DNA from: a virus
Taxonomy: Duplodnaviria > Heunggongvirae > Uroviricota > Caudoviricetes
Virus record (IMG/VR): IMGVR_UViG_3300005527_000046
Span: 64,001 to 108,198 of that record
Length of the DNA stretch: 44,198 nucleotides
Direction: 5' to 3' (one strand)
A program made the translations under genes and the position numbers. A model generated the notes under the pieces. It did no database searches and was not told the DNA's origin. It saw nothing but the letters and a program-made list of their open reading frames with translations. This document shows, in pieces, positions 1-44,198 of this stretch; position 1 is the stretch's first letter; each line of letters starts with the position of its first letter.

Positions 1-648
1 ATCAATAACAATAATAGCTTTATCTCTAATAATTACTCTATAAAATGTTAACTCAGTAGTTATTTGAGTATGATATGGAAAGTATGTTTTATTCCCATTT
101 ATATAAGCTACTCCAGGACTAACACAGCCATTTTTAAATACTAATCCCCAACTAATAAAGTTGCCATATATCTCAAATAATTGCTGCTTAATATAGTCTT
201 TGCTTCTATTACTAATTAAAAACTTATAACTTCCATTTATCACTTGTATTAAAGGATAACCTTCTTGTGTGTTAAAAGTATAAGAAGCTATATATTTATT
301 ATCTTGTTCTGTTATATCAATCTTTATATAAACTATATAAGAGGTTAATATACTTTCTATTGTGGTTTGCTCAGTTTCTATAATAATAGGAAAATTATTT
401 AGTAATATTCTTGAGCTACTAAGTGTTATTAAATTAGATTCAATATTAATAACCTTTAATCCACAAAGCACTTCATAATCATTAAAATTACATTTAGTAT
501 AATTATGAATAGGATTAATAATTATGTCTTGTGCATCTTCAAATTCTGTTGCTTGTGGAGGTCTTTCTCTAGAAGCAACAGGAAGAAGCTTTAAGTAGTA
601 GGGATTATATCTACTACTTTTAAAGTTATATAAATTGAGGATTGACAT
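1..648 (-). CDS. Partial structural protein (runs off the left edge); degenerate paralogue of the N-terminal domain of the adjacent 1346-aa protein
   Basis: Hand translation: ATG at 648 and 216 open codons (MSILNLYNFKSSRYNPYYLKLLPVASRERPPQATEFEDAQDII...YGNFISWG...VSPGVAYING). RPPQATEFEDAQDII parallels RPIQSRELLELQGIL in the neighbour. Overlaps the neighbour's stop by 23 bp. Confidence 0.75.
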   Translation of the reverse strand, partial: MSILNLYNFKSSRYNPYYLKLLPVASRERPPQATEFEDAQDIIINPIHNYTKCNFNDYEVLCGLKVINIESNLITLSSSRILLNNFPIIIETEQTTIESILTSYIVYIKIDITEQDNKYIASYTFNTQEGYPLIQVINGSYKFLISNRSKDYIKQQLFEIYGNFISWGLVFKNGCVSPGVAYINGNKTYFPYHTQITTELTFYRVIIRDKAIIVID

Positions 649-3600
649 AAATGTATTTTATAGTTACTGGTTTTGTTGAGTCATTAGTTACTAAGTCTAT
701 TCTATACTTAGAGCCTACTGCTGCTACATCATAAGATACTGTATAAATAGCTTCATAAAGACTAATGTTTTCATCTACTAAAGATGATGTTGTTCTAATA
801 CATGGCTTCCAAGTTTCACTAGTAGATTGTTGTGAGTGATAAACTAAGATTGAAGAGTCAACTGTTTTTATATATCCAATCTTTATACTTACAGTAGAAT
901 AGTTATTACCATGTTGTATATACTTAGAGACTAATGTACTTGTATTATTATTTGAATATAAACTAATAGAAGAACCTTTTAATAATAGTAAAGGACTTAT
1001 ATCTAAAGAACTACTATATAAAGTTGCTCTAATTGAAATCTGATTTGAAGCAAAGTCTAACTGAGTATTTCTATTAGTAATAAACTCTTTCCAAATACCA
1101 TCTTCTGTAGCATATTCATATGTTATAGAAGTCAAAGGAGGTATTATATCTCTGGTATTTAATGCAAATGATGTAACTAAATTTACAGTATATGTGCCTA
1201 GATTTACTGTCTTTGTTTGAGATGTAAAGGTGTCTTTATATATGTTATAAGTTAAATCATAGTCTGTAAGTTGTAAGGTATTTATACCATCTTTAGATAT
1301 ATATAAACTACCTTGACTAAACAATTGATTACCATAATAACTTCCAGTATTTAAGTCTGGCTCATTTATCTTAGCAATAGAAAATGAGAAGCCTGCTTGA
1401 GGAGATTTTATAGCAATAATATATTCTTTATCCTTTTCTACTAAAGCGGGATTTAAGAACTTTACATTTACTTTATCACTTACAAATGTTGTTGTTTCAC
1501 CATAGCTAATAATGTTTCTATTATCATCTAATAATAATACTGTTAGTTCAGATGAGACAGATGGTGTAATAGAAGTAAATAAATCAACACTATTTAATAA
1601 ATAATAGTTAGAAGATGTAAAAGTTTGTTCTATATTATATTGAGAAGGTTCTTCTAATAAATAAGGAGGAATAATTGCAGTATTAACATCCTTATTTGTT
1701 GCATCAAATACTACATGATTTAATAAGTTGTTATATATACTAAACTTACTTTTTATATTGTAGTTTAGATTTCTTACTTCTATTGTATGTGTTCCAGTTG
1801 TTATAGTGTTTGGTAATAAAACTCTTACAACTGCTTTACCAGAACTATTAGATTTAAAGCTATTTACTAATGTCCCGGCTAAAGTACCACTAAGTAAAAC
1901 TAAGTTTGTCTGAACAAGAATATTATCTATATATATTTTGTAGTTAGTTGATGTAGGATCTAAGTCAGTTAAGTAAAGATCTATTGATAAACCATTTAAG
2001 ATTGTTACATTATTAGATATATAATTTTCTGATTCTTGATCATAAGAATTAGAGTTAAATGCATTATTTATTTGAAGAGCTTCTTCTAAGTCATTACTAA
2101 GAATTCCAAAGAGGCTTTGGTTGTTTATATCAATTCTATTTAATATTTTACTTGAGGTTCCTATAATTGAGCTTGAAGGATTAATCTTAGCTTTGTTTTC
2201 ATTGAAGAATAAAGAATAAGAGCTTAGTCTTAATATTGGCTTGTATGTTGAAGGTGTTAGAACTTTATATTCTGTAACTCTTTCTTGTTCAATATATTTA
2301 GTAGGAAGATTAGCTGTAGGCAAACTAACATAGTTATCTAATATATATCTATAAGGCTCAGTTGTATTTAAACTGACTTCTCTATAAGAACATCCGTTAG
2401 TTATACTTTGTTTATTAGGACATAATGAGGCTGTGTATGAAGTATTCTCAACATCTTGATTGTTATAAGTCAAGAAGTTATCTGATATTAATTCAGGCTT
2501 ATCTTCAAGGGCAAAGACTGCTTCAGTTAGCCTTCTAGATAAGTTATATAAGTCTTTATTTGTAAATCTATTTAGTCCTAAAGATTGAAATATTGAATTA
2601 CCAATTTGTAATTTAAAAGTGGCTAATGCTAATAAATACTCAGGAATAGAAGGAACTGGTGGATTAATACCTGCACTAGACAATACATAATCTATGTTAC
2701 CATTCTTATCTAAAGTTATTACTCCAGTCTTAGTTTGAAAGTATGAATAATCTACGCTAAAGCTTTGTCCAATTGCAGGAGTTCTATTTATAAACTTAAT
2801 AGAATCATTTTGTAATGTGTAATCTACATTGTTTGTTAATAAAGAAGAATATAAGTATGTAACAAAGTATGTTGTTCCTGGTTCAGGCTCATTTGTAGAT
2901 GGTAAAGACCAATCAATTTGACTTTGATTAGTTAATCTATAATCAACACCTTCAATATAACTTGTCAAGTTTTGACCAACAGATATTATTTTAGATATTG
3001 TTGCTTGTCCTAAATTATCGACTGTTCCTGGAACTGCTCCTCTAATTATTGGTTTACTATTACTTATTAATGTTGCATTTAATCTGTTAACACTTGATAC
3101 AGGTGTAAAGCCTAGTTTATATGTGTTTAAGGATGATGATGAAGTGTTTGTCAAAACTTTAGTTATAGTTAAGCCTTCTCCTGCTCCTATAATTGTATTG
3201 TTAATATCTCTCTTTAATAAAGAAATATTAATGTTTGGCACACTAGAAGAATTTCTAAGGGTTATAAATTTAAAAGTTATTGTGGTGCTATTAGTAAGAA
3301 TTATCTCATAGTTTTGTTTTATAACAGAGAGTAAGTCATTATTGTTTAAAGATAAAGTAGTACAACTTAATGTGCTAGAAGTAATAGTATTGTTAAACTC
3401 ATTAACAATAAACAAGACAATATCAGAGATAGTTGTAATAGTTAAAGGTATACTAATGTCTACTTGTATAACATGTTCAACACCATTGAAAACTACATTG
3501 GCAATTAATAGTCTTACTAAAGGTCTACTACTAATAAAAGCAGGTAATGTTAAGTTACTTAATTGATATGAAACATATGAGGAGGTTCCATCATATGTAA

Positions 3601-4666
3601 AAGTAGCATTATATATTTGTGATACAGGTAGATTTTTTTGAATAGTAAGTAAAGTGTTATCTGTTTTTACTATTCTATTTCCTTCAACATAACCTATTCC
3701 AGAAGATACTGATATTGTTTCAATATTAATTTGAGTATTTCTTTCAACATTAATATCTTGTTGAATAAGTAAATTACTTTGTTCAATTGGTGTTAGTTTA
3801 TTCTTTAACTCTAATATTGAATTAGTATTTTGTTGTATTAAAGCTTCAGTTGAAACAATTAAAGAAGCTAAAGCTTGTGTATATTGAAGTACAATTTGTT
3901 GTTTATAGTCAACTAATAGATTATTTAATCTATTATTAGTTTCAGTTAATGATTGAATTTCTCCATTTATACTATTGATATTATTTGTTAGCGTCTCTTG
4001 TTCTGTTAATAAACTAGTTAGGTTGTTTGTATTTGAAGTACCTGTTGCAGAGTTAATGGAAGTTACATTAAAACCTTTAATAATAAAATTACCTTCAGCA
4101 TCATATATATAGTCTGCTAATAGTTGTTTGTTTGGATCAACTGGCTGAATTTTTATAATTTTATTATTTTCAATTCTTGCAATAGGATACATTGAAGATT
4201 CATTTACTGCTATAGAACCAACCCATCTCAGTCTATAGGCTCCTGCTGCACCCCAAAGTTCACCACCTTTTTCTGGATCATTTAAGGAGGCATCTTCTAA
4301 TTCTGTAATTATTTGTTCATTTATTAAAATTCCCACTGTTGCTGCTTTATCTACAACAGTAAAAGTAGAATTTGGAATCTCTATAAAGTTACCTTCAATA
4401 TAAACAACACCCTTTGTACATGCAAAGGATCTAACACCAGAAGGATATTGAAGGTTTAAAGTTATATCTAAACCAGAAACAACTGTGCCATTTTTATATA
4501 TTGTATCTAATACTTTTTTGCTGTTAGATTGTAATATTCCTTGTAACTCTAATAATTCTCTGGATTGAATAGGCCTATCATTGTTGAATAATAGTTTAAT
4601 CCAGTCCTCTTTATAAGTGTCTGGAAAATCATTTTTATATGTATTTGGTTTCATTTTATAACTCAA
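626..4666 (-). CDS. Large baseplate/structural protein, DUF4815-like, with a coiled-coil insertion
   Basis: 1346 aa. N-terminal RPIQSRELLELQGIL motif, VSSGIGYVEG, Y(I)EGVDYRL/VDYTL beta-repeats. Lies at the end of the baseplate cluster. Confidence 0.65.
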   Translation of the reverse strand: MSYKMKPNTYKNDFPDTYKEDWIKLLFNNDRPIQSRELLELQGILQSNSKKVLDTIYKNGTVVSGLDITLNLQYPSGVRSFACTKGVVYIEGNFIEIPNSTFTVVDKAATVGILINEQIITELEDASLNDPEKGGELWGAAGAYRLRWVGSIAVNESSMYPIARIENNKIIKIQPVDPNKQLLADYIYDAEGNFIIKGFNVTSINSATGTSNTNNLTSLLTEQETLTNNINSINGEIQSLTETNNRLNNLLVDYKQQIVLQYTQALASLIVSTEALIQQNTNSILELKNKLTPIEQSNLLIQQDINVERNTQINIETISVSSGIGYVEGNRIVKTDNTLLTIQKNLPVSQIYNATFTYDGTSSYVSYQLSNLTLPAFISSRPLVRLLIANVVFNGVEHVIQVDISIPLTITTISDIVLFIVNEFNNTITSSTLSCTTLSLNNNDLLSVIKQNYEIILTNSTTITFKFITLRNSSSVPNINISLLKRDINNTIIGAGEGLTITKVLTNTSSSSLNTYKLGFTPVSSVNRLNATLISNSKPIIRGAVPGTVDNLGQATISKIISVGQNLTSYIEGVDYRLTNQSQIDWSLPSTNEPEPGTTYFVTYLYSSLLTNNVDYTLQNDSIKFINRTPAIGQSFSVDYSYFQTKTGVITLDKNGNIDYVLSSAGINPPVPSIPEYLLALATFKLQIGNSIFQSLGLNRFTNKDLYNLSRRLTEAVFALEDKPELISDNFLTYNNQDVENTSYTASLCPNKQSITNGCSYREVSLNTTEPYRYILDNYVSLPTANLPTKYIEQERVTEYKVLTPSTYKPILRLSSYSLFFNENKAKINPSSSIIGTSSKILNRIDINNQSLFGILSNDLEEALQINNAFNSNSYDQESENYISNNVTILNGLSIDLYLTDLDPTSTNYKIYIDNILVQTNLVLLSGTLAGTLVNSFKSNSSGKAVVRVLLPNTITTGTHTIEVRNLNYNIKSKFSIYNNLLNHVVFDATNKDVNTAIIPPYLLEEPSQYNIEQTFTSSNYYLLNSVDLFTSITPSVSSELTVLLLDDNRNIISYGETTTFVSDKVNVKFLNPALVEKDKEYIIAIKSPQAGFSFSIAKINEPDLNTGSYYGNQLFSQGSLYISKDGINTLQLTDYDLTYNIYKDTFTSQTKTVNLGTYTVNLVTSFALNTRDIIPPLTSITYEYATEDGIWKEFITNRNTQLDFASNQISIRATLYSSSLDISPLLLLKGSSISLYSNNNTSTLVSKYIQHGNNYSTVSIKIGYIKTVDSSILVYHSQQSTSETWKPCIRTTSSLVDENISLYEAIYTVSYDVAAVGSKYRIDLVTNDSTKPVTIKYIYVNPQFI

Positions 4667-5189
4667 TAAGTTGTTTTATTAGATGTCTTTGATTATCTTC
4701 TCTGGTAATTCTTGTGTGATTAGTACTTAAATATACTTCTCCTTTGTTTAGCATATCCTCTGGTTTAAATAGTGGTTTATTTAATGTGGGAGCTTCTGCT
4801 CCAATAACAATAGAAGATGTTCTAAAGTAAGCACAAGTGTAGTCTAAATATCTTATATCTCCTTCTATATAAATATAGTTTGCATTTGATGCAACTAAAT
4901 CAGAATTATTTGGATCTATTAAATAATACTTTTCATTGCTTAATATTTGACTTCCACATGATATACCACCACAATTTGTTTTTGTTGCTAACATGATAAG
5001 TCTTGGTCGCTTATATATAATGACTTCATCTGTTGAGGTAAACTCTGTTACATCAGGGGGTTGTGTTTCATTTTCCCATTCAGTATATTTACCTATTGTT
5101 ATAAAACAACTTTGTTTTAAATATTCTACTATTCCTTTTAGAAATAAAGCTCTTCCTTTATTTAGTCTATTAAACTTAAAAACTTGCAT
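4656..5189 (-). CDS. Baseplate wedge protein (T4 gp8-like N-terminal region)
   Basis: FITIGKYTEWENETQPP...YIYIEGDI...FRTSSIVIG pattern. The likely start is ATG at 5189 in a TAATG overlap with the upstream stop (MQVFKF...), not 5231. Confidence 0.55.
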   Translation of the reverse strand: MQVFKFNRLNKGRALFLKGIVEYLKQSCFITIGKYTEWENETQPPDVTEFTSTDEVIIYKRPRLIMLATKTNCGGISCGSQILSNEKYYLIDPNNSDLVASNANYIYIEGDIRYLDYTCAYFRTSSIVIGAEAPTLNKPLFKPEDMLNKGEVYLSTNHTRITREDNQRHLIKQLIEL

Positions 5190-6241
5190 TAACCTACCTC
5201 TTCTATTTCTTTTATTATTTGAACTGCACATTTACTACTAGATATAATAGAATTGCTTCTAGGGCCATCATATAAAGTTGTTAGAGGACCACTAACAAAT
5301 ATGTTAGTATCTAACAACCTAAAGTTTCTATTTATATCTGTTTGCTTTATATTTAAAATATTTATAGGCGTGACTCCTACTCTAGACACAAATCTATTAT
5401 CATATTTATTAATTATTTCTGTAACATTAATGTTCTTATATATTGGTATATCTAATAGTAAATGTTGATTGTTTGGTGTTATAGAAGGCCCCCAAGATTT
5501 TACACTGTCTATGTATCTTTGTTTTGATACTGTAGAAACTAATGTTGAACAGTATGGACCTAAAGCTGTTCTTGCTTTCCATAAACTATAATCAGGTATA
5601 GGATATTGATTTATTTTTGCATCTTTTGTTATATATAAACCAACTCTTACCCCTTTATTATATAAATAACTAGCAATATCATATGCTCCTTGTCCACTAC
5701 CAATGATCAATAAAGATTTATATTCATTTTCTATTAAATCTTTGTTATCTATCCTTTTATATTTTAATAAGTTAGACGGAACCTGTTTTTCTTTACTACC
5801 TAATGCAAGTATTAAATAATCAAATTTAATATCACCGCTTTGAGTATGTGCTGTACTATTATCTATACTAAGTAAATTAGTATATATAAACTGTACATTG
5901 TTATCCTGTAACTTCTTCTTTATCCAACATATATAATTATAGAACTCAGCTCTATTTACTCTTCTACTATCTTTTTCTATGTCTCTTTGAGTGGTGAAAA
6001 ATATATCCTCTTTATATAAAAAGGTGCTTAAAGACCAATCTCTTTTTGTTAAGCTATATGTCACTAAGTCAAAAGATACAGGAGATCTAAGTTCAAAGTT
6101 AGCTACTGTTGACAAAGAGTTCCAAGAGTCAGTTGGAGCAGAATCAATAATATAGATTGAACTAAACTTACCTATAGCTTCTATTGCACAGGCTAAGCCT
6201 CTAGGTCCACCACCAGCTATTAATAATGTTTTATGCAACAT
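5189..6241 (-). CDS. FAD/NAD(P)H-dependent oxidoreductase, lysine/ornithine N-monooxygenase-like
   Basis: FAD motif IAGGGPRGLA, ELRSP, YLILALG, second dinucleotide motif IIGSGQGA (compare GxGQSA of IucD/PvdA-type enzymes), C-terminal FVSGPL..L.DGP. Confidence 0.75.
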   Translation of the reverse strand: MLHKTLLIAGGGPRGLACAIEAIGKFSSIYIIDSAPTDSWNSLSTVANFELRSPVSFDLVTYSLTKRDWSLSTFLYKEDIFFTTQRDIEKDSRRVNRAEFYNYICWIKKKLQDNNVQFIYTNLLSIDNSTAHTQSGDIKFDYLILALGSKEKQVPSNLLKYKRIDNKDLIENEYKSLLIIGSGQGAYDIASYLYNKGVRVGLYITKDAKINQYPIPDYSLWKARTALGPYCSTLVSTVSKQRYIDSVKSWGPSITPNNQHLLLDIPIYKNINVTEIINKYDNRFVSRVGVTPINILNIKQTDINRNFRLLDTNIFVSGPLTTLYDGPRSNSIISSSKCAVQIIKEIEEVG

Positions 6242-7853
6242 AAGGTTTAAACCATAATGTAGTTGTGTTTAACGCTACTCCAACAACAATAGAACTAGGA
6301 GTTGTTGATATAACAGAGCCACCAGTTAAATAATATATAGTTCCAGCTACTAAGTCTGTTAATCCATCTACTGTATTTCCACTTAAATAGATCTTACCTG
6401 CACTAAAGAAACCTAAAAAGTTAATAAGAGGACTAGTACTATCAGTAAGATTAGCTAAACTCCAGGTATTAACTCCAGATACTTTAAACACCTCTCCATT
6501 AGAAGGAATATGAGAACCAAAAGATTGTTGAACTAAATACCTAGTAGATAAGTTATTTGGGGTTCCAGTTATATAATCTGTTCCTCTATATACTAATAAA
6601 GACTCTTGTTCAGGTTGAATTGGACTAATTGGAAAAACAATAGGAATGTTGTTTATTTTGTTAGCATTCCATCTATTATTATTATTTAATATATTTATAG
6701 TTAGATTGTCTGAGTTATTAGTAATTGTAGCAACATTACTATCTGCAGCATTTATAACTTTTAATGTAGTAAGACTTCCTACTTGTGAAGATATTAAAGT
6801 ATTTGTTGAATTAGTTGAATTTAATGATGTAGTACTGTTTCCTCTTATAACTATTTCATTTGCGTTTAGATTCTCAACAATTAAACCATTTTGACCAACT
6901 AATGTCTTAAACTCATGTCTGTCTATTGAAGAGTTAAATCCCTTATAGGTAGTAGTTCCAGAACCCACATTTCCTAAGTCATTGCCAGCATTTGTTGATA
7001 AAGTTAAACTGTCTTCAGTGTCTAAAATTAATATTCCATCTCCAGGAATTAATGTTTTTAATTCTCCTGAGTTATTTAATATCTTACTTCCAATCCCATC
7101 TGTATTAGTAACTCCACTAGCTTCTGAGCCTAAAGAAGCTATGATTATTTCAGATGCAGATTCATTAATCAGTACATTTGCTCCAGCTTTTATAGATTTG
7201 AATCTCAGAGTTGAAGCTACATTGTTTACATATATTCTTCCTGCTCCTGTTCCTATGTTTTGGCCTGTAGCTAAAGAACCTCCTCCAGTACTGTTAATGG
7301 TTATTTGATTAGGATTTGATGTATCAAATGATATATTATTACCAGCAACTAATGTTTTAAACTCAAAGTTGCTGCCAGTTTTTTGTTTAAATACTGTCAC
7401 TCCTGAACCTAGATTAGAAGCTGTATTTACTTCTCCAGGATTAATAAGATCTATTAAAACAGTGTCAGTGTTTGAGGTTATATTAACATTTGGACCACCT
7501 TCTAGGCTCTTAAAATTATATGAGGTTGTAAAGTTTTTATATAAGCCAGCTCCTGTTCCAACGTTAGCAACTACAAGTGGATTAGGAATTGTACTGTTTA
7601 ATGTAATATTAAAATAATTAGGATTAGTAGAAGTAGTAAATGTTATATTACTTCCAGCTATAAGATTTAAAGCTGGATAAGTTCCACTCAAAACATTATT
7701 TAGATATAACTTTGTTTTAGGTTCAACATAACTAAGTATTGTAGTTAAAGTTGTATTTTGTGTTTGATTTAATAGAGTATTTTCAAATGGAAATAAACTA
7801 TTTAAAGGTAGTGAGCTTGCTGTAGCTAACTCTGGTATTGTTATTTGTGCCAT
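6231..7853 (-). CDS. Tail fibre-like protein with about six 40-50 aa repeats
   Basis: N-terminal MAQITIPELATA fibre-anchor-type motif. Repeats of N.G.G...(F/L)K(S/T)L..G.N(V/I).I. C-terminal GLTDLVAGTIYYL...VGVALNTTTLWFKP. Confidence 0.6.
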   Translation of the reverse strand: MAQITIPELATASSLPLNSLFPFENTLLNQTQNTTLTTILSYVEPKTKLYLNNVLSGTYPALNLIAGSNITFTTSTNPNYFNITLNSTIPNPLVVANVGTGAGLYKNFTTSYNFKSLEGGPNVNITSNTDTVLIDLINPGEVNTASNLGSGVTVFKQKTGSNFEFKTLVAGNNISFDTSNPNQITINSTGGGSLATGQNIGTGAGRIYVNNVASTLRFKSIKAGANVLINESASEIIIASLGSEASGVTNTDGIGSKILNNSGELKTLIPGDGILILDTEDSLTLSTNAGNDLGNVGSGTTTYKGFNSSIDRHEFKTLVGQNGLIVENLNANEIVIRGNSTTSLNSTNSTNTLISSQVGSLTTLKVINAADSNVATITNNSDNLTINILNNNNRWNANKINNIPIVFPISPIQPEQESLLVYRGTDYITGTPNNLSTRYLVQQSFGSHIPSNGEVFKVSGVNTWSLANLTDSTSPLINFLGFFSAGKIYLSGNTVDGLTDLVAGTIYYLTGGSVISTTPSSIVVGVALNTTTLWFKPYVA

Positions 7854-7857
7854 TTAT

Positions 7858-10020
7858 TTATAATATAAAGTAGTCATTGATTGATGTTTCTTGTGTAACT
7901 GGGAAGGTGTTTTCTTGCAGTAAGATTGATTCTTCTGGAGGTGCCAAATCACATTGACCATCACTTAAGAGTATTAATTGTCCATTTATATCTACTTGAC
8001 ATCTATAGTCTTCTAATTTTGATATGTCAAAACAAAGATTAAAGTTAGATACTATTGGCATTTCTAAACTGCTAACTAAATTGGTTTCTATTCCTAAAGA
8101 CTTTACTTGATTATTTATATAACTTAGTATCTCAGTATCATAAAAACCTTTAACCTCTAAATCTATAGAATTACTATATCTTCCAGGCCATAAACTATTA
8201 GTAACTCTTTTGCCAAATGTTATTGTTTTCTCTAATAGTTCTTTTGTATTAGCAATTAAACTGTCTTTGTAAATGTTAGTTAGAGCCTGCTTTTCAATAT
8301 AAGTGTCTTGAATATATTTACTATGAAGATATAAATCTATTATTGGTTTTATAACACTTCTTATAATTAAATCTTGAGTGGGAGTTGTATCACTTAACCA
8401 ACCAAAGTCTATAGGTATATAACTCTTAAACTTAGTAAAAACTTCTTGTTTAAATAAAGATAAACTATTTAAAATATCTGTGTTTAATTGCTTTGTAGTT
8501 TCAAGATTTAACACATCAATAATTAACTTATTGTTTATAGATAAGCTGTGTTTTAAATTGCAGTTTATAAGTTTTAAAACTAAAAGATTGATTGAATTAT
8601 ATGTAATTAAAGTTGGCTGGTTTGTTAGATACAATACTTCAGTTGTATCTGTTATATATGTTATATCTTCTAATACATACTCTTTTATATTTATTGGTTT
8701 GTTATTAATATAACTACTTAATAAATCTCCAAATACTTTTGATGTTGTAGTTATTGTAGGATTATCTAAAGACTCAATATAAACATCATCTTTTATTTTA
8801 TATAACTTATCTATATTTTCTATTAACGTTGTAGCTATTGATAAATGATATACATCTTTTGTTATTTTATAAGTCTCTACTAAAGCTATAAGTTTTAATA
8901 CATCTTCTTTTAACGTGCTAGTTTTTAAGTTAATACATAATTCTATATATTCTAGTAACTTCGGTCTTAAAGAATCTTTATTTATTTTAGCTAGGCATAA
9001 TAACATTAGTATAGTAGTAATGTTATTACTAGACAGCTCCTTATATGTTGTTGTTGAATATACAGCAGGATTTATTATTATTTCTTCTAGTTCATCTAAT
9101 TCATGAGTAACTAAACTGTTGAATTCATATGGGGTTGTTACATTCTTTATATAGGAATAAGGATTAGAATTGCTAGTAGAAATACTATTAATAGTATTTA
9201 CTATTACATTTATTAATAACTCTTGTTCTTGTTTATATAATACTAATTCATTTTTATTCTTAATTTCTAAGCTAGTATATAATAAATAAACTATAGATAA
9301 TAATACTTCTTCAGTATTATTATTTAAGGATTGCCAAGGTAAATTTGTATTCCAATCTGATCTAAAAAACAAGGGATTACTTACAAATTTATAAGTGGTT
9401 ATTACTTGTTCAATGTCAAACTTTGTTATGGTAATACAAGGATTAAATCCTTCAGGAACTCCTTGATTCCAGATTATAATAGAATCAAGTAAACCTTTAT
9501 TTTTAATTATTATAATCTCCTCTCCTGTTTCTTCATGAATTAAACTTACATTATAAATATAAGAGTATCCATATCTATCTGAATTGGCTTTTACAAAATA
9601 ATAAGTATCTTCCTCTATTAATACACTCTTATTTGTTACTATTGCTTTTGTCCATATTCCATATTCCTCTACACAGCTTTCACCAATACAACCTTCTTCT
9701 ATATAATTAGGTTGCTGAATGAGATCTAAGTTGTTTAATGTAATTAATAATTGATGAGGGCTTTTAGAGAATGTTGGATATATTAAATTCTGCTTCTTTT
9801 GTAGTATTTCTATGGATTGTTGTTCGCTTTCTATTATTTCAGAACATATAGGATTGCAGTCCACATCAATACATTCAGCACCTAAACCATTTCCATTTAT
9901 TATTAGCTCAGCAGTAGCTTGAGAGGAAATAACATTATTTGCAGACCACCAAATGTTATTTCCTCCTTGATCTAGATAACTAAGAACATAGTTAAAATAG
10001 TTATTACTTTGATTTAACAT
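7858..10020 (-). CDS. Baseplate wedge protein (GpI/gp7-like position) with a large N-terminal extension
   Basis: 720 aa directly after baseplate J. C-terminal IPIDFGWLSD...VKSLGIETNL region. Ends in an LLQENTFP motif. The call rests mainly on synteny. Confidence 0.45.
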   Translation of the reverse strand: MLNQSNNYFNYVLSYLDQGGNNIWWSANNVISSQATAELIINGNGLGAECIDVDCNPICSEIIESEQQSIEILQKKQNLIYPTFSKSPHQLLITLNNLDLIQQPNYIEEGCIGESCVEEYGIWTKAIVTNKSVLIEEDTYYFVKANSDRYGYSYIYNVSLIHEETGEEIIIIKNKGLLDSIIIWNQGVPEGFNPCITITKFDIEQVITTYKFVSNPLFFRSDWNTNLPWQSLNNNTEEVLLSIVYLLYTSLEIKNKNELVLYKQEQELLINVIVNTINSISTSNSNPYSYIKNVTTPYEFNSLVTHELDELEEIIINPAVYSTTTYKELSSNNITTILMLLCLAKINKDSLRPKLLEYIELCINLKTSTLKEDVLKLIALVETYKITKDVYHLSIATTLIENIDKLYKIKDDVYIESLDNPTITTTSKVFGDLLSSYINNKPINIKEYVLEDITYITDTTEVLYLTNQPTLITYNSINLLVLKLINCNLKHSLSINNKLIIDVLNLETTKQLNTDILNSLSLFKQEVFTKFKSYIPIDFGWLSDTTPTQDLIIRSVIKPIIDLYLHSKYIQDTYIEKQALTNIYKDSLIANTKELLEKTITFGKRVTNSLWPGRYSNSIDLEVKGFYDTEILSYINNQVKSLGIETNLVSSLEMPIVSNFNLCFDISKLEDYRCQVDINGQLILLSDGQCDLAPPEESILLQENTFPVTQETSINDYFIL

Positions 10021-11065
10021 TTATTGTTACCTCATTTGGCTTTAATAAATATTCATTTATAAGAGGTGAAATATTAGTTGTAGGCTTTGTTATCTTGTTT
10101 CTATAACCTGTATAAGAAGATATAAAACTAGATAGTTCATTAATAATTAAAGTTTCACCAATAGATAAATTACTAAAGTAAATGTTTACTGCTTGTTTAA
10201 TATTATTAGAAATAGTAGTTATACTATCAGATATAAATGAATCAATTATTACATCAATTGATAAATCTATAGACTGATACTGAATAGGTTTAATTAATAA
10301 GAGTACTCCTAGTGGTTTGATCTCTTCTAGTTTATTTGACAGCAAATCAATAGTTAACTGATCAGAAGTATTTATATATACTGATGTATATCCAGCAGCA
10401 GGCCTTCCTTCAACAAAGTAAACATCACTTACATAATTTTGAATGATTGCTTTTATAGTAGGTAAAGTAACTACTCCTTTATTATTAATATATGTACTAA
10501 GTCTACTTCTTAGATTTTCATCACTCTCACTAGAAGATCCACCAGAAAGATATCCAACAATTTGATTATCTGTGTTTCTAAACTCTCCAACAACTATTGT
10601 TAGTTGAGGAAAATTAGGACTAGTTAAAGATACTTGTGAGAATAAATTTGCATCAAATGATTTAGTAATTGATACAATAGGAACTGTTATCTCTTTATTA
10701 AGTGGAATATTTACAGCCTTGGTAGTCTGAAAAGTTAAGAAGCCATTATTAGTTTGTAATAAAGTTCCAATGGGAATACTTAGTTGTGTTGATGATTTAA
10801 TAATAACTGAACCAAAAGCACTTGTTCCTGCTCTTCTAACTAATCCATAGTTATTTGCATATAAGTCCAATTGAGTTCCAGACACTGTTGATACTAGTTT
10901 TGTATCTATAATTTGTTGGATGACTTGTTCTTGATTAAAGCAAGTTAAAGCCATGCCTCTCATAAGAACATATAAGTTACCTGTGTTGTTTGCTGCAGTT
11001 TCTAATGGTGTGTCTCTAAACTGAATTTTTATATCTTCTAATATTTGTTCTACTGTTCTAGACAT
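10004..11065 (-). CDS. Baseplate J-like protein
   Basis: SGTQLDLYANNYGLVRRAGTSAFGSV, GGSSSESDENLRSRL, IKPLGV motifs; 353 aa. Confidence 0.9.
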   Translation of the reverse strand: MSRTVEQILEDIKIQFRDTPLETAANNTGNLYVLMRGMALTCFNQEQVIQQIIDTKLVSTVSGTQLDLYANNYGLVRRAGTSAFGSVIIKSSTQLSIPIGTLLQTNNGFLTFQTTKAVNIPLNKEITVPIVSITKSFDANLFSQVSLTSPNFPQLTIVVGEFRNTDNQIVGYLSGGSSSESDENLRSRLSTYINNKGVVTLPTIKAIIQNYVSDVYFVEGRPAAGYTSVYINTSDQLTIDLLSNKLEEIKPLGVLLLIKPIQYQSIDLSIDVIIDSFISDSITTISNNIKQAVNIYFSNLSIGETLIINELSSFISSYTGYRNKITKPTTNISPLINEYLLKPNEVTINVKSK

Positions 11066-11417
11066 TTATATTTATCCTTTGTTGAGTATTATCTGTATAG
11101 GTAATTAAATAGTTTATTGTTGATAAAGAGTCTAAAGATGCTTCTAAATTGCTAATTGGTATATTTACAAAGCTTGTTGCATCTTTTACATCAGAGCTAA
11201 TATTAGCTAATAAACTATTGTTTATATTTTCTCTAATCTTATAGTATACTGCATTTCCATATGTCTCATTTATATATGTACTGGGGCTATATTCAACTGC
11301 TATATAACCTTTAGGAGTTATAACACCCTTCTCAAATAAACTGCCAGGCGTTAGTTCTAATATTAAATCTCCATTAATATCTAGCTCTATATCACTAGAA
11401 CCTTTTATGTCATACAT
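11058..11417 (-). CDS. Baseplate gp25/GpW-like sheath initiator
   Basis: 119 aa directly upstream of J. DIELDINGDL...ETYGN pattern. Confidence 0.6.
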   Translation of the reverse strand: MYDIKGSSDIELDINGDLILELTPGSLFEKGVITPKGYIAVEYSPSTYINETYGNAVYYKIRENINNSLLANISSDVKDATSFVNIPISNLEASLDSLSTINYLITYTDNTQQRININV

Positions 11418-11426
11418 TTGCTGCCT

Positions 11427-11780
11427 CTATATTAATTTATATGCTGACTGAGGAAAGTTGATATGTACTTGTTTCTCTCCTTTTGTTAGACCTATAGTTA
11501 TTGTCTGATTATCAACAACATATAAGCCATTTTTGTAGGATATATCTACTGTGTAGTAACCTTTTACTATCTTATAATTAATAGGTATTATCCTTGGTTC
11601 TGTAGAAGTAATAATTGATTCTTCATCATAAATTAGTAATGGGTTATTACATTTAACCCACTCTAATAAAGGATTTATATCAGAGTAAGTGATCTTTATT
11701 TGCATGTTATCAGCTTGTTTTATTGCTGTTAAATATATGGCAAATCCTTCAGTTATATATTTTGTAGCTGGTATAAACAT
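11427..11780 (-). CDS. Hypothetical protein in the baseplate operon
   Basis: 117-aa ORF tightly packed between co-directional genes; no motif recognised. Confidence 0.6.
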   Translation of the reverse strand: MFIPATKYITEGFAIYLTAIKQADNMQIKITYSDINPLLEWVKCNNPLLIYDEESIITSTEPRIIPINYKIVKGYYTVDISYKNGLYVVDNQTITIGLTKGEKQVHINFPQSAYKLI

Positions 11781-11791
11781 TGTTGTTTTTC

Positions 11792-14700
11792 TTATAATAA
11801 AATGTATGAATCTAATACATAAGGAATAAGTCTATTTCCTATATCATTAGTTGTATATTGATAAAGAGAACCGCTTATTGTATCTTCTAAGACTAAGTCA
11901 ATACTTGGATCATTAATTACTGCTGTATAAACATCATTAAGTTTGTTGGATATTCTGTACTCTAATACATTTGATGTAAATTGAGAACTTAATTTATATG
12001 GCGCTAATACCTTATTTGTTATTCTGTCAGTATAATATTCTGAATATATGTTTACATAATTACCTATATTTGGGAGAGGATTATTATTAAACTTAATTAG
12101 ATTTTTATTAGATAGTTTAAATTTAATATATGTAATACCAATTTCTGTAATATCTATTGTCGCTTCTTCAGCAGTTAAAGAAAACACTTGACCACAATTA
12201 GAAGGTGTTATATTTAATACTTCTTTTCTCTTAACTGGATCAACTGTTTGTATTATTCTAGGTAAGTAGTCAATTATATCTTGTAGATCTGAATTAGATA
12301 TGTTTTGTAAAAAGGTATCCTGTTGTTTTAGAGAATCAATACAACCTAATAACTTTGCTAATTCATCTAATAAAGGAATTCCAATACCTGTTAAAGATGT
12401 AAAAATAGATCCAACAACTGAGTAGATATCTTGATCAGTTATGTTTTTCTTACTTATTAAGCCTAATACTTTAGATGCAATTGCTGTCCCTTGTGAACTC
12501 AGTACATTACTTATTCCAGGAATGCTTAATAAAGAAGAATAGTTTCCTTGTTGTACCTCATTATAGATGCTCATTGCTTGTTGTGCATAACTAATATAAC
12601 CACTTACATCTCCTCCAACTAAGGCTGCTAATCTAGTTGCATACTGCTCAGGAGTTGTTATTCTACCTGCTACTATGTCTTGAGTTAAAGATAAAGCAGA
12701 TTGTATACTAGAGTCTGGTATAGCTTGTTTAATAATATCAACATACTGGTTGTTTAATAATTCTGATATACCTGATATTTGTTCATTGTCTATTAATTCA
12801 TCGCCAAAACTAATATCACTATCTGTAATACTTTCTGGTTTAAACCAGTCTTCAGTTGTTTCACTAATTACTTCAGGTGATTGATTAGCTAAGTTTAAAG
12901 CTGTAAGAACATCAAGTATTCCCTGTCCTGGTGTTGGTGGAGTTTTTCCTATGCCAATTGCTGAAGATAAAGAACTTGATATATCATCTTGTATATTAGG
13001 TGGTTGTTGACCGCCAACTCCTTTAGGTCTTAAGGTGTTTAGAAAAGTATTGATCTGTTCAATATAACTTTTATTTTTTAATATATCTAATACTGTTTTT
13101 GAGTAGTTAGCTGAGTTATTAGTTATCTCTTGTTGTAAGTTTTTGCCAAATACATCTACTATAGAAGAAGCTTTTACAAAGTCAGTATAATTATCTTTTA
13201 TAAAACCTCTTTGACTTGTATTAAAGAAGTTAATGACTTCTGATTGTTGTAAAGCAGTTATACTTTTTACTGATTCTGTTAAAGACTGTGCAGGAGTTAT
13301 TTGACTTACATCAGAGGTAGTAACAGTTGTTGTAGTTTTATCAATAGGTCCTTCAGGAGGATCAAATACCTTATGCAATAATCCTAATCTAGCTCCATTA
13401 GTTACAGCCTTTCTATTTGTAAAGACTGTTTCTTTGGTATCTTTATCTGTCTTTGTAGTAGGTGTTGTTGTAACATCCCTATCTTTATGAGTGGACTTTA
13501 CTCCTTTTACAGCTTTGGGTTCTTGGGCTTCTGTACTGGAATCTTCTAATGCAACAGGATTATCAATTGATCCTTTGTCTTGTATAACAAGAGGATCTTC
13601 TAAAGATATTAAGATGTCTTCTTCTGGGCCATCTGATTGTTCCTCAGAAGGTCCATCAGGATTGGTTTCACTGTCTCCACCACCTTCTTCTAATCCTCCT
13701 GTGCCTAGATCTATAACATTTGCAAAGGGTAAACATTTAGCTAAAAAGTCTGCTAAACTTCCAAATGGAAACTCTGGAAGTTCTGGTATATCAATAGTTA
13801 TAGCAGGTAATTGTTCAGCTAAAAATGGAATTAAAGGGGCTATTCCTGTGCCAGCTAATATACCAAAAGGGTTGATGCTTATACCTACATTTCTATTGCC
13901 AGTGTAGGTAGTTCCATCACTAGATAGAGTGCTTTGAGTTTTACTTTGTATTGTAGTTGTTGTTGAATTTAATGCTGTATCTACAGAGGTGACACCAAAT
14001 TTAGCTACAGTTGCACCATATGTGTCAGCTTGATTAGCAATAGTTCCAGGAGTACTAGTTGTTATATTTCCTGTAGATAATATCTTAATACTACCTCCAG
14101 TATTTAAGTCTGATATAGGATTACTTATGTCATCAGTGCTAGCTCCAGAAGCTACATCTTCCTTATTTGTTTGTCCAGCACCAATTATTAAATCACTTTG
14201 AGTTATTAAACTTGTGCTTCCTTTACTGCCAAACAAGCTACTTTCAGATGTAAGTGTTGTGTGAGTATTGCTATATTGATTCTGTTCACTTGCAACTACT
14301 TGATGATCCTCTGTTGCTGTAGCTTTATTAGACTTAGAAGCAATTGAAGTTGTGTTAGTAACTGCACTATGTTTATTACTTAAAGACTTTAATTCTTGAT
14401 CACTAACTAATATTCTTTCCTTAGTCTTAGTAAAATCTGTATCACTAAAATTTATAGAGGTTGCTGCATTTGTTACACTTACATTAGTAGTAGTACTAAT
14501 AGAAGGACTTTTAGTTGATATACCCATATCTGCTGTTGTATTAATAGCGCCTGTAACAGTATTAACAGCAGTAGTACTTATAAAATTAATTGCTCCACTA
14601 TAATTAGTTATCTCTGTCATTGCAGCAGCACTAGCAGCAAAGTCTTTTACACCTTCTGTTACTTTCTTAGAAGAGTCTTTGAAAGCAGCAGAATCAGGCG

Positions 14701-14959
14701 CTGCCTTTTTAGTAGCATCAACAACTTTCTTATCCGCTTTAACTTTAGTAGATGTTTCTTTTACATCTTTTACTATTTCAGATGCATTGTTTTCTATTGT
14801 TGATAGCCACTCCTTAGAAGAATGAAGTAAGAAGTTATCATATGTAACATTACTCTTTTCTTGGGTTGTAGCAGATGTGTTATCAGATGCTTTAGTTACT
14901 TCATTATAAACCGTTCCATCAAAGGTTATTTCACTTAAATCATTAAAGTTTATTGTCAT
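11792..14959 (-). CDS. Large tail-tip protein; Thr/Ser-rich, possibly beta-helical spike N-half, acidic linker, helical C-half
   Basis: 1055 aa. Segments such as SKGSTSLITQSDLIIGAG and GGSIKILSTGNITTSTPGTI resemble spike beta-helix strands. Acidic linker GLEEGGGDSETNPDGPSEEQSDGPEED. Confidence 0.4.
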   Translation of the reverse strand: MTINFNDLSEITFDGTVYNEVTKASDNTSATTQEKSNVTYDNFLLHSSKEWLSTIENNASEIVKDVKETSTKVKADKKVVDATKKAAPDSAAFKDSSKKVTEGVKDFAASAAAMTEITNYSGAINFISTTAVNTVTGAINTTADMGISTKSPSISTTTNVSVTNAATSINFSDTDFTKTKERILVSDQELKSLSNKHSAVTNTTSIASKSNKATATEDHQVVASEQNQYSNTHTTLTSESSLFGSKGSTSLITQSDLIIGAGQTNKEDVASGASTDDISNPISDLNTGGSIKILSTGNITTSTPGTIANQADTYGATVAKFGVTSVDTALNSTTTTIQSKTQSTLSSDGTTYTGNRNVGISINPFGILAGTGIAPLIPFLAEQLPAITIDIPELPEFPFGSLADFLAKCLPFANVIDLGTGGLEEGGGDSETNPDGPSEEQSDGPEEDILISLEDPLVIQDKGSIDNPVALEDSSTEAQEPKAVKGVKSTHKDRDVTTTPTTKTDKDTKETVFTNRKAVTNGARLGLLHKVFDPPEGPIDKTTTTVTTSDVSQITPAQSLTESVKSITALQQSEVINFFNTSQRGFIKDNYTDFVKASSIVDVFGKNLQQEITNNSANYSKTVLDILKNKSYIEQINTFLNTLRPKGVGGQQPPNIQDDISSSLSSAIGIGKTPPTPGQGILDVLTALNLANQSPEVISETTEDWFKPESITDSDISFGDELIDNEQISGISELLNNQYVDIIKQAIPDSSIQSALSLTQDIVAGRITTPEQYATRLAALVGGDVSGYISYAQQAMSIYNEVQQGNYSSLLSIPGISNVLSSQGTAIASKVLGLISKKNITDQDIYSVVGSIFTSLTGIGIPLLDELAKLLGCIDSLKQQDTFLQNISNSDLQDIIDYLPRIIQTVDPVKRKEVLNITPSNCGQVFSLTAEEATIDITEIGITYIKFKLSNKNLIKFNNNPLPNIGNYVNIYSEYYTDRITNKVLAPYKLSSQFTSNVLEYRISNKLNDVYTAVINDPSIDLVLEDTISGSLYQYTTNDIGNRLIPYVLDSYILL

Positions 14960-15974
14960 ATTGTTCTATCTCATTTGTTGTAATCATTGCTAACTTTTCT
15001 CCAATACTTGAAGTTAGAGGACTAAATAATAGTAATGATGTAGCTTTATCAATTAAGTCTTCTATTCTTGTTGCATTGTTTACATAATCTATATTACATA
15101 AATAATGCGCTCTTCTTATAAGAGTTGAAGCTAGTAAAACAATAAGAGTATGTATTCCTCCTGGTCCTAATAATGCTTCATTGTAGTCATATAAAAGTTT
15201 AATTGGATCAATATAAGTCTCTTCTAGTGGTATAACTCCTATCAATTCAGGTATCTTATCTTCTTGAACTGCCTTATATATTTCCTGTAAGAAGTACATA
15301 TAATTAGTAGATAAGATTTGGAATATTAGTTCAATATGCTGATCTTTTTTAAATTGACTTAATAAGTAATTAGATCCATATTCTTTTAAATTATACTCAT
15401 TAAGTATTTTTAAATGTCTAATAACCACAGGCATTTCTGGTATCTTTCTTATAAGTTCTAATATGTAATTATATATAAATTCATCATAAAACTTATCCTC
15501 ATTTACAATAGCTTCTAATAAGTCTTTATAGTTAGGATATAGTTTTAATAGACATAAATTAGCATAATAACTTTGCTCAGAAGGACTTAAATAAGAAGCG
15601 TTTTTAGCTGTTATAAATCCCAAATAATAACCTAGTGAGCCATAACTTGTAATCCATCCCTTCTCATTATTAAACATTCTAATTGAGTGTTCTTTTATAG
15701 ATAAGACTTCCTTTGTGCCAATTGATTGTTCTCTAATATCATATATAGAAGGCTCAATTGTATTAATTATATTAAGAGTTAATAATACTTCTTCTAGCTT
15801 ATAAATAAGTTTATATATTCCAATAGTAGTTGTACTAGAATTAAATATATTAGTTAGTTTATAAATATTGTTAGCAGCTTCATTCATTGATATTGCTAAG
15901 TCAACTATAGTTGACTTTTGATCACCATTTAAATTAGTTGTGCTAATTGGTAAAACATTTATTGATTTATACAT
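14943..15974 (-). CDS. Hypothetical protein, predicted mostly helical
   Basis: 343-aa ORF overlapping its neighbour by 17 bp; no motif recognised. Confidence 0.6.
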   Translation of the reverse strand: MYKSINVLPISTTNLNGDQKSTIVDLAISMNEAANNIYKLTNIFNSSTTTIGIYKLIYKLEEVLLTLNIINTIEPSIYDIREQSIGTKEVLSIKEHSIRMFNNEKGWITSYGSLGYYLGFITAKNASYLSPSEQSYYANLCLLKLYPNYKDLLEAIVNEDKFYDEFIYNYILELIRKIPEMPVVIRHLKILNEYNLKEYGSNYLLSQFKKDQHIELIFQILSTNYMYFLQEIYKAVQEDKIPELIGVIPLEETYIDPIKLLYDYNEALLGPGGIHTLIVLLASTLIRRAHYLCNIDYVNNATRIEDLIDKATSLLLFSPLTSSIGEKLAMITTNEIEQYDNKL

Positions 15975-15976
15975 TG

Positions 15977-16483
15977 TTATTTAAGTTTATATGTCTTTTG
16001 ATAAAGACCCAATAAAGGATCAGCTATATTAGTGTTTAGATATATATCTATCTGTTTTAAAGCCTCATATTTATTAAAAACTACTAAACTCATATCATAT
16101 TGTTTAGGTTTAATGTCTAACAGTAAAGTTGCATCTATTTCCCATCTATTTAAATTAGCAACTAGAAATATTACATCATATACAGAATAATTGTTTTGAT
16201 ATACTACATCATTAAATAAATAATCATCTTCATCAGCCTTCATTTGTAATATATAACTAAGTACTTCTTTATACTTAGTTAATGGTGTAGTAATAAGTAA
16301 GTTAACTATAGAAGCTTTATAATCAAAGTAAACAATATTATCTACAAAGTATGTTGGAGTTAATAAAAAGTCTATTAATTGTTTCTTTTTAGGATTTAAA
16401 TTAGCTGCCCCAATTATCTTGGAAGAGTAAAAATCCCATTCAGAACAACAATTATTGAATGTGTTTGTGTCTATATAATTCAT
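15977..16483 (-). CDS. Hypothetical protein
   Basis: 168-aa operonic ORF; no motif recognised. Confidence 0.6.
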   Translation of the reverse strand: MNYIDTNTFNNCCSEWDFYSSKIIGAANLNPKKKQLIDFLLTPTYFVDNIVYFDYKASIVNLLITTPLTKYKEVLSYILQMKADEDDYLFNDVVYQNNYSVYDVIFLVANLNRWEIDATLLLDIKPKQYDMSLVVFNKYEALKQIDIYLNTNIADPLLGLYQKTYKLK

Positions 16484-16492
16484 ATGTTTAGG

Positions 16493-17638
16493 CTAAAAGG
16501 TCATACATGATTGTGGATCTATAGGATTCCCTCCTATTCTTATTTCAAAGTGAAGGTGAGGTCCTGTAGATCTTCCTGTAGTTCCACAATCTCCAATTTG
16601 CTGTCCTACTGTTACAGTTTGTCCTACACTGCATTTAATTTTATCTAAGTGTGCATATCTAGTTTCTATATTTTCTGGACTTATTATAATTACTAAATTA
16701 CCATAACCTCCATCATTCCAACTAGCATAATCTACTTTACCATTGCTAGCTGCATATACTGGTGTTCCAATAGGTGCAGCTAAATCAGTTCCTGCATGTA
16801 ATCTTCCCCATCTCTGTCCAAACCCAGAGCTAATTGTATATTCTTTCATAGGATTTCTAAGGCTAGAACATTGAGCTGTACCTTGAGCATTAACAGAAAA
16901 ACCAACACTGTTATTAGTTGCATTAGACGCTCTAACAGTTCCACCATTAGTATTAGGTCCTGTTATTGGTTGAACTGGCCCAGTTATTTTACAGCCGGGA
17001 TTACTTATTTGAAAGTTTGCTCTATATAAGTCTTCTTCTTTTATTGGTGGACAATTAATATCAGAGAAGTTGGCAGATGAATATGGTGATAAACCTGTTA
17101 AGGCAAAGGCAGCTCCAGTATTTGCTATTGGTGAATTATCATTAACAATAGGTCCTTTTGGTAGTGTTGTACCTTTTAAACTATTAACTAAATTGCAGAA
17201 GCCTTGTGCATCATATTTACTTCCTTGTCCTCCATATCTAAAGTTAGAAGATGAGTCTGGTAATGATGCCCATTCATAAGAGTTATTATCTAATGTTGCT
17301 ATACAATTACCAGCTATAACATCATTTAATGTGCCTCTATAATCAAGTAAGTATATTGCAGCTATATCTTGATCTCTAGGTTCTCTAATATCTAAAGGTC
17401 CTATTGCTGGTAGTATAGTACCATTCCAAGTATTTGGCATAAATTGATATCTACCAAAAGCAGCAGTAACCCCTCCACTAAATACTGTATCTGGATGAGC
17501 ACTACTTGAAGGTATATGAACAACACCTCCTTGAGCAGTGTAATATGTAGGAGCTTCAACAGAACTAATAGCATTTAAATAGGCTACTACATTTGCATTA
17601 CTTAAAAGCTGTCTATAATATTCCTTGTCTTTTGCCAT
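16493..17638 (-). CDS. Lambda-type lysozyme/transglycosylase fused to an M23 metallopeptidase
   Basis: N-half: SSVEA (candidate catalytic Glu), AFGRYQFMPNTW, QDIAAIYLL, EWASLP. C-half: HAGTDLAAPIGTPVYA, YAHL, STGPHLHFEIR. Confidence 0.92.
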   Translation of the reverse strand: MAKDKEYYRQLLSNANVVAYLNAISSVEAPTYYTAQGGVVHIPSSSAHPDTVFSGGVTAAFGRYQFMPNTWNGTILPAIGPLDIREPRDQDIAAIYLLDYRGTLNDVIAGNCIATLDNNSYEWASLPDSSSNFRYGGQGSKYDAQGFCNLVNSLKGTTLPKGPIVNDNSPIANTGAAFALTGLSPYSSANFSDINCPPIKEEDLYRANFQISNPGCKITGPVQPITGPNTNGGTVRASNATNNSVGFSVNAQGTAQCSSLRNPMKEYTISSGFGQRWGRLHAGTDLAAPIGTPVYAASNGKVDYASWNDGGYGNLVIIISPENIETRYAHLDKIKCSVGQTVTVGQQIGDCGTTGRSTGPHLHFEIRIGGNPIDPQSCMTF

Positions 17639-18051
17639 TATTCTAGTCCTGTATATATTGTCTTGTTAGGTATAAACTTATTAAAAGCTTTTATTAGTTT
17701 ATCTCTATCTATTAGTTCTAAGTCTGTTGATGGTGATATATCTGAATGAGTATATGTATCATTTAACTTAACATCTAAGTTAGATAATAAATAACCAATA
17801 GACATATATTGTTGATCTGTTAAACTTCCATCAGTAGATTCTAAACATATCTGATAAGCATATTTATCAACGGAATCAATACCCTCTATTTGACAGTTGG
17901 CACATGCTAATGCTTGTCTACTAGAAGGCACTAAATATGTAATATCTCCTAACTTATTTATAAAAGCATGATAACTATAAGATGCCGTTGAAATTGCTTC
18001 TAAGAAAGAAGCTGCTTCTGTTGTTGTTTGATGTAGTACTACTACTAACAT
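17638..18051 (-). CDS. N-acetylmuramoyl-L-alanine amidase (Amidase_2-like), compact and divergent
   Basis: VVVLHQT, SYHAFINKLGDI, ICLES, TDQQY, THSDI...STD. The H/H/D zinc-ligand pattern is plausible, but AWHA is replaced by ALAC. Confidence 0.75.
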   Translation of the reverse strand: MLVVVLHQTTTEAASFLEAISTASYSYHAFINKLGDITYLVPSSRQALACANCQIEGIDSVDKYAYQICLESTDGSLTDQQYMSIGYLLSNLDVKLNDTYTHSDISPSTDLELIDRDKLIKAFNKFIPNKTIYTGLE

Positions 18052-19241
18052 TATCCTTGTCCTTTAAATACTTTATATTTAGGGTCTGCTAATATCTTAT
18101 CAATTAAGTTTTGATTAATAGTTCTTTCACCACTTAATCCCTCTTTTAGTTTATAAAACAAATACATAGACTGTATTGCTTCAGGTATTTGAGTGTCTTT
18201 TAATTGATTATTCCATTGACTATAATTAATAAATTTTATAACTTCTTCATTGGATAGGGTTGTTCTTGCTTCTGAGGTATTTGTAGCTAATGTGGTTTCT
18301 TTAGGTTTGTAATCAGTAGGTACTTTTACTCCACTTACAATATTATTAGCAGCAGTTAAAGCTGTTACTGCTTGTTTAGTTGAGGTTGCTTTAGCATTAC
18401 ATTTTTTAGCACTTTCTAAGGACAGTTCATGTATCTTTTGATGTTGTTCTGCTCTATACTTAGCTGTTATAAGACTGTTACTATTTCTAGGACTATCTCC
18501 AATTTCTTTTAGTTTATTAGCGGCATCTAATGCAACCTTAGCTATCTTTGATGCTTTAGCACATTCATCTTCTTTGTCTGCAACTACAACATGATAGTAA
18601 CTACCATTAATATATTTATATTCTAACCCTCTAAAATAAGTTCCTTTATCTCCTAAGCCTGAGTCTAATTCAATTGAATTAGGTAGTGATTGCTCTTGGA
18701 CAAGTTTAGTTCTATCTTGTGATGAATTAATAATATCTGTATTTTTATATGTATCTTTATCCATCTGAGTCGCTCCAATTGCAATTTTATATGCAGATGG
18801 ATTCTGTGCTCTGTCTGGATTTATAATTGGTTGTGGTGCATAAGAATCATCAGACTGTAGCTTTCTAAGTGCTGTTCTCTTTGTATCTTTACCCATTAGT
18901 TCTTCCATGTTTCCTGGAAGAGAGATGGCACCTAATATAATTACATTGTCAAAGCCATTATATAAACAACTTACAACTACGGCATCTCCAACTTTATATG
19001 TTGCATATTCTCCAACACCATTACCAGAAAAACTTGTTGTTATTGGTATACAACCTTTAGCAACAAAGTTATTCATATTATGAATTAATACATCATATCT
19101 TTGTATTAATCCACTTTGATATTCTCCATCTTGGGAGAGATTAACTATCTCTCCCATGGCTATCCAGTTGCTCTGTACAGCCTCATATCCTTTGATATTG
19201 GTAAAGTATCCACCAGGATTAAATAGGGGGTTATCAAGCAT
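18051..19241 (-). CDS. Baseplate spike protein with a gp5/GpV-type OB-fold N-terminus
   Basis: GVGEYATYKVGDAVVVSCLYNGFDNVIILGAI, directly downstream of the hub. Confidence 0.65.
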   Translation of the reverse strand: MLDNPLFNPGGYFTNIKGYEAVQSNWIAMGEIVNLSQDGEYQSGLIQRYDVLIHNMNNFVAKGCIPITTSFSGNGVGEYATYKVGDAVVVSCLYNGFDNVIILGAISLPGNMEELMGKDTKRTALRKLQSDDSYAPQPIINPDRAQNPSAYKIAIGATQMDKDTYKNTDIINSSQDRTKLVQEQSLPNSIELDSGLGDKGTYFRGLEYKYINGSYYHVVVADKEDECAKASKIAKVALDAANKLKEIGDSPRNSNSLITAKYRAEQHQKIHELSLESAKKCNAKATSTKQAVTALTAANNIVSGVKVPTDYKPKETTLATNTSEARTTLSNEEVIKFINYSQWNNQLKDTQIPEAIQSMYLFYKLKEGLSGERTINQNLIDKILADPKYKVFKGQG

Positions 19242-21734
19242 TTAAAGTATGTCTCCTATTGCTATTATTTTTGTTGTATATCCTGCATCATTTCCACCAG
19301 CTTTAAGAGAGTGGGTTATTGCTCTTATTTTATACATTGGTAAAACATCATTTACTTGGCTAGTTTCTTCTCCAGAAGTTTGTCTTATGTTTGATAAGGC
19401 TTGATCTAAAGTAACTATCTTTTCTTGTTGTCCAACTTGTTTTATTTGTTGAGACTTAATCTTTTGAACTTCATCATATAATGTCTTTAAGAATAAAGAT
19501 TGAGCACCATCATTCTTAAAGGTTAAAATACCATTACTATGAAGTACTGTATTATAAACTCTAATAGCTTCACCAGGATAAAATGATGAGTCTCCAATTA
19601 CCTTCATTATCACTGTTACATTGTCTCTAGCCATAGTAGAAGCTGTTGTTAAAGCTAGGGCTTGAGCGGCTGCTGCAGTACTTGTACCAACTAACTCTTT
19701 GCTAGCATTTTTGATTTTAGGATCAACTATTATATGTTGTTTGATTGGTATCTTTTTATTCTTTGTATTAGCAGAAGCAACATCTACAACACTTACAATA
19801 TCCTTTAATGAAGAGTTAGTAGGATTATTAAAGTCAGCACTAGACACAGTGAATCTGTTATATACTCCAATAGTACTTGTTGTAACTCTTATATCTTTTA
19901 TAAGACTTCTTGACTCTGGTACTTTGTCAAAACAATCAAAGAAGAAGTACAGTCTATTACCTCTTTCTTCATCTGTTAATCCGGCTGTATCTAATATTCT
20001 TGGCGCAAACATAAAGTGTCCATTAACATGAGAACAAAAGAAATCAATTGGCATTACTTCTGTATTAGCTAAATAACTTAATATCTCAAAGGGGGACTTA
20101 TTAATTATCTGCATTGTTGTAGGGCCACTTCCAGCTACTAAGGGTGGTTGTAAAGTCCATATATGAAATAAAGGATCATAGGGATTAGCTTCATTCTGTA
20201 GAAAAGAATTGGCTATAACCCATCTTGCTGGATCTTCTATTGCAGCCGCAAACTTTATTCTTTCTTCTGCTAATGCATTTGTATTTTCTTGTATTGATTT
20301 AACTTGATCTGATACTCTGCCTTTCTTAGGATCTTTTGAATCCTTATAAGCATTATCCCATAAGGTAATAATAGAACCAGGATTAAAGTTTTCCCTCCAC
20401 TGAGATGATGTTGCACTGGTATAACTATTATCTAAATAAATACCTCCATTAGATGCTCTATATACTCCTTCAATTGTTTTATGTCTAAGTCCTTCAAAAA
20501 CTCCTTTTTCATCACTTCCAGTATTTAAAAAAGGAATAGTTATAATTTTTGTATCAGCAAGTATTCTACTTCTGTCTCTTAGATTGTATATAATTTGTAC
20601 TCCTGCAGAGATGTTGCCAATAAAGTCTACAGAGTCAATAAACCCCCAGAATATAGGTGCTAAAGGTTTTTTAGAATCATATTCTCCAATAGCAACTTTA
20701 TTAAATAGTTGATACTTACTTATTAACAATTCAAGTTGACCTTTAGCATTATTAATAAATGCTTTAAAGGAGTTGTCATCTGTTATTACTAGGTTTGTCT
20801 TTCTTTCTAATAGCTTAAATTCAACTGCAAATGGGACTAACTTAGCTCTTCCAACTTCAGGAGCAACAACAAACTCTCCATTTATATTAGTTAATACTTG
20901 TTTTATCTTATCTAAGTCTTTACTGTTTTGTGCTCTAAAAGGAGTATCTACACTTATATCTGCAATCTTATCTAGATCTTTTAATATAGTTTCATAATTA
21001 GTTACTGTTTTAACTTGATCTTCTGTTAATTCTTGTTTATTATCTGTTTTAAAATAGTTAAATTTAAAGGGATATTGTCCTAAATCATCCATGCTTACAC
21101 AAGTATTAGATTTATAACCAGCATATATTCTAACTTCATCATCTACTCCTAAAAATCTACCTCTAGGTAATAAACTATATTCCACTTGTTTACCTGTACT
21201 GTCTCCTTTCTTTGGACTTAGTTGATAGTTAAAACCTTGTTCAATCTCTTTTAAAGAAGGTATACTTCCATCATTATTTAACTTACAAGTAATAATTAGT
21301 TTAGCTTTACATATAGGCCAATCTCTAGTTACTTCTACTTCTGCATCTCTTAAGAACCAGCTAGATTGTATTGATAAATCACTAGAAGATGTTGGCTGAA
21401 TTTCTACATTAGAGTATACTAAATACTCTGTATCTAAAACTTTTGATTTATTATTATTACTTGTTAAATTTAAACCAGTTAATTTAAGCTCAAGATCTGA
21501 TTTCTCTTTTCTAGCTTTTTCCTTTCCTGCGAAGGCAGAATCACTAAAAGCAATATCACTAATATACTCATCTAACTTTTTTATTTCTTCTTTTAATTTT
21601 GCAATTTCTACTGTATTATCAATTCCTGTTGGTTTTGTAGAGTCTTTAGGTTCTGGCACAATTCCTTTTCTATTACTTACAAATGTAACTGCAAATACTG
21701 GAGTTGGTTCTTCTGGTGTGTAATGTTTAGCCAT
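19242..21734 (-). CDS. Baseplate hub protein (gp27/late-control-D-like), enlarged
   Basis: DDEVRIYAGY, IFWGFIDSV...LRDRSRILAD, VIGDSSFYPGEAIRV, YKIRAITHSL...GYTTKI motifs; 830 aa. Confidence 0.7.
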   Translation of the reverse strand: MAKHYTPEEPTPVFAVTFVSNRKGIVPEPKDSTKPTGIDNTVEIAKLKEEIKKLDEYISDIAFSDSAFAGKEKARKEKSDLELKLTGLNLTSNNNKSKVLDTEYLVYSNVEIQPTSSSDLSIQSSWFLRDAEVEVTRDWPICKAKLIITCKLNNDGSIPSLKEIEQGFNYQLSPKKGDSTGKQVEYSLLPRGRFLGVDDEVRIYAGYKSNTCVSMDDLGQYPFKFNYFKTDNKQELTEDQVKTVTNYETILKDLDKIADISVDTPFRAQNSKDLDKIKQVLTNINGEFVVAPEVGRAKLVPFAVEFKLLERKTNLVITDDNSFKAFINNAKGQLELLISKYQLFNKVAIGEYDSKKPLAPIFWGFIDSVDFIGNISAGVQIIYNLRDRSRILADTKIITIPFLNTGSDEKGVFEGLRHKTIEGVYRASNGGIYLDNSYTSATSSQWRENFNPGSIITLWDNAYKDSKDPKKGRVSDQVKSIQENTNALAEERIKFAAAIEDPARWVIANSFLQNEANPYDPLFHIWTLQPPLVAGSGPTTMQIINKSPFEILSYLANTEVMPIDFFCSHVNGHFMFAPRILDTAGLTDEERGNRLYFFFDCFDKVPESRSLIKDIRVTTSTIGVYNRFTVSSADFNNPTNSSLKDIVSVVDVASANTKNKKIPIKQHIIVDPKIKNASKELVGTSTAAAAQALALTTASTMARDNVTVIMKVIGDSSFYPGEAIRVYNTVLHSNGILTFKNDGAQSLFLKTLYDEVQKIKSQQIKQVGQQEKIVTLDQALSNIRQTSGEETSQVNDVLPMYKIRAITHSLKAGGNDAGYTTKIIAIGDIL

Positions 21735-21768
21735 GTATTATCCCTTTATATAATGTTTATGTACATAT

Positions 21769-21807
21769 TAAAAAAGCTGTGTATATTACTATAGTACAGC
21801 TTTTTTA
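21769..21807. terminator. Hairpin with A/T tails on both sides (intrinsic-terminator-like)
   Basis: TAAAAAAGCTGT (21769-21780) pairs with ACAGCTTTTTTA (21796-21807). Confidence 0.7.
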
Positions 21808-21922
21808 GTTATATATTTGTATGCTTAATTATAAATTATAGTGTTTATATTATAAATATATCCCAAAACCATCTTTAGGATCTAAGGTACGTTTGAATTT
21901 TGTTATATTATATACTTAATAA

Positions 21923-21956
21923 AAAAAGCTGTGTCTTTATATTAACACAGCTTTTT
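21923..21956. terminator. Hairpin terminator after the tube gene
   Basis: AAAAAGCTGTGT (21923-21934) pairs with ACACAGCTTTTT (21945-21956). Shares a 13-bp direct repeat with the 21770 hairpin. Confidence 0.75.
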
Positions 21957-21981
21957 ATTATACTATTTATATTCTTTTAAA

Positions 21982-22776
21982 TTAGAATATTTGAGCTTTA
22001 AGAGGACCGCTTGGAATGGCCGATGGATTAGCAGTACTAAGAGTATTACTACCATTAAATGAAGGCCCAACAGCAGCATTATCTCTAAAGTTTTGAAGTG
22101 TCTCAGGAATGAATCTAATTCCCTCAGCAACACCCTCCCAACGTTGTGCTATAACTCTTCTACCAGGCATGATACCAACTGATAGAGAGTCTATTTTGCA
22201 TCTTTGTAGTTCATATCTACCTTGTGCAACTGGCACTGGTTTGTCATAAGAAGCTTGTGAACCGTTAACTCCTTTTAACTTATTAGATACATAAGACTGG
22301 TTGTTACCACCAACAATTTGATTGAAGGAAGTACCACCTAATCTATAGATATCATAGTTGGAGTTACCAGGAGTTTTACCAGCTTGGCTTGTTCCACTGT
22401 TGGCAATACCAGCATAGTTTTTATTTAATTCATATGCTGATACGTCCCAAGTAAGTTGAAATCTAGGACCTCTAGTTACAAGTTGTTCTCTACTCATGTT
22501 TTGAACGCCAAAGGTTCTTTGTAAGAAGTTCATGTCAACCAGACCTTGTTCAATAACAAATGCTATTTGAACTTCACCATTTAGATATACTGGAAACCTA
22601 GTACCCAAAGGTAAATAGGTTTCTGTACTATCTCTGATTGTTAAGGTAATAGACTGAAAGTCGCCAAACAATGCAATTTGACCTGAAGCTGCATCTTGCA
22701 TCCAAGCTGCAACGTCAAAACCTTGCATAGGATCTAATCCTACATTATTAATCGGAGCTTGATAAATATCTAACAT
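21982..22776 (-). CDS. Tail tube protein
   Basis: Directly after the sheath. GDFQSITLTIRDSTETYLPLG...GEVQIAFVIEQGLVD and YELQRCKIDS patterns. Has a Gly/Asn/Ser-rich insertion. Confidence 0.75.
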   Translation of the reverse strand: MLDIYQAPINNVGLDPMQGFDVAAWMQDAASGQIALFGDFQSITLTIRDSTETYLPLGTRFPVYLNGEVQIAFVIEQGLVDMNFLQRTFGVQNMSREQLVTRGPRFQLTWDVSAYELNKNYAGIANSGTSQAGKTPGNSNYDIYRLGGTSFNQIVGGNNQSYVSNKLKGVNGSQASYDKPVPVAQGRYELQRCKIDSLSVGIMPGRRVIAQRWEGVAEGIRFIPETLQNFRDNAAVGPSFNGSNTLSTANPSAIPSGPLKAQIF

Positions 22777-22804
22777 TTTTTATACTATATTTTACTATTT
22801 GTTG

Positions 22805-25567
22805 TTAACTTAGTGAGACATTACCAGATACATCTCTTGTTAAAGTGACTACAATTCTTTCAATAGGAGCTGTTGGTCTATAACTTAAAGAGATGTTTAA
22901 TATACCACTGTAATAGGCTTCTGCTGGATTATTGCTTTCATCAATTTGAGGTTGATCATAAGAAACAATAAAGTTACTTCTGGTTTGTAAATTCATATAA
23001 GCAGAAATAGCAGCAGCTATCTTAGTTCTAATAGTTCTAGTATTAGGTTCTCCTTTATAGCTTTGAAGATTGAAGAAGATATCTTTTCTAATCTTGTCAT
23101 TAACTCTTACAATTGAGATTTGGTTCTTACCAATTGTGTCTGTCATTGTCCTACCTTGTACTACAAAGTAACCAGATAAAGCAGGGTCAATTGCAATCAA
23201 GTCAACCTTAGCATCAATGAATAGTTGTTTAGCACTAATAGATCTATAACCATCAGTATCTGCTTCTATGATTCCTTGAATAGATCCTGCACTTGTTCTA
23301 GCAGCAGGGCTAATATTCTCAGGAATAGCGGCTAACTTACCAGCATAAAAAGCTGCAAGTGGTACTGTAAATCTACCAATGTTAGAACCACCACCATAGG
23401 TTGCCCAACCACCAATATAAACCCCTCTTTCAGTGTTAATACCTGCTGTTTCTGTTCTTGCAAGACCGGGAGTTAAGTTTCTAGTAGATGTAAGAATAGC
23501 TAACTTTCTACCTTCTAATTCACCACTGTTGTTAGCAACAGATAGTTGAGCTTGTCTTACTGCTGGCATAGCACCTAGTTCACTAGCAACAACAATAAAG
23601 TTTACTCTTTCTTCTGCTAAAGACTTAATAGCTGCAATATAATCTTCTTCTGTTGGTAGGGGACCATCATAACCTTTCTTTAAGAATAGACCAGATAGTT
23701 TAGCATTACCTACATATAAAGGATTTCTAATGTCAGTTACACTTGTAATGAATGGATTAGCAGGAGCTAGCCTTTGGGGTGTTCTAGTTACAATTTGAGC
23801 AGGGAATAAATTGCTACCAGTTGTAACTGGAATGTAATCAGCTCTAACATATGAGGAGCCAATTGAGTTAATAGTTCCATCACTTGCAACGTCTCTTAAT
23901 AGATCTACATTGAATGACTCAACTTGTTTATCATTAGTGTTAGTATTTGCATCTTCAATAGTTACAGAGAACTTACTTGAACCAGTACTATTTACACTAA
24001 TAGATAAGTTATTTCCCCATTGTCCAGGACTAAGAGCAGTAAATCTAACTAAAGGATAGCCATCAGCACTGTATAGAGTTAAGAAGGCGTTTCTTGCACT
24101 ATTAGATGTTGAAGAGAAGCCAGTCTTATTTAATGGGCCGTAATTACTAAAGTTTATACCATTCAAGTTATTGAATGTTACAGTTCCACTTACAATGTTT
24201 GCAGAGACTGGATCACTTAATGTAAGAACATTACCTACTTTGTTAATAACTGTAGTTCCTTGAATGATACTTGTACCAACAACAATTGAATCAATTGCAA
24301 TGTTTGTAGCATCTGCAACAGTTAAAGTTACACCGCCAGAGGTTGCTGAACCAGTTGTAACTACTTGTCCATCAGGCTCATTTAAGTCAATCCATAAGCT
24401 ATAACCACTAGAAATAGTTACTCTATCTGGATCTTCTAGGTCAAAGAATTCTAGAGGTTGACCAACAATATCTTCTGATAAATAGATTCTTGCACCAGCT
24501 TCTGAAGGTAATCTATCAACAATACCAATAGGTGAAACTCCACCAGTTATGTCTTGAATGTTGTTGATAACATCTGAAGCGGTTGCACCTTCAGCAATAG
24601 GAATATAATACTCAGCAGAGTTAGCTCTTACTGTGAATGAATCTCCAGGATATAATTCAATTGGAATGCCAGTTGTACTAAATTTTAATGAGATACCTTC
24701 TGCAATTAATTTTACAATTCCAGCATCTGTAGTTAAATCTAAAGCGGTTCCTATAACTCCACCAGTTATTGTGGCTGAAAGTGTGTCTACATATGTAGGT
24801 ACATCAGCACTGTCATTACCCCAGTTTACCGTAGGAATGTTGTATAAGAATGGATACTGATCAATAGGTAAAGCTACCCACTTTAGTGTTGCTTTGTTGG
24901 TAAGAGTAAATCCTCCATATCCAGCTACCGCAGTAACTAAAGGAGCAGATAATGTTACAACTCCAGTTAGAGGATTAACACCTGTTACAGTAGTTGTTGT
25001 TGGTAAAGTCAAAACACCAGAATCTGTACTAGCAATTTTAGACCCGATTACAATCTTTTCAGCGTTGGCAATTGATGTTGTAATTGTAGATGCAGATGTT
25101 GCTTGATTATAAGTAGCATTTAAGGTGATAGGACCTTGTGTTACTTTAAACAAGTATCTTTTATCTACATTGCCAGTGTAACTACCTTCAGCAGCAATAA
25201 ATGTTTCAATAAAGCTTGTTGTTGTACTTACTGGTTGACCTACAAACTTTAAGTTGACAGTTAGAGTGTTAGCTTTTGTAGCAACTCCACCAACATATAA
25301 ATCAACTTTAGGAGACTGTGATCTTCCAATTACTCTTTTTATACCAAATTCTCTAGCTCCTTGATCATAAGCTGCTTGGAAAGATAGGTTAGCAATACCT
25401 GTATCATATCCATATATTCTGGCAAAATCTCTAAATTCAGATAACAGAACAGTGTTTATTGGTCCTCTTGTGAATTCACCTACAATAGCGACTCTGTTAG
25501 AAGCATCAGTATTAATTGGTGCGCCTAAGCTAGGAGTCTCGTTAAAAATAACTTCAGGAACTCTCAT
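22805..25567 (-). CDS. Tail sheath protein with inserted beta-rich domains
   Basis: VAIVGEFTRGP, F.RIYG, RVIG, FTALSPGQWGNNLSI, PLAAFYAGKLA, QISIVRV, PTAPIERIVVTL; 920 aa. Confidence 0.92.
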   Translation of the reverse strand: MRVPEVIFNETPSLGAPINTDASNRVAIVGEFTRGPINTVLLSEFRDFARIYGYDTGIANLSFQAAYDQGAREFGIKRVIGRSQSPKVDLYVGGVATKANTLTVNLKFVGQPVSTTTSFIETFIAAEGSYTGNVDKRYLFKVTQGPITLNATYNQATSASTITTSIANAEKIVIGSKIASTDSGVLTLPTTTTVTGVNPLTGVVTLSAPLVTAVAGYGGFTLTNKATLKWVALPIDQYPFLYNIPTVNWGNDSADVPTYVDTLSATITGGVIGTALDLTTDAGIVKLIAEGISLKFSTTGIPIELYPGDSFTVRANSAEYYIPIAEGATASDVINNIQDITGGVSPIGIVDRLPSEAGARIYLSEDIVGQPLEFFDLEDPDRVTISSGYSLWIDLNEPDGQVVTTGSATSGGVTLTVADATNIAIDSIVVGTSIIQGTTVINKVGNVLTLSDPVSANIVSGTVTFNNLNGINFSNYGPLNKTGFSSTSNSARNAFLTLYSADGYPLVRFTALSPGQWGNNLSISVNSTGSSKFSVTIEDANTNTNDKQVESFNVDLLRDVASDGTINSIGSSYVRADYIPVTTGSNLFPAQIVTRTPQRLAPANPFITSVTDIRNPLYVGNAKLSGLFLKKGYDGPLPTEEDYIAAIKSLAEERVNFIVVASELGAMPAVRQAQLSVANNSGELEGRKLAILTSTRNLTPGLARTETAGINTERGVYIGGWATYGGGSNIGRFTVPLAAFYAGKLAAIPENISPAARTSAGSIQGIIEADTDGYRSISAKQLFIDAKVDLIAIDPALSGYFVVQGRTMTDTIGKNQISIVRVNDKIRKDIFFNLQSYKGEPNTRTIRTKIAAAISAYMNLQTRSNFIVSYDQPQIDESNNPAEAYYSGILNISLSYRPTAPIERIVVTLTRDVSGNVSLS

Positions 25568-26225
25568 TGATTTTATAGTTTATATTATTTATAGTTGTAC
25601 TAAGTTTTGATGCTTTTGGTGGGTAGGTTGTAATTAAACAAGCTGTCATAGCTTCCTTGAAATAAGGATTCTTTTCCCACTCACCACCGATAAAAGAAGA
25701 CCTTAATAATTCAATTTTAGAATTAGTCCAAGGTAATTTAATGTCATATATAATTAGTCTTAATAATTCAGTACATTGACTTAATATATGCATTGCTACA
25801 TCAGTGTATAATTCTATGTTTATACTATTTTCTATAACTATTTCATCATTAGTTATGGGTAATTGTGTGGGCATATTTTGTAGTATTATAGGCGTTGACT
25901 GAGCACCAGCAGTTACACTGTTATAATAAAAACTAATATGAATCATTGACATTACTTCATCTGTTTCTTGTCCTAATGTATAAGGCTTATATACCATAGT
26001 AGCTGTTTGAGATGTTGCACTCTTAGCAGTTAAAGAGTTAACAGGGGCAGGATAAACTGCACAGGCTAATGTATCATTACTTGTCTCAATACCGCCATAT
26101 AGTCTAAAACTAGATATAGGTATCTTTAATCCAGTTATAGGATTTTCTATTAGGTTTGCAAGTATTAAAGGATGACTAGCTATTTGTTGAGCTATATTAA
26201 TACATATTTGATCTATTCCAAACAT
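25554..26225 (-). CDS. Probable neck/tail-terminator protein
   Basis: 223 aa immediately upstream of the sheath. Synteny only. Confidence 0.5.
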   Translation of the reverse strand: MFGIDQICINIAQQIASHPLILANLIENPITGLKIPISSFRLYGGIETSNDTLACAVYPAPVNSLTAKSATSQTATMVYKPYTLGQETDEVMSMIHISFYYNSVTAGAQSTPIILQNMPTQLPITNDEIVIENSINIELYTDVAMHILSQCTELLRLIIYDIKLPWTNSKIELLRSSFIGGEWEKNPYFKEAMTACLITTYPPKASKLSTTINNINYKINESS

Positions 26226-28146
26226 ATTGTGATCCTATTACATCATTTAACATTCCTATCTTATCTTGTACTTTAGACATTTTACTAGCCTTATTAACTC
26301 CTAAGTTAACTGTAGATGCTCCTACACTAGGAGGAAGTAGCTCTGATAATAAGGAGGTAGATCCTAATATTCTTAATATTGTTGTAATTGCAACAGATCT
26401 AGGAGCTGCACTGAAAGAGGTTAAAGCAGGTGCGACCAAGTGATAATAGGAAGCTACTGTTATACCTTCAACTCCTTCAAACTTAACATCTACTACTATC
26501 TTTACTTCTGGATTAGTTATTTTATATGCATTAATATATACTGCATCTTTGTATATCTGTGCTCCAACAACTTTAGTATCTTCTGCTATTCTATAGTCTA
26601 AGATTCCTTGAACTAGTTTAAATGCTACATCTTCTGGCTGATCACCTAAGGCTATTGCTACTGTCTTCCAAGGCGCACCTTCTGGCATTGTAGATATCCT
26701 AAATGATAAATTACCAGCTACTGTACAGAAGGGATTTAAAGGATCAGAATAGCTAAAGTAGAATGTATCTATTTCAACTTTGTGATCAATTGTAGTCTTT
26801 CCAGTTGTTACTGCAGATGCAGATGATGTAGTTCCTTTATTTACATCTACAATTGCTGATAAAGGTCCTTCTTGTTGTAATGATTGATAGTTAAAAAAGC
26901 TAGAGCTTTGTTTACCAACTAATAGACCTTCTATATAATTCTTTATGTATGTTGACTTTCTAATTATAAGTTCATTAGATGTATAGTTAACTGCTGATAA
27001 ATCTAATAACTCCCAGTGAGTTGGATTAGTTATACTTGCTAGAGGAGGTACTGTAAGTGCTTTATATCCTTGATCATTATATACAACTATATCTCCAATT
27101 GCATATACAACATTAACCTTATAAGCACCTCTATATGATGTATATGGAGATACTAAAGCTGCCTTGTGTATAGTTAAAGGTCTAATTGTTATTGCTTCTC
27201 TAGATACTATTGTTGATAATCTTCTGGCAGCAAACTCTAAGTAAACACTAAATGTTCTTAGACTGAATGTAGCTATTTTATTTAAGAATGTAGTGGTGTC
27301 TTTATAAAAGTTTGACTTCTTAAGTGATACAGAAGAGTCAACGTTTCTTGTTCTTGTAGGTTCAGCTATTAAATTTGAAAAAGGGTATACAGCAGTGCCA
27401 CTTGTATAAACATTAGTACATAGAGTATTAATATCAGAGGATAGTTGATATATAAAACTTTCTATATCTTGATTGTTATTAACTACAGTAACTCCTTCAT
27501 TTAATAGTGGTGGTGTTCCTGGTTCAGACTTCAATACATTAAAGTATATAAAAGCTATCTCATTAGGCTTAACTGTAAGTATTTCAACAGTTTTTACACC
27601 ACTAAGTTTAATAGGTTCTACTTCTAAACCAACATCAAATTGTGTTTCTAATATAGTGTCTCTATTTATATCTGGAGCAAAGAAGAAGAAATCACTATTA
27701 GTATTAATAGAGATATCAGAAGATAAAGAAGATACTGCTGTTGTATATAGAAATACAATCCTATCAAGGTTAGAATACGCTCTAGTTTCTAATGCATTAC
27801 CTCTCTCTATAAGCTTTAATGAGCCATCAATAGGTAAAGATCTAATTATGTTAGCAGCAGTTAATTCAGCAGCCACATTTAATAAACCAGAGCTATATTC
27901 TGAGTCTAGTATTAAATTTAATACTGCTTCATATGTTGTTGGTAGTTTAAATAGCTGTGTGTTATCTCTATCTTTTGCTGCAGATAACACAAGTCCAATA
28001 TTATTAAACTGTTGAAGTCCTTGAAAGATAATATCATCATCACTAAGAAAACTAGAGGCCCCTTGTGTTAGTACACATAGAGGCCTTACTAGTCTTATAA
28101 AGTTGAAATTATCAAGACTTGATTGAATGTCTTGTGCAAAATTCAT
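26197..28146 (-). CDS. Probable head-tail adaptor/neck protein with a CBM5/12-like segment
   Basis: 649 aa. N-terminal LNVAAELTAANII adaptor-like helix. Internal YRGAYKVNVVYAIGDIVVYNDQGYKA...THWELL. Confidence 0.45.
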   Translation of the reverse strand: MNFAQDIQSSLDNFNFIRLVRPLCVLTQGASSFLSDDDIIFQGLQQFNNIGLVLSAAKDRDNTQLFKLPTTYEAVLNLILDSEYSSGLLNVAAELTAANIIRSLPIDGSLKLIERGNALETRAYSNLDRIVFLYTTAVSSLSSDISINTNSDFFFFAPDINRDTILETQFDVGLEVEPIKLSGVKTVEILTVKPNEIAFIYFNVLKSEPGTPPLLNEGVTVVNNNQDIESFIYQLSSDINTLCTNVYTSGTAVYPFSNLIAEPTRTRNVDSSVSLKKSNFYKDTTTFLNKIATFSLRTFSVYLEFAARRLSTIVSREAITIRPLTIHKAALVSPYTSYRGAYKVNVVYAIGDIVVYNDQGYKALTVPPLASITNPTHWELLDLSAVNYTSNELIIRKSTYIKNYIEGLLVGKQSSSFFNYQSLQQEGPLSAIVDVNKGTTSSASAVTTGKTTIDHKVEIDTFYFSYSDPLNPFCTVAGNLSFRISTMPEGAPWKTVAIALGDQPEDVAFKLVQGILDYRIAEDTKVVGAQIYKDAVYINAYKITNPEVKIVVDVKFEGVEGITVASYYHLVAPALTSFSAAPRSVAITTILRILGSTSLLSELLPPSVGASTVNLGVNKASKMSKVQDKIGMLNDVIGSQYVWNRSNMY

Positions 28147-28148
28147 TG

Positions 28149-28805
28149 TTATTTAAAGTTAATTATGTACTTTATTGCTTCAACTTTGTTGGTGTAATCA
28201 TATTCTTTATCTAGTTCTAGTACTGCTTTTTTAATTTCAGCAGCACTTTTATCTTCTAATTGATCTTCAGATAAAGCAAGAATAGACTTAGTTGCAGCAC
28301 TATACTCAGGAGTAATTTTTTCTTCTACATTAATAACTACTTCTTTCTCAGCAACTACTTCTTCTTCAGCAATTGAAGGCTTGATTTCTTGTAAGTCAGG
28401 ATTAGGAAACTTAGGTTCAACTATTACTGGTTCATATGTATTATCAGCTAAAGGTTTAGGATCATATGTAGTATCCTCATGAGGAGACGTACCAAAAGGA
28501 GAGAAGGTATCTCCTAATGTTTCATAGAAAGGTTTACTTTCTATTGGTGTATAATCTTGGTCTTTTGGCTTGTTTAAAGAATATGTAGAAGTTAGTTGTT
28601 CCTTAACATGAAAGGGTAAAGAGTCTACTGAAGGTAGTTCAATAAACTCTTTATGAGAATAGTTTGGGTTATAAAGACTTACTAGTTCAGAGATCTTTGT
28701 GCTGTCATAGATATCAAAACTTAGATAACTATTAGCAACTACAAAGTTCTCATCTCTATATTTAAAGTCTGCAATAACTCTTACTCTAATGTTAGGATCA
28801 AACAT
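28149..28805 (-). CDS. Hypothetical head/neck-associated protein with an acidic Pro-rich linker and a short C-terminal helical domain
   Basis: 218 aa. C-terminal LEDKSAAEIKKAVLEL...NKVEAIKYI resembles Rho-N/HeH-like modules. Confidence 0.45.
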   Translation of the reverse strand: MFDPNIRVRVIADFKYRDENFVVANSYLSFDIYDSTKISELVSLYNPNYSHKEFIELPSVDSLPFHVKEQLTSTYSLNKPKDQDYTPIESKPFYETLGDTFSPFGTSPHEDTTYDPKPLADNTYEPVIVEPKFPNPDLQEIKPSIAEEEVVAEKEVVINVEEKITPEYSAATKSILALSEDQLEDKSAAEIKKAVLELDKEYDYTNKVEAIKYIINFK

Positions 28806-28844
28806 TTTTTTATTTACCTATCTATTTTGTTTAATTGTTATGTA

Positions 28845-29999
28845 TTAAACAAGTGTATCATAAAAAGGAGTTAATGCACTAAGAACAACAGGACCTAAAC
28901 TGGTAACAGTTACTTTAACTAGTGAACAAGGATTGTTATAAAGAGTTAAGGCAGGATTTGCACCAGCATTCATCAATGCAGATCTTTGAATATTGAAAGG
29001 ATTGTCAAGATAAATAGGATTAATTCTACCTAAACCACTTGCATCTCTTACAGATAGAATGTTTAGTTCTTTGTCTTTGAAACCTTCATTACCTGGCTCC
29101 ATATAACTAGGGTAGTAGTATTCAAATACATTATAATGAGTTAAGCCAGCAATAGCTGTTCCAGATGTAACTCCTACAGGACTAGTAAATGGTGTAAGTA
29201 ACAAAGCTCCATTAGCAGGATCATAGATAGCAACTTCTACTCCACCAATGTTTGCATTTGCATTAGCTAGAGAGGTGTAACCAAAGATTCTCTTAAGCAA
29301 GAATGTCTTGGAAGGTGTTTCATATGCTGTGATAGCAGCAGCAGAAGTAAGGGTCTTAGGCTCAGCAGGAATGTCTCCTTGAGTTGCTCTAAAAGCTGCA
29401 AAGTCATTATATGTATATGTAGATAAAGCATTAGTTTTTGAAGAGTTATCTTGAGCTGTAACTTCTGTCAGTACATATTTAATACCAGAAATAGGAAGTC
29501 TTTGTCCTGTATATCTAGGATCTGAAAGCTTCTCTCTTTCACTTGAATAGATTGAAAATGCTTTGAAGTCTGCATCACTAGCAGTACCCAATTGAACTCT
29601 CTTAGTTACTGCATCAAATCCACCTTGAGCTGCAATAGCTGCAATGGCTGTAGGATTCAGGAAGTAGTTTAATACTGATTCACCCAAAGATGTTTGAGAA
29701 ACTACATAGTTTACTCCAGCAACTCCAGCAGCAGTTTGATCAGCAGGTTCAACAAAGGTTGGAACAGCAGATAAAACATAGGTTGTTGCTGGTTTTAATA
29801 GAGCACTATAAGTAGAGAAATCAAATGTAGAGAAACCATATTCTTTGCCTTCTACTTCAATTGATCCACCACTGAAAGTAATTGTAGTACCAGCAATAGC
29901 TGCAGTTGGTTTAGTTACTACAGAAGCTTGATTATAAGTCTTTAAGCCGCCACTATTTCTAGCGCCTTTAAGAATTTGATTAATATTATACAATGCCAT
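28845..29999 (-). CDS. Probable second major head/decoration protein
   Basis: 384 aa, Ala/Thr/Gly-rich. First structural gene after the MCP once the inserted genes are skipped. Confidence 0.5.
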   Translation of the reverse strand: MALYNINQILKGARNSGGLKTYNQASVVTKPTAAIAGTTITFSGGSIEVEGKEYGFSTFDFSTYSALLKPATTYVLSAVPTFVEPADQTAAGVAGVNYVVSQTSLGESVLNYFLNPTAIAAIAAQGGFDAVTKRVQLGTASDADFKAFSIYSSEREKLSDPRYTGQRLPISGIKYVLTEVTAQDNSSKTNALSTYTYNDFAAFRATQGDIPAEPKTLTSAAAITAYETPSKTFLLKRIFGYTSLANANANIGGVEVAIYDPANGALLLTPFTSPVGVTSGTAIAGLTHYNVFEYYYPSYMEPGNEGFKDKELNILSVRDASGLGRINPIYLDNPFNIQRSALMNAGANPALTLYNNPCSLVKVTVTSLGPVVLSALTPFYDTLV

Positions 30000-30095
30000 T
30001 TTTATATGCCTGTTTTTTGTTGTTTGTGTTTTAAACTTGTATACATTTGTAAGTATTACTTACATTCTGTTTGTAATATATAATAGAATAAAGTT

Positions 30096-30127
30096 TATAT
30101 TGTAGGCTAAAAGTGTATAAAGTAGGC
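30096..30127 (-). promoter_or_regulatory. Two tandem copies of the GCCTAC-WW-TATA motif
   Basis: Minus strand reads GCCTACTTTATA (30127-30116) and GCCTACAATATA (30107-30096), in the divergent gap between 29999(-) and 30160(+). Confidence 0.5.
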
Positions 30128-30159
30128 ACGTTAATTAAAATTATAAAAAGAATAAATAA

Positions 30160-30441
30160 ATGGATAATCTAAAGAAAACTGTTAAAAAAGAAGAAGAGAT
30201 ATTACCTTTACTAAGTGCTGAACAAGCTAGAAAGATAGCTACATCAGGCACAAAGGAACAAGAGATGCAAGAAGTTGCAGACTTAATTAGAGCTAGAGTT
30301 GAAGCTCATAAATTTACATTAGAAGTTATAGAACTTAACTATGCTACATATATTTATGAAACATTACTTAATGCAAAGTATGAAGTAAGATTTATTAGTA
30401 CAACTGCCTTACACATTAAATGGCTAACAAAGATTGAGTAA
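30160..30441 (+). CDS. Small hypothetical protein, paralogue 1
   Basis: SAEQARKIA...LLNAKYEV...HIKW, matching the next ORF. Confidence 0.7.
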   Translation: MDNLKKTVKKEEEILPLLSAEQARKIATSGTKEQEMQEVADLIRARVEAHKFTLEVIELNYATYIYETLLNAKYEVRFISTTALHIKWLTKIE

Positions 30442-30447
30442 AAACAT

Positions 30448-30687
30448 ATGTTAAGAGCAAATGAAGCTAGACAACTAGCAGAAGTTAATACTTATAAAAT
30501 TAAATTAGAGAATGAATTATTATTAGATTCTATTATTTCTAGAATAAGATCTGCTGCTAAACTAGGATTAGTTAGTTTAGTTTTTGATACTTCAGCAAAT
30601 AAAAACTACTTTTCTTGTTACAGACCTTTATTAGATTTAGGATATAAAGTTATAGTTAAAAAAGATAAGTTTTATATTAAATGGTAA
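30448..30687 (+). CDS. Small hypothetical protein, paralogue 2
   Basis: RANEARQLA...IRSAAKLG...LLDLGYKV...YIKW. Confidence 0.7.
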   Translation: MLRANEARQLAEVNTYKIKLENELLLDSIISRIRSAAKLGLVSLVFDTSANKNYFSCYRPLLDLGYKVIVKKDKFYIKW

Positions 30688-30693
30688 ATTTTT

Positions 30694-31128
30694 ATGCTTG
30701 ATTATGATATAAAGAAACTTGTTTTTAAAGAAAGTAACAGTATTAAGTATAATGATTTTATTTCGCCTAATCGCTATTTTGGTAATTTATTTACTGTATA
30801 TAATCAATCTATATCAAATATTAAAGGTGTTAGTTGGCTATCTGCTGAGGCCTCTATTGTTTCTACTCTTATTAAACTTTTATATTATTTTAAACAAATA
30901 AACAATTTAAAGGGTACATACTTAGTTATTAATCCTATACTTAAAAAGTATATTTATAAAAATAATAAGCAATTAAAAGATGAACTATTAATATTTAGTA
31001 GAAGAATAAGTTTAAAAACTGTTAATAGTATAGATATTAATAAGGTTGTTATTCTTGGGGAGGATAATACAACTTGTATGTTAATTGAAGTATTTGACAT
31101 TAAAGATATACATAAATTAAGAGAATAA
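30694..31128 (+). CDS. Hypothetical protein
   Basis: 144-aa ORF completing the plus-strand island; its stop lies inside the following inverted repeat. Confidence 0.65.
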   Translation: MLDYDIKKLVFKESNSIKYNDFISPNRYFGNLFTVYNQSISNIKGVSWLSAEASIVSTLIKLLYYFKQINNLKGTYLVINPILKKYIYKNNKQLKDELLIFSRRISLKTVNSIDINKVVILGEDNTTCMLIEVFDIKDIHKLRE

Positions 31129-31179
31129 ATAATAAAAAAGAGACTTATATAACAGTCTCTTTTTTATTATTTATTCTCT
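31120..31179. terminator. Bidirectional terminator-like 25-bp perfect inverted repeat
   Basis: AGAGAATAAATAATAAAAAAGAGAC (31120-31144), 10-nt loop, exact reverse complement (31155-31179), between convergent genes. Confidence 0.85.
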
Positions 31180-32048
31180 ACTTGATATTTTTATATCCGC
31201 TCCATCCTTTATAAAAAGTACCTTTATTTATAAGAGAATGCATACAAGATATAGCTAATTTATTTTCTCTGCAAAAATTATTTAGATTTACACAGATATG
31301 CTCTTTTCCTTTTGGATCAGTTAAAAAGTAAGTATAAAATGTTTTAGTATTAAGATTTTTATTTATTATGAATTGGAGTCTTTTTCACCTTTTTCATTTA
31401 GAGGAATTATTGTTCCTGATATTCCTTTATAGTGATATCCAAATATTAAATTTCTTATTATAGATGGTTTTGATAAACTTAGTTGATTACAAAAATCTTG
31501 TAAGTCTAAATCATCAAATACATAAACATCACCATTTAGAGTGTTTATTTTATATTCAAATAAACTTACATATTGTTTATCCTTTCTTTTTTTTGTTCAA
31601 TTACTTCTGAGTTTTGTATATATTTAGATAAAAAAGGAATTCTAGTTTTTCTGTTTTCTGCTCTTTTACTTATTTTTAATTTAGATTCTTCTGAGTGATG
31701 TTTCCCCTGCATTGGATTTGTTTCTGCTAAAGGATTTATGTTATAACCCTTTTCTGGATTAGAAGAATCATAATAATCCATCCAATATTGTTCTCTTTTT
31801 GTTAAGAGTTCTTTATTAACAGTTCCATCACTTAATCTAGGAATTTCTTCTAGTAATTCAAATTTAAAATTAATTTCACCATATTTATTCCAAGAATGTT
31901 GTAGTCTTTGATTGTCATGTTGGTTTCTTCTGAGATTTAATTTATGATCTCCTTTTCTACCATTAAAATAAGATGTTTGGCCAATATATCTTTTGCTATT
32001 AATAATTTTGGTTATTGAATAAATTCCTGAGACTTTAGTTCTAGACAT
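31178..32048 (-). pseudogene. Free-standing GIY-YIG homing endonuclease (NUMOD3 plus two C-terminal DNA-binding repeats) split by two -1 frameshifts
   Basis: GIYSI...YIGQT...R...REQYW...GYN, then HSEESKLKIS. Frame 0 stops at 31566. One extra A at the A8 run (31587-31594) and one at the A5 run (31381-31385) restore a 290-aa ORF ending ...DPKGKEHICVNLNNFCRENKL...KGWSGYKNIK*. Confidence 0.8.
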
Positions 32049-32052
32049 AAAA

Positions 32053-32085
32053 AATAGTTGGTGTAGTTTATTTACACCAACTATT
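32053..32085 (-). terminator. Terminator after the major capsid gene
   Basis: 13-bp perfect stem AATAGTTGGTGTA/TACACCAACTATT with a 7-nt loop. The minus-strand T-tract runs straight into the GIY-YIG ATG at 32048. Confidence 0.85.
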
Positions 32086-32160
32086 ATAACTTATATTTGT
32101 CTTGTTGAACTACAATTCTCTAAATTGTTTTTATTTAACTGTATCTTTTAGAACTGCAGT

Positions 32161-33480
32161 TTATAAACTGCCATACTGCAAGTCGCCAAGGACCCCAATT
32201 CTGGTGTTAATATCTTGAATTGTACCAATGGTCATGTGAGCTACTCTATGAGGATATAGCAAGTAAGGAAGACCAGCATTACCCATTTGAATGTACATAC
32301 CAGGAGCAGCAGGGATTGGGGTATCTCTTTGTTCTCTCATCCACAATCCAGGATTACCACCTGATTCTTCTGATACACAATATTGAGTTCTACCTGGAGC
32401 TTCATAGTTACCATCAGGACCAGCTTCAGATACAAATACAACTTTGTTTCTAGGCCATAGAAACTTTCTTACACCGTCTACTGGATCACGATACCAAGTC
32501 TCAACTGTTCTAATTGGAATGCCAGCTAAGGAAATAATACCATCTGGGCCAACACCAATAGAACCAACTTGATTAGCACTTAGTACATCAGATTCAATTT
32601 GATAGCCACCACCAGTATTACTAATTAATACATTTTTGTCACCTGTTTTAGCGCCTAGTCTAGGAATAAGTCCACCAGTTTGAAGCTTAATCTCATTGTT
32701 TTCTGAGATGATCATCTTCAAGTCAGGGTGAATATACATTGCTGTAATCTTAGTCTTATTGGTTGTTTTGAACCAATAGGCAAACTTTTGAATACAGGAG
32801 ACAATGGCTGCGTCTGGTTCAGTCCAAGGCATACCAGAAGTTGTGGCTTGAGGTGTATTATAATCAACTAAACCTCTGAATAGATTGGCTTCATTTCTAC
32901 CTCTATAACCTTGAGTGTTGTTATAACTCCAGAAGTTATGAGCAGGAATTTGTGCTGATACATTAATTGGTTGGCCGCTTCTAGGATCTGTATAGTTAAT
33001 ACCACCAAGAAGAGTTAAACCTCTGTACACATCCCAAGTCAAGTTGTGAGCTTCAACAAGCTTTTCAATTTGCTTGGCTACAAATGCTTCTGGATTTTCA
33101 AAGTCATTAACAGTGCCATCTTTAATTCTAATATTAGCGTCACCCCAAGAAATGTAGTGAGAGCCTCTTAGATACAAAGGTTGTACATAACGTCTTTGAG
33201 TTGTGTATTGACTGATTCCTAATAGTTGATCTGGCTCACCAAATTTAACAGGTGTAAATAAGGTACCAGTTGTTTCAAACTTTTGTTCTATAGCAACAAT
33301 TGGTTGCTTGATAGTTTGATCTGGAAACAATTCCTTTAAAGGAGTTGAACCGACTAGAGGAAGGAAAGACTTTGCTAGTTCTAGATAACTAGGTACGCCT
33401 GGCTTCTCACTAGTACTTACTGTTTCCCAAGGAGATGCATATGCATTCATATTAAAAGCTGGAACTTGTTGTAATGCCAT
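32161..33480 (-). CDS. Major capsid protein (HK97 fold, lambda E-like)
   Basis: 439 aa after the protease/scaffold. LKELFP, YVQPLYLR, IEKLVEAHNLTWDVYRGLTLLGG, ITAMYIHP, PYLLYP patterns. Confidence 0.8.
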   Translation of the reverse strand: MALQQVPAFNMNAYASPWETVSTSEKPGVPSYLELAKSFLPLVGSTPLKELFPDQTIKQPIVAIEQKFETTGTLFTPVKFGEPDQLLGISQYTTQRRYVQPLYLRGSHYISWGDANIRIKDGTVNDFENPEAFVAKQIEKLVEAHNLTWDVYRGLTLLGGINYTDPRSGQPINVSAQIPAHNFWSYNNTQGYRGRNEANLFRGLVDYNTPQATTSGMPWTEPDAAIVSCIQKFAYWFKTTNKTKITAMYIHPDLKMIISENNEIKLQTGGLIPRLGAKTGDKNVLISNTGGGYQIESDVLSANQVGSIGVGPDGIISLAGIPIRTVETWYRDPVDGVRKFLWPRNKVVFVSEAGPDGNYEAPGRTQYCVSEESGGNPGLWMREQRDTPIPAAPGMYIQMGNAGLPYLLYPHRVAHMTIGTIQDINTRIGVLGDLQYGSL

Positions 33481-33519
33481 TTAAATTAATCTCTGTTTAT
33501 ACTACTTTTTATTGGTTAT

Positions 33520-34764
33520 TTACTTAATTTTACTAGCCTTAGCTTTGTTTTCAGCAATCAAAGTATCTATGTAAGAAGGGGCTTTTTGACCAGATACTGC
33601 ACCTGTTTGATCATCTTCAGGCATTGCATTAGAACTTAGTTTAAGTAAGCTAATGATTGCATCTTCAAATGATACTTCAGTTTCATTGCCTTTAACAGAT
33701 AGCTTAACTACATGATTAGCAGAATCAAAATTATTGATGATAGACTTTGCTGTTTCTAAAGCAGCAGGACTTACACCAGCTTTGAATGCTGTGGTTAGCT
33801 TCTCATTTAGTCTTCTAGCTTTATCACTTGAAGAAAGAGCTACAATGTATTCATTGTGGTTGTCTGCTTTACTAGTAACTGCAGATACTTGACTTGAAAT
33901 CTCATCTACCTTAGAAGTAATGGCTGCTACAGCTTCACTAGTTTTGTTAGATACAGCTTCTAAACCTTGACTAAATTTACTTGTAATTTCAGATAGTTGG
34001 TCTGCTAATGCTTGTTGAGCTTCTTGACTTTTTAAAATTAGAGCTTCTAAATCTACTGTAGACTTAGAGGTTTCTACAGCAACAGGTGCTGTAGGAATTT
34101 GTACTTCATTTTGAGTTGACATTTGTATAGACTGTTCTTGTGTATTGTTTAATTCTGATGTGTTATCAACTGGTTCTTCTTTTGATTCAACAATCTCTTC
34201 ACTTGTTTCTTCAATAGTTTCACTTAATATATTAGTAGATAATTTAATACAAATACTATTACTATGTTGATTACTACCTTGAGATAAAGTAACTATCTTG
34301 TGATCATTGAAAGGCATGAACGGCGCATTTGTTAGTGCCGTTCTTAATAAGGTTGGACCAATTACTTCTCCAGTTCTTTTATCTCTGAAGTTGTCTTGAA
34401 TCTCAGGAGAACTATATTGATAATCTCCATTTTTGATTAAGTTATATGTTTCACTATTTATATCATATAATCCATAAACTACATCACCTTCTTTGATTAT
34501 TTCTTGAAGATCTCCTCTTTTTCTTTCTCCATCTACACTTTCTGGATCAGGAGAATCAGTTAAGTGTCCTAATGTTGCATAAGGTTTAAACCCTAAAACA
34601 TTAGAATTAAAGTTTTCAATTACCTTGTCAATATAACTATCAGTTACAAGTAAAGGACCATATCCAGGAACATGCCAATTACCTTTAAGTAAAATAGGGA
34701 TTTTTGCTTTGTTACTAGATATATCAGTAGGTATTGAATCTTTATTTAATACAGGATACTGCAT
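33520..34764 (-). CDS. Prohead protease/scaffold (Mu gpI-like)
   Basis: IPILLKGNW, YATLGHLTD, YQYSSPEI, GPTLLRTALTNAPFM, followed by an acidic linker and a coiled-coil scaffold-like C-half. Confidence 0.85.
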   Translation of the reverse strand: MQYPVLNKDSIPTDISSNKAKIPILLKGNWHVPGYGPLLVTDSYIDKVIENFNSNVLGFKPYATLGHLTDSPDPESVDGERKRGDLQEIIKEGDVVYGLYDINSETYNLIKNGDYQYSSPEIQDNFRDKRTGEVIGPTLLRTALTNAPFMPFNDHKIVTLSQGSNQHSNSICIKLSTNILSETIEETSEEIVESKEEPVDNTSELNNTQEQSIQMSTQNEVQIPTAPVAVETSKSTVDLEALILKSQEAQQALADQLSEITSKFSQGLEAVSNKTSEAVAAITSKVDEISSQVSAVTSKADNHNEYIVALSSSDKARRLNEKLTTAFKAGVSPAALETAKSIINNFDSANHVVKLSVKGNETEVSFEDAIISLLKLSSNAMPEDDQTGAVSGQKAPSYIDTLIAENKAKASKIK

Positions 34765-34813
34765 TACTTATTTTGTATAGTTGTATTTATTGATTTCATA
34801 TTATATTTATTTG

Positions 34814-34854
34814 ATATATAAATGTAGGCATTTATAATACCTACATTTATATAT
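34814..34854. promoter_or_regulatory. 15-bp perfect inverted repeat made of two back-to-back (G/A)CCTACATTTATA motifs
   Basis: ATATATAAATGTAGG (34814-34828) and CCTACATTTATATAT (34840-34854), in the divergent protease/dps gap. Confidence 0.55.
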
Positions 34855-34860
34855 GACCAC

Positions 34861-34921
34861 TTGTTTAATATATTTTTCATTATATACTATTGTGTATAAA
34901 TTAAAAAAATATATTAAACAA
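34861..34921 (+). promoter_or_regulatory. 17-bp inverted repeat covering the dps translation-initiation region
   Basis: TTGTTTAATATATTTTT (34861-34877) pairs with AAAAATATATTAAACAA (34905-34921). The ATG is at 34924. Confidence 0.45.
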
Positions 34922-34923
34922 AT

Positions 34924-35427
34924 ATGGAAATGGATAATCTCCTTGATATTAAATTTACTAGAAGTCATGCTTTATCTGAAGAAGTAAGAGCAGAAGTTAC
35001 ATCTAGATTATATGGCTTGATTGCTAGTTATATTGATGCTAGTGGTATTGTACTAGAAGCGCATTGGAATAGTGAGGGTAATAATTTTATTACTGTTCAT
35101 ACTTTATTTGGGGATATTGTTGGATTATTAAATGGATTTGTTGATCCATTAGGAGAAAGAATTAGATCTTTTGGAGGCACTGCTAAAGCTAACTTAAGGT
35201 ATGCTTTGGAAAATACTTTATTAGTTGAAACTCAAGCAATTTCTAATAATATTGATAGTAATATTCAAGCAGTAGTAACTATACTTAAAAGATTAAGTGA
35301 GTTGTTATATATGTTTATTAATTCTTTAGATAGTTTAGATAAGACTACATCTAACATATTACAAGATCAATGTAATAGTGTAGATAAATACATCTATCTT
35401 TTACAAAGTCATTTGTTTAATAGCTAA
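34924..35427 (+). CDS. dps: Dps-family ferritin-like protein
   Basis: AHWNSEGNNFITVHTLF...VDPLGERIRSFGG keeps the H, H, D, E ferroxidase pattern. C-terminal DKTTSNIL...DKYIYLL; 167 aa. Confidence 0.88.
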   Translation: MEMDNLLDIKFTRSHALSEEVRAEVTSRLYGLIASYIDASGIVLEAHWNSEGNNFITVHTLFGDIVGLLNGFVDPLGERIRSFGGTAKANLRYALENTLLVETQAISNNIDSNIQAVVTILKRLSELLYMFINSLDSLDKTTSNILQDQCNSVDKYIYLLQSHLFNS

Positions 35428-35448
35428 TAACAAATATAAAATAATATA

Positions 35449-35491
35449 AAATAAAAGGAAGAGAAATAATGTTTTCTCTTCCTTTTATTTT
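35449..35491 (+). terminator. Terminator after dps
   Basis: 19-bp perfect stem AAATAAAAGGAAGAGAAAA/TTTTCTCTTCCTTTTATTT with loop TAATG. Confidence 0.85.
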
Positions 35492-35527
35492 ATTCTAATT
35501 AATAATTATACTAGGTTAAAATAATCA

Positions 35528-36124
35528 ATGCTTCTCTTAATAACAGAGCAACAAAAAGAGTTTTTATTTAAAAATACATTAGATCAAGTTGTAGATAAAG
35601 ATAGTGCAACTCTTATCTTTCTTAAGGAATTATTTGATGTAAAAGCAGAAAATAATCCACTATCTGAGCCTATCTTTTTTGTTTGTTTGTTTGAATTTAT
35701 TACTTATTTTTTGTATGTATATAGTCCTTCTTCTCTTGTACAAGATCCATGTAAGCAAGAGAAAAGAATAAAGATAATTAATGCTTGTGTAGATACATCT
35801 GCGATCTATCTACCTCTTACTGCAAAAGAAACTCTTGACAACCTTCTTCAAAATGAAGATCTTCCTGTACTAGATCTTAAATGGCTTGAAGGCTCAAAGA
35901 TTGGTCTTAGTTATAAAATCAATCCTCTTATTAGACAACTAAGAATAAATATAACTATAAAAGAAAACACTTTTTATAATGTGTTAAATATTACCAGCAA
36001 GCCAAAAATATTTAGTTTTAGTTTTGAAACTGTAGTAAAAGATCCTCTAGAGTTTTTGTATAAGATTATATCTATGTATAATGAGTTAGTAGACCTTATG
36101 CCTTATAATGAAGAAATTTCATAG
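35528..36124 (+). CDS. Hypothetical protein, paralogue A
   Basis: 198 aa. Shares Y.P.SL and YN(E/D)LVD with the next ORF. Confidence 0.7.
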   Translation: MLLLITEQQKEFLFKNTLDQVVDKDSATLIFLKELFDVKAENNPLSEPIFFVCLFEFITYFLYVYSPSSLVQDPCKQEKRIKIINACVDTSAIYLPLTAKETLDNLLQNEDLPVLDLKWLEGSKIGLSYKINPLIRQLRINITIKENTFYNVLNITSKPKIFSFSFETVVKDPLEFLYKIISMYNELVDLMPYNEEIS

Positions 36125-36678
36125 TGGAATTCATAATGGAAAAAACAATACATGATTTAGCCGCTACTAATGCAGAAAAGCAATATTTATTAAGTGTTTC
36201 TGCTCAGGAGTTTATTAATGAATTATCTACTAAAGATATATTAATCTCTACTTTAAAAGACTTTGTTGTTATTAATAACATAAGCTTATTGTGTTTATAT
36301 AATATATTATTTGTAGTTGTAGCTTTGTATTTCCCTAACTCTTTAATAGATAATCATAATAGTAAACTTGAGACTTTAGCTTATTTAAGAAGAGGATTTG
36401 ATGCTGAGGACTTTTATCAAGTTAAAATTCAAATGACTGTTTTGACTGGATATCAGTGGGAAGAAAATCCCATTAAAACTTATAAATACTCAATACAATT
36501 TTCAAAGTGGGGCTATAATAGAGTCTTTATTTTTATGGATGAAGTTGTTAGCTTTAATATGTGTGTAGAACATATTAATACTATTGACTTCAATAAAGAG
36601 GAGAACTTTAATGAATGGCTTATAAATATGTTACTTTTGTATAATGACCTTGTTGATACTTTATTTAAACATGTATGA
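36124..36678 (+). CDS. Hypothetical protein, paralogue B
   Basis: 184 aa. YFPNSLID...YNDLVDTL. Confidence 0.7.
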   Translation: MEFIMEKTIHDLAATNAEKQYLLSVSAQEFINELSTKDILISTLKDFVVINNISLLCLYNILFVVVALYFPNSLIDNHNSKLETLAYLRRGFDAEDFYQVKIQMTVLTGYQWEENPIKTYKYSIQFSKWGYNRVFIFMDEVVSFNMCVEHINTIDFNKEENFNEWLINMLLLYNDLVDTLFKHV

Positions 36679-37076
36679 AAAATTCTTTAATGTTTGTTAC
36701 TTATAATGACTACATTATTAAGTTAATTAATAATAGATTTATTAAAGATATCTCTGTTGAAACTGAAGGAGATGAAAAAGGATTTATGTACTACCATGTA
36801 AATGGTAAAAGACATAAAATTCCTCCAGTTGAAAATGCTAGTAAGATTATTGAAAATACTATAGCAGCTTTATTAATTATGGAAGGTTATGTTGTTGTTA
36901 ATAATGTAGAAGGTGTATCTATTGTTAGTAATGGAGAAGGAGATACATACTTTGTTAATGGTAATCAATGTAGCTGTCCAGATAGATTTGGTCCTTGTAA
37001 GCATGTATTCTTTTCTAATTGGTTGCTTGAATTTAGAAAGGAACAAGTAAAGTTACTTCATCAAACTACTAATTAA
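36675..37076 (+). CDS. SWIM zinc-finger protein
   Basis: YFVNGNQCSCPDRFGPCKHVF matches the CxCxnCxH SWIM signature. Confidence 0.8.
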   Translation: MKNSLMFVTYNDYIIKLINNRFIKDISVETEGDEKGFMYYHVNGKRHKIPPVENASKIIENTIAALLIMEGYVVVNNVEGVSIVSNGEGDTYFVNGNQCSCPDRFGPCKHVFFSNWLLEFRKEQVKLLHQTTN

Positions 37077-37119
37077 TAATAAAAAAGAGGCATTTAACCA
37101 GCCTCTTTTTTATTATTAA
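37073..37119. terminator. Bidirectional terminator, 19-bp perfect stem
   Basis: TTAATAATAAAAAAGAGGC (37073-37091) and GCCTCTTTTTTATTATTAA (37101-37119), between convergent genes. Confidence 0.85.
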
Positions 37120-37131
37120 AACTATATTTAA

Positions 37132-37656
37132 TTAGTACTTATACCATTTATCTAATCCTTTTATAAAGATTAACTTTGCAATCCTATTAGTAGGTGATAG
37201 TGTAAAATCTTCAGCAACTTGAGAGCCTGTCAAAGCAAGTTCAGATTGAAATGTAATATCAAAGTTACCAATATTAACTAGTGTTAGTTCTTGTGCATTG
37301 TTAGTAGCTGCTCTTATATTTGGAGTCGATATAAGAGTTATATCAGCCACACATGTAAGAGTTAAACAAGAGTAGTTTGGATCAATTGAAAGTCCCTCAA
37401 CTACATTTACTACTGGACTAGGATTTAGTCTGGCTACAGTAGTAGTTGGGATAGAGTTTGCTGCTCCAAATTCTTTCCATCTAATAGGTGATAATGATAT
37501 AAGGGTATACTCTTTTTCATTGTCTAATTGTAAAGCTTTTTTATATAAGTCGGCTGTAACTGGAATATAAGATAATCTTTCAGTTGCATTGGCAAATATC
37601 CATCTATAAGGAGTGTGATTATCTGCTGGTAATATATCTGTATGAGCTGATGCCAT
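37132..37656 (-). CDS. Probable minor structural protein
   Basis: 174 aa coupled to the portal. N-terminal ANATERL...DLYKKALQLD...Y.L...P..W motif is of a type seen in phage fibre/decoration proteins. Confidence 0.45.
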   Translation of the reverse strand: MASAHTDILPADNHTPYRWIFANATERLSYIPVTADLYKKALQLDNEKEYTLISLSPIRWKEFGAANSIPTTTVARLNPSPVVNVVEGLSIDPNYSCLTLTCVADITLISTPNIRAATNNAQELTLVNIGNFDITFQSELALTGSQVAEDFTLSPTNRIAKLIFIKGLDKWYKY

Positions 37657-39084
37657 TTATTCTTCCTCGTCTGGTATTGCTAATAGGTTTCTAAAATGTC
37701 TTCTATCTTTTTCATTGATAATAGGATTTATAATACCAGCCTCTGTTAATGTTTTAGCACTGTCTGCTATTACTTTGTAATCTACATATCTCATAGGCTT
37801 GATTGTAAAATAACCTCCATCTTGTGCACTAGGCACTAACATTGTACTAAAGTTGTACTGAATAAGAGGTTTTACTAATTGTTCAATTATTGCTTGAGAT
37901 ACCTTAATAGCTATTTGAGTTATAGCCATATCAAATATTTCTAACTGCCTTTCTGCAGATCCACCAGAGCCTAAACCTCTTCCTTCATCTCTAATAATTA
38001 AGTTAGGAATACCTAAAGCATTTAACATGTTTTGGTCACATAAATTAATAGCATTTACAAAAGAATCACCAAAGTTATTTCCAGTTGTAAGTGCCGCTAC
38101 TTTAGGTTCTGGTGCGTCTTTATTTCCTTGTCTTTCAAGTATAAGAACAGAACCACTACTTAATCCTTGAACTTCTTCTTGTAGAGCTTCTCTAAACATT
38201 TTCTTTCTAATTGTTCCATCTTGTTCTTCAACATCTTCTGTTGTTTGAGTTGCTGGAACAATAAAATACATTAGAGGTGTTCCATATCTATCAAGAGCAA
38301 TGGAATACATATCTCTAAAGGCTTCTTTGTATAATGAAAAGTCTACTGCTGCATAAATAGCTGGTGTACCATGTGGATTGTTACCTTCACTTTTATATGT
38401 AACCATAATTAGCTTGTCTTGAGCTAATCTTATGTGTGATCCAGTACAATCTCTACTTACTTTATATGCTTTACTATCTTCTGTTAATATAGGTCTAGGA
38501 ACCCAAACACCTGTATTAAACTGACTATTTAGTACCTTTTCACCATGAGTTAAAGAGCCAAAATTATTGAGTCTAAGTATTATCTGAGACGTATGATAAT
38601 TAATAAGATCTTGTATCCATAGCTGTCTTACCTCTCCTTGATATCTCTTTTCCCATACAATTTCAGATACTGATTTACCAGACCATAACATTGAATATGT
38701 AATGTTCTCAATCCAAGTTCTGACTCTATTGTTTAGGTTTGCCCTAACAAATGCTTTTATGTCTGGGTTTGGATGATTGTAAGAACCTATCTTTGCCAAC
38801 ACAGAAAGAACCATCTTATCTAAACCATCAGATATAATAGGCTCTCTTTTTCTTACATAATCCCATACTGCTAGTTGATAAGGATGTGGTCCTGTGTTGA
38901 CATATAAAGAATCACCATTACTAACAAAAGATGTGGCTCTTCCTAATTGTTTATAAGTATTAGGTCTTAGTTTGTTATCTCCTAATACTAGTAATGGAGG
39001 ATTAGTATTAAACTTGTTTATATTAATCTCTCCATTACTAACTTGTTGTTCCTTTTTAGGTGTCTCTGTTTTTGCTTTTATCAT
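37657..39084 (-). CDS. Portal protein (DUF935/Mu gp29-like)
   Basis: SMLWSGKSVSEIVW, EGNNPHGTPAI, LDRYGTPLM, GSGGSAERQ, QLVKPLIQYNF; 475 aa. Confidence 0.88.
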   Translation of the reverse strand: MIKAKTETPKKEQQVSNGEININKFNTNPPLLVLGDNKLRPNTYKQLGRATSFVSNGDSLYVNTGPHPYQLAVWDYVRKREPIISDGLDKMVLSVLAKIGSYNHPNPDIKAFVRANLNNRVRTWIENITYSMLWSGKSVSEIVWEKRYQGEVRQLWIQDLINYHTSQIILRLNNFGSLTHGEKVLNSQFNTGVWVPRPILTEDSKAYKVSRDCTGSHIRLAQDKLIMVTYKSEGNNPHGTPAIYAAVDFSLYKEAFRDMYSIALDRYGTPLMYFIVPATQTTEDVEEQDGTIRKKMFREALQEEVQGLSSGSVLILERQGNKDAPEPKVAALTTGNNFGDSFVNAINLCDQNMLNALGIPNLIIRDEGRGLGSGGSAERQLEIFDMAITQIAIKVSQAIIEQLVKPLIQYNFSTMLVPSAQDGGYFTIKPMRYVDYKVIADSAKTLTEAGIINPIINEKDRRHFRNLLAIPDEEE

Positions 39085-39085
39085 T

Positions 39086-39564
39086 TTATGTCATTTTTAA
39101 ACTAGGCATGGATATATCACTGAAGCTAGATCTATGAGGTTTAGAAGCTTCAAATTGTTTCTTTAAATCTTCCTTCTCCTGTTGATTTGCTTTATGTCTT
39201 TCAATATTTATTTCATTAACTGATATTTCAAAAGCTCTTCTCTCTACCTCATCAAGATCTAGCCAATCGTGTCCATATGCTATATTAACAGTTTGACATA
39301 TTTGTATGTAATTATCTAAGTTAAAAGCCTTTCTAAAGTTTTCAGCTAGCTTTTCAAAGAAGTTTTCTCTGAGATATACAAACTCTTCTGATAATTGTAT
39401 GTCTCTATAATACTTCTCAGGATAGTTTAAATCCTGAGAAGTCATGTTCTGTTTTAATACAGTTTTTGTTTTAAAGACATAAGCTAGTTGTTGGTTAAAG
39501 CTTATTAGGCGGTGATCGTTGTAGCAGGGGTGATAGTAGTAGGTTGTTCCACTGAGGTTTGTGA
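39086..39564 (-). CDS. Frameshift (T) extension of the tail assembly chaperone; the predicted GT fusion is about 276 aa
   Basis: The -1 frame is open from the slippery site (VTNLSGTTYYYHPCYNDHRLISFNQQLAYVFKTKTVLKQN) into the 119-aa ORF 39086-39445. Confidence 0.75.
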
Positions 39565-39915
39565 CTTTCCCTCCATCAAAGCTTTAGCATTGGCTTGTGC
39601 TCTTTGCTTTGTTACATCATCTGTAAAGGCAATAGCTACAAATACTTCTAGATAGAAAGAAAGATCTCTCATGGCCCAATCTGAAATTTGATCAATTACA
39701 TCATATTCATAATCTGCCATCATTGGTTTGCCATTTACACTTACTAACATCATAGCTGCTAATAGTTCTTCTAGCATAAAGCCAGCTTCATTTTGTTGCT
39801 GTCTGAATCTTTTCATTGCTACTTGTCTATCTCTAAATGTAGGAATGGCAAAAACAATCTTTTTACCAGATGGTAGAGTAATAGGAAATGAGGTAGCCGT
39901 ATCTTTTTGTGACAT
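39505..39915 (-). CDS. Tail assembly chaperone (G-like)
   Basis: ITLPSGKKIVFAIPTFRD...LLAAMMLVSVNG..., with an in-frame G GGA AAG near the 3' end. Confidence 0.75.
   Translation of the reverse strand: MSQKDTATSFPITLPSGKKIVFAIPTFRDRQVAMKRFRQQQNEAGFMLEELLAAMMLVSVNGKPMMADYEYDVIDQISDWAMRDLSFYLEVFVAIAFTDDVTKQRAQANAKALMEGKSQTSVEQPTTITPATTITA
39565..39571 (-). other. Programmed -1 ribosomal frameshift heptamer GGGAAAG
   Basis: Reads GAG GGA AAG in frame 0 (X XXY YYZ phase). Identical to the lambda gpG/gpGT slippery sequence. The -1 frame stays open for 159 codons to 39086. Confidence 0.85.
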
Positions 39916-40057
39916 ATGTGTTTGTTGTTTTATTGTTTGGTCTGGGAATTTTTAGTCTAATATAATTAACTGCTTACTTAGTTATTTTATTAACTGTAAT
40001 TATATTACTATATACATTACTATTAATCAAATATATATTATAAAGTGGGCACAATTA

Positions 40058-43000
40058 ATGTCTAGTTATTTTTCAAACACAGAATATCACTTAGAATCAA
40101 GAAGAGAAGTTGTTAGTGGATTACATAATAATTTACAACAAGGTAGTAGAAGTGCTTTAGGTACCTCTGTTAGCTTTAGTTTGTATAATTCAGAAGGCTT
40201 CACTCAAGAACTTAATTATTCTGGTTCTAGTTGGGATGCTGCATTAAATATGTCTAATAACATATCTAATGGTATTTTTGCTGTAGATACTAGTTCAGGT
40301 AAAAGTAGTGCTTTTGATAATAGATTAGTTTTAGGCCTCTCTCAAACTGTAAGCAGTAGAACTTTTAGTGAGTTTGATAGTAATATTGCAAATAGTCTTA
40401 AAGATAGTAGAAATAGCCTTAAGTTTCTAATGGGTGAGGCTTATAGAATAGATCCTAGTGAAACAAAGGCTTATGCTAGTCAATTAGTATTTGAAAACTT
40501 ATTTGGTAGTATTCTGTCTCAAAGAGGTATGTATGTTGGTAGTAATAATGCTAGTAAGGTTGATAATTACTATTTGAATCAATCTATTGACTATGCTAGA
40601 GCATTTGATAAATTAAGAATGACAGATAAACAATCTATTGAGTCTAGAGGACAAGAGACATTAGATAGATTGGTTTATAGTGATTTGTTTGGTACGGGTT
40701 TAGTGCCTATTGCTTCTGGAACTGATCCTACAGAACAAGATAGAAGCTTCTATGATAATGTTTTTAATAATATTAATAGAAGAACTGGATCTACTATTAG
40801 TGATTTAGCTTTTATTAGAAGTAAGTCAATGACTAATGAGTTAGTTGGAGGTAATGTTAGCAGAACTACTAGATCTGTTAGAGGTGTTGATGTTGCTATT
40901 AATAATAGTTATCAGCAAAAGGCAGAAGGAATTATTCATGATATTAAGTATCAAACTAGACCAGGTATTTTACCTTTTGTAGCTATGTTTGAAGCAGCTA
41001 ATAGTAGTATTACTATTGATACCTTCCAATATCAAAATAAAGCTATTAGTGATGTTGTTGTTAGTAAAATATATAGAGAAATTATTACTAATAAGAATTA
41101 TGGCTTTAAAGTTAATATGACTGTTGGTACTCCTCTTCCTAGTGATGATGGTACTGGGGCAGCTATCTTTGGTCCTAATATCTTAGAAGTAGTTAAGATG
41201 CAAAAACTACAAGAAGTTATTACTAAACAACTAAAAGCAGAAGGTATTGAACAGAATATTATTGACCAAGTTAACAGTAATTTTACAATTCAATTAGCTG
41301 GTCCTGCCCATCACAGAAAGGTTTATATCACAGATCAAGCTGCTGTGTTAGGTAGTATTAACTTAACTAGTCCTGTAGGAGATTCTGTCTTTAAAGCTGG
41401 TTCTAACTTTGAAATGCTAGGCATGTTTCACTCTGATAAGACTTTGGTTAATGTTAGAAATAATAAGGCTGTTCCTTATAGCCCTGAATATATTGAGCAG
41501 ACTAAGATAGAACAACAAGATGTTTATTCAACTGTTAGTAAGAAAACTAGATCTGCTTTACTATATGAACAAGTTGTGGCTGCTCAAAAAGAACAAGCTG
41601 TAACTAGAAGTAGTCAGTCTAATATTAAATATGCAACAGATGTTATGTATGCTTTAAAAGCTACAGTTGACTATTTGCATAAAGAAACTGGAAGAGAATC
41701 AAAGGCTAAAGATAATAATTTGGAAAACTTGCAAGGCAAACTTACAAGTGATTTAAGCATGACTATGGTCTTAGACCAAGCTTATTTATTACATGTTAAT
41801 CATCTAGATATGAATGGTCAAGGTAGAGGATATAGAGATGACACTAATGCAATAAATAAGAATAATCAAGAAATGGGGGAAATGGGCAGATTTAATGAGT
41901 CTGATTATAATTCTCCTTCTTTTAAATCAAGACAAGATATTAGATATGACATGTATAAGAGTATACAAAGAAAGAACTTTACTCTTGTTGCTATGGGTAT
42001 TACTAATATTGTTGTTGATCCTAAAAACTACAGAAGTCAAGTAATTGAGCCTACTTGGGACTTTATTAATTTAAGGCTTAAGAATGCTTTTGTTAGTGAT
42101 TATGGTGGATCTATTAGAGGTTTTGTAGAGGGTGTTACTAGAGGTGATTCTAGTTTTGGTGCAAAGGTTGCTGCTATTAATACTGCTTTAAATATAAATG
42201 ATACAAGTAGTAATACTGCTTATCAAATATTAGCTATTGCTAGTGGTAATATGTCTGGTGCTAATGTTCCTAGACAACATGCTAAAGCTTTTGAAGCTAA
42301 GAGAAATTTAGGCGGAGGTAGATATCAAGGTATATCTAGTTACATGGGTTCTGCTAACTTATCTATGTCTAATATGGGTGTTGGCATTAATAGTAGATAT
42401 CTAGAAGTAGGAGGTAATGATCCATTTGTAACGGATGAAATGGGTGTTGTACTTATCAATAGAAATGTCTTTGAAAAGGAAAGAGACTTTACATTAGATG
42501 ATGATTATACTAGAAACATACAGCAGCTAAGTATTGGTTTTAATAATGAGTTTGCTCTAAATTATGAGGAAGAACTAGCAGAAATGAAGGATGCTAGTAA
42601 GGCTGTTGTTATGGCTTACAACCAATTGAACTATGGTAATAGAATTGAAAGTGGAATACTACAATCTATTGAAGGTTTGCCATATTGGGCTAAACAAGCT
42701 AACACTGGAGACTTATTAAAATTAGAAGCTAGCCTTAAAAATATGAGTAAAGGCTTAGGAGAGGCTATGTCTGTTAATAGAAAATATGACAGATTTGGTA
42801 CTCCTAATATGCTTGAAATAAGTATTAATCCTAGTGGTTTAGTTGGTCTTAATACAGCTTCTAGTAGGCTTACATATACTGTTACTATGTTACAAGGAGA
42901 TGGTAATCAACCTGGTCCTGTATTCTTCCAAAAAGAAGGTAAGTTGATCTATAACAGTAACTTTACTAATACTAGTGGTAAGGATATTGTTTGGAATTAT

Positions 43001-44198
43001 AGTAATAATAAAGGTGGTAGATTAGCTGATGGACAGTCTGCAGAGATGTCTAGTATTGATAATACTACTAGTATCTTTGCAACCATGATTGCTGAGATGG
43101 CCTATAAACAAACTATTAGTAATCCTAGAGCTAAGTTGGTTGGTATAGATGAAGCAGGTAGTACTAGTTTAATGCTGGATTATACTGCTTCTGTTTTAGG
43201 TATTAATAGATATTTATTAGAGGATAGTACTACTGGCAGATATGCAGATGGTAATACTTTCTCTGACTATTTGTTTGCTAGCGGAAAACATATTAACTTA
43301 TCTTTTGAGTTAAGTAGTAGACTAGCAACTAAAGGAGTTGGCTATTTAGATAGTACTAGATCATTTGCAAGAATAGATGTTAATAGTAGTGATAGATCAG
43401 GTTTAAGAGAACATATACAAGGCTTGAGAGATGCTACTAGTGGCAGTGAAGTATATTCTAGAATAGATGCTATTAGTAAGCTAATGGGTCAACAAGGCTT
43501 TGAAGACTTAGCATTAGATGTACTTAGAGTTAATAGTAGATATAATGCTGAAGGTGATATTAATGCTCAAATGAGAGAGTTATCAAGTACTATATTTGAT
43601 CCTTATTTACAAGCCCATCAAGCGGTCACTTATGGTGCTGGTGTTGCTGCTAGTAAACTTATTAGTTATGGTATAGATGCTACTGATGCTCAAGCTTTAT
43701 TTATGTTAGATATGGGAGAGTCTGTTAAAGGCGGTCTATTAGATACACTAAATTATGCTAGAACATTTGCAAGAGATGTAAGTGTTTATAGTACCTTTGG
43801 ATTTGATGGGGCAGATGAAAGATTCTATATTGGTGGTGTTGCTGAAGGTGTTTCTACTCAGAATAAGAAGGGATATCAACTAAATGCCTTTGGTGTTAGA
43901 AATAAGTTTCCAATTGATAGAAATAGCTTAGATATATTAGAAGGAACTGGTATTGGTAATCTTGTTAGCAAAGAAAGACTATTAAAAAGATTTACTTCTG
44001 ATGAGGCAGATCAGATACTTAGTAACTTAAATATTAAAGGGAAAGGAATACTCTTTAACTTAGATCCTAATAAGCCAACACAAATTAACCAAAGAATTAA
44101 AAATGCTTTGGGTAGTAGATTAATGTATGAAATTAACTCTGAAGCGGCTGCTATATTAAAAGGTGGTGGAACTTTAAAGGCCTTTAAGTCTACTAAAA
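40058..44198 (+). CDS. Giant protein (>=1380 aa, runs off the right edge) with two PLD-superfamily HxK motifs; candidate tape-measure/ejection protein
   Basis: Hand-translated with no stop from ATG 40058 to the window end. H419-R-K-V-Y-I-T-D-QAAVL-GSINLT...SNFE (H codon at 41312) and H741-A-K-AFEAK...YMGSANLS...TDEMG (H codon at 42278). Absent from the ORF track because it has no stop in the window. Confidence 0.8.
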   Translation, partial: MSSYFSNTEYHLESRREVVSGLHNNLQQGSRSALGTSVSFSLYNSEGFTQELNYSGSSWDAALNMSNNISNGIFAVDTSSGKSSAFDNRLVLGLSQTVSSRTFSEFDSNIANSLKDSRNSLKFLMGEAYRIDPSETKAYASQLVFENLFGSILSQRGMYVGSNNASKVDNYYLNQSIDYARAFDKLRMTDKQSIESRGQETLDRLVYSDLFGTGLVPIASGTDPTEQDRSFYDNVFNNINRRTGSTISDLAFIRSKSMTNELVGGNVSRTTRSVRGVDVAINNSYQQKAEGIIHDIKYQTRPGILPFVAMFEAANSSITIDTFQYQNKAISDVVVSKIYREIITNKNYGFKVNMTVGTPLPSDDGTGAAIFGPNILEVVKMQKLQEVITKQLKAEGIEQNIIDQVNSNFTIQLAGPAHHRKVYITDQAAVLGSINLTSPVGDSVFKAGSNFEMLGMFHSDKTLVNVRNNKAVPYSPEYIEQTKIEQQDVYSTVSKKTRSALLYEQVVAAQKEQAVTRSSQSNIKYATDVMYALKATVDYLHKETGRESKAKDNNLENLQGKLTSDLSMTMVLDQAYLLHVNHLDMNGQGRGYRDDTNAINKNNQEMGEMGRFNESDYNSPSFKSRQDIRYDMYKSIQRKNFTLVAMGITNIVVDPKNYRSQVIEPTWDFINLRLKNAFVSDYGGSIRGFVEGVTRGDSSFGAKVAAINTALNINDTSSNTAYQILAIASGNMSGANVPRQHAKAFEAKRNLGGGRYQGISSYMGSANLSMSNMGVGINSRYLEVGGNDPFVTDEMGVVLINRNVFEKERDFTLDDDYTRNIQQLSIGFNNEFALNYEEELAEMKDASKAVVMAYNQLNYGNRIESGILQSIEGLPYWAKQANTGDLLKLEASLKNMSKGLGEAMSVNRKYDRFGTPNMLEISINPSGLVGLNTASSRLTYTVTMLQGDGNQPGPVFFQKEGKLIYNSNFTNTSGKDIVWNYSNNKGGRLADGQSAEMSSIDNTTSIFATMIAEMAYKQTISNPRAKLVGIDEAGSTSLMLDYTASVLGINRYLLEDSTTGRYADGNTFSDYLFASGKHINLSFELSSRLATKGVGYLDSTRSFARIDVNSSDRSGLREHIQGLRDATSGSEVYSRIDAISKLMGQQGFEDLALDVLRVNSRYNAEGDINAQMRELSSTIFDPYLQAHQAVTYGAGVAASKLISYGIDATDAQALFMLDMGESVKGGLLDTLNYARTFARDVSVYSTFGFDGADERFYIGGVAEGVSTQNKKGYQLNAFGVRNKFPIDRNSLDILEGTGIGNLVSKERLLKRFTSDEADQILSNLNIKGKGILFNLDPNKPTQINQRIKNALGSRLMYEINSEAAAILKGGGTLKAFKSTK

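Follow-up and report, generated by a model that had tools for sequence, protein, structure and literature searches.

The locus and its gene order

The window analysed here, i.e. the whole stretch of 44,198 nucleotides, is the final 44 kb of a 108,198-bp viral contig, and it ends within a frame on the plus strand (40058–44197) that starts with an ATG and stays free of stops for 1,380 codons up to the contig end (Table 1). The first-pass annotation had reported a frame of at least 1,380 codons and proposed extending the contig: the count held, and a near-identical JGI metagenome contig of 187,841 bp (DNA 99.9% identical) supplied the whole gene, which encodes 3,928 aa (P0002, L003:10001-21787) and differs from the window frame at one residue across the shared 1,380 aa. 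The gene belongs to a Ma-LMM01-like contractile-tailed phage and its product to a family of 61 representatives, nearly all 3,000–5,400 aa long.

The giant gene diverges from two small ORFs and the portal gene, identified as Portal_Mu on the twin contig; the major head protein is encoded a few kb past the portal. The same layout is found in Ma-LMM01, in the P0016 contig and in the very distant P0075 contig. In the P0018 contig, another relative, the giant gene lies away from the portal, among nucleotide-metabolism genes (NrdD, radical-SAM, helicase). Note that the P0075 contig carries a sigma-factor gene near the giant gene, with one 78-aa ORF between them, a point that counts against the explanation favoured below.

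Table 1. Features of the giant gene and its surroundings (window coordinates; aa, residues of the giant protein)
Feature	Position	Strand	Basis or remark
264-aa ORF beside sheath, putative tube	21982–22776	opposite to giant gene	>14 kb from giant gene
Sheath	22805–25567	opposite to giant gene	>14 kb from giant gene
Divergent neighbours: portal gene (37657–39084), 119-aa ORF (39086–39445), 136-aa ORF (39505–39915)	37657–39915	-	PHROG portal, E 5e-26; phrog_32670 for the 136-aa ORF
AT-rich divergent intergenic region, portal-side operon/giant gene	39916–40057		sigma-70-like hexamers on both strands, consensus matches only
5' third of the gene for the giant cysteine-free protein (aa 1–1380 of 3,928)	40058–44198	+	contig end cuts gene
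N-terminal region, aa 1–285	40058–40912	+	rich in small/polar residues; G+A+S+T+N = 44%
PLD lobe 1, predicted (aa ~300–460)	40955–41437	+	Pfam PLDc_2 aligns aa 309–438; AlphaFold strands and helices
HKD motif 1: H419-R-K421-x4-D426-x5-G432-S-I-N435	41312–41362	+	motif search; H, K, G, S, N invariant
E452 (GSNFE), conserved Glu past motif 1	41411–41413	+	invariant in 13; 89% conserved in 54 relatives
Mostly helical insert between lobes, predicted (aa ~461–645)	41438–41992	+	AlphaFold, partly low confidence; length variable among relatives
PLD lobe 2, predicted (aa ~646–825)	41993–42532	+	AlphaFold; structural superposition
HKD motif 2: H741-A-K743 ... G764-S-A-N767	42278–42358	+	longer spacer, no Asp (K748); H, K, S, N invariant
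E794 (TDEMG), conserved Glu past motif 2	42437–42439	+	invariant in 13 aligned relatives
Basic block K1339-x2-Q-x2-Q-R1346-x-K1348-N1349-x2-G-x-R1354, first block of the conserved middle region	44072–44119	+	alignment of relatives

This gene order bears on the proposal that the giant is a tail tape measure (or another tail-lumen protein) served by adjacent G/GT chaperones and carrying a PLD enzyme. Its size would suit such a role; a precedent exists in P23-45 gp96, in which tape measure and RNA polymerase are fused (PMC10770324), and a language-model feature search over aa 2650–3300 returned tape-measure-like clusters, although their score of 0.85 is weak and one third of shuffled proteins reach the same range. 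However, the supposed chaperone genes, i.e. the adjoining 136- and 119-aa ORFs, are on the opposite strand and part of the portal operon. The giant gene, divergent from that operon, also stands outside the tail block (sheath, putative tube ORF, baseplate protein and lysozyme/M23 protein), which is located ~14–23 kb away; with the tail genes 15–23 kb off, an 830-aa ORF already occupies the usual tape-measure slot in that block. The comparison of ORF length with tail length points the same way: at about 0.15 nm per residue, 3,500–3,900 aa would correspond to over 500 nm, versus the 260-nm tail of MaMV-DH01 (PMC9927357), a relative whose value stands in for that of the uncultured phage studied here. 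The tape-measure assignment, contradicted by the gene order and at odds with tail-block position and length, is thus hardly credible.

A predicted two-lobed PLD-type domain

Residues 1–285 of the giant protein matched no Pfam or PHROG entry and contain no recognised domain. Beyond them, the two motifs of a PLD-type active site are HRKVYITDQAAVLGSIN, from aa 419, and HAKAF...(x17)...YMGSAN, from aa 741. The 1,380 aa contain no further HxK, and of the three GSxN sequences two sit 13 and 23 residues past these sites. The protein displays the two-HKD signature of the superfamily, a single chain with two copies of H-x-K ... G-[ST]-x-N whose His, Lys and Asn are conserved. The first-pass description of a two-motif site trailed by NFE and DEMG is borne out, both half-sites being complete and conserved in a single chain, and so is its remark on the second motif, which counts as Asp-less because K748 stands at the canonical Asp position. 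This Asp is not universal in the PLD superfamily: Tdp1 has HKN.

No variation is seen at H419, K421, G432, S433, N435, E452, H741, K743, S765, N767 and E794 among 13 aligned relatives (22–60% identity), and in a set of 54 giant relatives conservation at the same catalytic-type positions of both half-sites is at least 85%. Loss of His or Lys in homologues, which had been named as evidence against the site, is therefore not what these 13 sequences display, the H and K of both halves being invariant. Within a distant subgroup, two HxK...G[ST]xN matches are found in P0068, P0070, P0071, P0075 and P0076, and no or a doubtful match in P0065, P0066, P0067 and P0073. The Pfam scores, E 4.7e-4 and 20.4 bits against a cut-off of 27 for PLDc_2 (PF13091) and E 7.7e-3 and 16.7 bits against a cut-off of 21.9 for PLDc (PF00614), both fall below the curated cut-offs; the domain is therefore a divergent superfamily member, outside these Pfam families as defined. 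Neither the sequence nor the profile of the PLD domain found a solved PLD in searches of known structures.

A template-free AlphaFold model of aa 285–835 (pLDDT 75, pTM 0.80) consists of two lobes separated by a helical insert of ~185 aa, in line with the earlier observation that the half-sites are ~320 aa apart with inserted segments. All 50 matches listed by Foldseek are PLD-superfamily or PLD-fold entries (one of them polyphosphate kinase 1), with a best E of 7e-5; the best matches are Streptomyces PLD (probability 1.00), cardiolipin synthases and PGS1. With VIA-align, the top structures are vaccinia F13 (Z 14.3, 255 aa, 3.8 Å), PLD1 (13.4), PssA (13.3) and PLD3/PLD4 (12.4). Both lobes superpose at once, rigidly, on bilobed PLD enzymes (Z 12–14, ~255–280 residues, 3.6–4.0 Å); the superpositions run over model residues ~15–551 and therefore include both lobes. 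A single lobe matches Nuc (1byr) with a Z of 10.7 and NucT (6ehi) with a Z of 10.9. As judged by these single rigid superpositions, the half-sites of the predicted two-lobed domain would face one cleft. The AlphaFold and Foldseek check proposed in the first-pass annotation thus came out in favour of a bilobed PLD fold, and its suggestion that the chain could act as a monomer is supported as well: since the model superposes on monomeric two-HKD enzymes, one chain could build one active site.

The possibility that the HKD pairs are mere relics and the domain structural and non-catalytic deserves consideration, since the scores lie below the Pfam thresholds, motif 2 has a long spacer and no Asp, and the closest structural match is F13, which itself has a degenerate motif. 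Yet, while the sequence around them has diverged, the H, K and N of both halves and the Glu that trails each do not vary at 22–60% identity, which is, at the level of the alignment, the pattern of a working active site, and we regard the relic explanation as very improbable. We conclude that aa ~300–825 form a predicted catalytically intact, very divergent two-lobed PLD-superfamily phosphodiesterase.

The nature of its substrate is a separate issue, as nucleic acid is not favoured over lipid by the structure: the best whole-domain matches (F13, PLD1 and PssA) are lipid-acting or membrane PLD proteins, about level with the nucleases PLD3/4. The PLD head might be a phospholipase or lipid transferase, with no nuclease activity, that by attack on or remodelling of the host cytoplasmic membrane clears a path for DNA entry or for exit. 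In favour of this, whole-domain superposition ranks lipid or membrane PLD proteins first, Foldseek places Streptomyces PLD, cardiolipin synthases and PGS1 at the top, and the giant has a C-terminal hydrophobic segment. However, the Z gap to PLD3/PLD4 is within noise, the lobes taken singly match Nuc, NucT and Zucchini, all of them nucleases, with a Z of about 10–11, and no lipid-binding element was identified; we therefore consider a lipid enzyme unlikely. By analogy with the other giant without cysteine that this genome encodes, described below, the substrate of the PLD head is most likely nucleic acid.

A candidate polymerase loop in the remainder of the protein

The basic block at the end of the window (Table 1) contains R1346, K1348 and N1349, which are invariant in 52 relatives and 96–98% conserved in the 54-relative giant set. 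It may resemble the R-F-R-x-N-L-x-G-K-R stretch of beta-prime. The invariant positions of the aligned relatives also include D1506, R1668, K1679 and K1735. Further on, outside the window, the full-length protein has a G-D-x-D-G-D loop at aa 2795–2800. A single G-D-[FYWLV]-D-G-D is present in each family member that spans this part of the protein, D2796, D2798, G2799 and D2800 being invariant in 53 sequences; it corresponds, at the motif level, to the metal-loop signature of two-barrel (DPBB) RNA polymerases (D-x-D-x-D / DbDGD). Upstream of the loop, R-S-x-P-x-G recalls N-R-A-P-T-L-H in beta-prime (E. coli rpoC).

Among the profile and fold comparisons made, none confirmed a polymerase. When the family HMM was aligned to E. 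coli beta-prime, only ADFDGDQMA matched (single-target E 0.014); among 53 members, two touched Pfam RdRP (best E 0.0049), the YonO family was matched by hhalign with a probability below 1%, and no polymerase PHROG was matched in the PHROG comparison. A structural model of aa 2690–3290 (pLDDT 78) displays a small sheet and long helices only, and Foldseek and VIA-align searches of four fold libraries returned no RNA polymerase. According to the literature, such polymerase families share little besides the motif; in papers on the Ma-LMM01 phage group, these phages are stated to lack an RNA polymerase. Finally, a Gly-rich hydrophobic segment lies inside the last 130–320 residues in four diverse family members. 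Altogether, the sequence suggests that the remainder of the protein may comprise a candidate nucleotidyl transferase, with a two-barrel RNA-polymerase-like core, and a membrane-insertion element.

Cysteine depletion and expression

The giant protein has no cysteine in 3,928 aa, whereas cysteine makes up 1.0% of the genome's other ORFs (P about 5e-18), and 77 family proteins contain a single cysteine in 274,314 residues. In the neighbouring structural gene block, most ORFs contain Cys; the 7 of 32 that do not include the 920-aa sheath. The second giant of the same genome (G000:C1:46040-56368, 3,428 aa) is likewise cysteine-free and has an N-terminal phosphodiesterase-type domain; it has no DxDGD and no detectable homology to the PLD-headed giant.

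In Ma-LMM01, expression of the homologue is absent at 0 and 1 h and present at 3 and 6 h, and the gene shares its class with the portal gene (PMC5780444 supplement). That class is 'middle', not 'late' (same supplement), and in Ma-LMM01 the promoters of every class resemble sigma-70 promoters (PMC5780444), two points that count against our preferred explanation. Alternatively, the giant could be a non-virion protein at work in the cell in mid infection, for instance a factory for replication, transcription or nucleic-acid processing headed by a PLD nuclease, and would not enter the capsid at all. Besides the 'middle' class, the gene set around the giant gene in the P0018 contig is consistent with this idea, as is the fact that we found in the literature no virion proteome for any phage of the Ma-LMM01 group. 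On the other hand, portal-side synteny is kept across very distant members, expression of the homologue goes with the portal and not with early genes, the protein has a C-terminal hydrophobic segment, and a family-wide absence of cysteine is hard to explain in a purely cytoplasmic enzyme. A protein confined to the infected cell is accordingly possible but, in our view, rather improbable.

Proposed role

The portal-side synteny, the lack of cysteine and the C-terminal hydrophobic segment make an ejection protein plausible, and the expression of the Ma-LMM01 homologue together with the portal is a further indirect indication of packaging. Our best reading, to which we give a probability of about 0.5, is a multi-enzyme protein, packaged in the phage head and then ejected, that carries a PLD phosphodiesterase as its own head; its packaging, ejection, substrate and polymerase activity we infer. 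The giant would be produced along with the head genes, enter the capsid and then pass in threaded form down the tail and into the host together with the DNA, the absence of cysteine keeping it disulfide-free while it unfolds and passes through the tail. The PLD head would cut phosphodiester bonds at entry. In PLD enzymes, the His of one lobe attacks the phosphodiester, yielding a covalent phospho-histidine, and the His of the other lobe protonates the leaving group; a conserved Glu is the partner of the catalytic His in Nuc. In the giant, the Lys/Asn pairs of both half-sites would hold the phosphate, and E452 and E794 would position the two His.

More tentatively, and with a good deal of doubt, we propose that Ma-LMM01-like myoviruses pack and inject a cysteine-free giant (~3,500–5,400 aa) whose head would be a metal-independent PLD nuclease, joined to a cryptic two-barrel RNA polymerase core, possibly in split form, and to a tail that inserts into the membrane. 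Such a protein, if real, would represent a novel class of injected 'take-over' enzyme, delivered together with a second, unrelated giant.

Comparison with known systems

The closest relative with a name is Ma-LMM01 gp080 (YP_851094, 3,562 aa; UniProt A0A7J4), which is homologous over its whole length (24–27% identity in matched blocks), shares both HKD motifs and the DFDGD loop, has one cysteine only and is likewise encoded divergently from two small ORFs and the portal. Further homologues of gp080 exist in MaMV-DC/DH01 and Microcoleus phage My-WqHQDG. The protein studied here is 366 aa longer than gp080, comes from a genome of about 30% GC and is known from metagenome sequence alone, whereas the isolates with gp080-type proteins infect cyanobacteria of higher GC. 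The protein had been called unannotated and a candidate for an undescribed system, which calls for some qualification, as gp080 bears the automatic UniProt name 'PLD phosphodiesterase domain-containing protein'; our literature search found no paper describing the family and no published function for gp080.

The two-HKD PLDs of known structure, i.e. vaccinia F13 (9fhk), human PLD1 (6ohr), PssA (3hsi, 8yr5), the PLD3/PLD4 5' exonucleases (8v06, 8v08) and Streptomyces PLD (1v0w, 2ze4), resemble the predicted head of the giant in having one chain and two lobes, both of which contribute H, K and N to one common site (Z 10–14, about 255–290 aligned residues, 9–15% identity). The head differs from them by its ~185-aa interlobe helical insert, by an Asp-less motif 2 with a 20-residue spacer before GSxN, and by being embedded in a 3,928-aa protein. 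Lobe 1 superposes on the single-HKD nucleases Nuc (1byr), NucT (6ehi) and Zucchini/PLD6 (4ggk) with a Z of 10–11 over about 127 residues (2.6–2.9 Å). These nucleases also have a conserved Glu past the motif, but they dimerise to build the site, whereas the giant has both halves in one chain.

Finally, coliphage N4 vRNAP (about 3,500 aa), Thermus phage P23-45 gp96 and crAss-like phi14:2 gp66 are giant virion-delivered polymerases similar in size class to the present giant, itself a putative virion protein. P23-45 gp96 is a tape-measure-fused two-barrel RNAP (PMC10770324), and in gp96 and gp66 the DxDxD-type acidic loop was the sole sequence clue until the structures were solved. None of the three has a PLD head, but their genes, like that of the giant described here, lie in or beside the structural gene block.

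Identification of the full-length protein and its family

The ATG-started frame at the right end of the window runs for 1,380 codons without a stop. The window covers the final 44 kb of the 108,198-bp viral contig and ends where the contig does, so that the gene is truncated. Longer proteins were sought by a word-indexed search, which retrieved the full-length product, P0002, a giant protein of 3,928 residues that differs at one residue across the shared 1,380 and is encoded by a 187,841-bp JGI contig whose DNA is 99.9% identical to the window. This near-identical contig thus supplied the extension called for in the first-pass annotation. The same search returned a further 18 relatives of 3,379–4,848 residues, and only 61 members, nearly all 3,000–5,400 residues long, emerged when 1.84 billion representatives were searched with a profile. 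The giant gene is the largest in each genome, and the family is conserved both in the Microcystis phages that keep toxic blooms in check and in many relatives not yet in culture. Among cultured phages, it is limited to Ma-LMM01 (gp080, 3,562 residues), MaMV-DC, MaMV-DH01 and others, which infect Microcystis, and to the Microcoleus phage My-WqHQDG; the phage of the window is a low-GC relative of these. The gp080 record is labeled 'hypothetical protein', and UniProt automatically names this homologue a PLD (phospholipase-D-type)-domain protein. The sole PHROG matched by family members is phrog_31006 (PHROG 31006), which has no assigned function, and we found neither gp080 nor the family by name, nor any published function, in the literature.

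[quoted passage not shown]

The HxK motif occurs only twice within the 1,380 residues: (i) H419-R-K, followed by GSIN (432–435) and GSNFE (448–452), and (ii) H741-A-K, followed by GSAN (764–767) and TDEMG (792–796), with a Lys instead of the Asp at position +7 of the second motif. All elements originally read from the window, namely the frame, both half-sites, the Glu-containing stretches that trail them and the Asp missing from motif 2, are therefore correct. Residues H419, K421, G432, S433, N435, E452, H741, K743, S765, N767 and E794 are invariant among 13 relatives sharing 22–60% identity (mean column identity, 41%), and the same 11 residues are at least 85% conserved across 54 giants. In the most distant subgroup, P0068, P0070, P0071, P0075 and P0076 show two HxK...G[ST]xN matches, and P0065, P0066, P0067 and P0073 none or doubtful ones. 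Pfam PLDc_2 matched with an E-value of 4.7e-4, under the curated cut-off, and neither a sequence search with residues 280–830 nor profiles A1 and A2 returned a PLD or polymerase match among solved structures.

A template-free AlphaFold model of residues 285–835 (pLDDT 75, pTM 0.80) comprises two lobes (residues ~300–460 and ~646–825) and, between them, an insert that is largely helical and differs in length among relatives. All 50 Foldseek matches listed for this model are PLD-superfamily or PLD-fold proteins (one being polyphosphate kinase 1), with a best E-value of 7e-5. VIA-align gave Z-scores of 14.3 for vaccinia F13, 13.4 for PLD1, 13.3 for PssA and 12.4 for PLD3/PLD4, each superposition involving about 255–280 residues at 3.6–4.0 Å and spanning model residues ~15–551; lobe 1 alone matched the nucleases Nuc, NucT and Zucchini with Z-scores of 10–11. 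In the model, then, the bilobed fold proposed at first pass is recovered, both lobes fitting monomeric PLD enzymes together, and because they superpose at once, the two half-sites are predicted to face one cleft as in these enzymes. Altogether, the conserved motifs and the predicted fold indicate that the PLD domain is real, albeit highly divergent.

Genomic surroundings of the giant gene

The first-pass annotation placed the gene beside G/GT chaperones and, on this basis, took the product to be the tape measure or an ejection protein. The two adjoining ORFs (136 and 119 residues) lie on the opposite strand to the giant gene, at the start of an operon with the portal gene, and cannot be its G/GT chaperones. 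Nor does the tape-measure assignment hold: the MaMV-DH01 tail is 260 nm long (PMC9927357), much less than a ~3,500-residue tape measure would dictate, and the tail block, with the sheath, a baseplate protein, the lysozyme/M23 protein and an 830-residue ORF in the usual tape-measure slot, lies 15–23 kb from the giant gene. ESM-Atlas feature searches with residues 2650–3300 and 1300–2060 gave weak tape-measure-like matches only, or none.

The divergent arrangement of the giant gene relative to the two small ORFs and Portal_Mu is common to Ma-LMM01, the contig of the relative P0016 and that of the very distant relative P0075; it is absent from the contig of a further relative, P0018. In two relatives, the giant gene is followed ~2 kb downstream by a PAAR-motif gene, so that it has the portal/head block on one side and a spike-tip gene on the other. 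Other genes observed in these regions are included in the table; among them, the lysozyme/M23 protein is probably a tail-borne cell-wall-degrading enzyme.

Location of the giant gene and of other features (window coordinates unless a contig is named; L003, JGI contig encoding P0002; L008, contig encoding P0075; G000:C1, locus in the same phage genome, beyond the window)
Feature	Coordinates	Strand	Remarks
Giant gene, 1,380 codons	40058-44197	+	
Portal gene	37657-39084	-	Operon with the 136- and 119-residue ORFs
Ferritin/Dps-like gene	34924-35427	+	Head block, between portal and major head protein; Pfam Ferritin (JGI contig) and PHROG 'DNA binding protein' matches; also present at this position on the P0016 contig
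Major head protein gene	32161-33480		Head gene block
GIY-YIG/NUMOD3 homing-endonuclease-like ORF	31566-32048	-	Immediately 3' of the major head protein gene
Sheath	22805-25567	-	920 residues, no Cys
Lysozyme/M23 protein	16493-17638	-	381 residues, baseplate block; N-terminus, lysozyme-type PHROGs; C-terminus, M23 metallopeptidase-type PHROGs
Acidic loop of the giant protein	L003:18383-18400		G-D-F-D-G-D, residues 2795–2800, beyond the window
PAAR-motif gene	L003:24004-24297	-	Also on the P0016 contig
Sigma70_r2 (sigma factor) gene	L008:19212-20006	-	Just downstream of the P0075 giant gene, one 78-residue ORF between
Second giant gene	G000:C1:46040-56368	-	3,428 residues

Cysteine exclusion, expression timing and a proposed role

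The giant protein contains no Cys in 3,928 residues, compared to 1.0% in the other ORFs of the genome (P about 5e-18), and the 77 family proteins contain one in 274,314 residues. In most neighbouring ORFs of the structural block Cys is present, mostly in several copies; 7 of 32, including the sheath, are devoid of it. The near-total exclusion seen in the giant family, a striking constraint in itself, may be a hallmark of proteins that have to be threaded through a tail. A second giant protein of this phage is likewise Cys-free; we found no homology between the two giants, and the second has no DxDGD motif. Finally, a Gly-rich hydrophobic segment, which may be a membrane-insertion element, is present within the last 130–320 residues of four diverse members (residues 3806–3824 of P0002, and comparably placed in P0016, P0018 and P0075).

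In the RNA-seq supplement on Ma-LMM01 (PMC5780444), gp080 shows no expression at 0 and 1 h but is on at 3 and 6 h, in a subclass shared with the portal gene and gp081, and so does not belong to the early genes. Such timing fits a protein made for next-generation particles; it also allows a role inside the cell in mid-infection. We infer that the giant protein is packaged in the head, with a probability of roughly 0.55–0.6. Under this head-packaging scheme, it would be ejected with a working PLD phosphodiesterase domain acting through the standard covalent phospho-histidine mechanism. By analogy with the second giant Cys-free protein, this domain would most likely act on nucleic acid, probably as a nuclease; a lipase seems unlikely.

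An invariant acidic loop in the distal part of the protein

Across the entire family, an acidic loop is the best-conserved feature: each member covering the region contains exactly one G-D-[FYWLV]-D-G-D, with R-S-x-P-x-G upstream of it and invariant blocks further on, at residues 3076–3085 and 3162–3171. The middle region contributes further invariant residues (R1346, K1348, N1349, D1506, R1668, K1679 and K1735), the first block being still within the window. As read from its sequence, the loop carries DbDGD, the signature of two-barrel RNA polymerases, and the family HMM, compared with E. coli rpoC and rpoB, matched at ADFDGDQMA of beta-prime only. In a model of residues 2690–3290, the loop lies between a short helix and a strand, with a further helix after the strand, which is also the order around NADFDGD in solved structures of E. 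coli beta-prime (for this comparison, the beta-prime sequence was read). Toprim (DxD) and EF-hand (DxDGDG) readings were set aside by reasoning, given the helix–loop–strand arrangement in the model and the lack of an invariant upstream Glu.

Fold searches with this model returned nothing below an E-value of 0.2 in the PDB (Foldseek), only helical hairpins among 48,161 chains (VIA-align, Z about 9, residues 119–185), only the Ma-LMM01 homologue in BFVD and nothing in the AlphaFold DB clusters, although a half-barrel may be too small for detection inside a helical model. Pfam RdRP matched 2 of 53 members (best E-value, 0.005) and gave no candidate when run on the records of Ma-LMM01 and of the Microcoleus phage; Rpb1 domain 2 was not found in the window's contig; hhalign of the family against a 74-sequence YonO alignment gave a probability under 1%; and a T7-type RNA polymerase model matched neither the contig nor any control genome, which makes it uninformative. 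Co-folding of residues 1320–1760 with residues 2700–3200, for packing of the middle block on the DbDGD block, scored 0.24 against a mark of 0.32. Since polymerase families of the DbDGD kind share little beyond the motif (Chaban et al.), these negative searches weigh little. That the distal part is an RNA polymerase is a tentative and rather doubtful proposal, suggested at the level of the motif.

Implications

Ma-LMM01-like phages are stated to have no polymerase (PMC9927357), and sigma-70-like promoters are reported for all Ma-LMM01 gene classes (PMC5780444); if the distal part were a polymerase, the view of these phages as relying wholly on host transcription would need revision. With its intact PLD active site (H419/H741) and its invariant DbDGD loop, the giant family offers a testable handle. 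If the protein is injected, its PLD domain would represent a type of phosphodiesterase not previously reported, to our knowledge, among those delivered by phages. The giant proteins known to be delivered into the cell by phages, namely the N4 vRNAP, crAss gp66 and P23-45 gp96, each revealed a new way to start infection.
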